Assembly (NCBI GenBank): GCA_965279515.1
Contig: CBDIID010000003.1
Span: 2,144,001 to 2,208,000, forward strand
Direction: 5' to 3'
DNA length: 64,000 nucleotides
Origin: Turneriella sp.
Lineage (GTDB): Bacteria > Spirochaetota > Leptospiria > Turneriellales > Turneriellaceae
Shown here: piece after piece, positions 1 to 64,000 of the stretch
How the letters are laid out: each line of letters starts with the position of its first letter
Numbering within the stretch: position 1 is the stretch's first letter
Program-made: the position numbers and the translations under genes
The notes under the pieces: generated by a model
The model's input: only the letters and a program-made list of their open reading frames with translations
What the model was told of the DNA's origin: nothing
The model's database searches: none

Positions 1-294
1 TTGGTCGCAAAAACCGGCCCCGAAGCGCTCAAACTTTTCGCCGCGCGCAAAAAAGATATCAGCCTCGTGCTGACCGATATGGTGATGCCGGGTGGTATGA
101 CGGGAACCGAACTCGGTGCGTTACTGCACAAAGAAAAACCATCCCTGCATCTGATTTATTCCAGTGGATACAGCGATGCCCATGTTTCGGGAAGCCTGAA
201 TCTGACAGCCGGAGTCAATTTTCTCGCAAAACCGTATTCGACTGTGGGGCTCTCGGAAATTATCCGCAGGACATTAGATACAAAAACACAATGA
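1..294 (+). CDS. C-terminal receiver domain of a hybrid sensor kinase/response regulator (5' truncated by window edge)
   Basis: LVLTDMVMPGGMTG, YSSGYS and FLAKPYS receiver motifs; stop overlaps next start (ATGA). Confidence 0.85.
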   Translation: MVAKTGPEALKLFAARKKDISLVLTDMVMPGGMTGTELGALLHKEKPSLHLIYSSGYSDAHVSGSLNLTAGVNFLAKPYSTVGLSEIIRRTLDTKTQ

Positions 295-1478
295 ACGTAA
301 CCGCCAAACGCGTCGTCATCATTGATGATGAACCCGCGATGTTAAAACTTCTGCACCACGTTTGCGAGGTTGCAGGGTACAGTATCGAGATGACGAGTTC
401 ACCTGAAGACTTTCGCCGTCTGGTACTGAGCCGACCCGATTTTATCCTCATGGACCTGCTCATGCCGGGTGTCGACGGAGTCGAACTGTTTCGTTATCTC
501 GCGGAGAACCAGATACGCGCCGGCATTGTGCTCATCAGCGGCACCGACGCGCGTGTTGTGCAAAGCGCCGCACGCCTGGCAGCGGCGCAGGGCCTGAATA
601 TACAGGGCACGCTGGGGAAGCCATTTGAAATAGCAGAACTGCAAAAGATTCTCGCGCGTGGCTCCGAGAACCTCCCTGAGAGAGAGCATGCGGAGGGTGA
701 CGCGGTGCATCCCTCTGACCTTGCTGCCGCAATTAAAGAAGGCACGCTGACCGCCTACTTTCAACCGCAGGTAGACCTCATGAGCAACCGCGTGATTGGT
801 TGCGAAGCCCTGGTGCGCTGGAATCACTCCGAATGGGGTTTGGTTTTTCCCGATCGCTTCATTCCCGTCGCCGAGCAAGCCGGCCTTATGCCGGCACTCA
901 CCGACTGCGTGGCAGGGCAGGCGCTGAGGGAATCCGCTGCACTTGCAAAGCTGGGCATAAAGATTCAGTGTTCGATCAACGTTTCGGCCATCTCCCTCGC
1001 CGAAATTCAATTTCCGGATCGCCTGATTAAACTGGCGGAGCAAGAGCGGGTCGCCCCCGAAGCTATTGTTGTCGAGGTCACCGAAAGCCAGCTGTTCGAA
1101 GACTCCGTAAACACGATCGACGTACTGACGCGGTTGCGCATGAAAGGGTTCGAGCTGTCGATCGACGATTTTGGCACAGGCTATTCGACCCTGCGGCAGC
1201 TGCAGCTCATTCCATTCAACGAACTTAAGATCGACAAACAATTCGTCATGAACTGCGAGACCAACCGCGAATCGGAAAGTATCGTGCGCACATCGATTGA
1301 GCTGGGCCAGCGCCTGGGTCTGCGCACAGTCGCCGAAGGCGTTGAGTCGCTGCGTATTGCCGAGCTGCTGAGGGGCTGGGGATGTACCGTCGGCCAGGGT
1401 TATGCCTACTCAAAAGCCCTGCCCTCGCCTGCTTTTCTCACGTGGCTACAGAATCGCGAAAACAGAGGATTACGCTAA
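291..1478 (+). CDS. REC-EAL response regulator (c-di-GMP phosphodiesterase)
   Basis: N-terminal REC (IIDDE, MDLLMP, KPF); EAL motifs EALVRW, DDFGTGYS, LKIDK, AEGVE, QGY intact. Confidence 0.93.
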   Translation: MNVTAKRVVIIDDEPAMLKLLHHVCEVAGYSIEMTSSPEDFRRLVLSRPDFILMDLLMPGVDGVELFRYLAENQIRAGIVLISGTDARVVQSAARLAAAQGLNIQGTLGKPFEIAELQKILARGSENLPEREHAEGDAVHPSDLAAAIKEGTLTAYFQPQVDLMSNRVIGCEALVRWNHSEWGLVFPDRFIPVAEQAGLMPALTDCVAGQALRESAALAKLGIKIQCSINVSAISLAEIQFPDRLIKLAEQERVAPEAIVVEVTESQLFEDSVNTIDVLTRLRMKGFELSIDDFGTGYSTLRQLQLIPFNELKIDKQFVMNCETNRESESIVRTSIELGQRLGLRTVAEGVESLRIAELLRGWGCTVGQGYAYSKALPSPAFLTWLQNRENRGLR

Positions 1479-1586
1479 GCCTAATCGATGCAAATATTAA
1501 CACCCTATACAAACATTTGAACCATTTTTAAATTTTGCTTTACGAAAGGCTCTTCGGACAGGCAACCGGTTTTACCTGTGCAATCT

Positions 1587-3227
1587 ATGCTGATCATGAG
1601 GCCGCCCCGCCACGGGAAACTATTCTGCTTATTAGCCCTTGCCTGCCAGTGTTCAGGCTTCGGCAGCATTTCAATCGGCGGCAAAGGACCCGGTGGGGCA
1701 AACCCTAATGGGACAAGCGGTGACAATTCAACAGACCTGGCCGCCACGCTACCGCAGTTTAGTTATTTCTCTTTCACGACGACCTCAACGCAGGGCACGA
1801 TTTCAGGCAATAACATCTCAGTCAAGGTGCCCGCGGCAACAAACCTGACGAATCTGGTCGCAAACTTCAGAACGATGGACGCCACGGTGCGCGTCGGTGC
1901 GGCGAATCAGACGACGCGTGTCACGGTAAATAATTTCAGCAGCCCTTTGGTGTATACGCTACAGGCAACAAACGGTACGACCCGTGATTACATAGTCACC
2001 GTCACGCCCACCAGTAGCGATGTTTTTGCGCCGACGATTTCGTCGGTCACAGCGACGCCTGCGTCGGTGAGCACGTTTCCTGCGACAGTGACGATTCGAA
2101 TCAATTACGATGAAATCGGTTCAGGCTATTGGCTGAGCTCCATATACTTATGCAACACCACGACGGGTAAGCGTCTCGATTCTTCTTCCGTGACGAATAT
2201 GGGCACGTATGTGCAGGCAACCGTGACGCTGCAGAGTTACCACGCTTCAGGAACCTGGCGCGTATGCAGTATTTCCCTGTACGATCTCGCCGGCAACGTC
2301 GGTCACTACGATATTTATAGCAGTACGAGTTCAGTAAACTACGCGGTTGGAGATCCCAGCATGGACTCGAGCGTACCGGTTGGCGGCATCGTTTCCGTAA
2401 CTGGCACAACGCCCGATGATACCGCACCGGCAATCACCTCTGTTACCGCGACACCTTCATCTGTGAACATATTTCCTGCCACAGTGACCATACGTATGTA
2501 TTACACCGAAACTGGCTCGGGATATGCAGGGGGATTGTTCAGCCTATGTAGTCCAACGCGGATTCTCGGCACAAGCAGCGGATCGACGATGAGCTCTTCC
2601 AATCAGACGAATGCGGGTACCTATTTTCAAGGAACCGTGACGTTACAGAATTACCATGAAGCAGGCACATGGAAGGTTTGCGATATTTATATCCGCGATA
2701 CCGCAGGCAACAGTAATAGCTATTACCTGCGACCGACGTTTAGTTCGGTCAACTACGCCCTGGGCTTTACGGACACTGACTCCGGCGTACCAATCGGTGG
2801 TGCCGTGAGTGTCTCTGGCACAACACAGGACGTCACCGGGCCCGTCGTGACATCGGTGACGGCAACGCCTTCTGCGCCGGGCACCTACCCCGCCACGGTC
2901 ACGTTGCGCGTCTATTACACGGAGACCGGTTCGGGATATGCGTCTGGCTCGATGACGTTCTGCAGCCCAACGAAACTTGCGAACGGCAGCGGCGGCGCCG
3001 TTTTATATGCATCAGGCATCAGCAATGCGGGCGCCTATATGCAGGGCACGGTTATACTGCAGAGCTATCACGAGGCCGGGACCTGGAAAGTTTGCTATCT
3101 CAGTATCAGCGACGCCGCGGGTAACTTGACATCGCTTTCGACGTACGCCCCGATTAGCACGGCGTATTATCTGAATTCGTCAATCACCACAGACATTCCG
3201 ATCGGCGGCGCCGTGGTGAAGAATTAG
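1587..3227 (+). CDS. Surface lipoprotein: one Ig-like domain plus three tandem ~135-aa Ig-like repeats
   Basis: Signal ending LLALACQC; FSSPLVYTLQATNGTTRDYIVTV domain; three repeats DxxxPxxxSVTATP...YHxxGTWxVC...DxAGN. Start could be GTG 1578 or a later ATG. Confidence 0.8.
   Translation: MLIMRPPRHGKLFCLLALACQCSGFGSISIGGKGPGGANPNGTSGDNSTDLAATLPQFSYFSFTTTSTQGTISGNNISVKVPAATNLTNLVANFRTMDATVRVGAANQTTRVTVNNFSSPLVYTLQATNGTTRDYIVTVTPTSSDVFAPTISSVTATPASVSTFPATVTIRINYDEIGSGYWLSSIYLCNTTTGKRLDSSSVTNMGTYVQATVTLQSYHASGTWRVCSISLYDLAGNVGHYDIYSSTSSVNYAVGDPSMDSSVPVGGIVSVTGTTPDDTAPAITSVTATPSSVNIFPATVTIRMYYTETGSGYAGGLFSLCSPTRILGTSSGSTMSSSNQTNAGTYFQGTVTLQNYHEAGTWKVCDIYIRDTAGNSNSYYLRPTFSSVNYALGFTDTDSGVPIGGAVSVSGTTQDVTGPVVTSVTATPSAPGTYPATVTLRVYYTETGSGYASGSMTFCSPTKLANGSGGAVLYASGISNAGAYMQGTVILQSYHEAGTWKVCYLSISDAAGNLTSLSTYAPISTAYYLNSSITTDIPIGGAVVKN
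2019..3224 (+). repeat. Three intragenic tandem repeats (~400 bp each; starts ~2019, ~2415, ~2829)
   Basis: Aligned protein repeats with conserved ATVTxRxxYxExGSGY and TVxLQxYHxxGTWxVC. Confidence 0.85.
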
Positions 3228-3236
3228 CAGGGATAT

Positions 3237-3701
3237 ATGGTTAAACAGGTATTGATCATTATCCCACTCTTGATCGTATCTGCCTGCGCACAGGAGGATG
3301 AGGCCATCAAGGAACGAAACCAGGTTTGCACTCTTATCGGCTGTTCATCGATCATTCGCATCAATTTCACGACCCCAAGAACTCAGGACTTCCGTGTCAC
3401 CCTTGAAAAACAAGGCGCTGCTGCCCTGGGCGGAGAATGCACATACAACGTGGCCCGGGCCCGCTTCGAACTGGCCGACAGCCCGACCTCACGCGCTGCG
3501 GCATGCACCGCTTCGCAGATTGTCGTGTTTGCAAACGGTTTCGACAGAGAAAGTGCCGTCACCTTGGAGGTCTTCGATGCGCTGAACGTCTCTCTCGAGC
3601 GCAAGCAATATGCCCTGGTTTGGGGAGAGCCCTCTTATCCCAACGGAAAAAACTGCGGCGGCGCCTGTTACGCGGCAGACATCACGACGGCGGCGCCGTG
3701 A
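3237..3701 (+). CDS. Cys-containing lipoprotein, unknown function
   Basis: Lipobox-like IVSAC; CTLIGC and YPNGKNCGGAC motifs; 9 bp after upstream stop. Confidence 0.75.
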   Translation: MVKQVLIIIPLLIVSACAQEDEAIKERNQVCTLIGCSSIIRINFTTPRTQDFRVTLEKQGAAALGGECTYNVARARFELADSPTSRAAACTASQIVVFANGFDRESAVTLEVFDALNVSLERKQYALVWGEPSYPNGKNCGGACYAADITTAAP

Positions 3702-3807
3702 GGGACGGCTATTTGGGAGCGGCGCGAATGCGGGGCTTGTCAAAATCCCCAGGTTAGATGGACATATTCAGATAATGGACGTTATGTAAAATTGCAAAGG
3801 AGTTAAT

Positions 3808-4454
3808 GTGCTTAAGCTATTTGAACGAAAATTAATTTTTCTAATCCTACTGAGTCCGTTGTTCGCGGATGAGATGGTTATTACCAAAGACGGTAAAGAG
3901 GTCATACTCAAGCCTGATAAGACATGGGAATTTAAGAAAACCCTTAAGCCCACTGAACCCGCAACAAAGACTCAAAACGCGCCCTTGAAAGAGTACTTTA
4001 AGAGTCCCGAGGCCGTCAGCGAACTAAAAGCTTCAAAGATGAATTTTAGCATATGGTATAATCCGGCGCGTGTAAAGCAAACAGAATTTAAGTCTAATCC
4101 CAACATAAAATACGCTTTTGCGCTAAAAGAGAATTTTGGTTTCGCGATGGTCATTCCTGAGCCCCTGACCATGACACCAGAAATGATGACACAAATCGCG
4201 CTGGAGTCAGCGCAAAAAGTTGACCCAGACGCAAAATTAGAAAATCTGGAATATCGAATTATTAACAAGAAAAAGATACTACATCTAACATATAACGCTA
4301 AGGTCCATAAAAATGACTTTGTCTACCATTCATATATATATATACGGGAGAAAATCTCACAATTCAATTCATCGTCTATACAACGAAAGCCAAATTTCCG
4401 GAAGCCGAATCTGAGCTTTTTGAATTGTTAAACGGCTTAGAAATATCTCCCTGA
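3808..4454 (+). pseudogene. Secreted hypothetical protein (DUF3157-like N-terminus), frameshifted at an (AT)n tract
   Basis: AAGGAG RBS, signal peptide, VITKDGKEVILKPDKTWEF. Current frame ends at 4431; removing one AT from 4332-4344 gives ...SYIYTGENLTIQFIVYTTKAKFPEAESELFELLNGLEISP* ending at 4454. Confidence 0.65.
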
Positions 4455-4479
4455 GTTATAACTTGACACAACAAAAATT

Positions 4480-4615
4480 ACCTACTGCAGCGCCGTAGTT
4501 CCTCTAAGGACGAAGACTCGCCGCGCGTGCTCGGCCCTACGCGGCAAAGATAGCGGACGATACGCACACCGGCAGATATCTTTTCGCGGGTCGCCGTGAG
4601 CCACTACGACCACAC
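4480..4615. repeat. Nested inverted-repeat element (attC-like / structured intergenic element)
   Basis: CGTAGT(4494)/ACTACG(4603), GACTCGC(4515)/GCGGGTC(4586), GCCGCG(4520)/CGCGGC(4540), AAAGATA(4546)/TATCTTT(4577). Confidence 0.55.
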
Positions 4616-4623
4616 TTAAAAAA

Positions 4624-5259
4624 CTAGTGAAGCATCCGGAACTTGTTGCGATCGACGGCGAGTTTGCCCTCGCGGACCAGCGACTTGAGTGAGCGGCTGA
4701 TGGTCTCCGGGCTTGTATTCAGCGTTGCGGCAAGTTGTTTCTTCTTAAAAGGCAATTGCACCCAGTTTTCTTCGGCGCCGATTTTTTTCAGGAAATCCAA
4801 CAGTCGGTCTGGTACGCTCTTGAGCGACAGCGATGCGGTCTGATCAATCAATTCCTTCAGGGTCGCGCAGTAGTGCTGATTTAAGAGATATAAAAGTTCT
4901 GGCTGGTGGTGCATCAGCCTGTGGAGCCGGTCCTGGTCCCAGCAACTGACCCGGCCATCGGTGAGGGCAATCAAGTTGGCAACGTAGTGTTTCTTCGGTT
5001 CTTTGTCAAAGAGCGGCGGCAAGCCCGCGACTTCACCAGGGATATAAATTTTCAGGACACCCTCGTCGCCCAGGGCGTCTTTTCGGTACCATTTAAAGCT
5101 ACCCTGCAACACCAGAAAAATGCCGCGATAGGGATCGCCTTCGCGGAAAACACTATCGCCCCGTTTGTATTTTTCACCAACACCGTAGCGGGTAAAGAGG
5201 TCGGTCAGTAATTTTTGCTCTTTGCCGGGCTCGATAGTGATTTGCATAGGCGAATGCAT
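4624..5259 (-). CDS. Crp/Fnr family transcriptional regulator
   Basis: cNMP-binding fold (VFREGD..GIFLVLQG, PGEVAG) and C-terminal HTH (LAATLNTSPETISRSL); start 5259 or 5247. Confidence 0.9.
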   Translation of the reverse strand: MHSPMQITIEPGKEQKLLTDLFTRYGVGEKYKRGDSVFREGDPYRGIFLVLQGSFKWYRKDALGDEGVLKIYIPGEVAGLPPLFDKEPKKHYVANLIALTDGRVSCWDQDRLHRLMHHQPELLYLLNQHYCATLKELIDQTASLSLKSVPDRLLDFLKKIGAEENWVQLPFKKKQLAATLNTSPETISRSLKSLVREGKLAVDRNKFRMLH

Positions 5260-5317
5260 GCCTGACAGCTTATGGTGATTGTTGCGGCCTGCAAAGCAGA
5301 TTCCGGTAAGAGTGAGA

Positions 5318-5339
5318 GGCAGGCACATAATTGCCTGCC
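5318..5339 (-). terminator. Possible hairpin terminator after small lipoprotein gene
   Basis: GGCAGGCA-CATAAT-TGCCTGCC perfect 8-bp stem; weak U-tract. Confidence 0.4.
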
Positions 5340-5361
5340 ATTCCTTTCGCCCAATGAATAT

Positions 5362-5676
5362 TTATTTCTTTTGGAAATACATAACGCAACTATAGTAGGT
5401 CCTTCCTGAGTGTTTGTATTGTTGTGTCGCACCTGTTCCTGTAGTACGTCCCGAGGATTTGTACTCCTGATTGCATTCAGCCGTTTGTGTTTCGGTCACT
5501 GGCCCAGCTAAAATGTCTTCCGCCTTTTGCGTCGCATTCAGCCTGGCTTCGAAATCTGTAGGTCCGACACCCTGAATTACGGCAGTTGTATCCGTTTGCT
5601 GTATCACCCTGGAAGTCGCGCACTGCGACAGCACCAAGACTGTAAGCGCCCCGCTCATTTTCAAAAATCTTTTCAT
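5362..5676 (-). CDS. Small lipoprotein, unknown function
   Basis: GGAGAA RBS before ATG 5676; MKRFLK...LVLSQC signal. Confidence 0.75.
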   Translation of the reverse strand: MKRFLKMSGALTVLVLSQCATSRVIQQTDTTAVIQGVGPTDFEARLNATQKAEDILAGPVTETQTAECNQEYKSSGRTTGTGATQQYKHSGRTYYSCVMYFQKK

Positions 5677-5834
5677 CGTATTTTCTCCTCTACTAAACTG
5701 ATAATCCGGCAGGAAATCCCTCTTGCGAATCCGGAAAATTTCTGCCTTCAATACCTTCAAACACGGGAATTCTTTGTTTTTATATGCATTTTTTTCCCTG
5801 GCTAACGCCGTCGTGAGAAAAAATCTGCAGAAGC

Positions 5835-6734
5835 TTAAGCCGTTTCGCGGAGGGCTTTGCGTGCCATTTTGATGCGGGTATAGACGTAAAACGCCAGGGT
5901 ATCGACGTCTTCACCGGAAATCATGCGGGGATCATCCGGATCGAAAAACAAACCCACACGACCGGTTTCTTCGTTTTTCCATACGATAACTGCCGCAGTA
6001 ATCTTCACACTTCCCCTGGGCAGGTATACCTGCAGACGAACCACTTCTCTGAGATCGAGAGGCGCCGTGGTTTCGCTATTGAGAATCACCGAAAGGCCGC
6101 CCAGGCCAATATCTGCAATCGAGCCGTGAATCGGCGGATGGCTCTCTGCGCGCCGCGTGAACTCCATGCGTACGCGCAGGTCGCTGTCAGGAAAAATACG
6201 GACATAATTCCTGCGCAAGCTGGCAATTTCAGGCACAAATACGGGAATCAGTTTTCGCAGAAAATCCAGGGAGAATTTTGCATCCGAAAGATTTTTCTGC
6301 ACAAGGAAAATGTTGCGCTCGGTGAAGATTTCTTTCAACGAGGCATCGATGTATCCGGTATGCAAGAGCACGCGATCCAGGGGCAATCCGGCGAGCGCAA
6401 GAGCCAGCAGGCGACACTCCTTAAGGATTTGCTCCATGCTGCGGGCGCCGGACAAATTGAGAAACTGATCGAGGTTTATTACTGCAAACGAGCGCCCTAT
6501 GGTTGCCGTTGAGAAAAAGAACGCAAGTTTTTCGGGGAGCTCTCCCTTGCGCGGATGTTCACTCGTCAGTACGGCATTGGTGACGAGCAGGTTCATGTGC
6601 AGACTTTCCCCAAGACTTGCAGGAATATAAAACCATGCAATGCGTACAGAGTTAGCCATTTGCTCTGCAAGGATGCGCGCGTTCATGGTATCGGCGTATC
6701 TGCGTTCGGATAATACGTCCATATCGGCCTGCAT
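5835..6734 (-). CDS. PilZ-domain protein
   Basis: C-terminal RRNYVR (RxxxR), DIGLGG, IVWK...VGLFF; start moved to 6734 (or later) to avoid overlap with the FG-GAP gene. Confidence 0.75.
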   Translation of the reverse strand: MQADMDVLSERRYADTMNARILAEQMANSVRIAWFYIPASLGESLHMNLLVTNAVLTSEHPRKGELPEKLAFFFSTATIGRSFAVINLDQFLNLSGARSMEQILKECRLLALALAGLPLDRVLLHTGYIDASLKEIFTERNIFLVQKNLSDAKFSLDFLRKLIPVFVPEIASLRRNYVRIFPDSDLRVRMEFTRRAESHPPIHGSIADIGLGGLSVILNSETTAPLDLREVVRLQVYLPRGSVKITAAVIVWKNEETGRVGLFFDPDDPRMISGEDVDTLAFYVYTRIKMARKALRETA

Positions 6735-6747
6735 CCTGGTAATCACT

Positions 6748-8370
6748 TTATCTTGCGGAAAATATGTACGCGGCGCCTGTGTTCGGAGCGGAATTATCCG
6801 CACTGGCTTCCCAGGAGTTGGTAATTTGAGTTTCAGCGGCAGCTTCGAGTGAAGCGCCAGCAATAATTGTCCGGTTGCTCACCGCAACGGAAACACCGAA
6901 AACATCTCCGCTGTCAGCATTCGATGCCTTTAAGTATGCTCGTTGTGCCCAAAACTGACCCGATCGTGAAAAAACGTAAGCGGCCCCCGAGCTTGCGAGA
7001 GTGTTGTCGGAACTCGCAAGACTGCCCGGACTTACGGTGCGTTGGCTGGAATCTTCAAGGCGTGCCCCAACAACAACGATATCTCCACTAATGGATACCG
7101 AAAAGCCAAAACTATCGCCGACATCCGCATTTGAGGCTTTGAGGCATGCCTGCTGTGACCATAAGCCCCCCGACCGGGTAAAAATATATGCTGCTCCCGC
7201 ATCGCTCATGGCATTATTCGTATTCGCAAATGTACCGTTTTGTACGGAACGTTCATCGCTGTCCTCCGACATCGCTCCGACGACGATCGTATCGCCGCTG
7301 ATGGAAACAGCCTGTCCGAATGCATCGGTAGGACCGGAATTCGATGCCTTGAGATATGCCTGTTGTGTCCAGGTACCCGCTGAACGCTGGAAAACATAAG
7401 CCGCCCCGGAATTTGAACTGCTATTATCCGTGCTGGCAGCCGCCGTGTTTAGAACGGTATTCTGAGCGCTGTCTTCGAGATCTGCGCCGACGACCAATGT
7501 GTCAGCATCGAGCGCCACGGCGCGGCCAAAACGATCGCCTGTATCCGCATTCGATGCCTTAATATATGCGCTCTGCTGCCAGGCAGAACCGGTGCGCTGG
7601 AATATGTATACCGCGCCCGAATCTGCGGCTCCGTTGTCGAAACTAATCGTCCCGTTGTTGACGATCGTATTCTGCGCGCTGTCCTCATACGCCGCGCCGA
7701 CCGCAATCGTGTTTTGACTGACTGCGACAGAAGCGCCGAAGCCATCTGCGGGTTCGGCATTGGATGCTTTGAGATAAGCTTCGAGCGACCAGGTATCACC
7801 ATTGCGCACAAATACATAAGCGGCACCGGAATCTGTCGCGGCATTATCGCCGGCAATCGTCGAACCATTCGTTACAAAATTCTGGCTGCTGTCTTCTGAA
7901 ACAGCACCGACAACGATGGTGTCTCCATCGATCGCTAGCGATGCGCCGAAACTGTCACTGGCATCCGGGTTTGCGGGTTTAAGATACGCCTGCTGCACCC
8001 AGCTTGTCCCTGACCTGGCAAATACATAGACAGCCCCCGCACCCGTTAATGAGTTATCGCTGCTGGCGGCCCCCCCATTCACAATGTTTGGACTTCCCGA
8101 CGCTTCGGTAACGGCCGCAATCGCAACTGTGTCACCGCTGATCGCAACGGGATTTCCGAACCGGTCGTCGGCCTCGCCATTTGATGCCTTGAGGTAGGCC
8201 TGCTGCACCCACTCAAGGTCGCGGGCTGCAGACATTCCGGCTTCTGTTTCCCAAAAGCGGCCAAAACCATGGCAGCGCACTAACACAATCAGCAGGCATA
8301 GGGATAAATTCGGATGCAACGGATAAAATCTATGTTTTTTCCGTTTGCGACGCATGCGCGCGAATCTCAC
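6748..8370 (-). CDS. FG-GAP/integrin-alpha-like beta-propeller lipoprotein
   Basis: Seven repeats WxQQAYLKASN...DxFGxxVAISGDTIVVGA...GAAYVF; signal ending LVRC. Confidence 0.9.
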   Translation of the reverse strand: MRFARMRRKRKKHRFYPLHPNLSLCLLIVLVRCHGFGRFWETEAGMSAARDLEWVQQAYLKASNGEADDRFGNPVAISGDTVAIAAVTEASGSPNIVNGGAASSDNSLTGAGAVYVFARSGTSWVQQAYLKPANPDASDSFGASLAIDGDTIVVGAVSEDSSQNFVTNGSTIAGDNAATDSGAAYVFVRNGDTWSLEAYLKASNAEPADGFGASVAVSQNTIAVGAAYEDSAQNTIVNNGTISFDNGAADSGAVYIFQRTGSAWQQSAYIKASNADTGDRFGRAVALDADTLVVGADLEDSAQNTVLNTAAASTDNSSSNSGAAYVFQRSAGTWTQQAYLKASNSGPTDAFGQAVSISGDTIVVGAMSEDSDERSVQNGTFANTNNAMSDAGAAYIFTRSGGLWSQQACLKASNADVGDSFGFSVSISGDIVVVGARLEDSSQRTVSPGSLASSDNTLASSGAAYVFSRSGQFWAQRAYLKASNADSGDVFGVSVAVSNRTIIAGASLEAAAETQITNSWEASADNSAPNTGAAYIFSAR

Positions 8371-10914
8371 CTAGGGATTTACCGTAAACGTGCCATCCAG
8401 ATCATTCGTGGACCAGTTTCCGGCAGCGTCGTAGGCCTTAACACGGATGCGTGTCGTGCCAAGCGGCAAGCTGATTGCTCCTGTATATTCTGTGCCATTG
8501 GTAATCGCGATATGATCGTTGAGGAGGGAGTCCGTGGTCAAAGCACTGCCGTCGTCGGTTAAATAAATTTTATCGCAACTATGTCCCGAACATGTGATCG
8601 TCAGCGATTGCGGATTTGTATATGTACCCGGCGCCGGCGAAAAATTCAGCGTGGGACCGACGTCGTACCGCGCTAATGTAGTATAGATCGAAGCACCCAA
8701 TGCATCGACGAGGTTATAGACACAAACACGGACATCGTTTGATGAGCCTGCCCATGGAAATGCCGTGCTTGCATTCAGGCGCGTTGTCATCGTGCCCGTT
8801 GTAATCGTGCCTGCCCCAAGCCCATCGGATGGTGAATAACTGCCTGCAGCACAAGCGGCGGAACCTGTGCCACAGCCGGTAGGCCCCACGCAGATACGAA
8901 AGGGCAGTCCGGTGCGGCTCGATGTCCAGGTTAAATCGGTATAACGGAAGATGCCGCTGACGCCGACCGCACCACGGCTGCTACCGGAAATTGCAACAGT
9001 GGGAATGTTGCTGTCGACGTTATAACTCACCAAATGGCTCGAACCCTCGCGGTTGCCATAAGGGTCGAAACCCATGAATTTGATCTTCGTAACCTGTTGG
9101 TCAGGTACCGATATGCCGTTGGTGGTATCGTAGAGTGCACCGGTCGTAATCGTATCTGTCATGAAGTCGAAAACGGGCGTAGCCGGATCAGTGGGTGAAG
9201 AAACTCCCGAATTGATCGTAAAGGCAATGCTGCACCCGGTCGGAGCTCCCGTAGTGCAGGATAAATTTACTGTTGTGCCGCTGAAATTGCCCGCCGGCGT
9301 CGTATTGGTCGTCGTCGGTGCGTTATCCCAGCGATAAAATGGTGCATCGACGGAACCCCAGGTGCCGGCAAAATTCTGGCTGCAGACGCGCAGGTTATGT
9401 GTACCTGCAGAAATATCGGTGGCATTCAAAGTTAACGTATTCGATGCCGCAGTCGTACCCGAAGTAATTTGTGTGCCATCAGAGCAGGTTGTCGAATCGC
9501 GGCGGATGCTGTAAGGGGTTCCAACCCGGTTTGACGTCCACGGGATTGTCGCCGTCGTATGCCCGTTGGCACTCAGATAATATGTGGAAACCAGACCGAA
9601 CGTGAGTGTGGGCTGCACACTGTCTACGTTGTAGGTCACTGAATGGATTGCCCCCTCGCGGTTACCATAACGATCAAAGCTCGTGAATTTCACGGTGGTA
9701 ATTTTCTGATCCGGAGCAATAAAGCCACCGACCGGATACGATGTACCTGTTGTAATAGTATCCGCAGCCCCGATCGTCGGATCGGCGGGGGTGCCCGCCG
9801 ATGTGCCGGAGATCGCCGTGTAAGCAATGCTGCAACCACCCGACGAGCCAGAGGAACAAGATAAGGTTACGGTAGTGGGATTCGCCGTATGATTGCCAGC
9901 CGCGAGCGTTTGTACCGAAGTCGGCGGAGTATCCCAGCGCTCAAATGCAGCGCTCACAGAACCCCAGACGCCCACGTAATTTTTGCTGCAGATGCGCAGC
10001 GTGTGTGTGCCGGAGCTTAAATCTGTCGCGTTCAGCGTAAAAGTATTCGAGGCAGCCGTCGTTCCGGAAGCAAAAGGTGTACCGCTTGTGCAATCCGCAA
10101 CATCGAGGCGAACATCGTAGGCAACACCCGGCCTGTCTGTAGTCCAGGTGAAGGTCGACGAGGTATGCCCGGCGGCACTTAAATAATAACCTGAGAATGC
10201 CGGGTCGATGGCCAAAGTGGGATTCACAGAGTCGATGCGATAAAGCCCGCCCTGGGGTGTCGTTTCGGTATTCCCCGCCTTATCGACGCTGAGAAATTTC
10301 ACCGTTTGCTGGCTGGGGTTTGGCAATGAAATAGGCCCGGTATAAAGCAGCCCCGTGATAATTGTACCGTCTGCTGCGACGGCGGGCGTGGAAGCGTCTG
10401 TCGTATAGACGGTTTTGAGGCAGGTATCAGTGCAGGTAAGAACCAGCGACTGGCTCGTGCCATAATCTCCGGGACCAACGCTGGCTGTAGTAATGGGCGG
10501 GGTGTCATCCCTGTGAATCACGACACTGATCGCTAGCGCGGCCCCGGTCGCCGGGGTATAACAGATGACAATCGAATTATCACCCAATTGCAGTGCTGAA
10601 CTATGAAGACGGATAGTTTTTACTTCCCGCGCGGCGACAGAACCGGAGCCACCGGAGGCGAGCTGGACGCCGCTCTGGCAATCTCCGCCGAGACGGGCGA
10701 CATAACTGCCATCATTGGTGGCTAGCCATTCGAGATCCATGTAATTTCCCGCACCGGCGCCTGAAATGTATTGCGGAGGATTCCTGTTCCAGCTCAGCCT
10801 TGCGCGCCGCGGGTCCGTTTCGTTCAGGAAATTAACCATCCCCTTGGAGCAAGAAAGCAAAAACAAACCGGCCAAAAACAGTCCTTTGCCATGCTTCATC
10901 TGCAGAAATCTCAT
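8371..10914 (-). CDS. Large Ig/Fn3-associated (chitobiase C-terminal-like) repeat surface lipoprotein
   Basis: Lipobox LLSC; repeated units with YTTD..P, YTGPI, DKAGN/DRYGN/DPYGN/DAAGN; Thr/Ser/Gly-rich with paired Cys. Confidence 0.85.
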   Translation of the reverse strand: MRFLQMKHGKGLFLAGLFLLSCSKGMVNFLNETDPRRARLSWNRNPPQYISGAGAGNYMDLEWLATNDGSYVARLGGDCQSGVQLASGGSGSVAAREVKTIRLHSSALQLGDNSIVICYTPATGAALAISVVIHRDDTPPITTASVGPGDYGTSQSLVLTCTDTCLKTVYTTDASTPAVAADGTIITGLLYTGPISLPNPSQQTVKFLSVDKAGNTETTPQGGLYRIDSVNPTLAIDPAFSGYYLSAAGHTSSTFTWTTDRPGVAYDVRLDVADCTSGTPFASGTTAASNTFTLNATDLSSGTHTLRICSKNYVGVWGSVSAAFERWDTPPTSVQTLAAGNHTANPTTVTLSCSSGSSGGCSIAYTAISGTSAGTPADPTIGAADTITTGTSYPVGGFIAPDQKITTVKFTSFDRYGNREGAIHSVTYNVDSVQPTLTFGLVSTYYLSANGHTTATIPWTSNRVGTPYSIRRDSTTCSDGTQITSGTTAASNTLTLNATDISAGTHNLRVCSQNFAGTWGSVDAPFYRWDNAPTTTNTTPAGNFSGTTVNLSCTTGAPTGCSIAFTINSGVSSPTDPATPVFDFMTDTITTGALYDTTNGISVPDQQVTKIKFMGFDPYGNREGSSHLVSYNVDSNIPTVAISGSSRGAVGVSGIFRYTDLTWTSSRTGLPFRICVGPTGCGTGSAACAAGSYSPSDGLGAGTITTGTMTTRLNASTAFPWAGSSNDVRVCVYNLVDALGASIYTTLARYDVGPTLNFSPAPGTYTNPQSLTITCSGHSCDKIYLTDDGSALTTDSLLNDHIAITNGTEYTGAISLPLGTTRIRVKAYDAAGNWSTNDLDGTFTVNP

Positions 10915-10980
10915 TTGCGCTCCCTATGGTTGCGGCTCCGGATCCATTGACCTGCAGCTCTTACCATGTGCATAGTTCGT

Positions 10981-11007
10981 GAAGGTTTTCAAAAAAAAGC
11001 AACCTTC
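10981..11007. promoter_or_regulatory. Candidate operator in divergent promoter region
   Basis: GAAGGTT-N13-AACCTTC perfect inverted repeat between divergent starts 10914 and 11092. Confidence 0.35.
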
Positions 11008-11091
11008 TGGAAAAAAAATGTTGGGTTGTTGCAAAATCTGTCACGATACAACATACGCAGTCGTCAAAAGATTGCATGTAAAGGAGAGCGG

Positions 11092-11484
11092 ATGGAACTT
11101 GCTGAAAAAATCGCCAGTACAGGCTACGATGCGTCGGCGGAATTTAATATTCGTATGACTCGAGACGAGGATGTCAATATCATTGGTTTGTTCGGAGTCC
11201 TGAATATTTACACCAGCCACGAGCTCAAGAATGAACTTTTTGAACTGGCTGAGAATCGGGACACTAAGATCGTCCTTGATTTTGCCCATCTCGCTGGCAT
11301 CGACTCTGCCGGCATCGGATCGATTATTTCGGCGATGCACCGGATGCGGCGCATTCCGGGCGCTAAATTAATTGTATGTAATCTTACAGGCAATGTCGAA
11401 AAGCTCTTTATCGTTACGCGTATCATTTCACTCTTCACCGTGGTGCGCGGTGTGACCGAAGCATTAGAATTGATGCGCGATTGA
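11092..11484 (+). CDS. STAS-domain anti-sigma factor antagonist (SpoIIAA/RsbV-like)
   Basis: AAGGAG RBS; IVLDFAHLAGIDSAGIG with conserved phospho-Ser. Confidence 0.9.
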   Translation: MELAEKIASTGYDASAEFNIRMTRDEDVNIIGLFGVLNIYTSHELKNELFELAENRDTKIVLDFAHLAGIDSAGIGSIISAMHRMRRIPGAKLIVCNLTGNVEKLFIVTRIISLFTVVRGVTEALELMRD

Positions 11485-11490
11485 CGCTTT

Positions 11491-12129
11491 ATGGCAGTTA
11501 TCGGCAGTAGTGTGGGCGACGAGTTAGGCGCGGATTTTTTCCGTGAGGAGGACGTTCCCGCACCTGACTTCGAAGCCATGCACGACGCCCGACAGCGTAC
11601 TTTTCTCGCCTTTTACGGCAAATATGCGCCCAAAGCATACGCTTATGTTCGGTCGCGCAGTTTTGCCGATGAAACCGCCGACGATATTGTCCAGAAAGTC
11701 TTTGAGATTGCCTGGCGGCGCTTCGATGAAGTAGCCTCACACCCGGCTCCCGATCTCTGGATACTGCGCATCACAGAGAACACCTGTCGCTACGAACAAC
11801 GAAAATTCTGGCGGCGGCAGGAAGTCCTCATGGCCTCGAGCGCTGACATCGACAAAATGAATGTCGGAGACCTGGAAAAGGCCCGTTACCTGGAATCTCC
11901 TCTCGAGCGCCGGGCGATCGAAAATGAACTTTACCTGGCCCTGGAAAAATTTGTAAATAAGCTTCCCAAAAAGCAAAAAGAAGTCTTTCAGATGCGCATG
12001 AATGGCATCACCTATGAAGAAATCGGCTATGCCCTGCGCATCAGCGCAGAGGCGGCCCGGCGACGCATGCTCAGGGCCATTGAATCAGGTAAGCAGCTGT
12101 TTGGCGAATTTGTTGAACTTTTGGGCTAA
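11491..12129 (+). CDS. ECF RNA polymerase sigma factor
   Basis: Region 2 ADDIVQKVFEIAWRR..WILRITEN; region 4 LPKKQKEVFQMRMNGITYEEIG. Confidence 0.9.
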   Translation: MAVIGSSVGDELGADFFREEDVPAPDFEAMHDARQRTFLAFYGKYAPKAYAYVRSRSFADETADDIVQKVFEIAWRRFDEVASHPAPDLWILRITENTCRYEQRKFWRRQEVLMASSADIDKMNVGDLEKARYLESPLERRAIENELYLALEKFVNKLPKKQKEVFQMRMNGITYEEIGYALRISAEAARRRMLRAIESGKQLFGEFVELLG

Positions 12130-12203
12130 ACGCGCCCTGGATTACTGCTATTTTTTTTTAATTCCAAGGTTGGTTTTTCCCCGGTCTGACCACGTTATCA
12201 TGC

Positions 12204-13565
12204 ATGATGCCGTTTCGCCTGCGCGAAATATTACCCTACCACGACCGGCAGAGCCTGGAATTCCGCGGTCAATTCGTCATCTTTGCACGCCTCGTGCCGG
12301 TATTAGGGCTGATTCTGTTTGTTCTGTTCGGTGCTGTTTTGCGCCCCTTTGAAACTGAGGCGCAGGCAGCGGCTACACATGCATTGCGCTATTACCTTGT
12401 TTTGCCCTATTTTGTGTTCGTGATGCTTTTGGGCATGCACCGGCGTTACCGGCGCTTTTATCCGCCCCTGATCTGGGTGGGGGTTTTACTGCAGGGCGTT
12501 TGCACATTGGCCATGCTGCGGGTTTTTGATCCGGATTCCACTGCCTTTATTTTCTATTTTTTCGGCTTTGTCATGAGTTTTGTCGGGGCCTTTACCCTTA
12601 CGGGATTGTCCCTTTTCGGCGCCGTCTCGGTATCGGCGCTGCTATTCTGTCTCTTTGAAGGCCTGATTCTCTTCAAGTTAACGGTGCGGGACTCTTTCAG
12701 AAATGTGCTGCACCTGTTTATCTTCATGTTTTTGGGATTCGGGTTTATTTCGGCCTACCTCGTTAGACGTTCGATGAAAAAAGTTTTTGCTGCGCGGCGG
12801 GAGTTGCGCATCGAACGCACAAAAAGTACCCGTATGGCCCGGACTCTGCTCAATGTGCCCGTGCGCCTGCAATCGGCTTTGCTGCCGGCGATTCCTTCGC
12901 TGCCCGGCGCGGAAGCCGATTACTTTTGCGCCCCTGCAGAAGATGTGGGGGGAGATTACGTTGATATTATTTCCGCTGCTGACGCGCATTGGCTGGTTAT
13001 CGGTGACGTCAGCGGTAAAGGACTCACCGCAGGGCTGATTATGGTCATGACGCAGGCAAGCATTCACACGGCCGTCACAATGCTGCCGGACGCCAGCCCG
13101 GCCCGTATACTGGAATGCGTCAACCGCACCTTAACCCATAATATTGCGCAGATGGATCGCGATTTAAGTAAGTATGTCACGCTATCCCTGCTGCGTCTCG
13201 AACAAGATTGGCGGATTGCGCATTCGGGATTACACCAGGATATAGTTGTTTATCGCAAGAGCGGGGATTACCTGGAATTTATTCCGAGCATCGGATCCTG
13301 GTTAGGGCTACCGCAATGGCAGGGCGCATTCGGCGACGGTTACACGCGCCTGGAAGCGGGCGATATCCTTTTTCTCTACACCGATGGCCTGACGGAGATT
13401 TTTAAAGAAAATGTGGGCAACGATTCTGCAGGGCGTCTGTTTTCGATATTACGCAAATACGCACACGCACAGCTGGGCGAAATAAAAGAAAAGATCATTC
13501 TCGAAATGGACCTGAAGAATGCCGGCGACGATGCGGCCTTTATTTTGCTACGGAGAACCGCATGA
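12204..13565 (+). CDS. Membrane-bound PP2C/SpoIIE serine phosphatase (SiaA-like role)
   Basis: ~6 N-terminal TM helices; GGDYVD, IGDVSGKG, LYTDGLTE, GDDAAF motifs. Confidence 0.9.
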   Translation: MMPFRLREILPYHDRQSLEFRGQFVIFARLVPVLGLILFVLFGAVLRPFETEAQAAATHALRYYLVLPYFVFVMLLGMHRRYRRFYPPLIWVGVLLQGVCTLAMLRVFDPDSTAFIFYFFGFVMSFVGAFTLTGLSLFGAVSVSALLFCLFEGLILFKLTVRDSFRNVLHLFIFMFLGFGFISAYLVRRSMKKVFAARRELRIERTKSTRMARTLLNVPVRLQSALLPAIPSLPGAEADYFCAPAEDVGGDYVDIISAADAHWLVIGDVSGKGLTAGLIMVMTQASIHTAVTMLPDASPARILECVNRTLTHNIAQMDRDLSKYVTLSLLRLEQDWRIAHSGLHQDIVVYRKSGDYLEFIPSIGSWLGLPQWQGAFGDGYTRLEAGDILFLYTDGLTEIFKENVGNDSAGRLFSILRKYAHAQLGEIKEKIILEMDLKNAGDDAAFILLRRTA

Positions 13566-14080
13566 CGGTAAAAAGCCAGGGAATGATTCTGCTGCACAAT
13601 CTTGACCTCGTTGCGGATGTCGATCCGGAATACGAAAAATTGCATGAACTCGTGGAATCGCTGACGGGTGTTTATGGAAATCACGAAGTCAACGAAGGCG
13701 TACAACTGACACTCTATGAGCTCCTTGAAAATGCCATCAAATACTCCACGGCGCATCCCCCGGGAAAAATCCGTTTCTCTTTTAGCGTAAACCATGTGCA
13801 TGCCTGTGTCATGATCCGTAACCGCTGTATTTCGCTCGAAAACATCAGGGCATTGACACGCACCATAGATGAGATCAACCTCACGGATGGTGATGCATTG
13901 TACGAATCCCGGATGCGTGATTTATTTGAAGATCCCTATCAGGATAGGGTGCGGCTGGGCCTATTGCGCATCGTTGTCGAGGCCGGTTTTTCGCTGCAAT
14001 ATATTAAAACACGAAATTTTATCGAAGTAATAGCAACGAGAAAACTTGGAAAAAGGAAGGAAAATGCGGCAATTAGTTAA
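13562..14080 (+). CDS. SiaB/RsbW-like GHKL serine kinase
   Basis: ELLENAIKY N-box and LGLLRI G-box-like motif; lies between PP2C and SiaC-like gene. Confidence 0.7.
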   Translation: MTVKSQGMILLHNLDLVADVDPEYEKLHELVESLTGVYGNHEVNEGVQLTLYELLENAIKYSTAHPPGKIRFSFSVNHVHACVMIRNRCISLENIRALTRTIDEINLTDGDALYESRMRDLFEDPYQDRVRLGLLRIVVEAGFSLQYIKTRNFIEVIATRKLGKRKENAAIS

Positions 14081-14450
14081 GAATACCCACACAAAAGGAC
14101 TGCTGAAGTTGCACGAAAGCTGCGATGGTGAGACACTGACACTGGCATGGGAAGGAAAATCAGTGGATAAAAATCCAGGTGAATTTTTAAATCCTCTCTT
14201 ATTAAAAATTACCGAAGAGCCAGGGCTCGCCCGCGTCATTGTAGACCTGACCGAACTGGCGCAGATGAACTCTTCATCGATGCCATCGCTGATCATATTC
14301 ATGAAAAACCTGGAACGCAAGGGTATCGCCGCTGAGTTTTATTATTCGGCGGATTCGGAGTGGCAACGCATTGCCTTTCAAATGCTTGCAAATCTTGCAA
14401 AAACCATACCGAGCATCCGTGTCTTGACGGCGGCAAAAACAGCTGGATAG
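14064..14450 (+). CDS. SiaC-like (STAS-fold) phospho-acceptor protein
   Basis: LAWEGKS..NPGEFLNP, VDLTELAQMNSSS, YY....WQ pattern; AGGA RBS. Confidence 0.7.
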   Translation: MRQLVKNTHTKGLLKLHESCDGETLTLAWEGKSVDKNPGEFLNPLLLKITEEPGLARVIVDLTELAQMNSSSMPSLIIFMKNLERKGIAAEFYYSADSEWQRIAFQMLANLAKTIPSIRVLTAAKTAG

Positions 14451-14474
14451 ACTGAATATTTTGCGGGGGAAAAT

Positions 14475-15425
14475 ATGAGCAGAAAAAATGACCCGCGGGA
14501 CGCGGAAAAACAAAAAGCCTATATGGAAAAGATGCGCGCCTGGGACGCGCGGGACGAGGAAAATCAACAGGGCCCCACCAAAGATAATTTTTTATCGGCA
14601 TGGACAGCCAGTGTCGCACGTTTTCGCGCGACGCATTTCGGCTACCGGCCGCGACCGTTTCTATTTCCTGAGGAAAAGGCAAGGAAGGCACCGGTTTCTC
14701 TCTGGAGTAACAATTTGTTCCGGATTCCCCTCGCCGGATCTTTCGCGCTGGCGGCAGTATTGCTTGTGATTTTTTTATTTCCGAATCCAAACCCACAGGT
14801 GCCCTCGGAAACGGGTAAGGCCCTTACCGCGGGAAATTTTCCGCGAATCGGTGGATCGTTATTTCCGGGGAAATCCCTCATTTCGTTGGGCGATAAACGC
14901 ACCTTGCGCGTCACCCGGGGAGCATTGGTCGTCGTGGATGCACAACCCGGTGCAGTGCCTACGCTCGATCTCATGGGTAATGTAGTCCAAGGGGATTTTG
15001 ACCTGCGCGGCAAGACAAACCTAATTGTGCGTAATGCTTATATCCGGGTCGTTGTTACCGGCACCGCGTTCGGCATCGATTGGGCGGGTGAAACCGGAAA
15101 GGTTACTCTGCGGCGGGGCTCTGTGACCGTTGAACACAACAATGGCCAGCAATTACGCCTGAAACCGGGAGCTGAACTCAAGTATACTAAAGAGGGGATG
15201 CGCATAGCATCGGCGGGACCGCCTGCTCTTGCCCCGCCTGACAACAGGTTCATATTCAATATGAAGTCCGGGGAAATTCTCAAAGGGGTTCTGCTGAGGG
15301 AGAATGCGGAAAAGATTACGGTATTGAATGACGAAGGAAAAACTGTCGTGCTGCAGAAATCAGAAATCGATGATCGTATTCGGGAATCAGCAATCGTGAA
15401 GAAGGATCAGGACCATGAAGAATAA
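14475..15425 (+). CDS. FecR-domain transmembrane anti-sigma/sensor
   Basis: Single TM (FALAAVLLVIFLF), VVVTGTAFGI..VTLRRGSVTV..LKPG FecR motif, C-terminal extra module. Confidence 0.8.
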   Translation: MSRKNDPRDAEKQKAYMEKMRAWDARDEENQQGPTKDNFLSAWTASVARFRATHFGYRPRPFLFPEEKARKAPVSLWSNNLFRIPLAGSFALAAVLLVIFLFPNPNPQVPSETGKALTAGNFPRIGGSLFPGKSLISLGDKRTLRVTRGALVVVDAQPGAVPTLDLMGNVVQGDFDLRGKTNLIVRNAYIRVVVTGTAFGIDWAGETGKVTLRRGSVTVEHNNGQQLRLKPGAELKYTKEGMRIASAGPPALAPPDNRFIFNMKSGEILKGVLLRENAEKITVLNDEGKTVVLQKSEIDDRIRESAIVKKDQDHEE

Positions 15426-17487
15426 AATCCGCGTTTCCCTGGTTACAAAAATCTCCCTGCTGTTTTTCTCCCTGACCCTGCTGAATGTCTTGTTTTTCTG
15501 GATTTCAAGCGGCTCAAATCAACTCCGCCTTATTGCCGAGAAAGCAACAGCCGAAGCCCAGTCACAGGTCACGGAAATCAAAAAAAACATAGAACGCATC
15601 AACGGAAGCATTTTGGCCGGCACAAACACAGCGCAGTACGCCATTTCCATAAACAATGCCCTCGAAATGGCCGCACGGGATAAACAAAACAAAAGCGGCA
15701 CCTGGCCGGATTTCCAGTTGGTATCCGCCGGCGGTCGCGTTTTGATATCCTGGCCTAAAAAAAATATAACAGAGAGCGTGCTGAAGCCTGAGACCCTGAA
15801 GGCGGCGATTCGGGCAATTCAGCTTCGGGAATTCAGCAACACACAATTTTACGGCGAACCCGATGTATTACATTATTCCGTGAATGCCTTCATTCCGGTT
15901 TTTAACGCCGCAGATAGTGAAGTTGTCCTGGTAACAAAACTGAGCGTGATGAAAATCCGCGATGAACTCGACCTGTTACTGCGTTCGGCATTGGGAATTG
16001 TGGTGCTGCTCACGGTTTTACAGATTCTTGTGGGCGTAGTGATTTACAGAAAACTGCTGCGTCCCATTCTTGCGGTCACCCGTGCATCTGTTGAGCTCGG
16101 CGGAGGTAAGCACGTCGAAATCGAGCGTTATGCGAAAAACAACGACGAACTTGGAATCCTGGTACGCACATTTAACCAAATGAGCGTGAATATCCGCGAT
16201 CAGAAAACAGAACTGGAGAAGAATTATAAAGACCTGAAAAAGAAGAGCGATATGATGAACTTTGAACTGAATATCGCCCAGAAGATACAGGCGGCCATTT
16301 TACCGAAGGATTTCAAACCGGGAGGAATGCTCGTCGAAGCCGAGTATAATCCGCTCTATGGTGTCTCGGGAGACTATTTTGACTGGTTTCAATTCCGCGA
16401 TGGCAGCACCGGTTTTATCATCTGCGATGCCAGCGGCCATGGAGTACCCGCAGCGCTCTTAACGATTATGGCGAAATCCTATTTTTCTTCGTTTGCTGAG
16501 AGCTACGAAGACCCAGCGGCGCTCCTGCGCTCAGCAAACGCCGATATCGCCCGTGCCCTGGATGGCGGGGGGCACTACCTAACTGCTTTCTATGCGCGTA
16601 TTTATCCTGATGGCACTCTCAAATACGCCAATGCAACACACCCCTTGCCATTTGTTTTCGACGAAACGACGGGAAATGTCACCTCACTGGAAGCTCCCGG
16701 ATTTTATATCGGTTTGTTGCAAGACCTGCCCATGGATTTCGAGACCCGAGAACTGAAGCTGACGGCAAAACAGAAACTGGTCTTTTATACCGACGGTATC
16801 ACCGAGGCCATCAATGAGGCAGGAGACATGTTCGGTGACGACCGACTGAAAGCGATTGTTGCCGAATGCGGGGCTTTGCCACCGGCCGAACTGAAACAAA
16901 CGATACTAAAGGATCTTCAAACCTTCTGCGGAACTACGGCGCTGCGCGATGACGTAACCCTGGTTGTCATAGAGGTTGGTGAGGTTTTATCGGGTGCTCA
17001 CCGTGGACAAAACCTGAAAGAGGCTATTGAATCCTATCGCAGTTTTGACTTCACCAAAGCAATTGATATTTTCAATACTCTCCGTGCAGACAGTCCCGAA
17101 TTGATGACCGGGGCGGCATTGTCATACTTTGCCGACACCTATTTTAAGCTTAAACAATTCAGCAAAGCGCTGCCATTATTCAAAGAATACCTCGAGCGTT
17201 ACGGAGAAAGGGATGTAGTCCTCATGAAAATCGGGACCTGCCTGATGAAAGAGCGGCAATTCGACACGGCGCTGATGTACTTCCAGAGAGCCACGGATCT
17301 CGACAAGAATTTTGCCGAGGCATACGCCGGGGTTGCCGCATGTTTGATGCGCCTTGGTCGTACCGAAGAAGCCCTGAACTCTGTGCAAACCGCCCTGGCA
17401 TTAAAACCCGATGCTCCGCGCTTTCAAAAACTGCGCGACAAAATCGCCGCGGCTGCAAACGGAGATAAGGAGTTAGCTCTTGCCTGA
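15415..17487 (+). CDS. Periplasmic sensor-HAMP-PP2C/SpoIIE-TPR phosphatase
   Basis: Two TMs, DELGILVRTFNQM HAMP, SGDYFD, CDASGHG, YTDGITEA, RDDVT; C-terminal TPRs. Confidence 0.92.
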   Translation: MKNKIRVSLVTKISLLFFSLTLLNVLFFWISSGSNQLRLIAEKATAEAQSQVTEIKKNIERINGSILAGTNTAQYAISINNALEMAARDKQNKSGTWPDFQLVSAGGRVLISWPKKNITESVLKPETLKAAIRAIQLREFSNTQFYGEPDVLHYSVNAFIPVFNAADSEVVLVTKLSVMKIRDELDLLLRSALGIVVLLTVLQILVGVVIYRKLLRPILAVTRASVELGGGKHVEIERYAKNNDELGILVRTFNQMSVNIRDQKTELEKNYKDLKKKSDMMNFELNIAQKIQAAILPKDFKPGGMLVEAEYNPLYGVSGDYFDWFQFRDGSTGFIICDASGHGVPAALLTIMAKSYFSSFAESYEDPAALLRSANADIARALDGGGHYLTAFYARIYPDGTLKYANATHPLPFVFDETTGNVTSLEAPGFYIGLLQDLPMDFETRELKLTAKQKLVFYTDGITEAINEAGDMFGDDRLKAIVAECGALPPAELKQTILKDLQTFCGTTALRDDVTLVVIEVGEVLSGAHRGQNLKEAIESYRSFDFTKAIDIFNTLRADSPELMTGAALSYFADTYFKLKQFSKALPLFKEYLERYGERDVVLMKIGTCLMKERQFDTALMYFQRATDLDKNFAEAYAGVAACLMRLGRTEEALNSVQTALALKPDAPRFQKLRDKIAAAANGDKELALA

Positions 17488-19021
17488 TCAGCCGTTACAG
17501 TTATCGGCAGATCGCCCGGAAGACCGGCGTCCGGTTTGGCAGTTCGCCGTGCCGGCAGTTGTCGCCATAAGCATCATTGCTGGGGTCTTCATGCTGATGC
17601 GGGCAATTGCCGAAATACGTTTTCTCGAACTGGGCAGAAAACTCACAGAGCTGACTGGAAAACGTGAGGATATCCGAAACCTTAACATCTTAAAGCGCCT
17701 GCGACTCAACCAGGGCGGCTATAAAGATCAGGGTGATGAAAAAAAATTCGCGGAGGAGCGAAACCTGGCGATTGCTCTGGCGGTAACGCCAGATTCCACA
17801 GGGGGGAACAACGGAGAAGTGATCGCCCTGGGCGTCGTAAATTCCCTGAACCATATTCTTGGGCTACCTTTAGTCTATCTCTCGAAACCGTCAGCCGAAG
17901 AACGCCTCGCCGAAAACGCGTTTTTTTACGAAAAGCAGCGGAATTTCGCTAAGGCGCATGCCCTTTATGAACTGCTGACTGCCCGAAACCTGAGAGCCGA
18001 CCAGCTCGATTATGTGCTTACCCATAAGAGTTTCTGCGCAGCCATGATGGGAAAATATGCGACCGGCATTGCCGATCTCGAAAAACTAATGCAGACCTCA
18101 AAGAACCAGGCAAATATTGCTTTGGCTTCGGAGATGCTGTTGATTATCCGCGGTCAGGCCGATAAGACCAGACAAATCGACACCCATGCCAGCTTAAATG
18201 CCAAGGCCGAATATTATCACCGAATTGGCGCCTTTGCCGAGGCCGCGCGGGTTATCGCCGAAATTCCTGAAGCAGGCCGCGATTCCCGTGTGCTGTTCCT
18301 GTACGGCCGCGCTCTCGAAGAGACGGGACAGGCCCGTGAAGCCGCAATCAATTATCGTACCGCAATCCAAAAAGACGCATCCTCTGCAAACGCAATCCAG
18401 GCGAACCGCCGGTTATATGCACTGGGCGCATTTTACGGCCAGGGAAAGGCCTTGCGCGAAGAAGCTAAGGAAAACTCAAAAAACATAACTCTCGACACGC
18501 AGTTTTTCAAATCAGCTCAGGCATCGGAAAGCCTGATCAGTTCCCTCGACAAAGATATGGCAATGGAGACCGAAAAATCGCTTGCCTTCGAAAAAGACCA
18601 GGGTATTGAGCAAGCAAAACCCGGCCCTACGGTAGAAACTCCTGCGGCTAAGAACGAACCAATGAAACCGACGCTTCCGGCGCGCCCCCCTGCGCAGCAG
18701 ATAATGAATCGCAAACCCCAGACGATAGTCCAGGCAGACGTACCCGTAAAGGCACCGGTCGAAGACCTTACGAATCTCCGGGACATGGCGACTGCACAGC
18801 GTGCTGAGAAACTGACTCGGTTGGAGAAAAAGGCACTGCTCGCAAAGCGCTACCGTCAAATTGACCGCCTTCTGACCGATGACGGGAATGAATTTTTCGG
18901 TATTATTTTTGCAGAGAACAAGAACAAGATTTCTATTTTCACAATCATGGGCAACCTTGAAATAAATAAAGAGGACATCACCGAACGTAACAAAGCACCG
19001 ATCAAATCTATTATGCAATAA
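17480..19021 (+). CDS. Membrane-anchored TPR protein with Pro-rich linker
   Basis: N-terminal TM, TPR-like helices (LFLYGRALEETG..EAAINY), Pro-rich stretch, C-terminal beta module; TTG start overlaps upstream stop. Confidence 0.8.
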   Translation: MPDQPLQLSADRPEDRRPVWQFAVPAVVAISIIAGVFMLMRAIAEIRFLELGRKLTELTGKREDIRNLNILKRLRLNQGGYKDQGDEKKFAEERNLAIALAVTPDSTGGNNGEVIALGVVNSLNHILGLPLVYLSKPSAEERLAENAFFYEKQRNFAKAHALYELLTARNLRADQLDYVLTHKSFCAAMMGKYATGIADLEKLMQTSKNQANIALASEMLLIIRGQADKTRQIDTHASLNAKAEYYHRIGAFAEAARVIAEIPEAGRDSRVLFLYGRALEETGQAREAAINYRTAIQKDASSANAIQANRRLYALGAFYGQGKALREEAKENSKNITLDTQFFKSAQASESLISSLDKDMAMETEKSLAFEKDQGIEQAKPGPTVETPAAKNEPMKPTLPARPPAQQIMNRKPQTIVQADVPVKAPVEDLTNLRDMATAQRAEKLTRLEKKALLAKRYRQIDRLLTDDGNEFFGIIFAENKNKISIFTIMGNLEINKEDITERNKAPIKSIMQ

Positions 19022-19788
19022 TGCTTAGAATCACCGCGCGACTGTTTTGGCTGGCATCATTATTGATTCCGTTTGCGGCCGCTTTTTCCCAATCTGAAAA
19101 GAGATTTGATTTTTTTTGCCTCGATGGGCAGCACGTACGAAACGCGGAGATCGATCATGAAACAGAACAGGGTTTTTATGTCAGGCTTCCCTACCTTAAG
19201 GATCTCATTTTTGTTGATCGCGATAACCTAAGTGAACCCCCGGTACCCATCCAGAATAAGAAGAAAGACGAAAAACAGCCGGCACCAGCGACCAAACGAC
19301 CTTTGGGCAAATGGAAGTTTGGGCTTGTCGGTAACTATACATACTCTTCGCTCATGATATCACCCCTGGGAGAAATTTTTACGCCAACGAGTGTGTTTTC
19401 AGCAGGCACCTTCGTTGTCTTACCCCGCCCATGGTTGTATTTTATCGATGGGTTTCATGCATTCGGGTCGTATCAGCGCTATGTCAATGAGCCCCGTTAT
19501 ATTGAGATCATCGGCGGTTACGTGGGAACGCGGCTTGCCTGGTGGAACTTTGAGCGATTCTCCCTGAAGATTATTACCGAATTATCCGTCGGCATGGCGA
19601 GCGTCGATATGAAAGGTTTTACTTTTACGAAAAAAAATCTTTCCGCGATGGTAAACGGAATGACCGGCATATCATTTAATCCCGGAGCTTTTTATCTTTC
19701 CGCCGGCGTCGCGGTCGACTATGTCCAGGATTCCGACGTCATGTTCTCCCCGCTGGGCGTCACGTTGCGTGTGGGCTTCACTTTTTGA
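19021..19788 (+). CDS. Small outer-membrane beta-barrel protein with N-terminal module
   Basis: Signal peptide AFS|Q, amphipathic strands, C-terminal GVTLRVGFTF BAM motif. Confidence 0.7.
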   Translation: MLRITARLFWLASLLIPFAAAFSQSEKRFDFFCLDGQHVRNAEIDHETEQGFYVRLPYLKDLIFVDRDNLSEPPVPIQNKKKDEKQPAPATKRPLGKWKFGLVGNYTYSSLMISPLGEIFTPTSVFSAGTFVVLPRPWLYFIDGFHAFGSYQRYVNEPRYIEIIGGYVGTRLAWWNFERFSLKIITELSVGMASVDMKGFTFTKKNLSAMVNGMTGISFNPGAFYLSAGVAVDYVQDSDVMFSPLGVTLRVGFTF

Positions 19789-19792
19789 CGGT

Positions 19793-19820
19793 TTGACAAT
19801 GATTGTTGGATTCATACAAG
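19793..19820 (+). promoter_or_regulatory. Possible sigma70 promoter with overlapping palindrome
   Basis: TTGACA (19793) + 16 nt + TACAAG; ACAAT-G-ATTGT palindrome 19796-19806. Confidence 0.3.
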
Positions 19821-19905
19821 ACAGAATATTTTCATTCACAGGTTGCATTTCCACATTTGCTGTAACGATACTCGGTAGAGTTTGGTGTACGCAATCGGAG
19901 GTAGC

Positions 19906-22047
19906 ATGAGAAGAATCGGTTTCTTAAACAGCCAATACACAGGCTTCAGCGGCTCGCTATTTCTGGTCTTGATACTTTCAACCGCTCAGTGCACAAGGGG
20001 ATTGGCAGGCTTCATGGGCGAGAGTGATCCGAATTTAGCGCGTATCCGCATGCTCAATAATGCTCCGGTCTATCTGTCGACCATGCCCGGCGCCGTAGAC
20101 AGCGTTGAGCTGCAATGGGAAGCAACGCAGAGTGGAATTTTTAGCGTCTACCTGAATGGCAGCTGTTCAGCGGGGACTCCCTTACCGGTTGCCGGCAGTG
20201 GATATATTGAAGCAGGTACAAAAGCAAAAATCCCCCTGCACGCTGCGGACCTCGATATTGGCAACAATACCTTAACCATTTGCCTGACGGTCGACAAAAC
20301 AAGCGTCGTGAAGGCGGTATCCCATATCGTCGTACGCGATGACGTACCACCGGTTTCCACGGCATTCCCGGGCAGCGGAGCTTTTGCAGAAATGCCGGCA
20401 GTCACGCTGAACTGCTCCGATAACTGCTTAAAGTTAATATATACCCTGGATAATTCTGACCCCGATATTGCCGCGGATGGACGGATCCTGAACGGATTTG
20501 TTTACTCGAATGCGATACAATTGCCATCCGCAACTACTAACCTCAAGGTGCTGGCAGTGGATAAAGCCGGCAACCGGGAAGCGGTGATACGCACCGAAGC
20601 ATACCAACAGGATTTCGTGCCCAACCTTGCCATCACGAACGTCACGCGCTCAAAAATGAGCGTTAACGGTTATTCTTCTTCGCAGATTGATTTCACAACC
20701 GACCGCCCGGGGCTACCTTATACACTACGATTGGATACTACAGACTGTAGCTCCGGCACGATCATAACCTCGGGCACGACTACCGCAACGACGAGTCTCG
20801 TTTTCACGGCCGCGAATTTGACGAGCGTTGGCACCCACACCCTGCGCATCTGCGGTCAAAGTTTACTCGGCAACTTCGGCGCAATCAGCACCACAATAGA
20901 CCGTTCTGATGCCGCGCCCACTGCCAGTATAACACCCGCGGTTTCCAATCACACAGTCTCTGTACCCGCGCCTGTGATATCCTGTACACCAGCGGCCGGA
21001 GCTGTCATCGCTTATACAATTAACGGCGCCACACCGGTCATCGCTGCAGATGGCACCATCACCACCGGAACGGCATATGCCGGGCCCTTAACTCTCCAGG
21101 ACCAGCTGCAAAGTATTGTGCGGGCAAGATGCCGGGATGCCTACGGCAATCTGAGCGCTTTGAAATCCCAAATCTATAATGTCGATACGGATAATGGCAT
21201 CGTCCTGACCCTGTCGGCAACCAAGACCTTGGCCGCCGGCACCACATCCCTGGTTTTCGACTACACTTCAACGCGAAATAATATTCCAGGCAGGATACAG
21301 GCCGACACGGTAACAACTTGTTTCGGGGGAACGACCTTGTCATCGCCAACCGGAAACCTAAGTGCCCTGGTTTCAAGTTTGGTTTCAACAGATAACACAA
21401 CGGTTGGTTTCAGACTGGCGGCGCGAAAAGTTTCGGGGGATTGCGTATTTTCAAACTCCATAGCCATCACCAGGGACGATTCACCGGCGGTGATTACGTC
21501 AAATCTTGCCTCTGGGCCTTATATGGGCGCTCAATCGGTCACGCTGGTTTGCGCAGACAATTGTACCAATATGGCATACACCGTCGATGGTTCGGCACCG
21601 GATATCAATCCTGATGGCACGATCAATCACGGCATGCAATACTTATCCCCCATTGCCATACCATCGGCCTCATTATTAACACTTCGGGTTGCTGCATCAG
21701 ATCAGGCGCAAAGAGTTTCAACCGCGACGTTTGATTATTCGACAGATGCACCGCAACCCGTCCCCATCAGCACGATTTCGTTAGATACTACATCGCTCTC
21801 ATCGGCCACACAAACGGCAACGTGGGTTTGGAATGCCGGGGCGGCAGGGTTGTTTTGGACGACAAGGAAAGCGTCATCCAACTGTTCTGATGGCACTGTT
21901 TTGCAATCTGGTGTGACCAATATCGGAGATACGACAATTAACGTATTCTGGCAATCGGGGTTCACGGGAATTTTGTCGATTCGATTATGCGTTACCAACG
22001 GTACTGCAACCGAATTTGTCATACAAGGATTTTCGAATTCGCCTTGA
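19906..22047 (+). CDS. Ig/Fn3-associated repeat surface lipoprotein, paralog of 8371-10914
   Basis: GGAGG RBS; STAQC lipobox-like; shares DxPPxxTA, VDKAGN, TTDRPG..Y, GTHTLRIC motifs with paralog. Confidence 0.85.
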   Translation: MRRIGFLNSQYTGFSGSLFLVLILSTAQCTRGLAGFMGESDPNLARIRMLNNAPVYLSTMPGAVDSVELQWEATQSGIFSVYLNGSCSAGTPLPVAGSGYIEAGTKAKIPLHAADLDIGNNTLTICLTVDKTSVVKAVSHIVVRDDVPPVSTAFPGSGAFAEMPAVTLNCSDNCLKLIYTLDNSDPDIAADGRILNGFVYSNAIQLPSATTNLKVLAVDKAGNREAVIRTEAYQQDFVPNLAITNVTRSKMSVNGYSSSQIDFTTDRPGLPYTLRLDTTDCSSGTIITSGTTTATTSLVFTAANLTSVGTHTLRICGQSLLGNFGAISTTIDRSDAAPTASITPAVSNHTVSVPAPVISCTPAAGAVIAYTINGATPVIAADGTITTGTAYAGPLTLQDQLQSIVRARCRDAYGNLSALKSQIYNVDTDNGIVLTLSATKTLAAGTTSLVFDYTSTRNNIPGRIQADTVTTCFGGTTLSSPTGNLSALVSSLVSTDNTTVGFRLAARKVSGDCVFSNSIAITRDDSPAVITSNLASGPYMGAQSVTLVCADNCTNMAYTVDGSAPDINPDGTINHGMQYLSPIAIPSASLLTLRVAASDQAQRVSTATFDYSTDAPQPVPISTISLDTTSLSSATQTATWVWNAGAAGLFWTTRKASSNCSDGTVLQSGVTNIGDTTINVFWQSGFTGILSIRLCVTNGTATEFVIQGFSNSP

Positions 22048-22095
22048 GTGCACCTGCCCAGTATATCTGCAAATTAGCATAGAGGATGGACGAAG

Positions 22096-23265
22096 TTGGT
22101 ATTTTGTAGAGACGGCCGTTCTCATCTTCGGTTCGGCCTTCTTGCCCTGTTAGCTTGTTGCGGCTTCTCTTGCCAAAGTTGGAATTCTTTTTGGGCTAAA
22201 TCGGAAGCTGACGCAACCGCTGGGCATTCAGCCAAGGGAACAGTGCAGCCGCGGCGACACCTCATCGTTACCGCCGGCACGGCGCAGACAGGCATTTTCA
22301 GCGAAGAATCCGCGACGATAATTGCTGGCCCTCAACTCACCTCGGCTGCCGGAACCGGGGTACAATTATGGAATATACCGCTGGGGCCGCAGCAGGGTAA
22401 GACACTGGTAGTGCACGGCGACGGTACCGGCACCACAACTTTATTCGACCCGGCGACAAATACGATGTCGATTGGTCCCGTGCTGTCGGGTTTTGCAGGT
22501 GCCAATGCGCTGGCTTTTGATTCCGTTATCGGAAATCGCTGGATGGTGCTGCACGGCAACGGGAACAATAGTGCCTCACTCTATGATTCCGCCACGGATA
22601 CTTTTTTTAGCAGCACTGCGTCGCAACAAACCCTGTCGACAAATCCGCATGCCAGTTATGTTGCATCAGGGCCACGAACCGGAACGCATTTGGTGCTGTA
22701 TGGTTCGGGGAGCTCCCTCACCAGCTATGCAGATACCGCTTTATTAGTTTATGCTACCGGCCCGGCGCTACCCTCGCCTTTAGGGACGAACAGCGTGGCC
22801 TTCACTTTCAGTGAAGGCGCCTTGGCAGGGAAGACGCGCATTCTTGCTGGTGACGGTACGGCCAATGTTTTTGAGTTCGACCCGTTTATTGCAGTGCCCG
22901 CCATTACAACTGCACTGGCGACTGGCTTTACAGTTTCTACCGGGGCTTTCGCCTTTCGCATCCGCGCCGGCGCAAGCAAGGGCGGCTTTGTCGTCATGCA
23001 GGGTGGCAGCTCACCGAATGCACGCATCATGTTGCCAGATGGGTCATGGTACACTACGTTTGCGGCCTCTTATACAACGAGCGCGGGAGCAAACGCGATA
23101 GAAGTAGACGCGGGCCCCTTGGCCGGAAAAACATTGCTGACAACAGGGGCTTCTTTCAATTTAACCCACTCTTTCGATCCTGAGACTTCAAGCTTCGCAG
23201 CTGCTGCCGGGCCTGTACTCCCTTTTAATTTGGGCACGGTGACTCGCAGCATTGCGGTCAATTAG
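22096..23265 (+). CDS. Kelch-like beta-propeller lipoprotein
   Basis: GFSC lipobox-like; repeated GPxxGKTLVVHG..T.LFDP..GP.L units. Confidence 0.7.
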   Translation: MVFCRDGRSHLRFGLLALLACCGFSCQSWNSFWAKSEADATAGHSAKGTVQPRRHLIVTAGTAQTGIFSEESATIIAGPQLTSAAGTGVQLWNIPLGPQQGKTLVVHGDGTGTTTLFDPATNTMSIGPVLSGFAGANALAFDSVIGNRWMVLHGNGNNSASLYDSATDTFFSSTASQQTLSTNPHASYVASGPRTGTHLVLYGSGSSLTSYADTALLVYATGPALPSPLGTNSVAFTFSEGALAGKTRILAGDGTANVFEFDPFIAVPAITTALATGFTVSTGAFAFRIRAGASKGGFVVMQGGSSPNARIMLPDGSWYTTFAASYTTSAGANAIEVDAGPLAGKTLLTTGASFNLTHSFDPETSSFAAAAGPVLPFNLGTVTRSIAVN

Positions 23266-23364
23266 GGTCTGGAAGACGGGTTCTCGAGGATCGCAGCAGG
23301 GTGAAAAAACAACCGGCACACCCAAAAAACCTTTACCGCAGCCCTAGGTCTGGCCGGATTTGCC

Positions 23365-23640
23365 ATGGTCTTTTTTTCCGTCCTGTTTCTGGTTCTTGGT
23401 ATCTGGCTGGTGATCCTCTCGGGACGGCTTTCAGGTAAGGCAATCGAAATGGAAAATTTTCTCGTCGATGTCTCGCTGACGCGCATCCTGAAGTATATAT
23501 TTACACACAATCCGTTTACCGGCTACAAACAAAATATCCGTATTCTGATTTATGGCGTCGGCGGCCTGCTGACGATGCTCGCCGGTGTTGCAACCTTAGC
23601 GTATTTTCTGCTGACGCTTTCAGCACCAACGCCACGCTAA
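23365..23640 (+). CDS. Small two-TM membrane protein
   Basis: Two hydrophobic segments; fills the intergenic space. Confidence 0.55.
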   Translation: MVFFSVLFLVLGIWLVILSGRLSGKAIEMENFLVDVSLTRILKYIFTHNPFTGYKQNIRILIYGVGGLLTMLAGVATLAYFLLTLSAPTPR

Positions 23641-23672
23641 AGATATTCCATGCCGGACTTTTCGTCACAGAA

Positions 23673-24431
23673 TTACATCTGAGATTTCATCTTGATTTTT
23701 GCCAGATAGGCTTTGTAGTTCTTGTCGGTGCCGAGCAGCCAATCCCAAAAACGAAACATACCTAGATTGTTGAGACCTGAGCGCGCATGATGAAAGTCGT
23801 GTCGCAGGGAGTGCTCGCTGCCGAACGGCGACGGAAAACGATAGCCGCAATGCTCGTCGAGAACCTCCCACGTGCGGAAGAAAAGAAACACGCACGTAGA
23901 TACGAGGTCGAGGCCCAGAATCACAATGGGGGTAAGTGTGCAGAGCGTTGAAATGACTTGCTCGACGGGATGGTTGTACTCGCTGGTGAGACCGACGCAG
24001 TCATTAGTGAAGAGGTGATGCTTCTTGTGAATGGGTTTATAGAACAGGCGCAGATGCAACATGCGGTGCGTCCAATAGTTGAAGATATCGTTTAGAATAA
24101 AAGCGACGACCGTCGCTGTCGCTACGTAGAGTGCGGCAAGCGCGGGATTCGCCACGGGTGGAAAATATTGCATTCCCCGCCACATGCAAATCGGGTAGAG
24201 TAAAAACCATGTCGCCAGCGGCTGCGTGACTAATGATGCGATTAACAGGTCTCTGAGCGCACCGACCGTTAGCGAACGCGGCGGAATATTTCTCTCTTTA
24301 TAAAGGCGACGCTCAGGGAAAAGATTGAACCGATAAACCGCGGCGAGAAAAAGATTACCGAATAAACTCATTACATGGTGCGCACCGACCACGGCAATTG
24401 TAAAGGTCAACGGATCTATCGGTTTATGCAT
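23673..24431 (-). CDS. Sterol desaturase/fatty acid hydroxylase family protein
   Basis: His boxes HRMLH, HKKHH, EHCGY, HDFHH; WDWLLGT. Confidence 0.9.
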   Translation of the reverse strand: MHKPIDPLTFTIAVVGAHHVMSLFGNLFLAAVYRFNLFPERRLYKERNIPPRSLTVGALRDLLIASLVTQPLATWFLLYPICMWRGMQYFPPVANPALAALYVATATVVAFILNDIFNYWTHRMLHLRLFYKPIHKKHHLFTNDCVGLTSEYNHPVEQVISTLCTLTPIVILGLDLVSTCVFLFFRTWEVLDEHCGYRFPSPFGSEHSLRHDFHHARSGLNNLGMFRFWDWLLGTDKNYKAYLAKIKMKSQM

Positions 24432-24483
24432 ACCCGTCGCGTTGCGGAGACAATGTTTGCCGTAAACTGCAAATTTTTCTGCC

Positions 24484-24942
24484 TTACAAACTCAGTATCT
24501 TCCGGTACTGAATAAACCCCGAGCGCGCGGCGATTTTTTCATACAGTTTCTGCGCTGTCGTATTGGTTTCATGCGTCAGCCAGTGCACACGCGATGCGCC
24601 GTCGGCTTTTGCGCGCGCATAGACGGCTTCGATGAGCGCGGTACCAATACCCTGCCCGCGCGCCCCGGCGGCGGTGAAGAGATCTTGCAGGTAACAATAG
24701 TTGCCCTCTGTCCAGCAGGAACGGTGGTAGATGATGTGCGCGATACCAGTGAGCTTGCCATCCAGAAAGGCGCCCAAGACGAACATGGGTTCGCTTGCAT
24801 CCGTAAGGCGCTGCCACGTGGTGCGTGTCGTCGCTTCGCTGAGAGTGCTTTTGTAAAATTCGAGGTAGCCCAACCACAGCGGTAGCCACGCTTCGAAATT
24901 TTCGGCGCGCAGTTCCCGGACAACGATTGTATTTTGACTCAG
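24484..24942 (-). CDS. GNAT acetyltransferase (probable CTG start)
   Basis: CYLQDLFT..ARGQGIG..LI, WLTHETN..A..LY; frame open to CTG 24942 adding IVVRELRAENFEAWLPLW. Confidence 0.85.
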   Translation of the reverse strand: MSQNTIVVRELRAENFEAWLPLWLGYLEFYKSTLSEATTRTTWQRLTDASEPMFVLGAFLDGKLTGIAHIIYHRSCWTEGNYCYLQDLFTAAGARGQGIGTALIEAVYARAKADGASRVHWLTHETNTTAQKLYEKIAARSGFIQYRKILSL

Positions 24943-25595
24943 GGGTTAATCCAACCGAAATAGATGGAAACCGGCATCATCGCGAAAACGAGCGGCACGA
25001 CAATTGCAAAGGCGGCGCCCGCAAGCCTTATCGGTTTGTTATACCTCAGGTGGTTGATGCCGAGGCTCTGGAAGGCGCTGCGAAAGCCGTGCAGTAAATG
25101 CCAGGCCAGTGAGAAACAACCCGCGAGGTAGAGGCCGACGATCCATTCTGTTTTGAAAGTCGCAAACATCATGCGGTAGAGGTTGAGCTCATGTCCCGTG
25201 ACAAACTGGTTGGTGCGGTTGGGGATCCAAAAATGCGACGTGTGCATAATGAGAAAAAGCAGGATTAACGTACCGAGCAGCGCCATGCTGCGCGAATACC
25301 AGGTTGAATTTGCCGACGCCTTGTTCGCGGCATAACCCACCGGGCGCGCCGCGCGGTTCTGTTTCCAGAGCAACAGGCCATCGACGATGTGGATCAAAAA
25401 ACCCAGCACAAGACCGATTTCCAGAGTACGGATGATAGGGTTCGTCCCCATAAAATGCGCCCAGTGACCGAATGTCACGCCGCCGTCGTTGTACCAGATC
25501 ATGGCATTGATGCCGGCATGAATCACGAGAAAGCTGATGAGGAATAATCCCGTTGCGGCCATGATGTATTTGCGGCCCAGTGAACTTTTGAACAT
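24939..25595 (-). CDS. sdhC: Succinate dehydrogenase/fumarate reductase cytochrome b subunit
   Basis: SSLGRKYIMAATG..H..N, RAARPVGY, SRSM..G, HLLHGFRSAFQSLG; heme-ligating His residues. Confidence 0.88.
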   Translation of the reverse strand: MFKSSLGRKYIMAATGLFLISFLVIHAGINAMIWYNDGGVTFGHWAHFMGTNPIIRTLEIGLVLGFLIHIVDGLLLWKQNRAARPVGYAANKASANSTWYSRSMALLGTLILLFLIMHTSHFWIPNRTNQFVTGHELNLYRMMFATFKTEWIVGLYLAGCFSLAWHLLHGFRSAFQSLGINHLRYNKPIRLAGAAFAIVVPLVFAMMPVSIYFGWINP

Positions 25596-25696
25596 AAGAC
25601 AAGATACCCGGGCGAAGTTAGGCGGTAAATTATTCTTGGCAAGTGCCTGAAAAATCATATCCACCTACAGGAGATCTCATTTACCTGCGAAAAACA

Positions 25697-26506
25697 ATGA
25701 AAACCTTTTTTTCCTGTTACCTTCTGCTGCTTCTCGTCCACTGCAAGAAGCCGGAGCCGAAATTCGTGAAGCACTGGATTTTAAACGACAAGGGAACAAA
25801 ACTTACCTCCGGTACGAGGCCTGAAACACTTCCGCCCGGAACCGAGGTAGAATTGGCGCTCGCAGCATCAGGCGATCCGGAATGCCAGAATGTATCGGGT
25901 CAAAAGTTCTGTAAGATTACGACGAAGGACAACACCGGCTGGGTTGCCTTTGAAGACTTAAGCAAGACACAGCCCGCGGTGTATTACGTGCGAATAGCCA
26001 TCGAGACCGAAGACCCAGCCGAGCGCATACCGGCAAATACCAGGGTGTGGGCTGCCGCAAGCGACGGTGAGGCGTATACGCCGCTGCCGAAAAAGAAAAT
26101 GCTCGCATTCTTTTTTTCAGGACAACAGCGTTTTGCATGGCATGGTCTTTTGTCACCGACCCCCGGCGATAAAACCCTGCTTGCCGGCACACACCGTATT
26201 AACTCCGACGCTGCCAGCTTTGTCGGTGCGTATCGTATTTCGACATACACCGAAGGCATACCTTCGACGCTCGATCTGCGCGCCGATGGCACCTTCGAAC
26301 TCGTGCAGAATTTATGTGAAGGCATGAAACCACTGACAGGTAAGTACTCTGTGGAAGGCGGCCGGCTGATTCTCGCGACCACAGAGTTTAAATACCCGAA
26401 TACCGGGCGCATTTTTCTTGAAGCCTCGGGACCAAACGACCTGGTGATTTTGAATGATATGGGTTGCAATCCGCGTCTCGGCGATATTTTCGCGCGGTTA
26501 AAATAA
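25697..26506 (+). CDS. Lipoprotein with SH3-like and NlpE-N-like segments
   Basis: LLVHC signal; CKIT..NTGWV; GAY..STLDLRADGTF..GKY. Confidence 0.65.
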   Translation: MKTFFSCYLLLLLVHCKKPEPKFVKHWILNDKGTKLTSGTRPETLPPGTEVELALAASGDPECQNVSGQKFCKITTKDNTGWVAFEDLSKTQPAVYYVRIAIETEDPAERIPANTRVWAAASDGEAYTPLPKKKMLAFFFSGQQRFAWHGLLSPTPGDKTLLAGTHRINSDAASFVGAYRISTYTEGIPSTLDLRADGTFELVQNLCEGMKPLTGKYSVEGGRLILATTEFKYPNTGRIFLEASGPNDLVILNDMGCNPRLGDIFARLK

Positions 26507-26511
26507 ACCGG

Positions 26512-27888
26512 TTAAGAGGCTTTAGGTTTGCTTGCCATCAGGTATAACACCCGGTGGGATTCCCCCAGCTGCACGATTCTTTGAGTGAAAAAAAACTCTG
26601 CAAACACCTTTTCAAAATCTTCTCTCGAATATTCAGGAAAAATATCTGCCCGCGTGGATAACATCCTCTGGACCTGCGAGTCACTTTTGGGCACAAACTC
26701 GATTACCAGGTAACGGCAAATTCGGCTCAGGAACTCGGCTATCCGCGCGAACGGCAAATGGTGCGTCATCACCAGATGGTGCACCAAGGCGAGAGCAAAA
26801 ACCATGTCGGCCTGAACCCGATCCGTCAAAGCCGCGCGCTCCTGGTTCTCCCAACCAATACCCGGGCTGGGATTCGTGATATCTGTCACCAGCGGCAGAA
26901 TGTGAGTTTCGCGCGCTGCAATACAACGCAGATAATTCTTTTCGACCGCCGCCGCATCGCTGTCAGAAGCAATGGTCGGGATGCCCTGCTCTGCTGCAAG
27001 ACGGCTGAATATGCCGGTGTTGGCGCCGATATCCCACACGTTTTTGGGTTTGATAGTGCGGAGAAAATCGCTGATAGTCGCTTTTTTGTGCGCGAGCGCA
27101 GTCTCTGAATAGTTGTTATGCTCCTCATAGTCTGACCAGCCAGTACCGCGGGGCATCCAACTCAGGCTTTTGACCAGTGCCTCGAGATTTTCGAGCAAAG
27201 CTAAAAGTGAAAGCCGGCTGACCTGGTATTTTTTTTTATTCGCCCCGCCTTTTGCCGCATGCCCCTGCGCTTTCGCGTGCAGATGGATATGCGTCAAAAT
27301 CGAAAAACGGAAGTACGTCGAAAGCGGCAGCAGCGCACTTGCGAGGTCGAGCGGTATGCCATCGATATGGGCAGCGAGCAATGCCCCCAAACGAATATCG
27401 CGGTAACGCATGACTAAGAGCGGCGCAAGAAAATGCCGGCAAAATTGTGCGTAGGCCGCCCACGGTTCGCCGGCAGTATATTTCGCGAACGATAACGTAT
27501 CGATGAATACCGGTCGTCCCCCATAGAATTGTACGTTATAAGCGCTGGCATCCTTCAGCGTCATGCCAAAGCCGAGCGCGGTTTTCTGGATTTTCACAGT
27601 CAAAAGCGCTGCAGCCTTGAGCTGGCTGAAACACCACTCATAGGGATAAGAAATGTATGGAATACGATCAGGTCGAATAACCTTCCAGGCATTTTGTATC
27701 TCCGCCGGCGGAACATCCGCCTCGGCATGCGCAATCAGGTCACCGGATTGGGTGAGGTTCTCATAGAGACCCGAAGCCATGAATGCGCTGAAATCTTCTT
27801 TGCCTGCAAGATTAATCTGCCGGTAAACCTGATCTGCCGAAAGAAAAACAAAGCCGGCGCGATCGCGAAAGGAACCCGCAATTCTCAG
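26512..27888 (-). CDS. NoeA-like class I SAM methyltransferase with kinase-like N-terminus (probable CTG start)
   Basis: WDIGANTG SAM motif, LALVHHL, IEFVPK.D; ISYPYEWCFSQLK, LKDASAYN, FIDTLSF; upstream in-frame SFRD motif reached only from CTG 27888. Confidence 0.85.
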   Translation of the reverse strand: MRIAGSFRDRAGFVFLSADQVYRQINLAGKEDFSAFMASGLYENLTQSGDLIAHAEADVPPAEIQNAWKVIRPDRIPYISYPYEWCFSQLKAAALLTVKIQKTALGFGMTLKDASAYNVQFYGGRPVFIDTLSFAKYTAGEPWAAYAQFCRHFLAPLLVMRYRDIRLGALLAAHIDGIPLDLASALLPLSTYFRFSILTHIHLHAKAQGHAAKGGANKKKYQVSRLSLLALLENLEALVKSLSWMPRGTGWSDYEEHNNYSETALAHKKATISDFLRTIKPKNVWDIGANTGIFSRLAAEQGIPTIASDSDAAAVEKNYLRCIAARETHILPLVTDITNPSPGIGWENQERAALTDRVQADMVFALALVHHLVMTHHLPFARIAEFLSRICRYLVIEFVPKSDSQVQRMLSTRADIFPEYSREDFEKVFAEFFFTQRIVQLGESHRVLYLMASKPKAS

Positions 27889-28097
27889 GACTGGTTTTCC
27901 TTTTCAGTTTTTTCGTTTTTGCGGAAAAGATTCACGAGCTTTTTCCAGTAAATTTTCAGCGCGAGCAAAAACCCGAGAAAGCCGGCCAGGATAGCCTGCA
28001 CGGCCACACTGCCGCTGCCCGGATCGACGTAAGCGTGCGCAGTATCGGCCGAAATAATGTAAATTGCCAGGGGTATGAGGGGAAAATAGCGGAACAT
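27885..28097 (-). CDS. Small membrane protein with AYVDPGSGS motif
   Basis: AHAYVDPGSGSVAVQAILAG then TM and basic tail; coupled to the methyltransferase. Confidence 0.75.
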   Translation of the reverse strand: MFRYFPLIPLAIYIISADTAHAYVDPGSGSVAVQAILAGFLGFLLALKIYWKKLVNLFRKNEKTEKENQS

Positions 28098-28158
28098 TCG
28101 GAGTTTACATCTTATTCGACCGATACTTCCTGCTCGGCGTCGGAGAATACTTTCCTTA

Positions 28159-30042
28159 ATGCCTGAGTTGTCAATACCTTCTTTCTTCGCGCTGCTCTAT
28201 TCTACCTACCTGCTGGTCTTCATGGAAGGTTTATTCTTTTTTACGCGGCCGACTTTTGTGTCTGCAACAGACCCGCTGGAGATTGTGGCGGCAGTTTTTG
28301 TATCTGTCCCGCTCGTCTGGCTACCCGGGCTTATACTCTGGGCCGCCGGTACAGCACTCGATGGGTTGACCAGCCGGTTCACGAAAAGAAGCGCACAACT
28401 TTCCCTGATGCCGGCGCTGGTCGGCCTCACCTTTAGCGCGCTGCTGATGGCCGATAATTTCTCTTATACGGTTTTTAAAACCGGCATTATCCATACCCAG
28501 GGGTTGCAGCGCTACCTGTATCTGGGAATCATCGCCGCGGTGTTCATCGTACTCTACTGGCAAATCACCAGAACGATGCGCAGAAACCGCATCTTCTACC
28601 GGCATCCGCTGGCTTTTTTTTCCGCAGGACTTCCCCTGATGACAAGTATTGTCATTATTTTTGGAAAGCTTTTACTGAGCCCTTCGGCCGCGGTGGCGTC
28701 AGATGCGGGTGCACGCGCCCGCTCCGATTTACCGAATATTATCCTGTTCGCTTCGGACGGCATCGATGCCAACAGGCTCGCGCTCTATGGCTACCGCCGC
28801 AACACAACGCCCAACCTCAATGCCTTTTCCAGGGAAAGGCCGCCGCTGTTGTGCGAAAATGCATTTTCCAACGGCGCGCGCACGACAGGCTCTGTGACGT
28901 CGATGCTGACGGGGAAGGCGCCGGCCACGAACAAGGTATTTTTCCCGCCGCATATGCTTGATGATGCCGAAGCGCTGCGGCACTTGCCGGGCATCCTGAA
29001 AAAACTCGGCTATGTGAATTTCCAGGAGACCATCCGCTATTACGCAGACGCGGGTGACCTGAATTTGCAGGGTGCATTCGACATCGCCAATAACCGCGGC
29101 CTGTACAATCCCGGCTTTCTCGGCCGGCGTTTTGTCACGGAAAATTATTTTCTCGCGGCTATCGTCGACCGCATCCGGCAACGCAGCCTGCATCTGACCG
29201 GAGTGCGTGCGATGGAAGACGTCTATGCACAAATGACGCAGCCAGATAAGCCGAACGAAGTTTATGGAACAAACGACGACACGCGCATGGACCGTTTTTT
29301 CAAATTTATGGAGGGCACAAGGACGCCATTCTTTGCACACCTGCACCTGCTCGATTCGCACTGCTGCGGGTATAAGATTCGCCGTGCACATTTTTCTGCG
29401 CGCGGCGAAGACGACGACGAAGGGCCGTCGGCCAATGACCTGATGGACGACACCATTCTCTCCAGCGACGATCATTTTGGCCGCATGCTGGCGTTTCTGA
29501 AATCACGCGGCATGCTCGCCAATACGCTGATCGTTTACAGCTCTGACCACAACCGGGGCTGGACGATCAAAAAGCGCACGCCGCTGATGTTTTTCTTTCC
29601 GGACGGCAAACAGGCCAGGGTCGAAGAGAAAAATTGCCAGCTTTTGGATGTTATGCCGACCATTCTTGATTCCCTGGGCCGAAACGTGCCCCCGTGGGTT
29701 GAAGGCCACTCGCTGCTCAGACCTGAGAAGCTCACGAGTGACAGGCCAATCTTCGGCTTTCTCAATATCAACCGTCGCCCTATCAAGGTCGGCGCCTCAA
29801 CAGTGACAACGCTGACGAATGCCGGCCCGCCTTTTTATGGCCTGACCTCTTATAATATGGTGAGCTGCGACCGCTGGTATGAATTAAACCTCAATACAGG
29901 CGGCATGTCGTCGGGGACTGTTACCGGGCATTCAGGCGATTGCGAAGACGCAGAAGACCTGAACTCCGCAGATGCCAGGCGCAAGATCGTAAAATACCTG
30001 CGGGCGAAAAAACTCGGATTTAAATTTAAAGACGCGGGTTAG
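28159..30042 (+). CDS. Membrane-anchored sulfatase-like hydrolase/transferase (alkaline phosphatase superfamily)
   Basis: ~5 TMs, PNIILFASD, YGY.RNTTPNL, TxxSxxSMLTG, HLLDSH, SSDH, DVMPTIL. Confidence 0.85.
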   Translation: MPELSIPSFFALLYSTYLLVFMEGLFFFTRPTFVSATDPLEIVAAVFVSVPLVWLPGLILWAAGTALDGLTSRFTKRSAQLSLMPALVGLTFSALLMADNFSYTVFKTGIIHTQGLQRYLYLGIIAAVFIVLYWQITRTMRRNRIFYRHPLAFFSAGLPLMTSIVIIFGKLLLSPSAAVASDAGARARSDLPNIILFASDGIDANRLALYGYRRNTTPNLNAFSRERPPLLCENAFSNGARTTGSVTSMLTGKAPATNKVFFPPHMLDDAEALRHLPGILKKLGYVNFQETIRYYADAGDLNLQGAFDIANNRGLYNPGFLGRRFVTENYFLAAIVDRIRQRSLHLTGVRAMEDVYAQMTQPDKPNEVYGTNDDTRMDRFFKFMEGTRTPFFAHLHLLDSHCCGYKIRRAHFSARGEDDDEGPSANDLMDDTILSSDDHFGRMLAFLKSRGMLANTLIVYSSDHNRGWTIKKRTPLMFFFPDGKQARVEEKNCQLLDVMPTILDSLGRNVPPWVEGHSLLRPEKLTSDRPIFGFLNINRRPIKVGASTVTTLTNAGPPFYGLTSYNMVSCDRWYELNLNTGGMSSGTVTGHSGDCEDAEDLNSADARRKIVKYLRAKKLGFKFKDAG

Positions 30043-30052
30043 AGAGTAAGAC

Positions 30053-30072
30053 CTCCCGCCCGAAAGCGGGAG
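30053..30072. terminator. Hairpin between convergent genes
   Basis: CTCCCGC-CCGAAA-GCGGGAG stem-loop. Confidence 0.5.
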
Positions 30073-30080
30073 AGGAAACC

Positions 30081-30566
30081 TTATTTAGATTCGACGAGTT
30101 TGAATGTGACGCGGCGGTTTTGTAATTTTGTCAGCGAGGGATCCTGGTCTGAATCTGAAACACCGACATAGGTCATCTTTGTGCCATCGAGACCCTTCTG
30201 TTTGAAGTAGTCATAGACAAATTTTGCACGTTGCGTAGAGATATTTTTCAGAAAACTCTGGGGTTTTCCGCTGCCAGAATTGGCATGCCCGGCGATCTGC
30301 AGTTTATAACCCTCTGGCATAGATGCAACCACACCCTTGGCAACACTGGCTGACGCTTCGCCGTACTGATCAAACTGCGTCATAGGCATCGACGAACCAA
30401 AGCCGGGAAAACCCATGACAGGCACCTTTGCCAGCTGCGCATTTGCAGCGTCGACGATCATATTACCGCTGGGCGCGCGCTCTTCTACTTTTGGCGTCGA
30501 GCTGCAGGCCGCAAAAAGTGCGGCAAACAACAATGCCTGAACAAACAATAAATTTCTGAATTTCAT
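30081..30566 (-). CDS. OmpA-family peptidoglycan-binding lipoprotein (Loa22-like)
   Basis: FAAC lipobox; LQIAGHAN, NIS.QRA, NRRVTF OmpA motifs. Confidence 0.85.
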   Translation of the reverse strand: MKFRNLLFVQALLFAALFAACSSTPKVEERAPSGNMIVDAANAQLAKVPVMGFPGFGSSMPMTQFDQYGEASASVAKGVVASMPEGYKLQIAGHANSGSGKPQSFLKNISTQRAKFVYDYFKQKGLDGTKMTYVGVSDSDQDPSLTKLQNRRVTFKLVESK

Positions 30567-30740
30567 ATTACCTCTGGTACGTTTTTCGGATAGAAAGCGG
30601 CCGCTAAATAACGGGCCGGGTTCACGCAGGATGGATTTTGCAGATAAGGAGCGCGTGATGATTTCTGACCGTTGGCCGACAGAGCGCCATGGGGAATTCT
30701 TACGTCAATGAAATTTGGCATGAAACCAGCCCGTAATTAT

Positions 30741-31184
30741 TCATTCTTGCGTGATGCGTATACAAAGTACCCCATCCTTTTCGAAATGAAATACAACCTT
30801 GTCTTTTGCCGTATATGTCCAAACATCTTTGGGATGCAACCGGTGGAAATTCTCCTTACCCGCAATCAGGGCTTCGCACCACGCTGCCTCTTTCGGGAAT
30901 GAGGTGATAACCGCACCGGCCAGCCATTTTTTCGCATCTGCCTTTTTCAGCGCAAGCGCAACCCTGAAATCGCGGTGTGTTGGCCCGGGAATCGACGAGC
31001 CGGCGTTGAGATTCACATCGTAAATATCAAACTGTACATCTTTGACCTCTGAACGCATGCGCAGGTATTTTTTAAGCACGCGGACACGCTCCTCTTTATC
31101 GGCGTAGTCAATGCTGCGAACACGGTTGCTGCCGGCATAAGCTGCCATAAAGGCGAGCAATCCTGCCAATATTCCACGAATCAT
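30741..31184 (-). CDS. Secreted hypothetical protein
   Basis: TGATG coupling to globin stop; signal peptide; IPGP motif. Confidence 0.65.
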   Translation of the reverse strand: MIRGILAGLLAFMAAYAGSNRVRSIDYADKEERVRVLKKYLRMRSEVKDVQFDIYDVNLNAGSSIPGPTHRDFRVALALKKADAKKWLAGAVITSFPKEAAWCEALIAGKENFHRLHPKDVWTYTAKDKVVFHFEKDGVLCIRITQE

Positions 31185-31654
31185 CAGGGCAAGTATGGTC
31201 CGCCGGTTTCGCCCCAACCCCATTTGGGCATGGGTTGCTCTGCTTCCATTGGATTCTCTGTAAGATTCGAGTTAATCACCGCAAGCCGGGTTCCCCATTC
31301 GAGATAGCCCACAAAAGCCGAGCGAAACTCGGGATCGCTTTTGAGCCCGATTTCATCCGCCGTTTCGAGCAAGAGTTGAATCCAGCGCTGCCGCTTCTCT
31401 TCCGTTAACATTTTGCCGATATGTTTTCCGATCATCTGAGAGTGACTGCCGCCGTCCTGGGTAGAATATAACTTTTCACCACCGAAAACTTCGGCAACAA
31501 AATGGGCTACGTGTTGGACGTGCTCTTTGGACATATTGGCAAAAACTGCGCCTAACAAAGGATCTTTCAGAACTTTTTCATAAAATTTTGAAAACAGGTT
31601 TTCGAAGGTCGTCATATCGCCCGCCCATTCGAATAATGTAGGAATTTTTTCCAT
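31184..31654 (-). CDS. Group II truncated hemoglobin
   Basis: PTLFEWAG, FY..V..DPLL, HVAHFVAEVFGG..Y, H, W..LL, FRSAFVGYLEWG. Confidence 0.88.
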   Translation of the reverse strand: MEKIPTLFEWAGDMTTFENLFSKFYEKVLKDPLLGAVFANMSKEHVQHVAHFVAEVFGGEKLYSTQDGGSHSQMIGKHIGKMLTEEKRQRWIQLLLETADEIGLKSDPEFRSAFVGYLEWGTRLAVINSNLTENPMEAEQPMPKWGWGETGGPYLP

Positions 31655-31746
31655 GGTGCTCCGTTAAAGGTTTTTTTAGTGAATTTCAGATGGCATGGCA
31701 AGCCCGATTAAAAATAGCGTACGCAGCAAACGTTCGGGTAAAATAC

Positions 31747-32625
31747 TTATGCTCCTTTTTTCATGCGCGCAACATCTCTGGCCGGCGGCGCGCCGAAGAA
31801 CCGCGCATACTCGCGGTTGAACTGCGATGCACTCTCGTAACCGACTTCATACGCCGCCGGTGCAACACGGTAACCACCAAAGGCCAAAAGCTTGCGTGCC
31901 TCCATCAGACGCAATTGTTTTTGAAACTGAATCGGCGTCATGCCCGTGATCTGCCTGAACTGGCGGTGAAACGTTGTCACCGCAATGCTGGCCTTCTCCG
32001 CCAGGCGATGGATTTCTACCGTGCTGGTATAATTTTCCCGAATCCACTGAATCGCCTGCTGTATGCCCGGCCCCTGACCATGCGCACGGCAGAGGCGCGC
32101 CAGCCGCCAGCCCTGCGGCCCGATGAGTACACGGTACAGTATCTCGCGTTCGTAGACAGGCGCCAGCGCTGCAATGTGCTCAGGCGTCTTCAAGAGGCGC
32201 AGCATGCGTAGCACAGCTTCGAGAAAATCTTCCGTTGCGTCGCAGGCAGAAAACGCAGTGGGATATCCCCCTTTGTGAAGGTCTTCAGGCAGATCGTTCA
32301 GCAAACTTATCAGTGTATCTTGATTCAAATACAGCCCCACCGAAACATAGGGCAGACCGTTCGCGCCCTGGTGCACCCGGCCCGTCGCCGGCAATTCTGT
32401 GGGAATGACAAAGTACGACGGCGCCCTGAGCTCGATGGTTGTGTCGCCGATCCACAGCGTCTTGCCGCCCTGCACCACGAGCCCGATCATCGGCTCATAG
32501 AGCGCCGCGAGCTGCTGCTCTGGCACCTCGCCCTTGATGATCAGCACGCCGGGCAATGGCGTGGTGGTCGGCGTGGTCTGCGCCGCCATCGTCAGTTGAA
32601 CTATTTCAGTCAGCTGATCTTGCAT
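31747..32625 (-). CDS. AraC family transcriptional regulator
   Basis: YEP..LVVQG.K N-domain; MTPIQFQKQLRL, VGYESASQFNREY.R.FG. Confidence 0.93.
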   Translation of the reverse strand: MQDQLTEIVQLTMAAQTTPTTTPLPGVLIIKGEVPEQQLAALYEPMIGLVVQGGKTLWIGDTTIELRAPSYFVIPTELPATGRVHQGANGLPYVSVGLYLNQDTLISLLNDLPEDLHKGGYPTAFSACDATEDFLEAVLRMLRLLKTPEHIAALAPVYEREILYRVLIGPQGWRLARLCRAHGQGPGIQQAIQWIRENYTSTVEIHRLAEKASIAVTTFHRQFRQITGMTPIQFQKQLRLMEARKLLAFGGYRVAPAAYEVGYESASQFNREYARFFGAPPARDVARMKKGA

Positions 32626-32807
32626 GGGCTCAAGATAGTCAAAATAGCATTTTTAGGCCTAAAATTAGTAAACTTCTTAATAAAAGGCCGATTCATTAAC
32701 TATGCTAAGGTACTATTAGGCAATAAATCGACAGCATTGGATCTTGAAACTGGCCGCAAAATACCCTATACCTATGTCTCGACATTAAAAATTTAAAGGA
32801 GAATTTT

Positions 32808-33560
32808 ATGAAAGTAGCAATTGTCACAGGTGGAAGTAACGGCATCGGTAAGAGCACGGCGCTCGAGCTGGGCCGGCGCGGCGTCGGCGTGATTCTGACG
32901 TATCACTCGCACCCCAAGGGCGCCGACGATGTGGTGCGCCAGATCGAACAGCTCGGTGCACGTGCCGTGGGATTAAAACTCGATCTCAGCCAGCGCTCGA
33001 CGTTTGCCGATTTTACCGAACAGGTGAAAAAACATCTCGCTGAAATCTGGCGGAAGGACACCTTCGACTACCTGGTAAATAACGGCGGCATCGGTGGTGG
33101 CATGATATTCAGCGCGATGACCGAAGAGTATTTCGATGCGATCCTCAACACGAATTTCAAAGGGCCGGTTTTCCTGACGCAGCAGTTATTGCCGCTCATG
33201 GCAGACGGCGGGCGCATTGTGAACACCTCGAGCAACTCGAAGTCGATCACACCACCGGGGTATTCGATCTATGGCTCGCTGAAAGCGGCGCTGTCAACCT
33301 GGACGCGTTACCTCGCCAAAGAACTCGCTCCGCGGCAGTTTCGTGTCAATGCTGTGTCTCCCGGGCCTGTGCGCAGCAACTTCGGCGACGGTGTGTTCGA
33401 TAAACATCCCGAATATATCCAACCGCTCGCCGACCAGACGGCGCTGGGCCGCATCGCCGAGCCCGAAGATGTCGGTCGGGTGATCGCCAACCTGCTGTCC
33501 GACGATTTCGGCTGGGTAACCGCACAGGACATCGAAGTTTCGGGTGGCTTCATGCTTTAG
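32808..33560 (+). CDS. SDR family oxidoreductase
   Basis: TGGSNGIG, LVNNGG, YGSLK (YxxxK), RVNAVSPG; AAGGAG RBS. Confidence 0.93.
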   Translation: MKVAIVTGGSNGIGKSTALELGRRGVGVILTYHSHPKGADDVVRQIEQLGARAVGLKLDLSQRSTFADFTEQVKKHLAEIWRKDTFDYLVNNGGIGGGMIFSAMTEEYFDAILNTNFKGPVFLTQQLLPLMADGGRIVNTSSNSKSITPPGYSIYGSLKAALSTWTRYLAKELAPRQFRVNAVSPGPVRSNFGDGVFDKHPEYIQPLADQTALGRIAEPEDVGRVIANLLSDDFGWVTAQDIEVSGGFML

Positions 33561-33596
33561 TTGTTGTTCGTGTATAGCGACGGGATTTCTGCGCCA

Positions 33597-33959
33597 ATGA
33601 AATTGGTCTCCAGGATCCTGTCGTTATGCCTGTTACTCAGTGTTCTACCGGCAATTCACGCAGAATGGCGCAACTGCCCTTTCGGCGAGCACGAGGCTGA
33701 AGAGGTTTTCAATGTATTTTTCGAATATTTCAAAAAAGTCGATCCCGGCGATCAAAAGCTCATCGACCCGAAAGGTTGCAAAATCGACGTCGATTGCAGT
33801 GCAAAAGGTGATGCGATCCATGCCCGCTTCAAAGCGGAATGTATAGTGTTAACATATAAACCCAAAGCAAAAAACCACATGAAACCCAATGGCGAAAAGT
33901 TTAAGCTACAAAAAACCGTGGTCTCCGGGAAAAACAGCGACCCTTACCTGAAAGAATGA
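33597..33959 (+). CDS. Small secreted hypothetical protein
   Basis: Signal peptide IHA|E; four Cys in mature region. Confidence 0.6.
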   Translation: MKLVSRILSLCLLLSVLPAIHAEWRNCPFGEHEAEEVFNVFFEYFKKVDPGDQKLIDPKGCKIDVDCSAKGDAIHARFKAECIVLTYKPKAKNHMKPNGEKFKLQKTVVSGKNSDPYLKE

Positions 33960-33960
33960 A

Positions 33961-34326
33961 TCACGTCCCGTCGTCAAACTTCACGACGGTGGCTTTCAGA
34001 TGCAGTATATGGATGGTCCCCAACAGCCAGTACTCTTTTTCAAGAAACCAACTCACTTGTATGATGTCGTCGCCCTGCTTCGCCTGAACGAGTTCGCGCC
34101 GCGCGCGCTCAAAATCAGGGGCTCCGGTGACATTGGCGCTCCACAATAAATTGAAGTTACTGACCCGCGTTTCGGCCTCACCCAGAATTTTGTACGGTCT
34201 GCTGATTGCCGTCAGCGAAGGCACGATGCCACCTGGCGAGGTCTTGCGCAGGCCGACGTGATTGCCCGAACATGACATTATTAGGAAAAACAAAGAGAGA
34301 ATAAATACGCGCAGCAGCAGTTTCAC
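33961..34326 (-). CDS. TRL-like lipoprotein associated with TonB receptor
   Basis: IMSC lipobox; YKILGEAE, PDFERA, GDDIIQVSW; paralog of next gene. Confidence 0.7.
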   Translation of the reverse strand: MKLLLRVFILSLFFLIMSCSGNHVGLRKTSPGGIVPSLTAISRPYKILGEAETRVSNFNLLWSANVTGAPDFERARRELVQAKQGDDIIQVSWFLEKEYWLLGTIHILHLKATVVKFDDGT

Positions 34327-34691
34327 TTTCTCTTTTTAACCTCGGTTTCCCCTCTCGGCCTGATTTTCACCGCAGTCCCTGAAAGATAAAGTTTATCCCA
34401 GGTGGCGAATAACAGGCAGGCATCTTTTTTATACCAGCGGATATCAATCAGGGCATCCCCCTGGGAACTATCCAGCGCCATTTTGATGGCTTCGTCAAAA
34501 TCAGGATGCCCGAAAGAGAACAGGCAGAGCGGCGAAAAACTCCATGCGCTCGAAGTGCCTTCGGCGGGGCCAAGGGTTTTCGAGATTTGTTCCTGTGTGA
34601 CAGGCACGTTAGAGGGGGCCATCCCCATCGGCGTGACGCATGCAACAAGTGTTGCCGCCAGCAAAATCATGATTACCGGAACTTTTTTCAT
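34323..34691 (-). CDS. TRL-like lipoprotein associated with TonB receptor
   Basis: LVAC lipobox; SNVP, LGPAEG, PDFDEAI, GDALIDIRW. Confidence 0.7.
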   Translation of the reverse strand: MKKVPVIMILLAATLVACVTPMGMAPSNVPVTQEQISKTLGPAEGTSSAWSFSPLCLFSFGHPDFDEAIKMALDSSQGDALIDIRWYKKDACLLFATWDKLYLSGTAVKIRPRGETEVKKRK

Positions 34692-34697
34692 ATTACC

Positions 34698-37124
34698 TCA
34701 GAATTTTATCTCCACACCGAAATTAGGAATGAATGGCGCCGAGTTAATCGGCCGCTGCACCTCGGGATTACCAGCGCCATAGGGCTGGTTGTAATACCAG
34801 CGCTGCTGCGTCTTTGGATGGTAGAACATCGCCGTCATGTTGAGAATCTCAAAATAGAACGACGCCTCACCCCAGTGGTGACGGTTACGGTAAGTATAAC
34901 GCATATTGAGCAGCAAAAACGGGTCGAAAGTTGCGGTGTTGGGTATGGTATTATTTTTGGGTGCATACCTACCCGTGCCCTTTGGGTCACCGTCATCACC
35001 AACTATGGTTGTGTAGGGAGCGGATGAAACGGCTTCAAAGCGCCAGCTGAGCGTGTGGTTATTGTGGCGGTAACCGCCGACGAGCTTGAAATTATGGTAC
35101 TGCTGGTATTGCGAACTGATCTCCGTATTCGCATATGGTTGATTGGGTACTCCCGTCAGCAATTTGGCATTGGTGTAAGTATAGTTGATCCAGCCAAAAA
35201 AACCCTGCCCGTTATCGCTGTCGGCTTTTTTGAGCGTGATCTCGAAACCAAAATTCTTCGACTTGCCTGAGTTGATGCGTGTGAGCTGCGTACCATCCGC
35301 CGAAATATTTGCAGCGTCCGTGTACGAATTCGCCTGGTTGAAGAAATAATTATAAAAAAATTCTGACTTGATGCTGAACCCTGAAAAAGCCTGTTCGAAA
35401 CCCGCTGCGCCATGCCATGCCTTTTCGGCGGTATATTCCTTCGCCACGCTTACCGTCGGGTCCGACTGGAAATAGTTCGGGTTTGTCTGCACAAATTGGC
35501 TGTATTGCCCGCCCGCAACAGAGATCTTTGTCGCCGACTCAAATTCATACGACAGAAGCCCGCGCGGATCGACGGTGGTTTCGCGGTTGCGGTCGAGATA
35601 GTTCGCCCTCACCCCCGGTAAAAATGTCAGCCCACCGACGACGAGTTTGTTTTCGATATGCCCTGCGACGACACGGTTCGAGCCGGCGTTTGAATAGGGC
35701 ACAATGCGGTACGAAGTCGGGTCGTCGAAATCGATGCGTGCCGGCGCCGGGTTGTTGTTCAGGATCTGTTGCCCCGTATTGCTGAAATCAAAATAACGGA
35801 ACTCGGCCCCCGCCTGCAGGAATGTCTGCGTATTCAGCCAGTAGAATTTCGCGGTATCCTGGATGCCAAACACATTCGGCAAGGCATCGCGCCGCACCGT
35901 TATATTGACGTTATATGCCGAGTTGTTGCGGTTATCAAAGATACTCTGCTTCGTCAGCGATGAGAAACCCATCAGCGTATTCGAAAATTTTTTCGGAACG
36001 ATATAGTCGTGATAGAGTCCCTGGCTATGCGCCATAATTTCCAGATTCGTCGAGCGCGCGAATGTCAACGGATCGGCGCCGGCCTGGTCGGCAGCGCGCG
36101 CCGCAGCCGCTTCGGGCGAGGTGTTTAATACCAGGGTATCGCGGCTGCCAAAGACGAGCACGCGCAGGGAATGGTGTTGATTCAAATCATACTTCGCCTT
36201 CGCCTGGTAATCCCAATAGCGGGGCAAGGCATCAATGGTGGTATTTTGGATTTTCTCAAGTACCGGCAAGAACAGATCGATATAACTTTTTCTACCGCCG
36301 ATCATCCAGTACCCCGCGTTCTGCTTCTCTTTCGTGCCGGGCGCCGAAAAATTGATCGGTACTTTAATGATGGCGTTACCCGAAATGGCATTCACATCCA
36401 CAATCGTACCGAATTCTTTTACTGCATCGATGGTGTTGAAGCTGATCACCCCGCCACTGGCAAAGCCGAAGTGTGCCGGATACGATGATGAGTATAAATC
36501 TACCGACTTCAACAGCTCCACCGGCACCACGGCATGGAATCCGCCAAAATGCTGTGCATTGAGAATCGGTATGTCGTCGATCAGGTAGAGGTTGAGGTTG
36601 GGGTTCGCGCCGCGGATCACAAGCGTGCCAAAGAGACCGCCTGTACCGCCGCCGCCTGTCGTGCTCACCCCCGGCAAGGTGCGTAGCGATTGAATCGGAT
36701 CGTTGAAGCCGCCGGCAATATCCTTGATGTTCTCGCGCGTCAGGGTATTGCGCGAAAGGGTCTGGATATCACGATCACCGTATAGCCTGACCTTGCCGGC
36801 GCGGACGGTAGGCAATTCCATGAAGTAGTTTTTAACCGTATTCTTATCGATCTTTTCCGTCACAACAAGATCGGCGCGGCCGGCGACTTTGAAGACAATC
36901 GTGTACGTACCGGGCTTCTCGACCGGTAAAATAAAAGTGCCCTGCTCTGAAAGCCGCGCCTTAAATTTCAGTTCGCGTATGACAACGGTACCACCTTCGA
37001 CCGCTTCTTTACTCCCGAGATCACGAACAGTGCCGGAAAAGAGCAAGGGCGCGGCGTTGATACCTGCGGTTGCGACGAGCAGAGCGGGTAAGAAAATTCT
37101 AATAAGACTTCCGCTGCGAGACAT
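34698..37124 (-). CDS. TonB-dependent receptor with N-terminal carboxypeptidase-regulatory-like domain
   Basis: Plug DPIQSLRTLPGV, IRG, IDDIPI..HFGG; barrel; C-terminal PNFGVEIKF. Confidence 0.92.
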   Translation of the reverse strand: MSRSGSLIRIFLPALLVATAGINAAPLLFSGTVRDLGSKEAVEGGTVVIRELKFKARLSEQGTFILPVEKPGTYTIVFKVAGRADLVVTEKIDKNTVKNYFMELPTVRAGKVRLYGDRDIQTLSRNTLTRENIKDIAGGFNDPIQSLRTLPGVSTTGGGGTGGLFGTLVIRGANPNLNLYLIDDIPILNAQHFGGFHAVVPVELLKSVDLYSSSYPAHFGFASGGVISFNTIDAVKEFGTIVDVNAISGNAIIKVPINFSAPGTKEKQNAGYWMIGGRKSYIDLFLPVLEKIQNTTIDALPRYWDYQAKAKYDLNQHHSLRVLVFGSRDTLVLNTSPEAAAARAADQAGADPLTFARSTNLEIMAHSQGLYHDYIVPKKFSNTLMGFSSLTKQSIFDNRNNSAYNVNITVRRDALPNVFGIQDTAKFYWLNTQTFLQAGAEFRYFDFSNTGQQILNNNPAPARIDFDDPTSYRIVPYSNAGSNRVVAGHIENKLVVGGLTFLPGVRANYLDRNRETTVDPRGLLSYEFESATKISVAGGQYSQFVQTNPNYFQSDPTVSVAKEYTAEKAWHGAAGFEQAFSGFSIKSEFFYNYFFNQANSYTDAANISADGTQLTRINSGKSKNFGFEITLKKADSDNGQGFFGWINYTYTNAKLLTGVPNQPYANTEISSQYQQYHNFKLVGGYRHNNHTLSWRFEAVSSAPYTTIVGDDGDPKGTGRYAPKNNTIPNTATFDPFLLLNMRYTYRNRHHWGEASFYFEILNMTAMFYHPKTQQRWYYNQPYGAGNPEVQRPINSAPFIPNFGVEIKF

Positions 37125-37176
37125 CGTCTGTGTGCATTAGGGAAAAGACCCCGGCTGCGTCGATTTGGTTCCTGAA

Positions 37177-38073
37177 TCAAGATTTGGCAGTAAAGATGCG
37201 CGCCATCATCTTGTCGGCGTCGTCGGCGAATTTCTCTGTGGGTGTGTCTCCAACGGTGTCGACGACCCATGCAGCTCCGTCGCCATCGAGGTAAAAAATG
37301 TAATCGTTCGGCGCATAGGCGACCGGAACCCAGCTGGCATCATCACCGCGCGGATCTTTATGTGCGCCGCTCTTGAGACAGGCATAGGCGCCGAACAGCC
37401 AGTCATACCCTTCTTCGCCGGGGGCATCCGCCGCAACGAGGCCGCCATAACGCTGATCAAAAACCAGCACCGCTCCATGCAACGCGTACTTTCGATCGCT
37501 GAGCAGGGCGCGGAGTTTTTCATCATCGCCGCGCTGCTTCAAATCGAATGTGGGTTTGAGCTTTGCAAGGCGCTTATTCGCTTCAGCGCCGATGAATGCC
37601 GTTAAATTTGTGGAAATCGGTTTTGCCGCTTTTTTAGCCGGTGACCTCTTGATTTTGCCCGCGTTCGCCATCGCTGCGGCACGGATCACTTCGAATTGCT
37701 CACGGTCTTTTACGCCGGCGACATTCAAACTCGAAAGCATATAAACCGCGGCGTCCATTACCGTCGCGCCGCCCTCTTGCCAGCCGCGGTCTTTTTTTGC
37801 GAGCCAGGCAAGATTACCGGCCGCGGTACGTGCCCACGATACCGCGCGGTCTTTTTCACGCTGCGCAAACGGAACGCCATCTTCAAAACTCAGGTTCGCT
37901 GCCGCCTGCAATGCTTCAGGCTCGACTTCCTCTCCGGCGAGCCAGCGCTCGACCAGAGCAAACGCGGCCTGAGTGGCCGACGGTATTACCTTCCCTAAAC
38001 CTGTAAAATCGGCAAAGGCACTGCGCACGACTGCCGCATAACCGACAACTTCGAGAGCGTGATCCTTTTTCAT
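37177..38073 (-). CDS. Hypothetical protein, possible two-domain immunity protein (helical N-domain + SUKH-like C-domain)
   Basis: AAFALVERWLAGE helical motif; AVLVFDQRYGGL, WVPVA, FYLDGDGAAW resemble SUKH fold. Confidence 0.5.
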   Translation of the reverse strand: MKKDHALEVVGYAAVVRSAFADFTGLGKVIPSATQAAFALVERWLAGEEVEPEALQAAANLSFEDGVPFAQREKDRAVSWARTAAGNLAWLAKKDRGWQEGGATVMDAAVYMLSSLNVAGVKDREQFEVIRAAAMANAGKIKRSPAKKAAKPISTNLTAFIGAEANKRLAKLKPTFDLKQRGDDEKLRALLSDRKYALHGAVLVFDQRYGGLVAADAPGEEGYDWLFGAYACLKSGAHKDPRGDDASWVPVAYAPNDYIFYLDGDGAAWVVDTVGDTPTEKFADDADKMMARIFTAKS

Positions 38074-38110
38074 TGAACATATGGCGACGGCACCGGAAAG
38101 GGTGTAAACC

Positions 38111-38917
38111 GTGATTCCTCTTTCTGACTGCATTAGGATCTCCCAGGAACTGGCGCAGGCGTTCGGGGTTGAAACATTTACCGTACTCGAAGAAGGCGCA
38201 TATCCCGCGTGTGCGGTCAGCGTCGGCGGTTCACATTTGCTGTTAGTCAGGCATTTTGGTTCTTCGTTCGGAATTTCTTTGCCGACGGATACAAGTTTTT
38301 CGTTTCGTAATACAGCCGATTTCAAAAATGCCATGCCTGAAATTATTCGGGCAACGAACGCATACCGCGGGAAAAATCCAGAGGTTGTCACCATGGCAGA
38401 TGTGGCAATCTGTCTGAAGCCGGTAATCCTCACACTCACCTCACCATGGCGCTGCGATTTCCCCGGAACGCCAGTGCCTTCCGAAGCCTGGCTCAAGAGC
38501 GGCGCTTACGCAATCGGCCTTTTTCAGGAAGGCGCAGCGGTGCAGATTTTTGTCTGGGTCGGTTCAGAACCGGAGACTTTCCATGCCGGCTCGGCGAAAA
38601 TTCTAACCGACCTAAGTACATGGATTTTACCACAGCTACGGGCACAGGCGCACAGGGCGGTTGAAATTGCCGCAGAAGAAAAAGCCGCGGCAGCCATAGA
38701 GCCGCCGACTCTCGCAGAAGCTATGGCGGCCCTGCAACAGGGCAAGCGTATACAGCTGGGTGTGGGCCGCTGGTATAAAACCTATTTTTTAAGCGAAGGA
38801 AAACTCCGCTGCGAAGTTTTCGACGAAGGCGCTTACGATGAATACGCTGCCACGGCAGAAGAATTCACAGACTCGCTAAAGGCAAACGCCCAACAGGCGC
38901 GCGCGCAGTTACAATGA
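38111..38917 (+). CDS. Hypothetical protein
   Basis: 268-aa ORF with protein-like composition filling the gap. Confidence 0.65.
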   Translation: MIPLSDCIRISQELAQAFGVETFTVLEEGAYPACAVSVGGSHLLLVRHFGSSFGISLPTDTSFSFRNTADFKNAMPEIIRATNAYRGKNPEVVTMADVAICLKPVILTLTSPWRCDFPGTPVPSEAWLKSGAYAIGLFQEGAAVQIFVWVGSEPETFHAGSAKILTDLSTWILPQLRAQAHRAVEIAAEEKAAAAIEPPTLAEAMAALQQGKRIQLGVGRWYKTYFLSEGKLRCEVFDEGAYDEYAATAEEFTDSLKANAQQARAQLQ

Positions 38918-40012
38918 ATTCGAAATAGTTTCCATCATGCGCAGCCAGGCATCCCTGCGCAGGTTACCTTCCGATTTTCCCAAACGCAAAACAACGACCT
39001 GCGTACGCGGATTGACCAGGGTATACTGGCCTAAATGGCCGATGGCAAAATACGTTCCGTTATTTTCGCGCGGCAGCCACCACTGGTATCTGTACCTGAG
39101 CTCGCCGGCGTTCAATGCCTTTGCCTGGTTGCGTGATTCTTTGAGCCACGCCACGGGAACGACCTGGTTACCCCGCCAGTTCTTGCCATCGATGCTCAGC
39201 GCGCCGAGCTTAATGAAATCGCGGGCGGTTGCTGTGAGGCAGCAATAGACTTTCTCTATGCCATTATCATTATCGACGGACCACGAGCCGGCATACTCTG
39301 CGCCCATTTTTTCCCAGATGCTGCGGCGGAAATACTCCGTGATCGTTTCTTTTTTTAACCTGCGCCGCAAGGCCACACCCAAAAGTGCAGTGTCGGCGCT
39401 CTTGTAATTGAAGCCGGCCCCCGGAACACCGGTGACTTTTTGCGTCAATGCCCTTTGCTCCAGATCTTTGTCATAATAGTACCAGGGCGCATCGCCACCG
39501 ATGGGGTTATCCGAATCGCTGTAGTCCGAACCAGAAGTCATATTCAGAAGATTTTCCAACGTGACGCGGTCGTACCCACGCCCCACAAGTTCCGGGATGT
39601 AATTCGCTACCGGATCGTTCACGCCGGAAATCCATCCCTCTTCGAGCGCGCGGCCAAACAGCATCGAAAAGTAAGACTTGCTCATGGAAAATGCCAGCGA
39701 GATGGTATTTTCGGCTGCACCGTTCAGGTATTTTTCATAGACAAGCTTTTGATTTTTCAACACCAGAAAGGCCGTGGTGTTATTTTCAGACAACAGTTGT
39801 TCAAACGTCTGGAATTTTGCAGCAAAGCCGGCGGGAACTTCGGGTGCGAAGGCATTCTCACTGCCGAGTTTCCACGGCTGCGCTGCAGCCGGCAAAGGCC
39901 GTGAAGGAAAAATCTTCCAGTCATCGATCGTGGAAAAATTATGATAGACGATGCGCGAAAACGTACAGGCGCCAGGAAAAATCAGAAGCGCCCAAAGCGG
40001 TAACCGCAGCAC
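38909..40012 (-). CDS. Serine hydrolase, beta-lactamase class C/6-aminohexanoate-dimer hydrolase family
   Basis: FSMSKS (SxxK), LLNMTSG, FNYKS, GHLGQY; start uncertain (GTG 40012). Confidence 0.88.
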   Translation of the reverse strand: MLRLPLWALLIFPGACTFSRIVYHNFSTIDDWKIFPSRPLPAAAQPWKLGSENAFAPEVPAGFAAKFQTFEQLLSENNTTAFLVLKNQKLVYEKYLNGAAENTISLAFSMSKSYFSMLFGRALEEGWISGVNDPVANYIPELVGRGYDRVTLENLLNMTSGSDYSDSDNPIGGDAPWYYYDKDLEQRALTQKVTGVPGAGFNYKSADTALLGVALRRRLKKETITEYFRRSIWEKMGAEYAGSWSVDNDNGIEKVYCCLTATARDFIKLGALSIDGKNWRGNQVVPVAWLKESRNQAKALNAGELRYRYQWWLPRENNGTYFAIGHLGQYTLVNPRTQVVVLRLGKSEGNLRRDAWLRMMETISNSL

Positions 40013-40109
40013 AAAGCAGCGAAGCCATAACCCTACCTCGGTCAAGCAATTATGCAGGTTTGTAACGGCTTTACAGAAGAGCTTGCAGAGCCAAACCGTC
40101 AAATGTCGG

Positions 40110-40772
40110 ATGAGCTATCTCTGGCACTACAAGCGACTTCTCAACACCGAGCTCGAACACGGCCAGCGGCTCACGGCCCTCTATTCCTGCCTTACCCGCC
40201 TCAGCCAGGTCGAAGGCAAACCGCGCTCTGAAATCGCCGCGGCGCTGCTTGAGGGTATAGCCGAAAGCCGGCAGGCCGTGCAAAAAGAAGATCTGCCGCA
40301 GCTCGCGGCGCGGCTCTTCCATTACCGCAACACATTGCTCAAGGGCAGAATCACCGACGCGAACCGCAACCGACAGGCAAAGATCGATAAGAAAAATTTG
40401 CAGCGCCAGATCAATGAAACCTTGAATACAGTCCAGGACCGCCGAGTCGGCTTCTTCAAAGAATTGCCGTATGGACGCTCCGACGAATCGATTGAAGATT
40501 GGTTGCTGCCCAAAAACAGGGAACCTTCGCATGACAGGGAAACACTGCTTGCATACCTAAGAACCGGTGAACCGCGTTCCGTAGCCGCCGGCATTGAAAC
40601 CGACGTTCTTGCGAAAGAGAAGAAGATCATTGGCCCGATGCGTATTCTCAGCGACGGCAACTGGCAGTGGCCGGCATCACTCACCTATTACGTGGAGAAC
40701 TATAATTTGCAAATACCGCAAGAATTCGTCAGCTATGTGGAAGCGCAAACACGCCTGAGGCAGCTCGGCTGA
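40110..40772 (+). CDS. Two-domain hypothetical protein
   Basis: C-domain LAYLRTG..DV..LSDG.WQWP..L.YYV..Y...P.EF; N-terminal helical domain. Confidence 0.65.
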   Translation: MSYLWHYKRLLNTELEHGQRLTALYSCLTRLSQVEGKPRSEIAAALLEGIAESRQAVQKEDLPQLAARLFHYRNTLLKGRITDANRNRQAKIDKKNLQRQINETLNTVQDRRVGFFKELPYGRSDESIEDWLLPKNREPSHDRETLLAYLRTGEPRSVAAGIETDVLAKEKKIIGPMRILSDGNWQWPASLTYYVENYNLQIPQEFVSYVEAQTRLRQLG

Positions 40773-42269
40773 TTATTTTCCCGGATAAGAGGTTTTGGAG
40801 TGGGGGTCGGTCTCAAACATGGCTTCTTCAAAATCGGAAAAACCGTCGCCATCAGAATCACGGAAAATCTCCGCGGCGTCGACACCCGGCACTCCCGCTT
40901 CGGTCCATCCGGCAAAAAGAGACCTGAGATCGCGGCCTGAAACCTCGACAATCAGTTCTTTAATCTGCGCGGTGTCCAAAAATTTTCCGCGTTCATACAT
41001 CCGCCTGTGCAGCTTCAGCCAGCCCTGGTAGCCCAGCTGGCGATACAACATGTACCAGAATGCCGCGCCCTTGTCGTACTGGAATTCTGTATCTTTATCA
41101 AGCAGAGACTTAACGAAGCGGTTTTTTTTCGCATCGTCATAATCCTTGAACTTCAGCACGTCCCTGAGGTAGGTCGGCTTTTTTTGAAACACTTCGCGCA
41201 GTATCACGTTGGCGACATAGGTCACGCCCTCTTTCGACCAGCGGTTCGCGTAGAGGCAGGCCCAGTTGTGCACCAGTTCGTGGCGTGAAACATTCGCCGG
41301 TTTGTCCTTTTCGTTAAATTGAAAAACGATACCGGTACGGTTGTTGTGCGCTTTGTGCGCATAGTAGTACGGTCCGCGACTCAAAACCATGCCGAGATTT
41401 TTGTGATCGGCCGGCAGCGGATATACCTTCGCATAGAGATCCTGCATTTTCGCGATACCGTCGTCAACGGCTCCTTTCGCCCATTTGTCCCAACCGTCAG
41501 GATAAATCACCGCGAAACTATAAGCGTCCTTGCCCATCTGAAAAGATTTTTGCGCGGCGCGGTAAGCCAGGGGGGATGCCTCGCCGGATATTTCTATGTT
41601 ATCGAAGTCGACGGCATTTTGCACAAAGGTTTTTTCGAGCCGGCGATCGCGGTTGGGGTTCAACTGATTGCCCATCGTGTCCATATAAAGCGCGAAGCCG
41701 GCGTAAGCAGCCATCTCGGGCAAGGTCACGACCTCACCCTCGCTGGCGCTCGAAGGCATGCGCGGCGCGGTGATGAGATCTTTGCCGTCGACGGAGAGCG
41801 TGAACTCGTCGCCGCTGCGGTCGATCTTGAAGGTGTGCCAGGTGTTGCGGCTGAAGGGATATCCCACCTGCTGGATTTTTTTACCGCTGTTCGTGTGACT
41901 GGCAAGCAACGTCACCTGCTGCGCCTTCAGATCGATATGGAAGTACAAAAGATTTTCGAGCAGATTATACCGAGTGTCAGCGACAATGTTGAAGTGCGAA
42001 TCGGCATCACCCGCGGCGCGAGCCTGAATTGAAAACAGCGCATTCCTGCCCATCATGGGCAGAATATTCAGATAGGCACTCCCCTTTTGTTTAAAGCGGG
42101 CTTTGAGTGTCCCCTCGACCACGGAGAAACACTCGTCCTGAAACTGCACATAGTTCTTTGTCGTCGCGAGGCTGTCGCTCGAGAATTCGTCGCGGAAAAC
42201 GGGCGGGGGTGTGACGGAGAGAATCTCAGAGATCGGCAGGAGTATGGTAACGAAGAGAACAATCCGCAT
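40773..42269 (-). CDS. Secreted protein: beta-sandwich domain, gluzincin-like HExxH peptidase, Ca-binding tail
   Basis: Signal peptide; HELVHNW...WSKEG; YDKGAAF; C-terminal DSDGDGFSDFEE..TDP. Confidence 0.7.
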   Translation of the reverse strand: MRIVLFVTILLPISEILSVTPPPVFRDEFSSDSLATTKNYVQFQDECFSVVEGTLKARFKQKGSAYLNILPMMGRNALFSIQARAAGDADSHFNIVADTRYNLLENLLYFHIDLKAQQVTLLASHTNSGKKIQQVGYPFSRNTWHTFKIDRSGDEFTLSVDGKDLITAPRMPSSASEGEVVTLPEMAAYAGFALYMDTMGNQLNPNRDRRLEKTFVQNAVDFDNIEISGEASPLAYRAAQKSFQMGKDAYSFAVIYPDGWDKWAKGAVDDGIAKMQDLYAKVYPLPADHKNLGMVLSRGPYYYAHKAHNNRTGIVFQFNEKDKPANVSRHELVHNWACLYANRWSKEGVTYVANVILREVFQKKPTYLRDVLKFKDYDDAKKNRFVKSLLDKDTEFQYDKGAAFWYMLYRQLGYQGWLKLHRRMYERGKFLDTAQIKELIVEVSGRDLRSLFAGWTEAGVPGVDAAEIFRDSDGDGFSDFEEAMFETDPHSKTSYPGK

Positions 42270-42349
42270 AACTCTCTGCAATAAATGGTAAACTTTGCGT
42301 CAACGAATTGCGCTTTACATTTGAAATGAAAACGCGCGTCACGGGCTGC

Positions 42350-43396
42350 ATGATTGGCAGCGATCAGCTTATCACACAGCTTCTGCAAAACCTCACCGCA
42401 TTTGAAACGATCCAGCTACGGCTTGATCCGCAGCGGCTGGCCGAATACGAGGCCCAGGTAAAAGCACTACCGGATTTTTCGGCCGTCGCCGAGACCTTGC
42501 GCGCTGTAGAGCTACCGGAGGCCCAGGCGTTTCCACAACGACAGCTCCTCAAAGCTGCTGCGCAACTGGCGAAAGGCAAAGAGATTTTTCTGACGGCCGA
42601 AGCCGGCCGCGCGGGTTTCATGGGTATCTTCCGCTCGCTGCGCTTTTTCTGCCGGGCATATGAAGCGCTCTATCCGCTCGCGCCGTTTTACAAGGATATT
42701 CACAGGTTTTTTCTCGAGTCGGCCGATGACGTGCTGCCAGAGCGCAAGCCCACGCAGGTCGCCGACACTGTCGCGCGCGGCATCCAGAATTTTGAAAACG
42801 AACGCGGTCAGCGCGGTGGATTTACCCTGTACGTGCCGGAATATTACACTGCCGAAAGAGACTGGCCGCTCATCGTCGCGCTCCACGGCGGGTCTGGCCA
42901 CGGTGCGGATTTTTTCTGGAACTGGTTGCCTACGGCGCGCTCGCGTGGTGCGATTCTGCTCGCGCCGAGTTCAAAAGAGAATACCTGGTCGCTGCAAGAT
43001 CCCACAGTCGATGGTAAGGCAATCCTCAAAATGGTGAGCGATATTATTGCGCGCTATAAAGTCGATGCCAGTCGCATGATGTTGACAGGCATTTCGGACG
43101 GCGGCACGTTTGCGATGATGCTGACCTCGTCAGCGATGAATATCTTCAGCCATACGGCGCCGCTGGCCTGCGCGGGCCATGCTTTCACAGCCCACGCGCA
43201 AAAGTTTTCCGGAAAAAAAATCTACCTGGTTCATGGCGGCAGGGACTGGATGTTCCAGGTTGCGCCGGTGCGACAGGCAGCCGGGGCATTAAAGGCGGCG
43301 GGCGCGGAAATCGTCTACCGCGAAATCGCCGACCTCTCGCACAACTACCCGCGCGATGAGAATGCCGCGATTTTCGATTGGTTGATAAAGCCTTAA
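42350..43396 (+). CDS. Phospholipase/carboxylesterase (alpha/beta hydrolase)
   Basis: PLIVALHGGSG, GISDG nucleophile, HGGRD, LSH. Confidence 0.85.
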   Translation: MIGSDQLITQLLQNLTAFETIQLRLDPQRLAEYEAQVKALPDFSAVAETLRAVELPEAQAFPQRQLLKAAAQLAKGKEIFLTAEAGRAGFMGIFRSLRFFCRAYEALYPLAPFYKDIHRFFLESADDVLPERKPTQVADTVARGIQNFENERGQRGGFTLYVPEYYTAERDWPLIVALHGGSGHGADFFWNWLPTARSRGAILLAPSSKENTWSLQDPTVDGKAILKMVSDIIARYKVDASRMMLTGISDGGTFAMMLTSSAMNIFSHTAPLACAGHAFTAHAQKFSGKKIYLVHGGRDWMFQVAPVRQAAGALKAAGAEIVYREIADLSHNYPRDENAAIFDWLIKP

Positions 43397-43425
43397 TTGA
43401 TGCACATTACACACAAGCGGTAAAA

Positions 43426-44304
43426 ATGCGAAGCCTGATCACTCTGATGACAATCACCCTGCAGTTTCTTAGCTGCATCCGGCAAGAGTCTGTTAAAACG
43501 CCATCGGGAAACCGCCCTTATCAGCTCAACGTTCCCGAACAAATCAAACCCGGTCAAGCCTATCCGCTGGTGATTTTACTCCATGGCCACGGCGGTTATG
43601 GTCCAAAAACCAGCTCATACTTCGGCTTCGACAAACTTGTCGATTCGAAAGGTTTTATTCTCGCCATGCCGGAGGGTACGCGGCGGTGGTTTCTGGGCAA
43701 GCGTTACTTCAATGCCACCGATCTCTGTTGCGCCTTTGTGCAAAACCCGCCCGACGATGTCACATACATTGATGCTGTCATCGACGATGTTTCTGCAAAA
43801 TATATGATCGATGAGAAGCGCATCTTCGTTGCCGGACATTCCAACGGCGGCTACATGGCGTATCGTTATGCCTGTGACAGGGCTGAAAGGGTTGCGGCTA
43901 TCATCAGCCTTGCCGGCGCCATGTGGACGGACACCTCGCGCTGCGACCCCGAAGAGCCTGTTGCGGTATTACAGATTCACGGCGACGCAGATACCATTGT
44001 TCCTTATGAGAGCGTCGATAATTACCAGGGTTCGTCGACAACGCATATTTCTGCACATGAAACAGCCGCCGCCTGGGCCGGCTTCAACGGTTGCAAAGCG
44101 ACATCGGAAACAAACGAACAAGCTTTGGATCTTATTGCCGATGAAGATCCTCCGCTCGGAAAAGAAACAACGCTTGAAAAGTGGGGTAGCTGCCGCGGCG
44201 CCGAGTTATGGACTCTGCAAGGTGGCAGCCATAAGCCGCGCCTCAACCAGCCGATCTGGGCCGAGTCGCTCTATGCATGGCTCATGGCGCATCCAAAACC
44301 GTGA
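43426..44304 (+). CDS. PHB-depolymerase/LpqC-like esterase lipoprotein
   Basis: FLSC signal, PLVILLHG, NA..CC, DDV, GHSNGG, HGDAD, GSH. Confidence 0.88.
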   Translation: MRSLITLMTITLQFLSCIRQESVKTPSGNRPYQLNVPEQIKPGQAYPLVILLHGHGGYGPKTSSYFGFDKLVDSKGFILAMPEGTRRWFLGKRYFNATDLCCAFVQNPPDDVTYIDAVIDDVSAKYMIDEKRIFVAGHSNGGYMAYRYACDRAERVAAIISLAGAMWTDTSRCDPEEPVAVLQIHGDADTIVPYESVDNYQGSSTTHISAHETAAAWAGFNGCKATSETNEQALDLIADEDPPLGKETTLEKWGSCRGAELWTLQGGSHKPRLNQPIWAESLYAWLMAHPKP

Positions 44305-44309
44305 TTAAG

Positions 44310-44723
44310 CTAATTCTTCGCCGCCCTGAGCCCCAGCAGCGCGGCAATGCCCGTGCACGCGGCCGGTACCGGAAAAAAGAACAGCGCACTGAGCACGGAA
44401 ATTCCCAGCACGCCGACACTATTCAGAATCAACAACTTGCGCCCCACGCCCTCGAGGCCACCTTTGCCCGAAAGCATAAAAAAGCCAATCCCCAAAATAA
44501 ACAGGAACAGGCTCATACCAATATTATTGCCCAGGAAAATGTCCGCGTATGTCTGCGCCTTGCCTACAGGCATCGGTACCAGCGTCGCCTTCATGACCGC
44601 AACAGCCCTCGTCACCTCAACCTGGGCCGCGGGTATCGGCATAAACGTGCCGGCCGTATGGCCAAGGCAGGTAAATAACGTCAGCGCCCCCGCGACGCGC
44701 AAAAAAAGTTTTGATGTATTCAT
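44310..44723 (-). CDS. Small integral membrane protein
   Basis: Four hydrophobic segments, GHT motif, FFPVP. Confidence 0.75.
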   Translation of the reverse strand: MNTSKLFLRVAGALTLFTCLGHTAGTFMPIPAAQVEVTRAVAVMKATLVPMPVGKAQTYADIFLGNNIGMSLFLFILGIGFFMLSGKGGLEGVGRKLLILNSVGVLGISVLSALFFFPVPAACTGIAALLGLRAAKN

Positions 44724-44734
44724 ATGATAGCTTT

Positions 44735-44773
44735 AAACTAAAATCGGGCGCGTCAAATGCTTCCAACGCCCGA
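44735..44773 (-). terminator. Rho-independent terminator
   Basis: TCGGGCG...CGCCCGA stem followed by TTTTAGTTT on minus strand. Confidence 0.6.
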
Positions 44774-44781
44774 CATTCGAC

Positions 44782-45054
44782 TTATTTCGAAAATTTTCCG
44801 TTGCGGATTGTCAGCCGCTCGTTTTTAGTAGCGCTGATTTTATCGCTGCCGATATCAAACGTACAAAATGAATAACCGCAGAGACCGTAAAGTGATCCGC
44901 CCGAACCCAGCGTATGCTCTGAAATGCTGAGATTGCCTTCGCCCTGCACCTTGACTGTATACGACTTGCTATCCTGATTGATAACGTCCGTTGCGCTCAA
45001 TGCCGTGCCGATTGAAAGAGCGGCAAACACCGCCATAACGATTAATTTCTTCAT
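44782..45054 (-). CDS. Small secreted protein
   Basis: AAGGAG RBS; MKKLIV signal; INQDSKSY, CxxxxC. Confidence 0.75.
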   Translation of the reverse strand: MKKLIVMAVFAALSIGTALSATDVINQDSKSYTVKVQGEGNLSISEHTLGSGGSLYGLCGYSFCTFDIGSDKISATKNERLTIRNGKFSK

Positions 45055-45175
45055 AGTTTCTCCTTTAGGTAAGCTTATAACTAACCCACACATGTACGCC
45101 TGAAGCAGATCTGCGATGCCATTTTTTTGAAGACCTCTTGACACTCAATCCGACTTGCCGCTTTCTCTGACCTCC

Positions 45176-46447
45176 ATGGAAGCCGCCACCAAACAAAAAC
45201 AACCGCGCTTCCCTTTTTATCTGCAGATTCTCACCGCCGTAACGCTGGGCTCGCTCGCGGGAGTTTTTTTCGGCAAGGAATCTGCCCATTACTGGGCCAA
45301 TGACTCGCTGAGCGAAATCGGCCTCTCTGTCATCCGCCTGCTCAAGATTCTCGCGATACCGTTAATCCTCTTTGCGATCATCGACACGATCCTGAAGACG
45401 GAAATCACCGGCAAGAACGCGCTGAAAGTGGTCAGTATTTGCCTTTTTAATGTTTCGATCGCCATGGTGATCGGCCTTGTGATCCTCAATGTGTTTGAAC
45501 CCGGCAAACACTGGAAGGGCCGGTTTGCGGTAGAAACCAAGGCAGCCGCAGCGCCGCAAGAAGCCAGGGCGCAGCAACCGAAGACATCCCTCGACCCCAT
45601 CAAAGTATTCACGGGGCTCGTACCCGAATCCATCGTCGAACCCTTTGCGAAAAACAATACTCTGGGTGTGATCCTCGTCGCGCTGCTGTTCGGTTTTGCC
45701 TTCAAGGGCATGCGCAAAAGAGGCGAAGTCGAACGCATCCACGATATCGAAAAACTGGTCGAGACGCTGTTTAAGACCACGCTTACCGTAATCGGTTATG
45801 TCATCAAAATTATTCCCTATGCGGTGTTCTGCCTCGTCGGCGCCGCCGTCGGCAAGTCGGGGCTCGGCGTTTTTTCGATACTGTGGATATTTCTCGTAAC
45901 AATACTGGCCGGTTTTTTTGTGCACGCCTTCGTTTATTATCCGCTCATGGCTTGGCTCGTCGGCAAAAAATCGCCGCGCGTCTATCTCGGCAAAGGCGCC
46001 GACACGATCATCACGGCATTTTCGGTTAACAGCAGCCTTGCGACGATGCCGATGACACTCAAAACGCTGACACAGCGCATGGGGGTTTCTGAAACCTCGG
46101 CTCGCATGTCTGCGTGTTTCGCCACCAATCTCAACAACGACGGCATTACGCTCTATGAGGCGATGACCGCGATTTTTCTCACACAAGCTCTCGGTTTTGA
46201 CCTGCCGCTGTCGTCGCAGATCTTTATCGTGCTGGTATCGATCTTCGTCTCGATGGGCATCGCCGGTATTCCCGAAGCGGGGCTCATCATTCTGCCCCTC
46301 GTGCTCGGCGCTTCTGGCCTCAGCGACCACACGATTGCCATCGCCATTGCGCTGATCGTACCGATCGACTGGTTCATTGCACGGCTGCGCTCGGCGGTCA
46401 ACGTCATGAGTGATATGGTCGTGGCGATCATGCTCGATAAGGTTTAG
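45176..46447 (+). CDS. Dicarboxylate/amino acid:cation symporter (GltP/DctA family)
   Basis: TAFSVNSSLATMP, NLNNDG..LYE, GIAGIPEAG, IDW...RSAVNV. Confidence 0.92.
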   Translation: MEAATKQKQPRFPFYLQILTAVTLGSLAGVFFGKESAHYWANDSLSEIGLSVIRLLKILAIPLILFAIIDTILKTEITGKNALKVVSICLFNVSIAMVIGLVILNVFEPGKHWKGRFAVETKAAAAPQEARAQQPKTSLDPIKVFTGLVPESIVEPFAKNNTLGVILVALLFGFAFKGMRKRGEVERIHDIEKLVETLFKTTLTVIGYVIKIIPYAVFCLVGAAVGKSGLGVFSILWIFLVTILAGFFVHAFVYYPLMAWLVGKKSPRVYLGKGADTIITAFSVNSSLATMPMTLKTLTQRMGVSETSARMSACFATNLNNDGITLYEAMTAIFLTQALGFDLPLSSQIFIVLVSIFVSMGIAGIPEAGLIILPLVLGASGLSDHTIAIAIALIVPIDWFIARLRSAVNVMSDMVVAIMLDKV

Positions 46448-46514
46448 GGGGGATCTCCCCCGCAGCGCACCCCTTTTCGATTGACTTTATGCGTTCGATA
46501 ACGCGAAGCGAACC

Positions 46515-46904
46515 ATGATCGACCACACAGGCCTGCATATGAGCAACCCGGAAAAGAGCCGCGCCTTCTACGATAAGGCGCTCGCACCCTTAGGCTATAA
46601 ACTGCTCGCTGAAATACCCAAAGAGTTCACAGGCGGCCTCGTCGTGTTAGGTTATGGCGAACCACCGAAGCCCGATTTCTGGGTCGCACAGGGAACGGCC
46701 GAAACACCCAAGATACATATTGCTATCCGCGCGGCCAACCGCGCACAGGTCGATGCCTTTTACCAGGCAGCTATCGCTGCCGGCGGAAAAGACAACGGCG
46801 CGCCGGGGCTACGCCCCCACTACCATGAACACTATTACGGCGCCTTCGTGCTCGACCCCGACGGCCACAACATCGAAGCCGTCTGCCACGACGCCGTAGC
46901 TTAG
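46515..46904 (+). CDS. VOC/glyoxalase family protein
   Basis: MIDH, FY..AL.PLGY, GGKDNGAPGLRP, YYGAFVLDPDGHNIEAV. Confidence 0.92.
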   Translation: MIDHTGLHMSNPEKSRAFYDKALAPLGYKLLAEIPKEFTGGLVVLGYGEPPKPDFWVAQGTAETPKIHIAIRAANRAQVDAFYQAAIAAGGKDNGAPGLRPHYHEHYYGAFVLDPDGHNIEAVCHDAVA

Positions 46905-47716
46905 CGTATCATGCCGATCTGGCGTCGGCTGAGCATCAGGTGCGACAAAAAACACATGAGCGCAATCAGTGCCACATTGGCCGCAACGAGAATGAGTCCC
47001 TCGAGAAAAGCATCGCTGTTCACGATCTGCACCGGTAACTTCATCGGCGTATAGTTCAGCGCCGTCACAACACCGTGCTGCCCCAGCGCACCCGAGAGAG
47101 AACTCACCAGCGGAAAAATCATCATCTCAAGCACGCAGAGATACACGAGACTTAAAACGATGCCAATCGACGCCGAAACAGTCATGATCGAGATCATAAG
47201 CGCAATCGGAATCGCGGTAAGATAAAACAACATGTCGGCCGCAACCTGCCCAAAGGGGATATCCACCGATTGGCCTTCGATCAAGGCACGGATGCAATAG
47301 AAGATCGTCACCAGCACAATCTGCACAATGTAGACCCCCGTGGCGAGGGTGTAGAATGCTGCCAGTTTTGACATCAGGTAGGTGAGCGCCGTCTGGCCTT
47401 TGAGCTGAATCTGGTGGAAGGTTTTCCATTCAAATTCTTTGCCGACCTGGTAGGCGGCAACGAGCGCCGCGATCAGCGGATTCAGGTATTGCGAAAAGAA
47501 ATGGAAGATCTGCCATACCACTCCGAGATTCACCGGCGATGGTGTTGCACCCTTTTGCGTCGGCGCATTCTTACTGATCGCGACTTCGAGCACAAGCACG
47601 AGCGTAATCAGGGATAGCGTAATCGCGAGAAAGGTAACGTGGGTTTTGAGCTTAAAAAGCTTACGGATCTCCGCAAGGAAAGCGGCTGTGAGTTCTTGAA
47701 TGGCTTGCGATTTCAT
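46901..47716 (-). CDS. ABC-2 type transporter permease
   Basis: AEIRK, GKEFEWKT, SKL, six TMs; coupled to ATPase. Confidence 0.85.
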   Translation of the reverse strand: MKSQAIQELTAAFLAEIRKLFKLKTHVTFLAITLSLITLVLVLEVAISKNAPTQKGATPSPVNLGVVWQIFHFFSQYLNPLIAALVAAYQVGKEFEWKTFHQIQLKGQTALTYLMSKLAAFYTLATGVYIVQIVLVTIFYCIRALIEGQSVDIPFGQVAADMLFYLTAIPIALMISIMTVSASIGIVLSLVYLCVLEMMIFPLVSSLSGALGQHGVVTALNYTPMKLPVQIVNSDAFLEGLILVAANVALIALMCFLSHLMLSRRQIGMIR

Positions 47717-48621
47717 TTCTTGTCCTTTTGTGATTCGATAAGATTCATAAAGAAATTCTCGAGGCCTGCGTTCAGGCGGATAAACTCCTCGACGCGCAAC
47801 CCGCGGTCGAAAGCGGATTTCAGGAAATCAGAGGGATCGACTGCAGCATCGAGCATGATATTGAATGCCTGCTCGCCTTCTTTTTCACCGGGAGTTGCTC
47901 CCAGGTCTTTCAGGATTTTCGGCGCGATATCGGGGTTCTGCACCACGATACGGAAGGCATTACCTTCACGCGCGAGTCCCTTGACATCGCGCTTTGCCAG
48001 CAGCGAGCCGTTCTGCAGAATAGCAACGGTGTCGCAGATCTGCTCGACCTCGGGCAATAGATGGCTGCACAGAATCAGGGTCTTACCCATGCGCGTGATA
48101 TCCTTGAGAATCGTGCGCACCTGCACGATACCTTCGGGGTCGAGGCCGTTGGTGGGTTCGTCAAAAATCAGCAATTCGGGATCGTTCATCAGCGCGAGGG
48201 CAATCCCCAGGCGCTGCTTCATACCGAGCGAGAATGTGCTGAACGATTTTTTCTCAGCGGGATCGAGATCGACCATCTTCAGAAGTTCGTCGACCTTGTT
48301 CAAATCGACACCCGTAAACCGCGCAAAAAACAGTAAATTCTCGCGCGCTGAGAGCGAGGGGTAAAGCAGCGGGATCTCAATCAGCGAGCCGATACGGCGG
48401 CGCAGTGCGAAGCGGTTATTCCAGACCGGCAGACCGTCGATGGTGATTTCGCCTTCCGTCGGCTTCAGAAATCCGAGAATCAGCTGAATCAGCGTGGTCT
48501 TGCCTGAACCATTCGGCCCGAGAATACCCAGGCGCTGCCCGGGTTCGATTTTCAGAGAGACTTTGTCGACGGCGCGTTTTGAACCAAACAGCCGCGACAC
48601 TTCCTTAACTTCAATGACCAT
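47713..48621 (-). CDS. ABC transporter ATP-binding protein
   Basis: GPNGSGKTT, FSLGMKQR, DEPTNGLD, SH. Confidence 0.95.
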   Translation of the reverse strand: MVIEVKEVSRLFGSKRAVDKVSLKIEPGQRLGILGPNGSGKTTLIQLILGFLKPTEGEITIDGLPVWNNRFALRRRIGSLIEIPLLYPSLSARENLLFFARFTGVDLNKVDELLKMVDLDPAEKKSFSTFSLGMKQRLGIALALMNDPELLIFDEPTNGLDPEGIVQVRTILKDITRMGKTLILCSHLLPEVEQICDTVAILQNGSLLAKRDVKGLAREGNAFRIVVQNPDIAPKILKDLGATPGEKEGEQAFNIMLDAAVDPSDFLKSAFDRGLRVEEFIRLNAGLENFFMNLIESQKDKK

Positions 48622-49387
48622 AGGCCTCCTTAGACCGCCTGAGATAAAAAATCAGCGCCACACCGGTGGCGAACAAAAAGAAAGAATACCATTGCGCATC
48701 GGAAAAACTCAACCACACACCGCGCGCATCGCTTCGGAAAAACTCAACGCTGAAACGCCCTGCGCCGTAAAGCAGGGCATACACCGCCACGACAGAACCA
48801 GGCCGGCGATTCATCTTTAGCACGCCGAGCAGGATCAACGTCAGGGCGAGCAGCAATGCCGCTGAGGTCAGCTGAATGGGAAAAAGCGGCTGGCTCACAG
48901 CCGCCGCCGGAGCCATCGGATGCGTAAAATGTAGCGCAAGTGGGCCTTCATAATGCAAGCCATAACAACAGCCGGCAAGATGGCAGCCGACGCGCCCGAA
49001 GGCGAACCCCAAAGCGACACCGGGAATAAAGATATCGCCCAGTTTAAGGAGCGGAATTTTCCAGAAGCGGCTGACAAACAAGGCCGCGAAAAAACCGCCG
49101 AGAACGCCGCCCCAGCTGATGACCCCGAGGGGGAGATCCCAGAATTTTTTCAGCGCCATGCGCTCGGGTAAAAAGATTAAAAAATGCGTGAATAGAGAAA
49201 ACAGAATGCCACCGGCAACCAGCAGTGCAAGAATATTGACCGTATCAAAAACCTCGAGGCCACGTGTCCGCGCCAGGTATACAATTAAGACCGATGCCGT
49301 AAAGATGCCGATCACGGCTGCGACGCCGTAACTCGTGAAGGTGCGCGTCTCGCCGAAATAGTTAAATTGGAAAAGAACAGGATGCAT
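48611..49387 (-). CDS. lgt: Prolipoprotein diacylglyceryl transferase
   Basis: MHPVLF, SYG, WGG, GRVGCHLAGCCYG, P.QL, RF.VEFFR.D. Confidence 0.88.
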   Translation of the reverse strand: MHPVLFQFNYFGETRTFTSYGVAAVIGIFTASVLIVYLARTRGLEVFDTVNILALLVAGGILFSLFTHFLIFLPERMALKKFWDLPLGVISWGGVLGGFFAALFVSRFWKIPLLKLGDIFIPGVALGFAFGRVGCHLAGCCYGLHYEGPLALHFTHPMAPAAAVSQPLFPIQLTSAALLLALTLILLGVLKMNRRPGSVVAVYALLYGAGRFSVEFFRSDARGVWLSFSDAQWYSFFLFATGVALIFYLRRSKEAYGH

Positions 49388-49419
49388 AAAATGAAAAAGC
49401 CGGTCTGAGACCGGCTTTT
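49388..49419 (-). terminator. Intrinsic terminator-like hairpin directly upstream of lgt
   Basis: AAAAGCCGGTC-TGA-GACCGGCTTTT with TTTTTCATTTT on minus strand. Confidence 0.7.
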
Positions 49420-49441
49420 CCATCAAGACTGTAAAGTCAGA

Positions 49442-49777
49442 TTATTTATCTGCCTCTTTCATGCCTTTTTCGAGTTCTTGTTTCAGTTTTTCCTGAAATT
49501 TCGGATCGCCGAGTTCTTTCTCAAGTGCTTTCGCACCCTGTGTTACCATAATGACGCATGCGATGTACATGATCGCTGAAAGTACGGTACCGATAATGCT
49601 CATTACAAAACCCGCTGTTGCGGTTCCTGTCGGCTGGTTATCCGCTTTCGCTTTTTTACGTCCCAGTACCCCAAGAATGATACCGATCAAGCCAACGATT
49701 GCCCCGATAAACTGCAGACCGGGAATAATCGTAAAAACAAGGGATACAATCCCCAATACCAATGCTGCTACTGCCAT
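49442..49777 (-). CDS. DUF4190-like membrane protein
   Basis: MAVAALVLGIVS, GIILG, G.ATAG.V.SIIG. Confidence 0.8.
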   Translation of the reverse strand: MAVAALVLGIVSLVFTIIPGLQFIGAIVGLIGIILGVLGRKKAKADNQPTGTATAGFVMSIIGTVLSAIMYIACVIMVTQGAKALEKELGDPKFQEKLKQELEKGMKEADK

Positions 49778-49887
49778 TTTTCCTCCAGAGAAATTGCGTT
49801 TGTGGCGCTCAAGATTTGAGCGATACGCCGCACGTCAATCCCTTTGAGAATAATTTTATGGAAAACCGGGCGGGCCTACCTGCGTGG

Positions 49888-51141
49888 TTACGCAGTTCCG
49901 GCACGGTCTGATTCAAGAACACTGAAGAGTACACCCACCGCCAGCCAGAAAGTCATCTGCACAATCTCTGAGGTGAAGTGGCACTGCGTCATACCCATGA
50001 ACGCCATTAAAGGCAGGCACGTCGCTGCTGCGGCAGCCAGCGGGCGGTCGCTTTCGCGGCGGATGCGGAAACGTTCACGCAGGTAAATAAATCCACCGAA
50101 GAAATAATAGAACAGCTGCAAAATTAATCCCACAATACCGTAAAGCACCCAGGTATTGATGAAGTCGTTATGCATGTGCGAAGCTTCATTCCATTTTGTA
50201 TCGTATACGGCGACGCCGAATGCGCCTGGAACCTGGTAACGCCCGTACGCGAGGTTATAGCCGCGCTCGCCCCAGCCGATGACCGGTCGGTCTTTGATCA
50301 TCTGCGTGCCTGCCTGCCAGAGATCGCGGCGCTCGGCCTGAGAACCTGCATGCACGTCGGCAGGCGGCATTTTAAATTCCTGTGCAATCGTATCAGGAAT
50401 GCGCAAAACGATCAACACCCCGACGGTCAAAACTACCGCAACAAAAATGAAACGTTGTATCTTATTGTAGAGCTGAACGTAAATAAAAAGCGGAAAGACC
50501 AGCGCCGTAGTCGCAATTGCCCCACGCGACTTTGTCAGCCACAACCCAACCGCCGCGGCAAAAGTTAAGGCAAAAACAAACAATGCTTTTGACTTTTTGC
50601 CCGAATAATAATACGCGCAGGTCAAACCCGCTCCCAGCACAGTCGCCAATGCCGCCATACCGGCAAAATTAAGATGATGCATGCCGCTCAGACCGCGGCC
50701 GCGCACCATGTTCCAGAAATCAGCGCGCATTTTCCAGGCGCCGTAAGCGGATGAAATAGCGACGCCGGCGATGAAAAAACCGACAACAATCCAAAGCCGA
50801 CGGCGGTCAGACGCATAGAAATAAATAAACAGCGGAATGAGCATCAACCAGACTTCGCGCGCCTCAATGAGTTCGGCGACGGGAACCGGCGAAATCGCAA
50901 TATGGAATATACGCCAGGCAACCCACGCTAAAAAAGAAATATAGAGAATCCTGAGGCGCGGCGCCCCTGAAAGATTCAGTGTAGCGCGCCCACGCTTCGT
51001 AGCAATGGTCGCGATAAAGACCAGAAACGCCAGGCCTAAGCCGGTTTGGGCGATCGAAATAGAAAAAGCCAGGCCGAACGCAAAAAGACAGAGAAATGCA
51101 AAGGCAAGCTTTCCCGCAATAGTATTTTCCGAAGGTAACAT
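49888..51141 (-). CDS. O-antigen ligase (WaaL/Wzy_C) family
   Basis: Multi-TM; LTKSRG, R..LW......DRPVIGWG, HMHNDF...GIVGL. Confidence 0.88.
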   Translation of the reverse strand: MLPSENTIAGKLAFAFLCLFAFGLAFSISIAQTGLGLAFLVFIATIATKRGRATLNLSGAPRLRILYISFLAWVAWRIFHIAISPVPVAELIEAREVWLMLIPLFIYFYASDRRRLWIVVGFFIAGVAISSAYGAWKMRADFWNMVRGRGLSGMHHLNFAGMAALATVLGAGLTCAYYYSGKKSKALFVFALTFAAAVGLWLTKSRGAIATTALVFPLFIYVQLYNKIQRFIFVAVVLTVGVLIVLRIPDTIAQEFKMPPADVHAGSQAERRDLWQAGTQMIKDRPVIGWGERGYNLAYGRYQVPGAFGVAVYDTKWNEASHMHNDFINTWVLYGIVGLILQLFYYFFGGFIYLRERFRIRRESDRPLAAAAATCLPLMAFMGMTQCHFTSEIVQMTFWLAVGVLFSVLESDRAGTA

Positions 51142-52074
51142 TTAATTCCAGTAATTTTTATGCATGCTCAGGCGGCGGCTGAGGCGCGTGCCGAGCAGCG
51201 TAAATTTGCGACCTAACTTGTAACCTATAAATTTCGCGGCAATATGAAACGGCAATTTCAGCAGCGACCAGTAGGATTGATCCCGTAATAAAGCCAGGGC
51301 CTGCGCAAATACAAATCTTATTCCCTCTTTGTTAGCATTACCTGCCCGAAAAAGCAGATCGGCATGCAGGCTGTGAAAAACACCGATATCGAAATAGCGC
51401 CGGAACTCCTCTGCCGCGGAATAATTGTGCGAATGCCTGACATGCGCGCGCGGTTCGTAAGCGACGGCGCCACCCGCCTGTATCAGCCGCGCGGCGGCGT
51501 GCATATCTTCGCCCAGGATCAGCTTTTCAGCAAAACCACCAACGCGGGTCAGCGCGGCTTTATTCCAGACACAGAAACTGTTTGAGGTGAACCAGGTTTT
51601 GATACCCAAGAGCGGCGCATGCGCCATATCCTGGATGATGCGGGTATCCCCGTAATTAAAACCGCGCGCCGTCGCCGCCAGCGGGTTTGCATCCACGTGA
51701 GCGAGCTGCTTGCCATACGCGGCAACAATCCCGGGTGCCCGCGCTGCGGCCATGAGCTCTGCAAATGCCCGCTCATCTGCAGGGACAGCGTCCTGCGTCA
51801 GAAAGAGCACCCAGGGATGGCGTGCGGCCTTCAACGCCAGGTTACGTGTGCCGCCGTGATCGAATTGTGTCTTACTGACACGAAAAAACCGGGTCGATAT
51901 CTTCTTCAGTAGCGGCTTGATCTTCCCGATCACGCCATCGGTAGATTCCGTGTCATAGATCAGAATTTCGGCGGGCAGCAGGGATTGCCGCATCGCGGCA
52001 GCCATACACCGCATAAATAGCTCTCCGCCGTTGCGCACGGGAACAACGAGGGAAAACTTCTCAGTACGCGCCAC
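51142..52074 (-). CDS. Glycosyltransferase family 2 (rhamnosyltransferase-like)
   Basis: VPVRNG, STDG, FDHGGTRN, LTQDA, GEDM, HSHNY, RRYFDIG. Confidence 0.9.
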   Translation of the reverse strand: MARTEKFSLVVPVRNGGELFMRCMAAAMRQSLLPAEILIYDTESTDGVIGKIKPLLKKISTRFFRVSKTQFDHGGTRNLALKAARHPWVLFLTQDAVPADERAFAELMAAARAPGIVAAYGKQLAHVDANPLAATARGFNYGDTRIIQDMAHAPLLGIKTWFTSNSFCVWNKAALTRVGGFAEKLILGEDMHAAARLIQAGGAVAYEPRAHVRHSHNYSAAEEFRRYFDIGVFHSLHADLLFRAGNANKEGIRFVFAQALALLRDQSYWSLLKLPFHIAAKFIGYKLGRKFTLLGTRLSRRLSMHKNYWN

Positions 52075-53512
52075 GTTTCTTTAAGACAACGCCGAGTGTC
52101 TTGTACAGAATTACCAAATCGATGTAAAGCGACCAGTTAAACACATACCAGGTATCCATGTTTACCCTTTGCTCGTAACTGACATCGTTGCGCCCGCTGA
52201 TCTGCCAGAGGCCAGTCATGCCTGGCCTGACCAGCTTATAATAATCGCTTCTGTCTTTATAACGTGCCTTAAGCTCCGCTTCCGGCACCGGTCGCGGCCC
52301 GACGAGGCTCATTTCGCCTCTGAGCACATTGATAAGCTGCGGCAATTCATCGAGCGAGGTTTTGCGCAAAAAAGCACCGAGCCGGGTAACACGGGGATCG
52401 TTTTTGAGTTTGATCGTCTTTTTCCACTCGGCGCGGGCAGCGGCGCTGCTGGCCAAAAGCTCTTTCAGCCGCGCCTCGGCATCGGCGTACATGCTGCGGA
52501 ATTTATAAACACGGATAATTTTTCCATGCTGCCCGACGCGCTGTTGAGAAAACAGAGCCGGCCCCGGTGAGGTCAGCCGAATGATCGCGGCGATGACCAG
52601 CAGAATAGGAACGATGAAAGGGAGCGAAATCAACACCATAAAGTAATCGAACAACAGCTTACTGAATCGGGCGCCCCGTTCGCTCAACGTATTGCGCATC
52701 TTAATCAGGAACAGCTGGTTTACAAACAGGTGGTAGAGTTCTGAATTGAGAAGTGCGCCTGAACGCATTTCAGGAATCAGGAGGACATGATGCACATGCC
52801 GGTGCACCCGATCTGCCAGGGCGCTGATTTTTTCTCTACTTAGACCGGGAGCGGCGATCAGCGCACATTCAATACGACGTGATCGCAGAATCTCGGGTAA
52901 TTTCTGAATGTCTCCAGCGTATTTCAGATCATGCGAACCTGTCTTTTTCAGAAGATTCTTCTGGCTCTTGTCGACAGGAACAAAACCCTGATAGCAGTAT
53001 CCGAGTGTTTTCTCTGCTAATAACTCGTCTTTGATCTTGAGCGACGAGGCAACATCACCAACGATAATCAGATTCTGTCGTCCTAAGCCTATTCTATGCA
53101 GGATCATTTTTCCCCAATAGCGAAAGGCTCCTACAAATATGAATGCCAAAGGCGCCATAAATATAATAGTCAAACGACTTATCAGATTGGCTAACTTACC
53201 CACAGAAATCAAAGCAAAAAGCAGAATCGTCAGCATCGCAATCGATTTTGCTATGTCGCGCAATTCGTCGATGTAAGGTGCACGGCGGCTATAGAGGCCC
53301 TCGTAGAAAAAGATCAGGAGAAAAAGACCAGGCATAAAATAGAGATCGCCGAAACGCATGGCATCCCCGCCGAAATCAGGAATGACCCCGAAGGCACCGC
53401 CTAAAAAAATGCGGAGCTGGACGGCGCAAAAAAACGCCAGTGTGTACGCGGCAATGTCGATGCCGACTAACGAGAGTATATAGAGAAATTTTCCCGGCGC
53501 GCCGTACCGCAC
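52061..53512 (-). CDS. wbaP: Undecaprenyl-phosphate sugar phosphotransferase (WbaP type)
   Basis: YKFRSM, KLKNDPRVT..G.FLRKTSLDELPQ, MSLVGPRP, PGMTGLWQISGR. Confidence 0.9.
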   Translation of the reverse strand: MRYGAPGKFLYILSLVGIDIAAYTLAFFCAVQLRIFLGGAFGVIPDFGGDAMRFGDLYFMPGLFLLIFFYEGLYSRRAPYIDELRDIAKSIAMLTILLFALISVGKLANLISRLTIIFMAPLAFIFVGAFRYWGKMILHRIGLGRQNLIIVGDVASSLKIKDELLAEKTLGYCYQGFVPVDKSQKNLLKKTGSHDLKYAGDIQKLPEILRSRRIECALIAAPGLSREKISALADRVHRHVHHVLLIPEMRSGALLNSELYHLFVNQLFLIKMRNTLSERGARFSKLLFDYFMVLISLPFIVPILLVIAAIIRLTSPGPALFSQQRVGQHGKIIRVYKFRSMYADAEARLKELLASSAAARAEWKKTIKLKNDPRVTRLGAFLRKTSLDELPQLINVLRGEMSLVGPRPVPEAELKARYKDRSDYYKLVRPGMTGLWQISGRNDVSYEQRVNMDTWYVFNWSLYIDLVILYKTLGVVLKKRGAY

Positions 53513-53521
53513 AGCGTGGGC

Positions 53522-55333
53522 TTAGCGGCGGCGCCCGTCGCCTTTTTTATTACCGCCGCCTGGCCGACGACGGCCGCGGCCACCGCCACGGCGCTTATCG
53601 CCTCTGCCTTCGGCGCGTCCAGCCCCGCCGCCATGGGTTTCTTGCTCGAGAATGCGGCGCGTGCGCTCCGAAATCTGTGGCTGGCTTTTTTTACTGGTGA
53701 AGAGTGCTTTAATGGAGCCCATTAGGCGGCCGAAGAAGCCGGCCTTTTTAGCGCCGCGTGAAACAATGGCAAATTCTTCGCGCTTGTTCTGGCGCTCACG
53801 CCCGCTGTTCTTCTGGTCGTGGCGACCCGCACCACCCTGGCCACCACGCCCTTTGCGTGAATCGAAGTAAGCACCGTCGCGTTGTTTGTCGCGCTGTCCG
53901 CCTGCTTCCGGGCGCTGGGCGCCACGTGCCTGCTGCTGCCCCTGTTCGCGGCGCGGGCGTTCTTCACGCCCTGGCTGTTTGTCGCGCCCGCGGTTTTCAC
54001 CGCGACCACGCGCACCACCGCGTGCTGCGCCACGTTCGCCGCGCTGTGCACCGCGCTCGCCACGACGGCCGTCTCTGCCACTCGCTGAGTCGCGCCCGCG
54101 ACCGGAGCGAAGATGATCTGCACCATCCTGGCGTGCGACCTGCACAATGCGCACAAAGCTGGTGTTTTCAATAAAACGCTGCTCGGGCTGCGCCACGGGA
54201 ATTTTATATTTCAGATAACGTTCGAGTTTTGTGAGCGAGTCATAATCAAACTCAGAGCTAAAACTCATCGCCTTGCCGGTTTTGCCGGCACGCGCTGTGC
54301 GGCCGATGCGGTGCACGTAAGTTTCAGAATCCATCGGGATATCGTAATTCACCACGAGCTGGATATCCTCAATGTGCAAACCCCGGCTCGCCACGTCGGT
54401 GGCGACGAGCACACGGAATTTGTTTTCTTTGAAATCGTCGAGAATTCTCAGGCGGCGGTTCTGCGTCACCATGCTGCTCAAACCCTCGGCGGGGATATTG
54501 TGGTGATTCAGGTTTTTAACCAGAACGTCAACATACTGGCGGCTGTTAGTAAAAATAATAACGGGCTCGAGTTTGTTGGCTTCGAGAAACTGAATCAGGT
54601 AAGGCAGTTTTTCATCCTGCCCCAGGTGCAGCATCTCTTGCTCGATCGAGGCGTGGTCGATGAGTTCGGGATTGATGAGAATCTCTTCTGGCTCACGCAT
54701 GAATTCCCAGACAGAGTAAAGAGCACTGAAGTTGATGGTTGCTGAGAACAGGGAGAACTGGCGCTCTTCGTTTTCATTCGCCGAGCACTTCGAGAGAATC
54801 TTGCGTACGTCGTCGATGAAACCCATGTCGAGCATGCGGTCGGCCTCATCGAGCACGATGCGCACGACGTTTTTCAGATTGATCTCGTTACCGCGCAAAA
54901 AGTCGAGCAGCCGCCCCGGTGTTGCCACGACGAGGTGAGGCCCTTGGGCGATTTCGCGGCGCTGCTTGTCATGGTCGACGCCGCCAAAAATTGTGGTGAG
55001 CTTAAGGCCGGCTGCTTCGGCAAAAAAGTCAGCTTCGTCGGCGATCTGCACAACGAGTTCGCGGGTGGGCGCAAGCACGAGCGCTACCGGGCCCGGGTTT
55101 TCTTCGGCCGGGGCATCGGCCCCCCGCGCTTCGGCGCGGCTGTAGACATATTGCATGATCGGTAAGAGGTAGGCGAGTGTTTTGCCTGAACCGGTTTTCG
55201 CGCAGGCGATGAGGTCGCGGTTGTTCATCGCGAGGGGAATGGTTTCTGCCTGAATCGGAGTGGGTTCTGGAAAGCCCTTCTCGGCAAGCCGCTTTTGGAT
55301 GGGCTCGGAGAGCTTTAAATCAGTGAATAGCAC
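53522..55333 (-). CDS. DEAD-box RNA helicase with long Arg/Gly-rich C-terminal tail
   Basis: PTPIQ, AKTGSGKT, PTREL, TPGRL, DEAD, SAT, SRGLH, HRIGRTARAG. Confidence 0.95.
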   Translation of the reverse strand: MLFTDLKLSEPIQKRLAEKGFPEPTPIQAETIPLAMNNRDLIACAKTGSGKTLAYLLPIMQYVYSRAEARGADAPAEENPGPVALVLAPTRELVVQIADEADFFAEAAGLKLTTIFGGVDHDKQRREIAQGPHLVVATPGRLLDFLRGNEINLKNVVRIVLDEADRMLDMGFIDDVRKILSKCSANENEERQFSLFSATINFSALYSVWEFMREPEEILINPELIDHASIEQEMLHLGQDEKLPYLIQFLEANKLEPVIIFTNSRQYVDVLVKNLNHHNIPAEGLSSMVTQNRRLRILDDFKENKFRVLVATDVASRGLHIEDIQLVVNYDIPMDSETYVHRIGRTARAGKTGKAMSFSSEFDYDSLTKLERYLKYKIPVAQPEQRFIENTSFVRIVQVARQDGADHLRSGRGRDSASGRDGRRGERGAQRGERGAARGGARGRGENRGRDKQPGREERPRREQGQQQARGAQRPEAGGQRDKQRDGAYFDSRKGRGGQGGAGRHDQKNSGRERQNKREEFAIVSRGAKKAGFFGRLMGSIKALFTSKKSQPQISERTRRILEQETHGGGAGRAEGRGDKRRGGGRGRRRPGGGNKKGDGRRR

Positions 55334-55415
55334 AGGTTTCTTTCGGCGTCAGAGACAGGGGGTCAATGAAGATATATTCTGGTTTTCGCCCCGATTCCAC
55401 GGTTAAAATAACGCC

Positions 55416-56162
55416 ATGAGCCGGTTTGCAGACCACTTCTCGACGCAGGCGGGCGCCTACGCGGAGTTCCGCCCGGTTTACCCCAAAGCCCTGTTCGAAT
55501 GGCTGTCTTCACTCTGCGCCAGCCATGACCTCGCCTGGGATGCGGCGACGGGCAACGGTCAGGCAGCCGAGGCGCTGGCTCCGTATTTTAAATCGGTTTT
55601 TGCCACCGACGCCAGCGCCAAGCAGATCGGCGAGGCAAAACCACACGATAATATCCGCTACGCAGTAGAACCCGCTGATCTGTCTTCGCTGGGCGACAAA
55701 ACCTGTGATCTCGTCACAGTGGCCCAGGCGCTGCACTGGTTCGCGAACGATAATTTTTACAACGAAGTCAAACGCGTCGCTAAAAACCAGGGTATCTTCG
55801 CCGCCTGGGGTTACGGCATCCATTCGATTGAACCGGTTATCGACGATATTGTCGGCAAATATTACGGCTATATCGTCGGCAAGTTCTGGCCGCCGGAGCG
55901 CATGCATGTCGAGCAGCACTACCGCTCGCTGCCGTTTCCCTTTAAGGAGATGCAGGCGCCTGACCTCGCCATCGAAGACGAATATTCGCTCGAACAATTA
56001 ACGGGGTATCTCGCTTCGTGGTCAGCCACACAGCGCTACATCAAGGAACGCAGCGAAAATCCGCTGGCGTTGATCGCCGCTGATCTTGAAAAGGCATGGG
56101 GCGATGTGCCCAAGCGGCCCATCCGCTGGCCGCTGTTTTTTAAAGTCGGAAAAGTGTCTTAA
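55416..56162 (+). CDS. Class I SAM-dependent methyltransferase
   Basis: DHFS..A..YA.FRP.YP, WDAATGNGQ, AQALHWF, SWSA. Confidence 0.9.
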   Translation: MSRFADHFSTQAGAYAEFRPVYPKALFEWLSSLCASHDLAWDAATGNGQAAEALAPYFKSVFATDASAKQIGEAKPHDNIRYAVEPADLSSLGDKTCDLVTVAQALHWFANDNFYNEVKRVAKNQGIFAAWGYGIHSIEPVIDDIVGKYYGYIVGKFWPPERMHVEQHYRSLPFPFKEMQAPDLAIEDEYSLEQLTGYLASWSATQRYIKERSENPLALIAADLEKAWGDVPKRPIRWPLFFKVGKVS

Positions 56163-56170
56163 CTGTCGGT

Positions 56171-56863
56171 TCAGGCCCACCAGCGATTCTTCAGCGGCAA
56201 AAGTTTTACGAACAGATAGACCCAGAAAAACGCAAGAAACAGCGTCATGATTTCCGGGGCATACTGCTTCATAATGCCGAGAGCGCCGAATGCAAATGCC
56301 GCGGTGAGCAGAAACGATGGCCCGCGCCTGCCCTCTTTGCGGAACAACATCACCGCGGGTAACCCCTGGAGGCCCAGCAATAACCATTTGAGCCGCGTAA
56401 AAACAATCAGCTGATCGATGTGCAGATCGATCAGGGCTTCGGTGCCCGTGTTCAGAATCTTAAAAATAGCGAGATTCTCCAGAATGTCAGAAGCCGCCGT
56501 GCCCAAAACCAATAGCGCTGTCACCAGAAGCCATCCCCAGTGGGCGCGGTGGCGAAAGGCAAGCAGCCAGGTCAGAAACAGGTAGCAGAGCGAATACGCC
56601 ATGATATAACCAAAATCAATCCATGTGCCTAAGGTAAAACCTGCGCGGATCTTCTGCCCTTTGATCGTTTGCGGATCGCCAATCACGTTCCAGATTTCGT
56701 AGGGGCTGAGCGCCATCTCGAGGCCGATAATCGGCGAGTTCACGCCCGGCTGCATGACCAGCGCGGGCTTCGTCGGCTGCACGACCACGAGCGTGACAGT
56801 GAGGGCGAAGAAGCCGCAGATCGAGATGAAGAGAGCGGTTCTCAGGCGGGCATTTTTGGACAT
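56171..56863 (-). CDS. Integral membrane protein
   Basis: Multiple TMs; SPI..LE.A, DF.YI..Y, D.LEN, KW. Confidence 0.75.
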   Translation of the reverse strand: MSKNARLRTALFISICGFFALTVTLVVVQPTKPALVMQPGVNSPIIGLEMALSPYEIWNVIGDPQTIKGQKIRAGFTLGTWIDFGYIMAYSLCYLFLTWLLAFRHRAHWGWLLVTALLVLGTAASDILENLAIFKILNTGTEALIDLHIDQLIVFTRLKWLLLGLQGLPAVMLFRKEGRRGPSFLLTAAFAFGALGIMKQYAPEIMTLFLAFFWVYLFVKLLPLKNRWWA

Positions 56864-57006
56864 GCGTGGGGATTGTGAAAGAGTATGTAGCGACAATCCA
56901 AATCTGTTTTAAAGTAGGATATCCCCCGTTGGCGCCGGTATTAACCGTTTGGTTAATTTTTTTTGCCTAAATCGGTCGTTTTCAGTACCTTACCATCGAG
57001 AAATAT

Positions 57007-58635
57007 ATGTTTAATCGTTACCTTGCGCTGTTTTCGGCGCTCCTTTCAGCCACACTGCTCTTTGCGGAAGATAAACCCGCTACCCCGGCCGCCAAACCAC
57101 CGGCAAAAGAAACACCGGCACCCGCGGCGAAGAATGAGGGTAAAGACTCCACTGAGACACCCGCCTTGGTCAAACCCGATGTGAAAAAAGCCAGCGAGGC
57201 GAGCTTCAATATCGGCGGTGTCAACCTTTCGATTCAGGATGCGATCAACATCGTACTCGAAAAGAACCTGACATTGCAGGCGGCCAAGTACGACGTCATC
57301 ATGAGCGATACCGCGGCGCGCAAGCTCGATAAAAAATTCGCTCCGGTGATCAGCGGAGAAGCGCAGCACCTGAACTTCAGTGATGCACCGTTTGCAAGTA
57401 ACAGCAAGGGCAATCAATATAACGGCTATCTCGGCATTTCAAAACTCTTTGCAACGGGTACAACCGTCGGCGGCGGTTACCGCTACCAACAGCTGCATAC
57501 CGAAGCCGGGCCGAATTTCCTGGGTGGTTATTCGCCTGCAACAACAAGCACCTTTAACGGATATTTTATTAACGTGCAACAAGAGCTGCTGAAAAACTCA
57601 TTTGGCTATGCTGACCGCAAAATGGAAAAAATCGCCAACAAACAGGCAGAGGGCCAGCGTGCATACACGGTCAACCTGCTCTCAGCCCTCGTCGTGCAGG
57701 CGCTCACAGACTACTGGCAGGTAACGATCCAAAAGTTCGCACTCGAAAACGCGAAACTCGAAGAAAAGTCGAACCGCCAGGTACGCGCCATCGTCGCCCG
57801 TAACGTCAGTTACGGTCTGGGCGAAGGTTATGATCTCAACAACTATAACGCACGCGTGGCAAATTCTGTAGCTAAGGTCGCGATGACCGAACAAAGTCTC
57901 AAGAACGCGACGCGCAAGTTATTGCGCACCGTCAACATGCCCGTCGAAACCAAGATCGAAGGCATTACCAATCTTGTGGATGTACTCCCAAGTCTGGACG
58001 GCAATGCCGCTCTCAAAGCCGCCATGGAGAAACGTGTCGACTTCAGAAACGCCAAGATTGAGCTTGAAGTCGCGGAACTGCAGACAGACCTCTACGGCAA
58101 TCAGGCTCTGCCTTCCTTAAGTGCATATTTCAACCTCGTATCGCAAGGTACTAATCAGTTTATCCAGTTTCCCGGCGTACCGATCGCCAGCGCGCTGCAG
58201 AGCCCGCAATGGCAGGTAGGGGTTAAGGCTTCATACCCGCTCTGGGACGAAGAAGTCAAAGTAAACCAGCGCAACGCCGGCATGCAACTCTCTCAGAGCC
58301 GCATCAAAATGCAGAACATCGAACAGGAAATCCGCGACGATGTGCTGACACGCCTGGAGAACGTGCGCCTGACCTTCGAGATTTTTCAAACCAGCCGCAC
58401 CTCGCGCAAAGAATCAGAAGCCTTCTATAGCCGCATGCTTGCGCGCACCCGCACAGGTAAGCTCAACTTTCAGCTCGTGGGCCAAGCGCTGGAAAACATG
58501 GTCGCCAACCGCCAAAGAGAACTCGAATCTCTGGTAAATTACAACATAGCTCTGCTGCAATTTGACCTCGCGAAGAATGAAATCTTCGAACGCTACGGCG
58601 TAGACGTAGAGAAAATTCTCGAGAAGGTGAAATAA
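57007..58635 (+). CDS. TolC family outer membrane protein
   Basis: Signal, P/A/K linker, LSIQDAI...LEKN, Q.LLKN.FG, A..KRVD, LPSL OEP repeats. Confidence 0.88.
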   Translation: MFNRYLALFSALLSATLLFAEDKPATPAAKPPAKETPAPAAKNEGKDSTETPALVKPDVKKASEASFNIGGVNLSIQDAINIVLEKNLTLQAAKYDVIMSDTAARKLDKKFAPVISGEAQHLNFSDAPFASNSKGNQYNGYLGISKLFATGTTVGGGYRYQQLHTEAGPNFLGGYSPATTSTFNGYFINVQQELLKNSFGYADRKMEKIANKQAEGQRAYTVNLLSALVVQALTDYWQVTIQKFALENAKLEEKSNRQVRAIVARNVSYGLGEGYDLNNYNARVANSVAKVAMTEQSLKNATRKLLRTVNMPVETKIEGITNLVDVLPSLDGNAALKAAMEKRVDFRNAKIELEVAELQTDLYGNQALPSLSAYFNLVSQGTNQFIQFPGVPIASALQSPQWQVGVKASYPLWDEEVKVNQRNAGMQLSQSRIKMQNIEQEIRDDVLTRLENVRLTFEIFQTSRTSRKESEAFYSRMLARTRTGKLNFQLVGQALENMVANRQRELESLVNYNIALLQFDLAKNEIFERYGVDVEKILEKVK

Positions 58636-58725
58636 CTTTGGCATCACCGGTGCTGTGGAAAGATATGAAAGAAACGCAAAAGGCACCGGCGCTTGACGCC
58701 CGAAACCGCGTAAGGATTATGTCGC

Positions 58726-59130
58726 ATGCATACTCTGGTTAAATACTTCCGGACGATGCCACCGGTCGCGCTGATCGGCGCGAGCAACGACTCTACCAAA
58801 TACGGCAATATCATCTTCAAAGATCTCAAATCGAAGGGATACACTGTTTACCCGATCAATCCCAAGGCGACGTCGATCGAAGGCGTGCCGGCGCTGAAAT
58901 CTCTCGAAGAGCTGAAAGAGCAGACGCAGGTCGATTTGCTTGTATTTGTGATTCCCCCGGCGCTGACGCTCGAGAGCCTCAAAAAAGCCAAGGAACTGGG
59001 TTATAAAAAGGTTTGGCTTCAGCCCGGTGCGGCTGATGCGGCGGTCGCCGAGTACCTCGACACCAACGACTTTCAGTACATCATCGGTGCCTGCGTGATG
59101 GTTGAGAGCCGCGATTTAGTCGCGGTTTGA
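58726..59130 (+). CDS. CoA-binding protein
   Basis: VALIGASND..KYG, GYTVYPINP, VWLQPGA, ACVMV. Confidence 0.9.
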   Translation: MHTLVKYFRTMPPVALIGASNDSTKYGNIIFKDLKSKGYTVYPINPKATSIEGVPALKSLEELKEQTQVDLLVFVIPPALTLESLKKAKELGYKKVWLQPGAADAAVAEYLDTNDFQYIIGACVMVESRDLVAV

Positions 59131-59151
59131 TCTAAAAAAATACTTAGCCTG

Positions 59152-59937
59152 TTACGGTAACGTTTTAGTAAAACGGGTACCTAATTGAATACCGTAAATA
59201 TCGACCGCAGAAGCGCTGACCGCTAGAGTATACGAGCCAGTCGGCCCGACTTTCGCAACAATTGTATAATTCCCGTTGCCATTGGAGTTAATTGTCGGCG
59301 GCCCGCTAAGGCTGTTGCAATCACCCGGAACATTATTATCCGATAAAAGAAAAATCGCACTGCAATTACCCGTATCAAGTGACGACCCGACATTTGTTAT
59401 GTTGCGTGAAAGATTTAGTGTAATAAATATAGCTCCACCCGTAAAAGTAGTTGGTGATGCCGTCACTGAAAGAACACTCAACTCCGAACCCGAAGGTACA
59501 CCACTCTTGAAGGGAAAAGTCTGATCTGCACCGAAGGCCACTCCGCGAAAATCTGTGACTGCGCCCTTAATGGTAATGACATAATTGGTGTTCGGATCCA
59601 GATCAGCGGAAGGATTTACCACCAGAACAGAATTTCTGTTTTCGATGGAGTTTAAGGTGAGAGCCTCACACTGACCTGTACGATTATTAAACAGTTGTAT
59701 GTTTCCGGTGCAGGTGCCTGCGGTATCAATAGTCAAACTTGTAGCATCCATCGGATTGTTAAACTTTATCTTAACAGGCTGGGCAAGCTTCGTCCACTCC
59801 ATACTGGTTGAAGGCGAAGTAGAAACAACCTGCGTAGTCGCCGCATAGTATTTATCGGACAGATAGTCTTCGGGCATCTGAACAGCCATACAATGGGCAA
59901 AACCCAGTATGACTCCGCCTGCGATTAATTTTTTCAT
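59152..59937 (-). CDS. Big_5 Ig-like domain lipoprotein
   Basis: GGAGG RBS, FAHC; VVSTSP, IKFNNPMD..SL, NP..DL.PNTNY, VTD..G. Confidence 0.8.
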   Translation of the reverse strand: MKKLIAGGVILGFAHCMAVQMPEDYLSDKYYAATTQVVSTSPSTSMEWTKLAQPVKIKFNNPMDATSLTIDTAGTCTGNIQLFNNRTGQCEALTLNSIENRNSVLVVNPSADLDPNTNYVITIKGAVTDFRGVAFGADQTFPFKSGVPSGSELSVLSVTASPTTFTGGAIFITLNLSRNITNVGSSLDTGNCSAIFLLSDNNVPGDCNSLSGPPTINSNGNGNYTIVAKVGPTGSYTLAVSASAVDIYGIQLGTRFTKTLP

Positions 59938-59954
59938 AAATCCTCCGTTCCATT

Positions 59955-62048
59955 TCATATAAATTGCTTCCCGACGCCGAAGTTGAAACTCCAGATCATC
60001 ATATTCTGCCCGCCTGAATAAAAATAGAAATCGGGGCCGGTCTTAAAAAGAAATTTCAAACTCGGCGTGTAATCGTACTGCAGAATCGCGCCGATTGAAA
60101 CCAGCGGCGAGAAACCGGCGGATAAGGTTCCACCGCCGCTGCGCCAAAGGTTCTGGTACGACATGCCGAACCCCGCGTAGGGCAGAAGCTCGAGTTTGTA
60201 CGGTAGCGGTACCGGATAGGCGGCGAAGGCAACCAGATCGGTGCGGATCATATTCGTCTTAACCGTATCGGTCGAAGTTTCACCGGAGAATTGCTGCACG
60301 GCCAGCGTCGCCGAGGCTGTCGAAAAATTCACCTGGGCACCGAACAGCAGGTTGTAGGGTAGCAGATTTTTTATCTGGTAAACCGCCGACACGGCAAAGA
60401 GCGACGACATTTGCCCGACGGGAAAATTTTCATTCACCTGCAATGTATCCGCACTTTTGCCGAAGCTACCCATCGCGGGGTAACCCAGATAACCCGAGAC
60501 CTGGTGTTCAAGCGCCTTACTGCAACGCACCTTCACATCGATCGTCGTCGCATCGCCCAGCTTAGCCGGCTCGCCGATCTTGCAGCTCTGCGCCGGCAGT
60601 TTGGGCAGGCTGACGACGCTCAGATCGAAAGCCTGGAGATCTTCGACGCGCATCTGAAACTTTTGCTCGCCCAGCGCGGACACTTTCATTTCTTCTTTGC
60701 CGTCGAGCGACAACAAAAGTTCGCCGCCATAGAAGTCGGTGGTTTTTACAAGCACCGGCACTGTTTCGGTAATGCAGGTAATCAGAATTTCAATGTTCTT
60801 GAACGTCACAGACCCCGCGGCGTTACGCACGTGGCAAATCTGACGGGGTTCTTTGGGGTTTTTCTTCACCGTCAGGTTATACTGCTCGCCGGTTTTAAAC
60901 AGTTTGCCGAAATCCTTTGTGCTCTCACCGGGATTCACGCTGAAAGAGCTGCCGCCGAATTCGAGTACGAGACCCGCACCCTTGAGGCCGGCGATCTGCG
61001 CCGTGACGGCAAATTCAAGACCTTTGAGGTTACTTAAGATCGCCTTTTGTAATTTCTCCGCAGTGGCATCGCTGTCTTTCAATTCTTCACGCAGCGTGAA
61101 GAGGGTTTTTGCTAACTGCGCGTGATACGCCGAGACCGTGAGATACTTCTTCTTGCCGTCTGCGACAAGCTGCGGCCAGAACACGATGTCGGTCTTGAGC
61201 GCCGCTGCAGCATCGGCAAAAAACCGGGGATTCCCCTGGCCATCCCAATTCGCACCTTGCGCATACGCATTGACACTTTTACCTGAGACCTGGATACCGT
61301 AATTTTCTTCGCGGACGCTTGCGGCCGTCTTTTTGTAAAGCCCGGCCAATGCCTTATTTTTTTTGTCTGCCGCCGCAACCGGCAGCCACGCCATGCGCAG
61401 CGTCGCCGCGGTCTGGATCGAACCCGTCTCTTCGTCATCCGATTCCGTTTCGACGGTAATTTTTTTGAATTCGGCAATCACGTTTTCCGCCGAGGTATTG
61501 ATCGCCTCGAACAGCGAAGCATCGAGGTTCGGTTTGAGTTCAGGCAATTCTGCCGTACGGTTTTCATTCACGTAATAGACATAGGTGCGCATGCTGATCT
61601 GCGTCACCTCGTTCTCAGGCGCTGGTTGTCCTGGCGCACCGACGCCATCCGTGCCGGCGCCCGGCCCTGCACCTCCTGTGCTTTTGCCTGGCGCACGAAC
61701 CGGTTTTTCAATAATGCCGTATGAACCGTAGATGAGGATATCCGCCTTCAAGGCTACGGCAATGCGCAACAGGTTATTCTTTTCAGGCACTTTGCGCGGA
61801 TCAAAGATACCGATTTTGGCAAGATCGTCGAGCGCCGTCTTGACCTTGTCTTCTGAGATGCGCTGGTATGAGAATTTCTTTTTCAGGGAATCATCGATCG
61901 CCGAAGAGAGCGATCCGCCGAGGTAACCCGCGCTCTCGACATTGCCGGTAAAATGCACCATGCCGATACGCGCCAGTTCTGCCCGTGCCGGCGAATACCC
62001 GGCCATCAGCCCGGCCAATAAAAGTATGAAGCGTGTCAGGTTTTTCAT
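59955..62048 (-). CDS. Large multidomain protein with two Cys-containing Ig-like repeats and C-terminal OM beta-barrel
   Basis: Signal ARA|E; GL.G.GLVL..Y.LTV..P..P.Q.C repeats; ends WSFNFGVGKQFI. Confidence 0.7.
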   Translation of the reverse strand: MKNLTRFILLLAGLMAGYSPARAELARIGMVHFTGNVESAGYLGGSLSSAIDDSLKKKFSYQRISEDKVKTALDDLAKIGIFDPRKVPEKNNLLRIAVALKADILIYGSYGIIEKPVRAPGKSTGGAGPGAGTDGVGAPGQPAPENEVTQISMRTYVYYVNENRTAELPELKPNLDASLFEAINTSAENVIAEFKKITVETESDDEETGSIQTAATLRMAWLPVAAADKKNKALAGLYKKTAASVREENYGIQVSGKSVNAYAQGANWDGQGNPRFFADAAAALKTDIVFWPQLVADGKKKYLTVSAYHAQLAKTLFTLREELKDSDATAEKLQKAILSNLKGLEFAVTAQIAGLKGAGLVLEFGGSSFSVNPGESTKDFGKLFKTGEQYNLTVKKNPKEPRQICHVRNAAGSVTFKNIEILITCITETVPVLVKTTDFYGGELLLSLDGKEEMKVSALGEQKFQMRVEDLQAFDLSVVSLPKLPAQSCKIGEPAKLGDATTIDVKVRCSKALEHQVSGYLGYPAMGSFGKSADTLQVNENFPVGQMSSLFAVSAVYQIKNLLPYNLLFGAQVNFSTASATLAVQQFSGETSTDTVKTNMIRTDLVAFAAYPVPLPYKLELLPYAGFGMSYQNLWRSGGGTLSAGFSPLVSIGAILQYDYTPSLKFLFKTGPDFYFYSGGQNMMIWSFNFGVGKQFI

Positions 62049-62175
62049 CTCGAATCGCTGCCAGCAGAGCACAAAAACAAGGTTTTGTCAACGGCACTCG
62101 GCGCAGCTTTGGCCTGCGCTTTCAGGCAGGTTTTCGGATTGTCTGCGTGAATCCATTCGCCCTGTTCACAGCCGG

Positions 62176-64000
62176 ATGCGCAGAATCGTTTTTGTCATCT
62201 TTGCCTTTTCACTGCTGGCTTGCAACCGTGCGCCAAAACCCAAGGTGGAAGGTGGCGTTCTGAATCTGGAACAGTATGATTTCGCGGCCAACGGCCCCCT
62301 CGCCCTCGATGGCAACTGGGAGTTTTATTACGGTCAGTTTCTCTCTCCTGACGATCTTCAAAAGGCGCAGGCTCCCGGAAAAACATTCATGCCTGTACCC
62401 GACTCATGGAATCACCATGGCTTTCGTGCCGATGGTTTCGCGACATACCGTTTGCGCATACAGCTGCCACAGCATTATAAGGGGGATAACTTCCTGAGCC
62501 TCAGGCTCGACACCGCCGGCACGGCCTATACCCTCTTCGTCAACGGCCGCAAAGCAGCGGCGGCCGGCCAGCCGGGCAACAGCGTCGAAACATCGCAGGG
62601 CAGTTATAAGGTGCTTACCGTTCCGGTGAAACCCGAGAAAGGCGAACTCGAACTGGTTTTCCATATTTCGAATTATTTCCACCGCTCCGGCGGCCTCTGG
62701 TTCAGCCACCACCTGGGACCGGTGGAACAAATTACCAGCATGCGTGAGAAGGGATTGTTTCGTGATTTTATCCTGATGGGAGCGCTCTTTATCATCGGCT
62801 TCTACCACATCAGCCTGTTTCTGAACCGCCGCCGGGAAATTGCCGTACTGCATTTCGGTCTGTTTTGCCTGATCGTTGCCTTCCGCGTGCCCTTCACAGG
62901 AGAATTTTTTCTCACGCAGCTGTTTCCTGATTTTCCGCTGACGCTACAGCTGCGCCTGGAATACGCGACGGTTTACATAACACCGGTCTTCGTCATATCT
63001 TTCATCGCACATTCGTATGCCGAAGGCACGCGCCGGTTTATTCTCTATTATTCACGCATCGTGGCTTTTCTCTTCTGTCTGACATTCATCTTTTTTCCCC
63101 CGTTTACCTTCACGCGATTTATCGCCGGGCACGATCTATTTCTGATGACGATCGTCGTCTGGGCGTTTTCAGTCATGTCGCGGGCTGTTTATCGCCGTAA
63201 GGAGAACGCACTCATTACCCTGCTATTGCTGATCTTTCTCGCGGCCACGCTGATCAACGACCTCTTATTCTCGCTGGAATTTATCTACACGACAAGCATG
63301 CTGCCGTTCGGCCTGATTGTTTTCGTTTTTGCGCAGGCAGTGCTGCTTTCGCGCAAGTTCTACCACGCCTACCGCCTCTCCGAAGATCTTTCGGTATCGC
63401 TCACGGTCACAAACCGTGACCTGACGCAGCTCAAGGAGAGTCTTGAACTCAAGGTCAAGGAACGCACCGAAGTCTTGCACGAAAAAAACAGCGAACTTGC
63501 CACGGCGATCCACACCCGCGAGAAATTTCTCTCGATCATCGCGCACGACCTGCGCAGCCCGCTCATCGGCATGGCGCGCATCTTCGAGTCAGTCACCGGG
63601 GGTGTCGCGAAACTCGAAGACAAAATGATTCCGGCGCTCAGCAAAACCGCGCGCGAAAGCGTCAACCTGCTCGAAAATATGCTCAGCTGGGCGATGAGCC
63701 AGAAAAACCAGTTGAAGATTTTTCCCGACGATGTCGACCTCAGAAAAATTCTCGAAAGGATTCTGCACCTGTCGGAGCATATTGCGGCGGAGAAAAACCT
63801 GCGACTGAGTTTGGCACTGCCCGATGAGCTCTGGGTGCATGCAGACGGCAGCATGATAGAGACCGTGCTGCGCAATCTCATCAGCAATGCGGCGAAATTT
63901 ACACCGCCCGGCGGCGAGATCACTTTCACGGCGCTGACGAGTATTGACCGGGTTCGCCTTGAAATCCGTGACACGGGCCCCGGCATGCCGCCCGATAAAT
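62176..64000 (+). CDS. 7TM-DISM sensor histidine kinase (3' truncated by window edge; absent from ORF track)
   Basis: MRRIVFVIFAFSLLAC..GVLNL..LDGNWEFY, GFATYRL, ISNYFHRSGG, 7TM, SIIAHDLRSPL H-box, NLISNAAKFT, RDTGPGM. Confidence 0.92.
   Translation, partial: MRRIVFVIFAFSLLACNRAPKPKVEGGVLNLEQYDFAANGPLALDGNWEFYYGQFLSPDDLQKAQAPGKTFMPVPDSWNHHGFRADGFATYRLRIQLPQHYKGDNFLSLRLDTAGTAYTLFVNGRKAAAAGQPGNSVETSQGSYKVLTVPVKPEKGELELVFHISNYFHRSGGLWFSHHLGPVEQITSMREKGLFRDFILMGALFIIGFYHISLFLNRRREIAVLHFGLFCLIVAFRVPFTGEFFLTQLFPDFPLTLQLRLEYATVYITPVFVISFIAHSYAEGTRRFILYYSRIVAFLFCLTFIFFPPFTFTRFIAGHDLFLMTIVVWAFSVMSRAVYRRKENALITLLLLIFLAATLINDLLFSLEFIYTTSMLPFGLIVFVFAQAVLLSRKFYHAYRLSEDLSVSLTVTNRDLTQLKESLELKVKERTEVLHEKNSELATAIHTREKFLSIIAHDLRSPLIGMARIFESVTGGVAKLEDKMIPALSKTARESVNLLENMLSWAMSQKNQLKIFPDDVDLRKILERILHLSEHIAAEKNLRLSLALPDELWVHADGSMIETVLRNLISNAAKFTPPGGEITFTALTSIDRVRLEIRDTGPGMPPDK

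Follow-up and report, generated by a model that had tools for sequence, protein, structure and literature searches.

The window, a 64,000 nt stretch of DNA from Turneriella sp., contains a forward-strand operon that encodes sigma factor and phosphatase regulators, a FecR-like anti-sigma factor, a membrane sensor, a TPR protein and an outer-membrane barrel (Table 1). The preliminary description of this DNA held that the FecR, TPR and barrel proteins share a small Sm-like module, and all three module peptides are indeed in frame in these genes, at the C-termini of the FecR and TPR proteins and just after the signal peptide of the barrel protein.

Table 1. Genes and modules of the operon, with positions in the window.
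Feature	Position	Strand	Evidence
STAS anti-anti-sigma protein	10966..11484	+	PF01740 E 3.5e-12; TIGR00377 over cut-off
ECF sigma factor	11491..12129	+	TIGR02937 64 bits, cut-off 42.9
Six-TM SpoIIE (PP2C) phosphatase	12204..13565	+	PF07228 E 2e-26; six hydrophobic segments
slr1658-like HATPase-fold regulator	13562..14080	+	NF047703 E 2e-12, under cut-off
slr1659/STAS-like regulator	14046..14450	+	NF047705 E 1e-4; PF01740 E 2e-4
FecR-like anti-sigma factor	14475..15425	+	Cytoplasmic N-terminus, one TM (84-102), FecR beta-domain, C-terminal module
Predicted Sm-like module 1 (FecR C-terminus, aa 258-303)	15246..15383	+	NF047433 24.8-30.6 bits; HHalign
Membrane sensor	15415..17487	+	TM, periplasmic domain aa 32-191, TM, HAMP (PF00672), SpoIIE (PF07228), TPR
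Single-TM TPR protein	17480..19021	+	Pro/Ala/Lys-rich linker, module at C-terminus
Predicted Sm-like module 2 (TPR C-terminus, aa 461-507)	18860..19000	+	Predicted model, fold matches
Outer-membrane protein, 255 aa	19021..19788	+	Predicted signal peptide, module, linker, 8-stranded OmpA/NspA-like barrel (model, Foldseek)
Predicted Sm-like module 3 (barrel N-terminus, aa 28-74)	19102..19242	+	Predicted model; last strand broken by Pro-Pro
Large predicted lipoprotein	19882..22047	+	Fn3-associated/CHB_HEX_C repeats (PF13290, PF13287); lipobox-like Cys by eye

The stop codon of the TPR gene overlaps the start codon of the barrel gene, and the ECF sigma and FecR genes are separated by three genes, whereas they are adjacent in the paralogues; a promoter and terminator scan gave no signal above chance level. 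The genome encodes four HAMP-SpoIIE sensors, each directly 5′ of one of its four TM-TPR genes. The FecR-like protein matches PF04773 weakly (E 0.08, under the Pfam cut-off), while its family profile has Bacteroidetes anti-sigma factors (4m0n/4m0h) as top structure matches, and its GT motif (aa 196-197) is invariant in 27/27 homologues. The barrel model (pLDDT 90) matches OmpA, Ail and NspA in Foldseek at E about 1e-5. Whole-protein searches returned only two relatives of the barrel and one of the TPR protein; a metagenome scan with the TPR protein gave no match, and one with the barrel gave a single locus. In a metagenome orthologue (L214), the order of all nine genes is kept and the lipoprotein, a candidate surface sensor or regulated output, is missing downstream of the barrel. 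Between the window and this orthologue, the modules are better conserved than the remainder of their host proteins, with identities of 55% vs 47% (FecR), 67% vs 42% (TPR) and 70% vs 56% (barrel).

All three modules are predicted to lie on the periplasmic side. The TPR protein has one conserved TM, with basic residues on both sides and a modest charge bias; its topology is inferred. In most homologues the TM is preceded by a short basic N-terminus, as usual for N-in signal anchors, and this would place the module in the periplasm. A candidate second TM was rejected, as the stretch is not hydrophobic in 17/17 homologues.

Sequence relationships and predicted fold of the modules

BLAST of single modules aligns FecR and TPR modules at 29% over 31 aa and TPR and barrel modules over 8 aa only, and HMMs seeded with one module and iterated stayed in their own class, reaching none of the other module classes. 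Compared as family profiles in HHalign, the FecR and TPR modules match with 96-97% probability, by which we judge them homologous. The barrel module matches the FecR module at 17% and 63% in two alignments and the TPR module at 0.8% and 5%; these are the lowest profile probabilities and confirm that it is, as claimed, the weakest match. The shared residue pattern that had been proposed fits the barrel module loosely, as N-A or G-A replaces the single G of the other modules. Lepto_7-type N-terminal modules match all three classes (FecR 98%, TPR 95%, barrel 64%). Counted genome-wide, 21 of 4708 ORFs carry the module at E<0.05, against 0 in reversed decoys, and in all 21 it sits at a protein end. 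The likeness of the modules thus exceeds chance. PDB sequence searches with the TPR and barrel module profiles found nothing meaningful.

Structure models bridge the weak sequence likeness of the barrel module, because the model of barrel residues 1-58 matches Hfq at Z 7.6 (rmsd 2.9 over 54) and at Z 7.3 (rmsd 1.5 over 51); the TPR module model (pLDDT 86; five strands and a 3-10 turn) matches the Kustd1711 nose domain, the BirA C-domain and Hfq/Sm (Z 7.3-6.1), and all module Z values are below 8, the tool's level for a common arrangement. Both models have a five-stranded small barrel with a long, bent beta2 and a 3-10 turn before beta5. Against these models, designed SH3 barrels and the BirA C-domain come close to the scores of Hfq/Sm, and a viral fold search returned only barrels. 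For the FecR module, the profile matches Hfq at 82% in HHalign and mostly retrieves Sm/LSm/Hfq chains, weakly (E 0.0015-0.5). The proposed Sm-like fold is therefore predicted by models for the TPR and barrel modules and suggested by weak profile matches for the FecR module. Sm/Hfq-type folds oligomerise via pairing of beta-strands (beta4 with beta5). In the barrel module beta5 is degenerate, and because prolines break this last strand in the model, a ring-like hetero-oligomer of the modules is doubtful.

The predicted five-stranded Sm-like fold is shared with Hfq/Sm/LSm and with the Kustd1711 nose (PDB 7zs0, PMC11791136), described in the available text as an Hfq-like insertion outside the cytoplasm, with no word of an oligomer. 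Unlike Hfq, the window modules are fused, predicted to be exported and neutral to acidic, with net charges of 0 (FecR), -3 (TPR) and -5 (barrel) against +3 for the Hfq of relatives; the TPR and barrel modules are both acidic and show no charge complementarity. RNA binding was rejected, as the proteins are exported and the YKH motif is absent, the alignments lacking its Y and H.

Gene context across the class

With the barrel as query, a module-ended TPR (22) or FecR (6) gene lies directly upstream in 28/28 barrel homologues, of which 13 are one orthologous locus in the tree, so that independent cases are fewer; two of the six FecR-coupled barrels have a STAS gene in between. With a module profile over 190 class genomes, 29/30 barrels or secreted proteins carrying this module type lie just downstream of a module-ended TPR or FecR gene. 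The barrel module subtype of the window is confined to one family (14/190 genomes). In another family (L223 and L224), a HAMP-GGDEF sensor, whose sensor domain is homologous to the window-type domain (E 5e-10, 2e-7), precedes a TM-TPR protein with module, a Lepto_7-type barrel and a large lipoprotein; the TPR-barrel pairing thus recurs with another barrel-module subtype and another output. Across the sensors compared, the periplasmic domain is conserved and the cytoplasmic output is variable. Further, many TPR-barrel loci lack FecR (for example, C3:1717473 and C3:3410844), many FecR-barrel loci lack TPR, and FecR, TPR and one barrel share a locus in the window, L214, C3:3479033-3484488, L038 and L039.

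The coupling is partial elsewhere. Among 19 sigma-FecR(module) loci from a sample of one genome per genus, a second module-bearing envelope gene is adjacent in 12 (5 OMP, 7 LipL45-like lipoprotein) and missing in 7. Within this genome, 7/13 module-N proteins lie near a module-C gene vs 4/25 TolB-like barrels (Fisher p 0.024, partly circular). Of 11 TPR-family loci obtained independently of the barrel query, 3 are followed by the barrel, 5 are not and 3 stop at a contig edge. In this genome, module-like ends were seen by eye in four more proteins beside sigma factor genes; these lack a module barrel, and two of them have TolB-like barrels instead. One locus (L050) has the module at the head of an Ig-repeat protein with no barrel. 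Covariation of module distances beyond shared history was not found (partial r -0.07 over 17 pairs, low power). A suspected co-evolution of the proline-broken beta5 with the TPR-type partner was rejected, as it reflects a single tree branch and L017, L022 and L215 break the match. Of the 150 top matches, 31 are multi-copy module proteins, with up to 8 copies, which would be compatible with self-associating units.

The module is not special to this operon. Its FecR version has as best library match NF047433 Lepto_7_Nterm (under the curated cut-off of 43), a large, named family present in 154/164 class genomes; no NF047433 matches are listed for the TPR and barrel modules. By profile comparison, the three modules are remote relatives of this uncharacterised Leptospira domain, which is the N-terminal domain of LA_0442/LA_0875, whereas two of the three window copies are C-terminal. 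Leptospira-type genomes have 5-35 NF047433 matches each, and modules occur on LipL45 (C-terminus), the LIC_13076 family and many unrelated secreted proteins. Most NF047433 proteins of Leptospira have no FecR or TPR module gene as neighbour, and among the 30 best-scoring NF047433 loci from genomes of the Leptospira family, none has one within 1.5 kb. In the named Leptospira loci, none of which is from L. interrogans, a module-ended FecR lies beside an ECF sigma factor and a divergent NF047433-type protein in 11/11.

Relation to known signalling systems

The window resembles the FecA-FecR-FecI, PupB-PupR-PupI and FoxA-FoxR-FoxI systems in having an ECF sigma factor in the locus, a single-TM anti-sigma factor with FecR beta-domain and GT motif, and a small C-terminal domain of the anti-sigma factor mirrored at the N-terminus of an outer-membrane protein. 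In those systems the anti-sigma C-terminus is an STN domain, whereas the window has an all-beta predicted Sm-like module; their partner is a TonB-dependent transporter (plug, large barrel, N-terminal STN), whereas the window encodes a plugless barrel; and systems of the window type have a second branch, in which a PP2C or GGDEF sensor is reached via the TM-TPR protein. In the accessible parts of two reports, the STN at the PupR C-terminus is homologous to the signalling domain of PupB (PMC7186176), and the STN strands of FoxR and FoxA are modelled as paired (PMC11637429). Contact between the window modules is suggested by gene context. The proposed replacement of STN agrees in position, as the module occupies the STN slot of PupR and FoxR, and no STN or FecR_C domain (PF07660, PF16344) exceeds the cut-off in 5/5 genomes.

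The LIC12756-LIC12757-LIC12758 system of L. interrogans is also similar, with a FecR-like regulator (about 350 aa) and an ECF sigma factor, and L121/L161 and L203-L213 are inferred from layout and size to be orthologous to it. The candidate partner in Leptospira is a DUF5683-type protein, transcribed divergently, unlike the window barrel. According to the accessible text of a 2026 paper (PMC13118517), LIC12758 has an N-terminal Lepto_7 domain and is the suspected partner of LIC12756-57. The same text and that of PMC12155086 report no TonB receptor with a signalling extension for leptospiral FecI-FecR pairs, treat the outer partner as an open question and make no mention of a like domain on FecR, its fold or a docking mechanism. 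PMC13719327 makes no mention of Sm-like, Hfq, SH3 or TonB. Searches of the openly accessible literature found no published fold or function of the NF047433-type domain and no module docking. In S. meliloti, an outer-membrane barrel receptor likewise acts on inner-membrane enzymes without a sigma factor (NsrA-CyaK/CyaD), with a different barrel and outputs, and the available text reports no Sm-like module (PMC7529298).

Proposed docking between membranes and alternative readings

The modules may be periplasmic docking handles that couple the two membranes without TonB, a variant of cell-surface signalling to which we give an even chance. The predicted Sm-fold domain of the barrel would bind, by beta-edge pairing, a similar domain that ends an inner-membrane protein. 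In the window, the signal would pass from the barrel through the TM-TPR protein, as a spacer, to the HAMP-SpoIIE sensor at its periplasmic domain, and the sensor would then set the phosphorylation state of the STAS proteins; in sigma-FecR-barrel operons, the barrel would dock directly on FecR and hold or release it, in the manner of the STN-STN contact of PupBR and FoxAR. At loci with FecR, TPR and a single barrel, both inner partners may share or compete for the barrel module. The candidate sensor is the lipoprotein whose gene often follows that of the barrel. The preliminary description had linked the barrel to FecR. Because the window barrel has the TPR gene as its coupled neighbour and clusters with TPR-coupled barrels in the tree, a link through TPR to the HAMP-phosphatase is at least as likely, and probably likelier. 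Docking itself draws on gene context that is strong in the family of the window and partial in the class.

Docking is supported by the 28/28 and 29/30 coupling, recurrence of the pairing with a GGDEF output, conservation in L214 and the STN slot, and further by the 11/11 Leptospira loci, the 12/19 sigma-FecR loci, the enrichment of 7/13 vs 4/25 and the multi-copy proteins. It is weakened by the lack of covariation and charge complement, the 0/30 NF047433 loci, the 7/19 without a second module gene, the five TPR loci and L050 without barrel, the four further sigma-adjacent proteins without module barrel, and the inferred TPR topology. Barrels of eight strands lack a plug and are not known to be energised in any way, which also counts against docking. 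More tentatively, and with less confidence than in docking itself, exported Hfq-fold domains could form a class-wide plug-and-socket code in Leptospira and relatives, in which FecR anti-sigma factors, or TPR spacers that feed PP2C phosphatases and diguanylate cyclases, serve as docking sites for small plugless barrels or lipoproteins of the LipL45 type. If true, these bacteria could signal across the envelope without TonB receptors, the missing outer partner of LIC12756 would be named, and LipL45 and dozens of Lepto_7 proteins would gain a mechanism. The module also points to a possible function of the LipL45 C-terminus and of a domain that is abundant but uncharacterised. Such a role outside the cytoplasm would be unusual for the Sm fold. 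The hypothesis is concrete and cheap to test, as two 50-residue domains are expected to bind.

Alternatively, the module may be a general periplasmic accessory domain that binds peptidoglycan, a chaperone or assembly factor used in common, or a single hub, with barrel and lipoprotein as regulated outputs of the sigma/partner switch and no transducers. This is somewhat unlikely. The many NF047433 matches per genome with top loci lacking signalling neighbours, the modules on LipL45, LIC_13076-family and unrelated secreted proteins, the presence of 25 TolB-like barrels in operons of similar type (4 near these loci), and the Kustd1711 nose, for which the accessible text mentions no oligomer (PMC11791136), argue for it; it leaves unexplained the 29/30 coupling, the retention of the module under a change to GGDEF output, and why the barrel beside a module-ended TPR or FecR gene carries this module instead of the commoner TolB-like domain (7/13 vs 4/25).

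It is unlikely that the modules pair only like-with-like or among inner-membrane and lipoprotein partners (FecR-TPR, FecR-LipL45, homo-oligomers), organising a sensor complex to which the barrel is dispensable. Such pairing would suit the finding that FecR and TPR modules resemble the barrel module far less than they resemble one another, the LipL45-like lipoproteins beside 7/19 sigma-FecR loci, the five TPR loci with no barrel next and the proline-broken strand, but no part of the barrel protein is better conserved than its module, and TPR-barrel loci without FecR are many, as are FecR-barrel loci without TPR. Least probable, and very improbable, is a cytoplasmic TPR protein that regulates SpoIIE, whose module could not meet that of the barrel, the three-way likeness being shared ancestry of a small promiscuous fold. 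The modest charge bias around the TM, the poor sequence likeness to the barrel module and the frequency of TPR and Sm folds in the cytoplasm are consistent with it; against it stand the N-in anchor-type N-terminus of most homologues and the strict coupling of the TPR gene both to that of the barrel and to a sensor with conserved periplasmic domain and variable output.

Relatedness and predicted fold of the modules

All three module peptides claimed in the FecR, TPR and barrel genes are found, in frame. Their pairwise sequence likeness is marginal, and HMMs seeded with a single module did not cross between module classes. Family alignments give clear homology between the FecR and TPR modules (96-97%) of the preliminary description. 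The module of the window's barrel is a distant relative, scoring 17-63% against the FecR class, 1-5% against the TPR class and 64% against the Lepto_7 type. Lepto_7-like N-terminal modules of other barrels, which resemble the NCBIfam family NF047433 (Lepto_7_Nterm), match the FecR module at 98% and the TPR module at 95%; among the three modules, only that of FecR matches NF047433 itself, below the cut-off. The genome-wide count finds the module in 21 of 4708 ORFs at E<0.05 and in none of the reversed decoys, a count that is not independent because most of these ORFs seeded the profiles. In all 21 the module lies at a protein end, and 14 have a second module gene within four ORFs. Overall, the module is genuine and conserved, and its building block is an uncharacterised domain that already has a name.

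In the barrel model (pLDDT 90, 27 sequences), the predicted N-terminal unit has four strands, a 3-10 turn and the remnant of a fifth strand, interrupted by Pro-Pro; a linker modelled at low confidence then leads to an 8-stranded barrel resembling OmpA, Ail and NspA. Compared with 48,161 chains, this unit matched, among the matches listed, only two Hfq structures, one at Z 7.6 (rmsd 2.9 with 54 residues aligned) and one at Z 7.3 (rmsd 1.5 with 51), and Kustd1711, at Z 7.5 with an rmsd of 6.8. For the TPR module model (pLDDT 86), Z was 7.3 against Kustd1711, 6.8 against the BirA C-domain and 6.4-5.9 against Hfq, with Sm/LSm proteins also matching. As values of Z<8 can arise from a common arrangement and small SH3-like barrels come close to them, the proposed Sm-like fold is retained as the best label for the two modelled modules, which does not prove descent. 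The available text of PMC11791136 describes the Kustd1711 nose as Hfq-like, acidic and exported, providing a precedent for extracytoplasmic Hfq folds. Further, the NF047433 profile cross-matches Hfq genes adjoining miaA (L070, L072, L074-L076).

Coupling of barrels to module-ended genes

The operon lies in a 4.9 Mb genome, whose class-level relatives include named Leptospira, and runs on the + strand as STAS, ECF sigma, six-TM SpoIIE, slr1658-like, slr1659-like, FecR-like, sensor, TM-TPR, barrel, predicted lipoprotein and Kelch-like genes, with overlapping junctions from FecR through sensor and TPR to barrel. A partner-switch cluster (STAS, six-TM SpoIIE, slr1658-like, slr1659-like; 10966-14450) sits between sigma and its FecR and is kept in the metagenome orthologue L214. 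A divergent pair on the - strand (6748-10914) encodes an FG-GAP propeller and a large Fn3-associated repeat lipoprotein-like protein; the latter is a paralogue of the 19882-22047 product, and in L214, too, its gene diverges from the operon.

Genes of the operon and GGDEF-output sensors of L223 and L224
Feature	Location	Strand	Position in locus
FecR-like	14475-15425	+	
HAMP-SpoIIE-TPR sensor	15415-17487	+	
TM-TPR protein	17480-19021	+	
Small barrel	19021-19788	+	
Large predicted lipoprotein, then Kelch-like protein		+	downstream of barrel
GGDEF-output sensor	L223:2273-3658		before TM-TPR and barrel
GGDEF-output sensor	L224:5731-7125		before TM-TPR and barrel

Directly upstream of the barrel, all 28 barrel-query loci have a module-ended TM-TPR (22) or FecR (6) gene, a STAS gene intervening in two of the six FecR cases. 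The module profile, run on 190 class genomes, yields 30 matches in 14 genomes, all of one family; two are new, one TPR-coupled and one an orphan, bringing coupling to 29/30, with 13 of the coupled loci being one orthologous locus. In the tree, a single branch (87/78) has the FecR-coupled barrels all on one side, and the window barrel falls among the TPR-coupled ones. Moreover, this genome pairs four sensors sharing the periplasmic domain one to one with four TM-TPR-module genes. In L223 and L224, from another family, that sensor domain carries GGDEF in place of SpoIIE, yet the genes after it again encode a TM-TPR(module) protein, then a barrel of the Lepto_7 type and a large lipoprotein. L214 keeps nine of nine genes, its modules better conserved than their host proteins. 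The loci that unite FecR and TPR with a single barrel are those of the window, L214, C3:3479033-3484488, L038 and L039. The product of L050:502-4071 (1189 aa), directly after a TM-TPR gene, combines the module with about eleven Ig-like repeats and no barrel.

Some variants were also seen. L014:55-1737 (560 aa), again directly after a TM-TPR gene, carries the module and three Ig-like repeats before its barrel, and its TPR partner has two module-region matches. A two-component pair separates FecR from the module barrel in G000:C3:1816752-1821681 and L041; the two adjoin without insertion in L031, L032 and L054.

Proposed docking and the STN parallel

The likeliest reading, to which we give an even chance, is that the modules are docking handles that bridge outer- and inner-membrane proteins. 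In the window, the barrel would act through the TPR spacer on the HAMP-PP2C sensor, and from there on the STAS switch and on sigma, FecR being a further inner partner; at other loci, a barrel or lipoprotein would dock on FecR. Hfq geometry is established and, together with the proline-broken last strand of the model, suggests that the barrel module may cap a short chain, with no ring closure. The main rival, a generic periplasmic domain whose co-location reflects regulation, we consider rather unlikely. Several results weigh against docking. Of 11 independently found TPR loci, five lack a following barrel and three are uninformative. Near module-ended genes, module barrels are enriched relative to TolB-like ones, but modestly and in a partly circular comparison (7/13 vs 4/25, p 0.024). 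Four more sigma-adjacent proteins of this genome with module-like ends have no module barrel, two of them having TolB-like barrels, and the module also stands at the head of the barrel-less Ig-repeat protein of L050. Module distances across 17 pairs carry no signal beyond shared history (partial r -0.07), and the periplasmic topology of the TPR protein is predicted from a modest charge bias. In the openly accessible literature searched, no prior description of the module's fold or docking was found.

The window FecR has a beta-domain with an invariant GT motif and then the module, where an STN would sit, and STN and FecR_C both stay below cut-off in all five genomes tested; the proposed replacement of STN thus agrees in position. 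The architecture is like that of cell-surface signalling (PupB-PupR, FoxA-FoxR), but the window system falls outside that group on two points, the STN and the TonB transducer. According to the accessible parts of the sources, the C-terminal STN subdomain of PupR is a structural homologue of PupB's signalling domain and PupR binding needs both its subdomains (PMC7186176), while a FoxR-FoxA model joins STN strands into one sheet and contact with FoxA shields FoxR from proteolysis (PMC11637429).

The module in Leptospira-type genomes

NF047433 has matches in 154 of 164 genomes, with up to 35 per genome, and Leptospira-type FecR proteins, LipL45 included, are often module-ended. Of 11,381 matches to the FecR-plus-module profile, the best 150 divide into 100 with a single C-terminal module (in 88, a TM lies at 40-130), 31 with several and 19-20 without any, the higher figure including one extra protein. 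That profile was also used to pick 32 loci, one genome per genus: sigma is adjacent in 21, of which 19 have the module, and the 11 without a tagged adjacent sigma are outside the count. The 19 sigma-FecR(module) loci have an adjacent module-OMP (5), an adjacent LipL45-like module lipoprotein (7) or neither (7). Against docking, no FecR or TPR module gene lies within 1.5 kb in the 30 best NF047433 loci. In each of 11 loci from named Leptospira, an NF047433-type DUF5683 protein is encoded divergently from FecR(module) and sigma; these loci are mutually orthologous and count as one case, and their layout fits LIC12756-58 of L. interrogans. In the portions available, the authors report no leptospiral TonB receptor with a signalling extension (PMC12155086, PMC13118517) and suggest LIC12758, with its Lepto_7 N-terminal domain, as partner (PMC13118517).

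LipL45 (L113, G097:C1:2209405-2212707; NF033165, 669 bits) and its relatives (L111, L114, L115, L118, L131) carry the module end after the FecR domain, a feature absent from the accessible text of PMC13719327. Six loci (L180, L184, L188, L193, L194, L230) have the order sigma, FecR(module), LipL45-like lipoprotein(module) and a roughly 200-aa membrane gene. By eye, this last gene looks ExbB/TolQ-like, and L180 and L230 also have a gene that looks ExbD-like, possibly an energised form of the system. Seven others (L120, L126, L128, L133, L176, L183, L187) share a conserved operon of sigma, FecR(module) and a small HAMP protein with two TMs and about 180 aa, a different partner type with no barrel. 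Finally, five secreted proteins (P0029, P0033, P0067, P0111, P0140) have 3-8 module copies, some ending in a barrel, and one of them is annotated at source as Hfq, probably wrongly.
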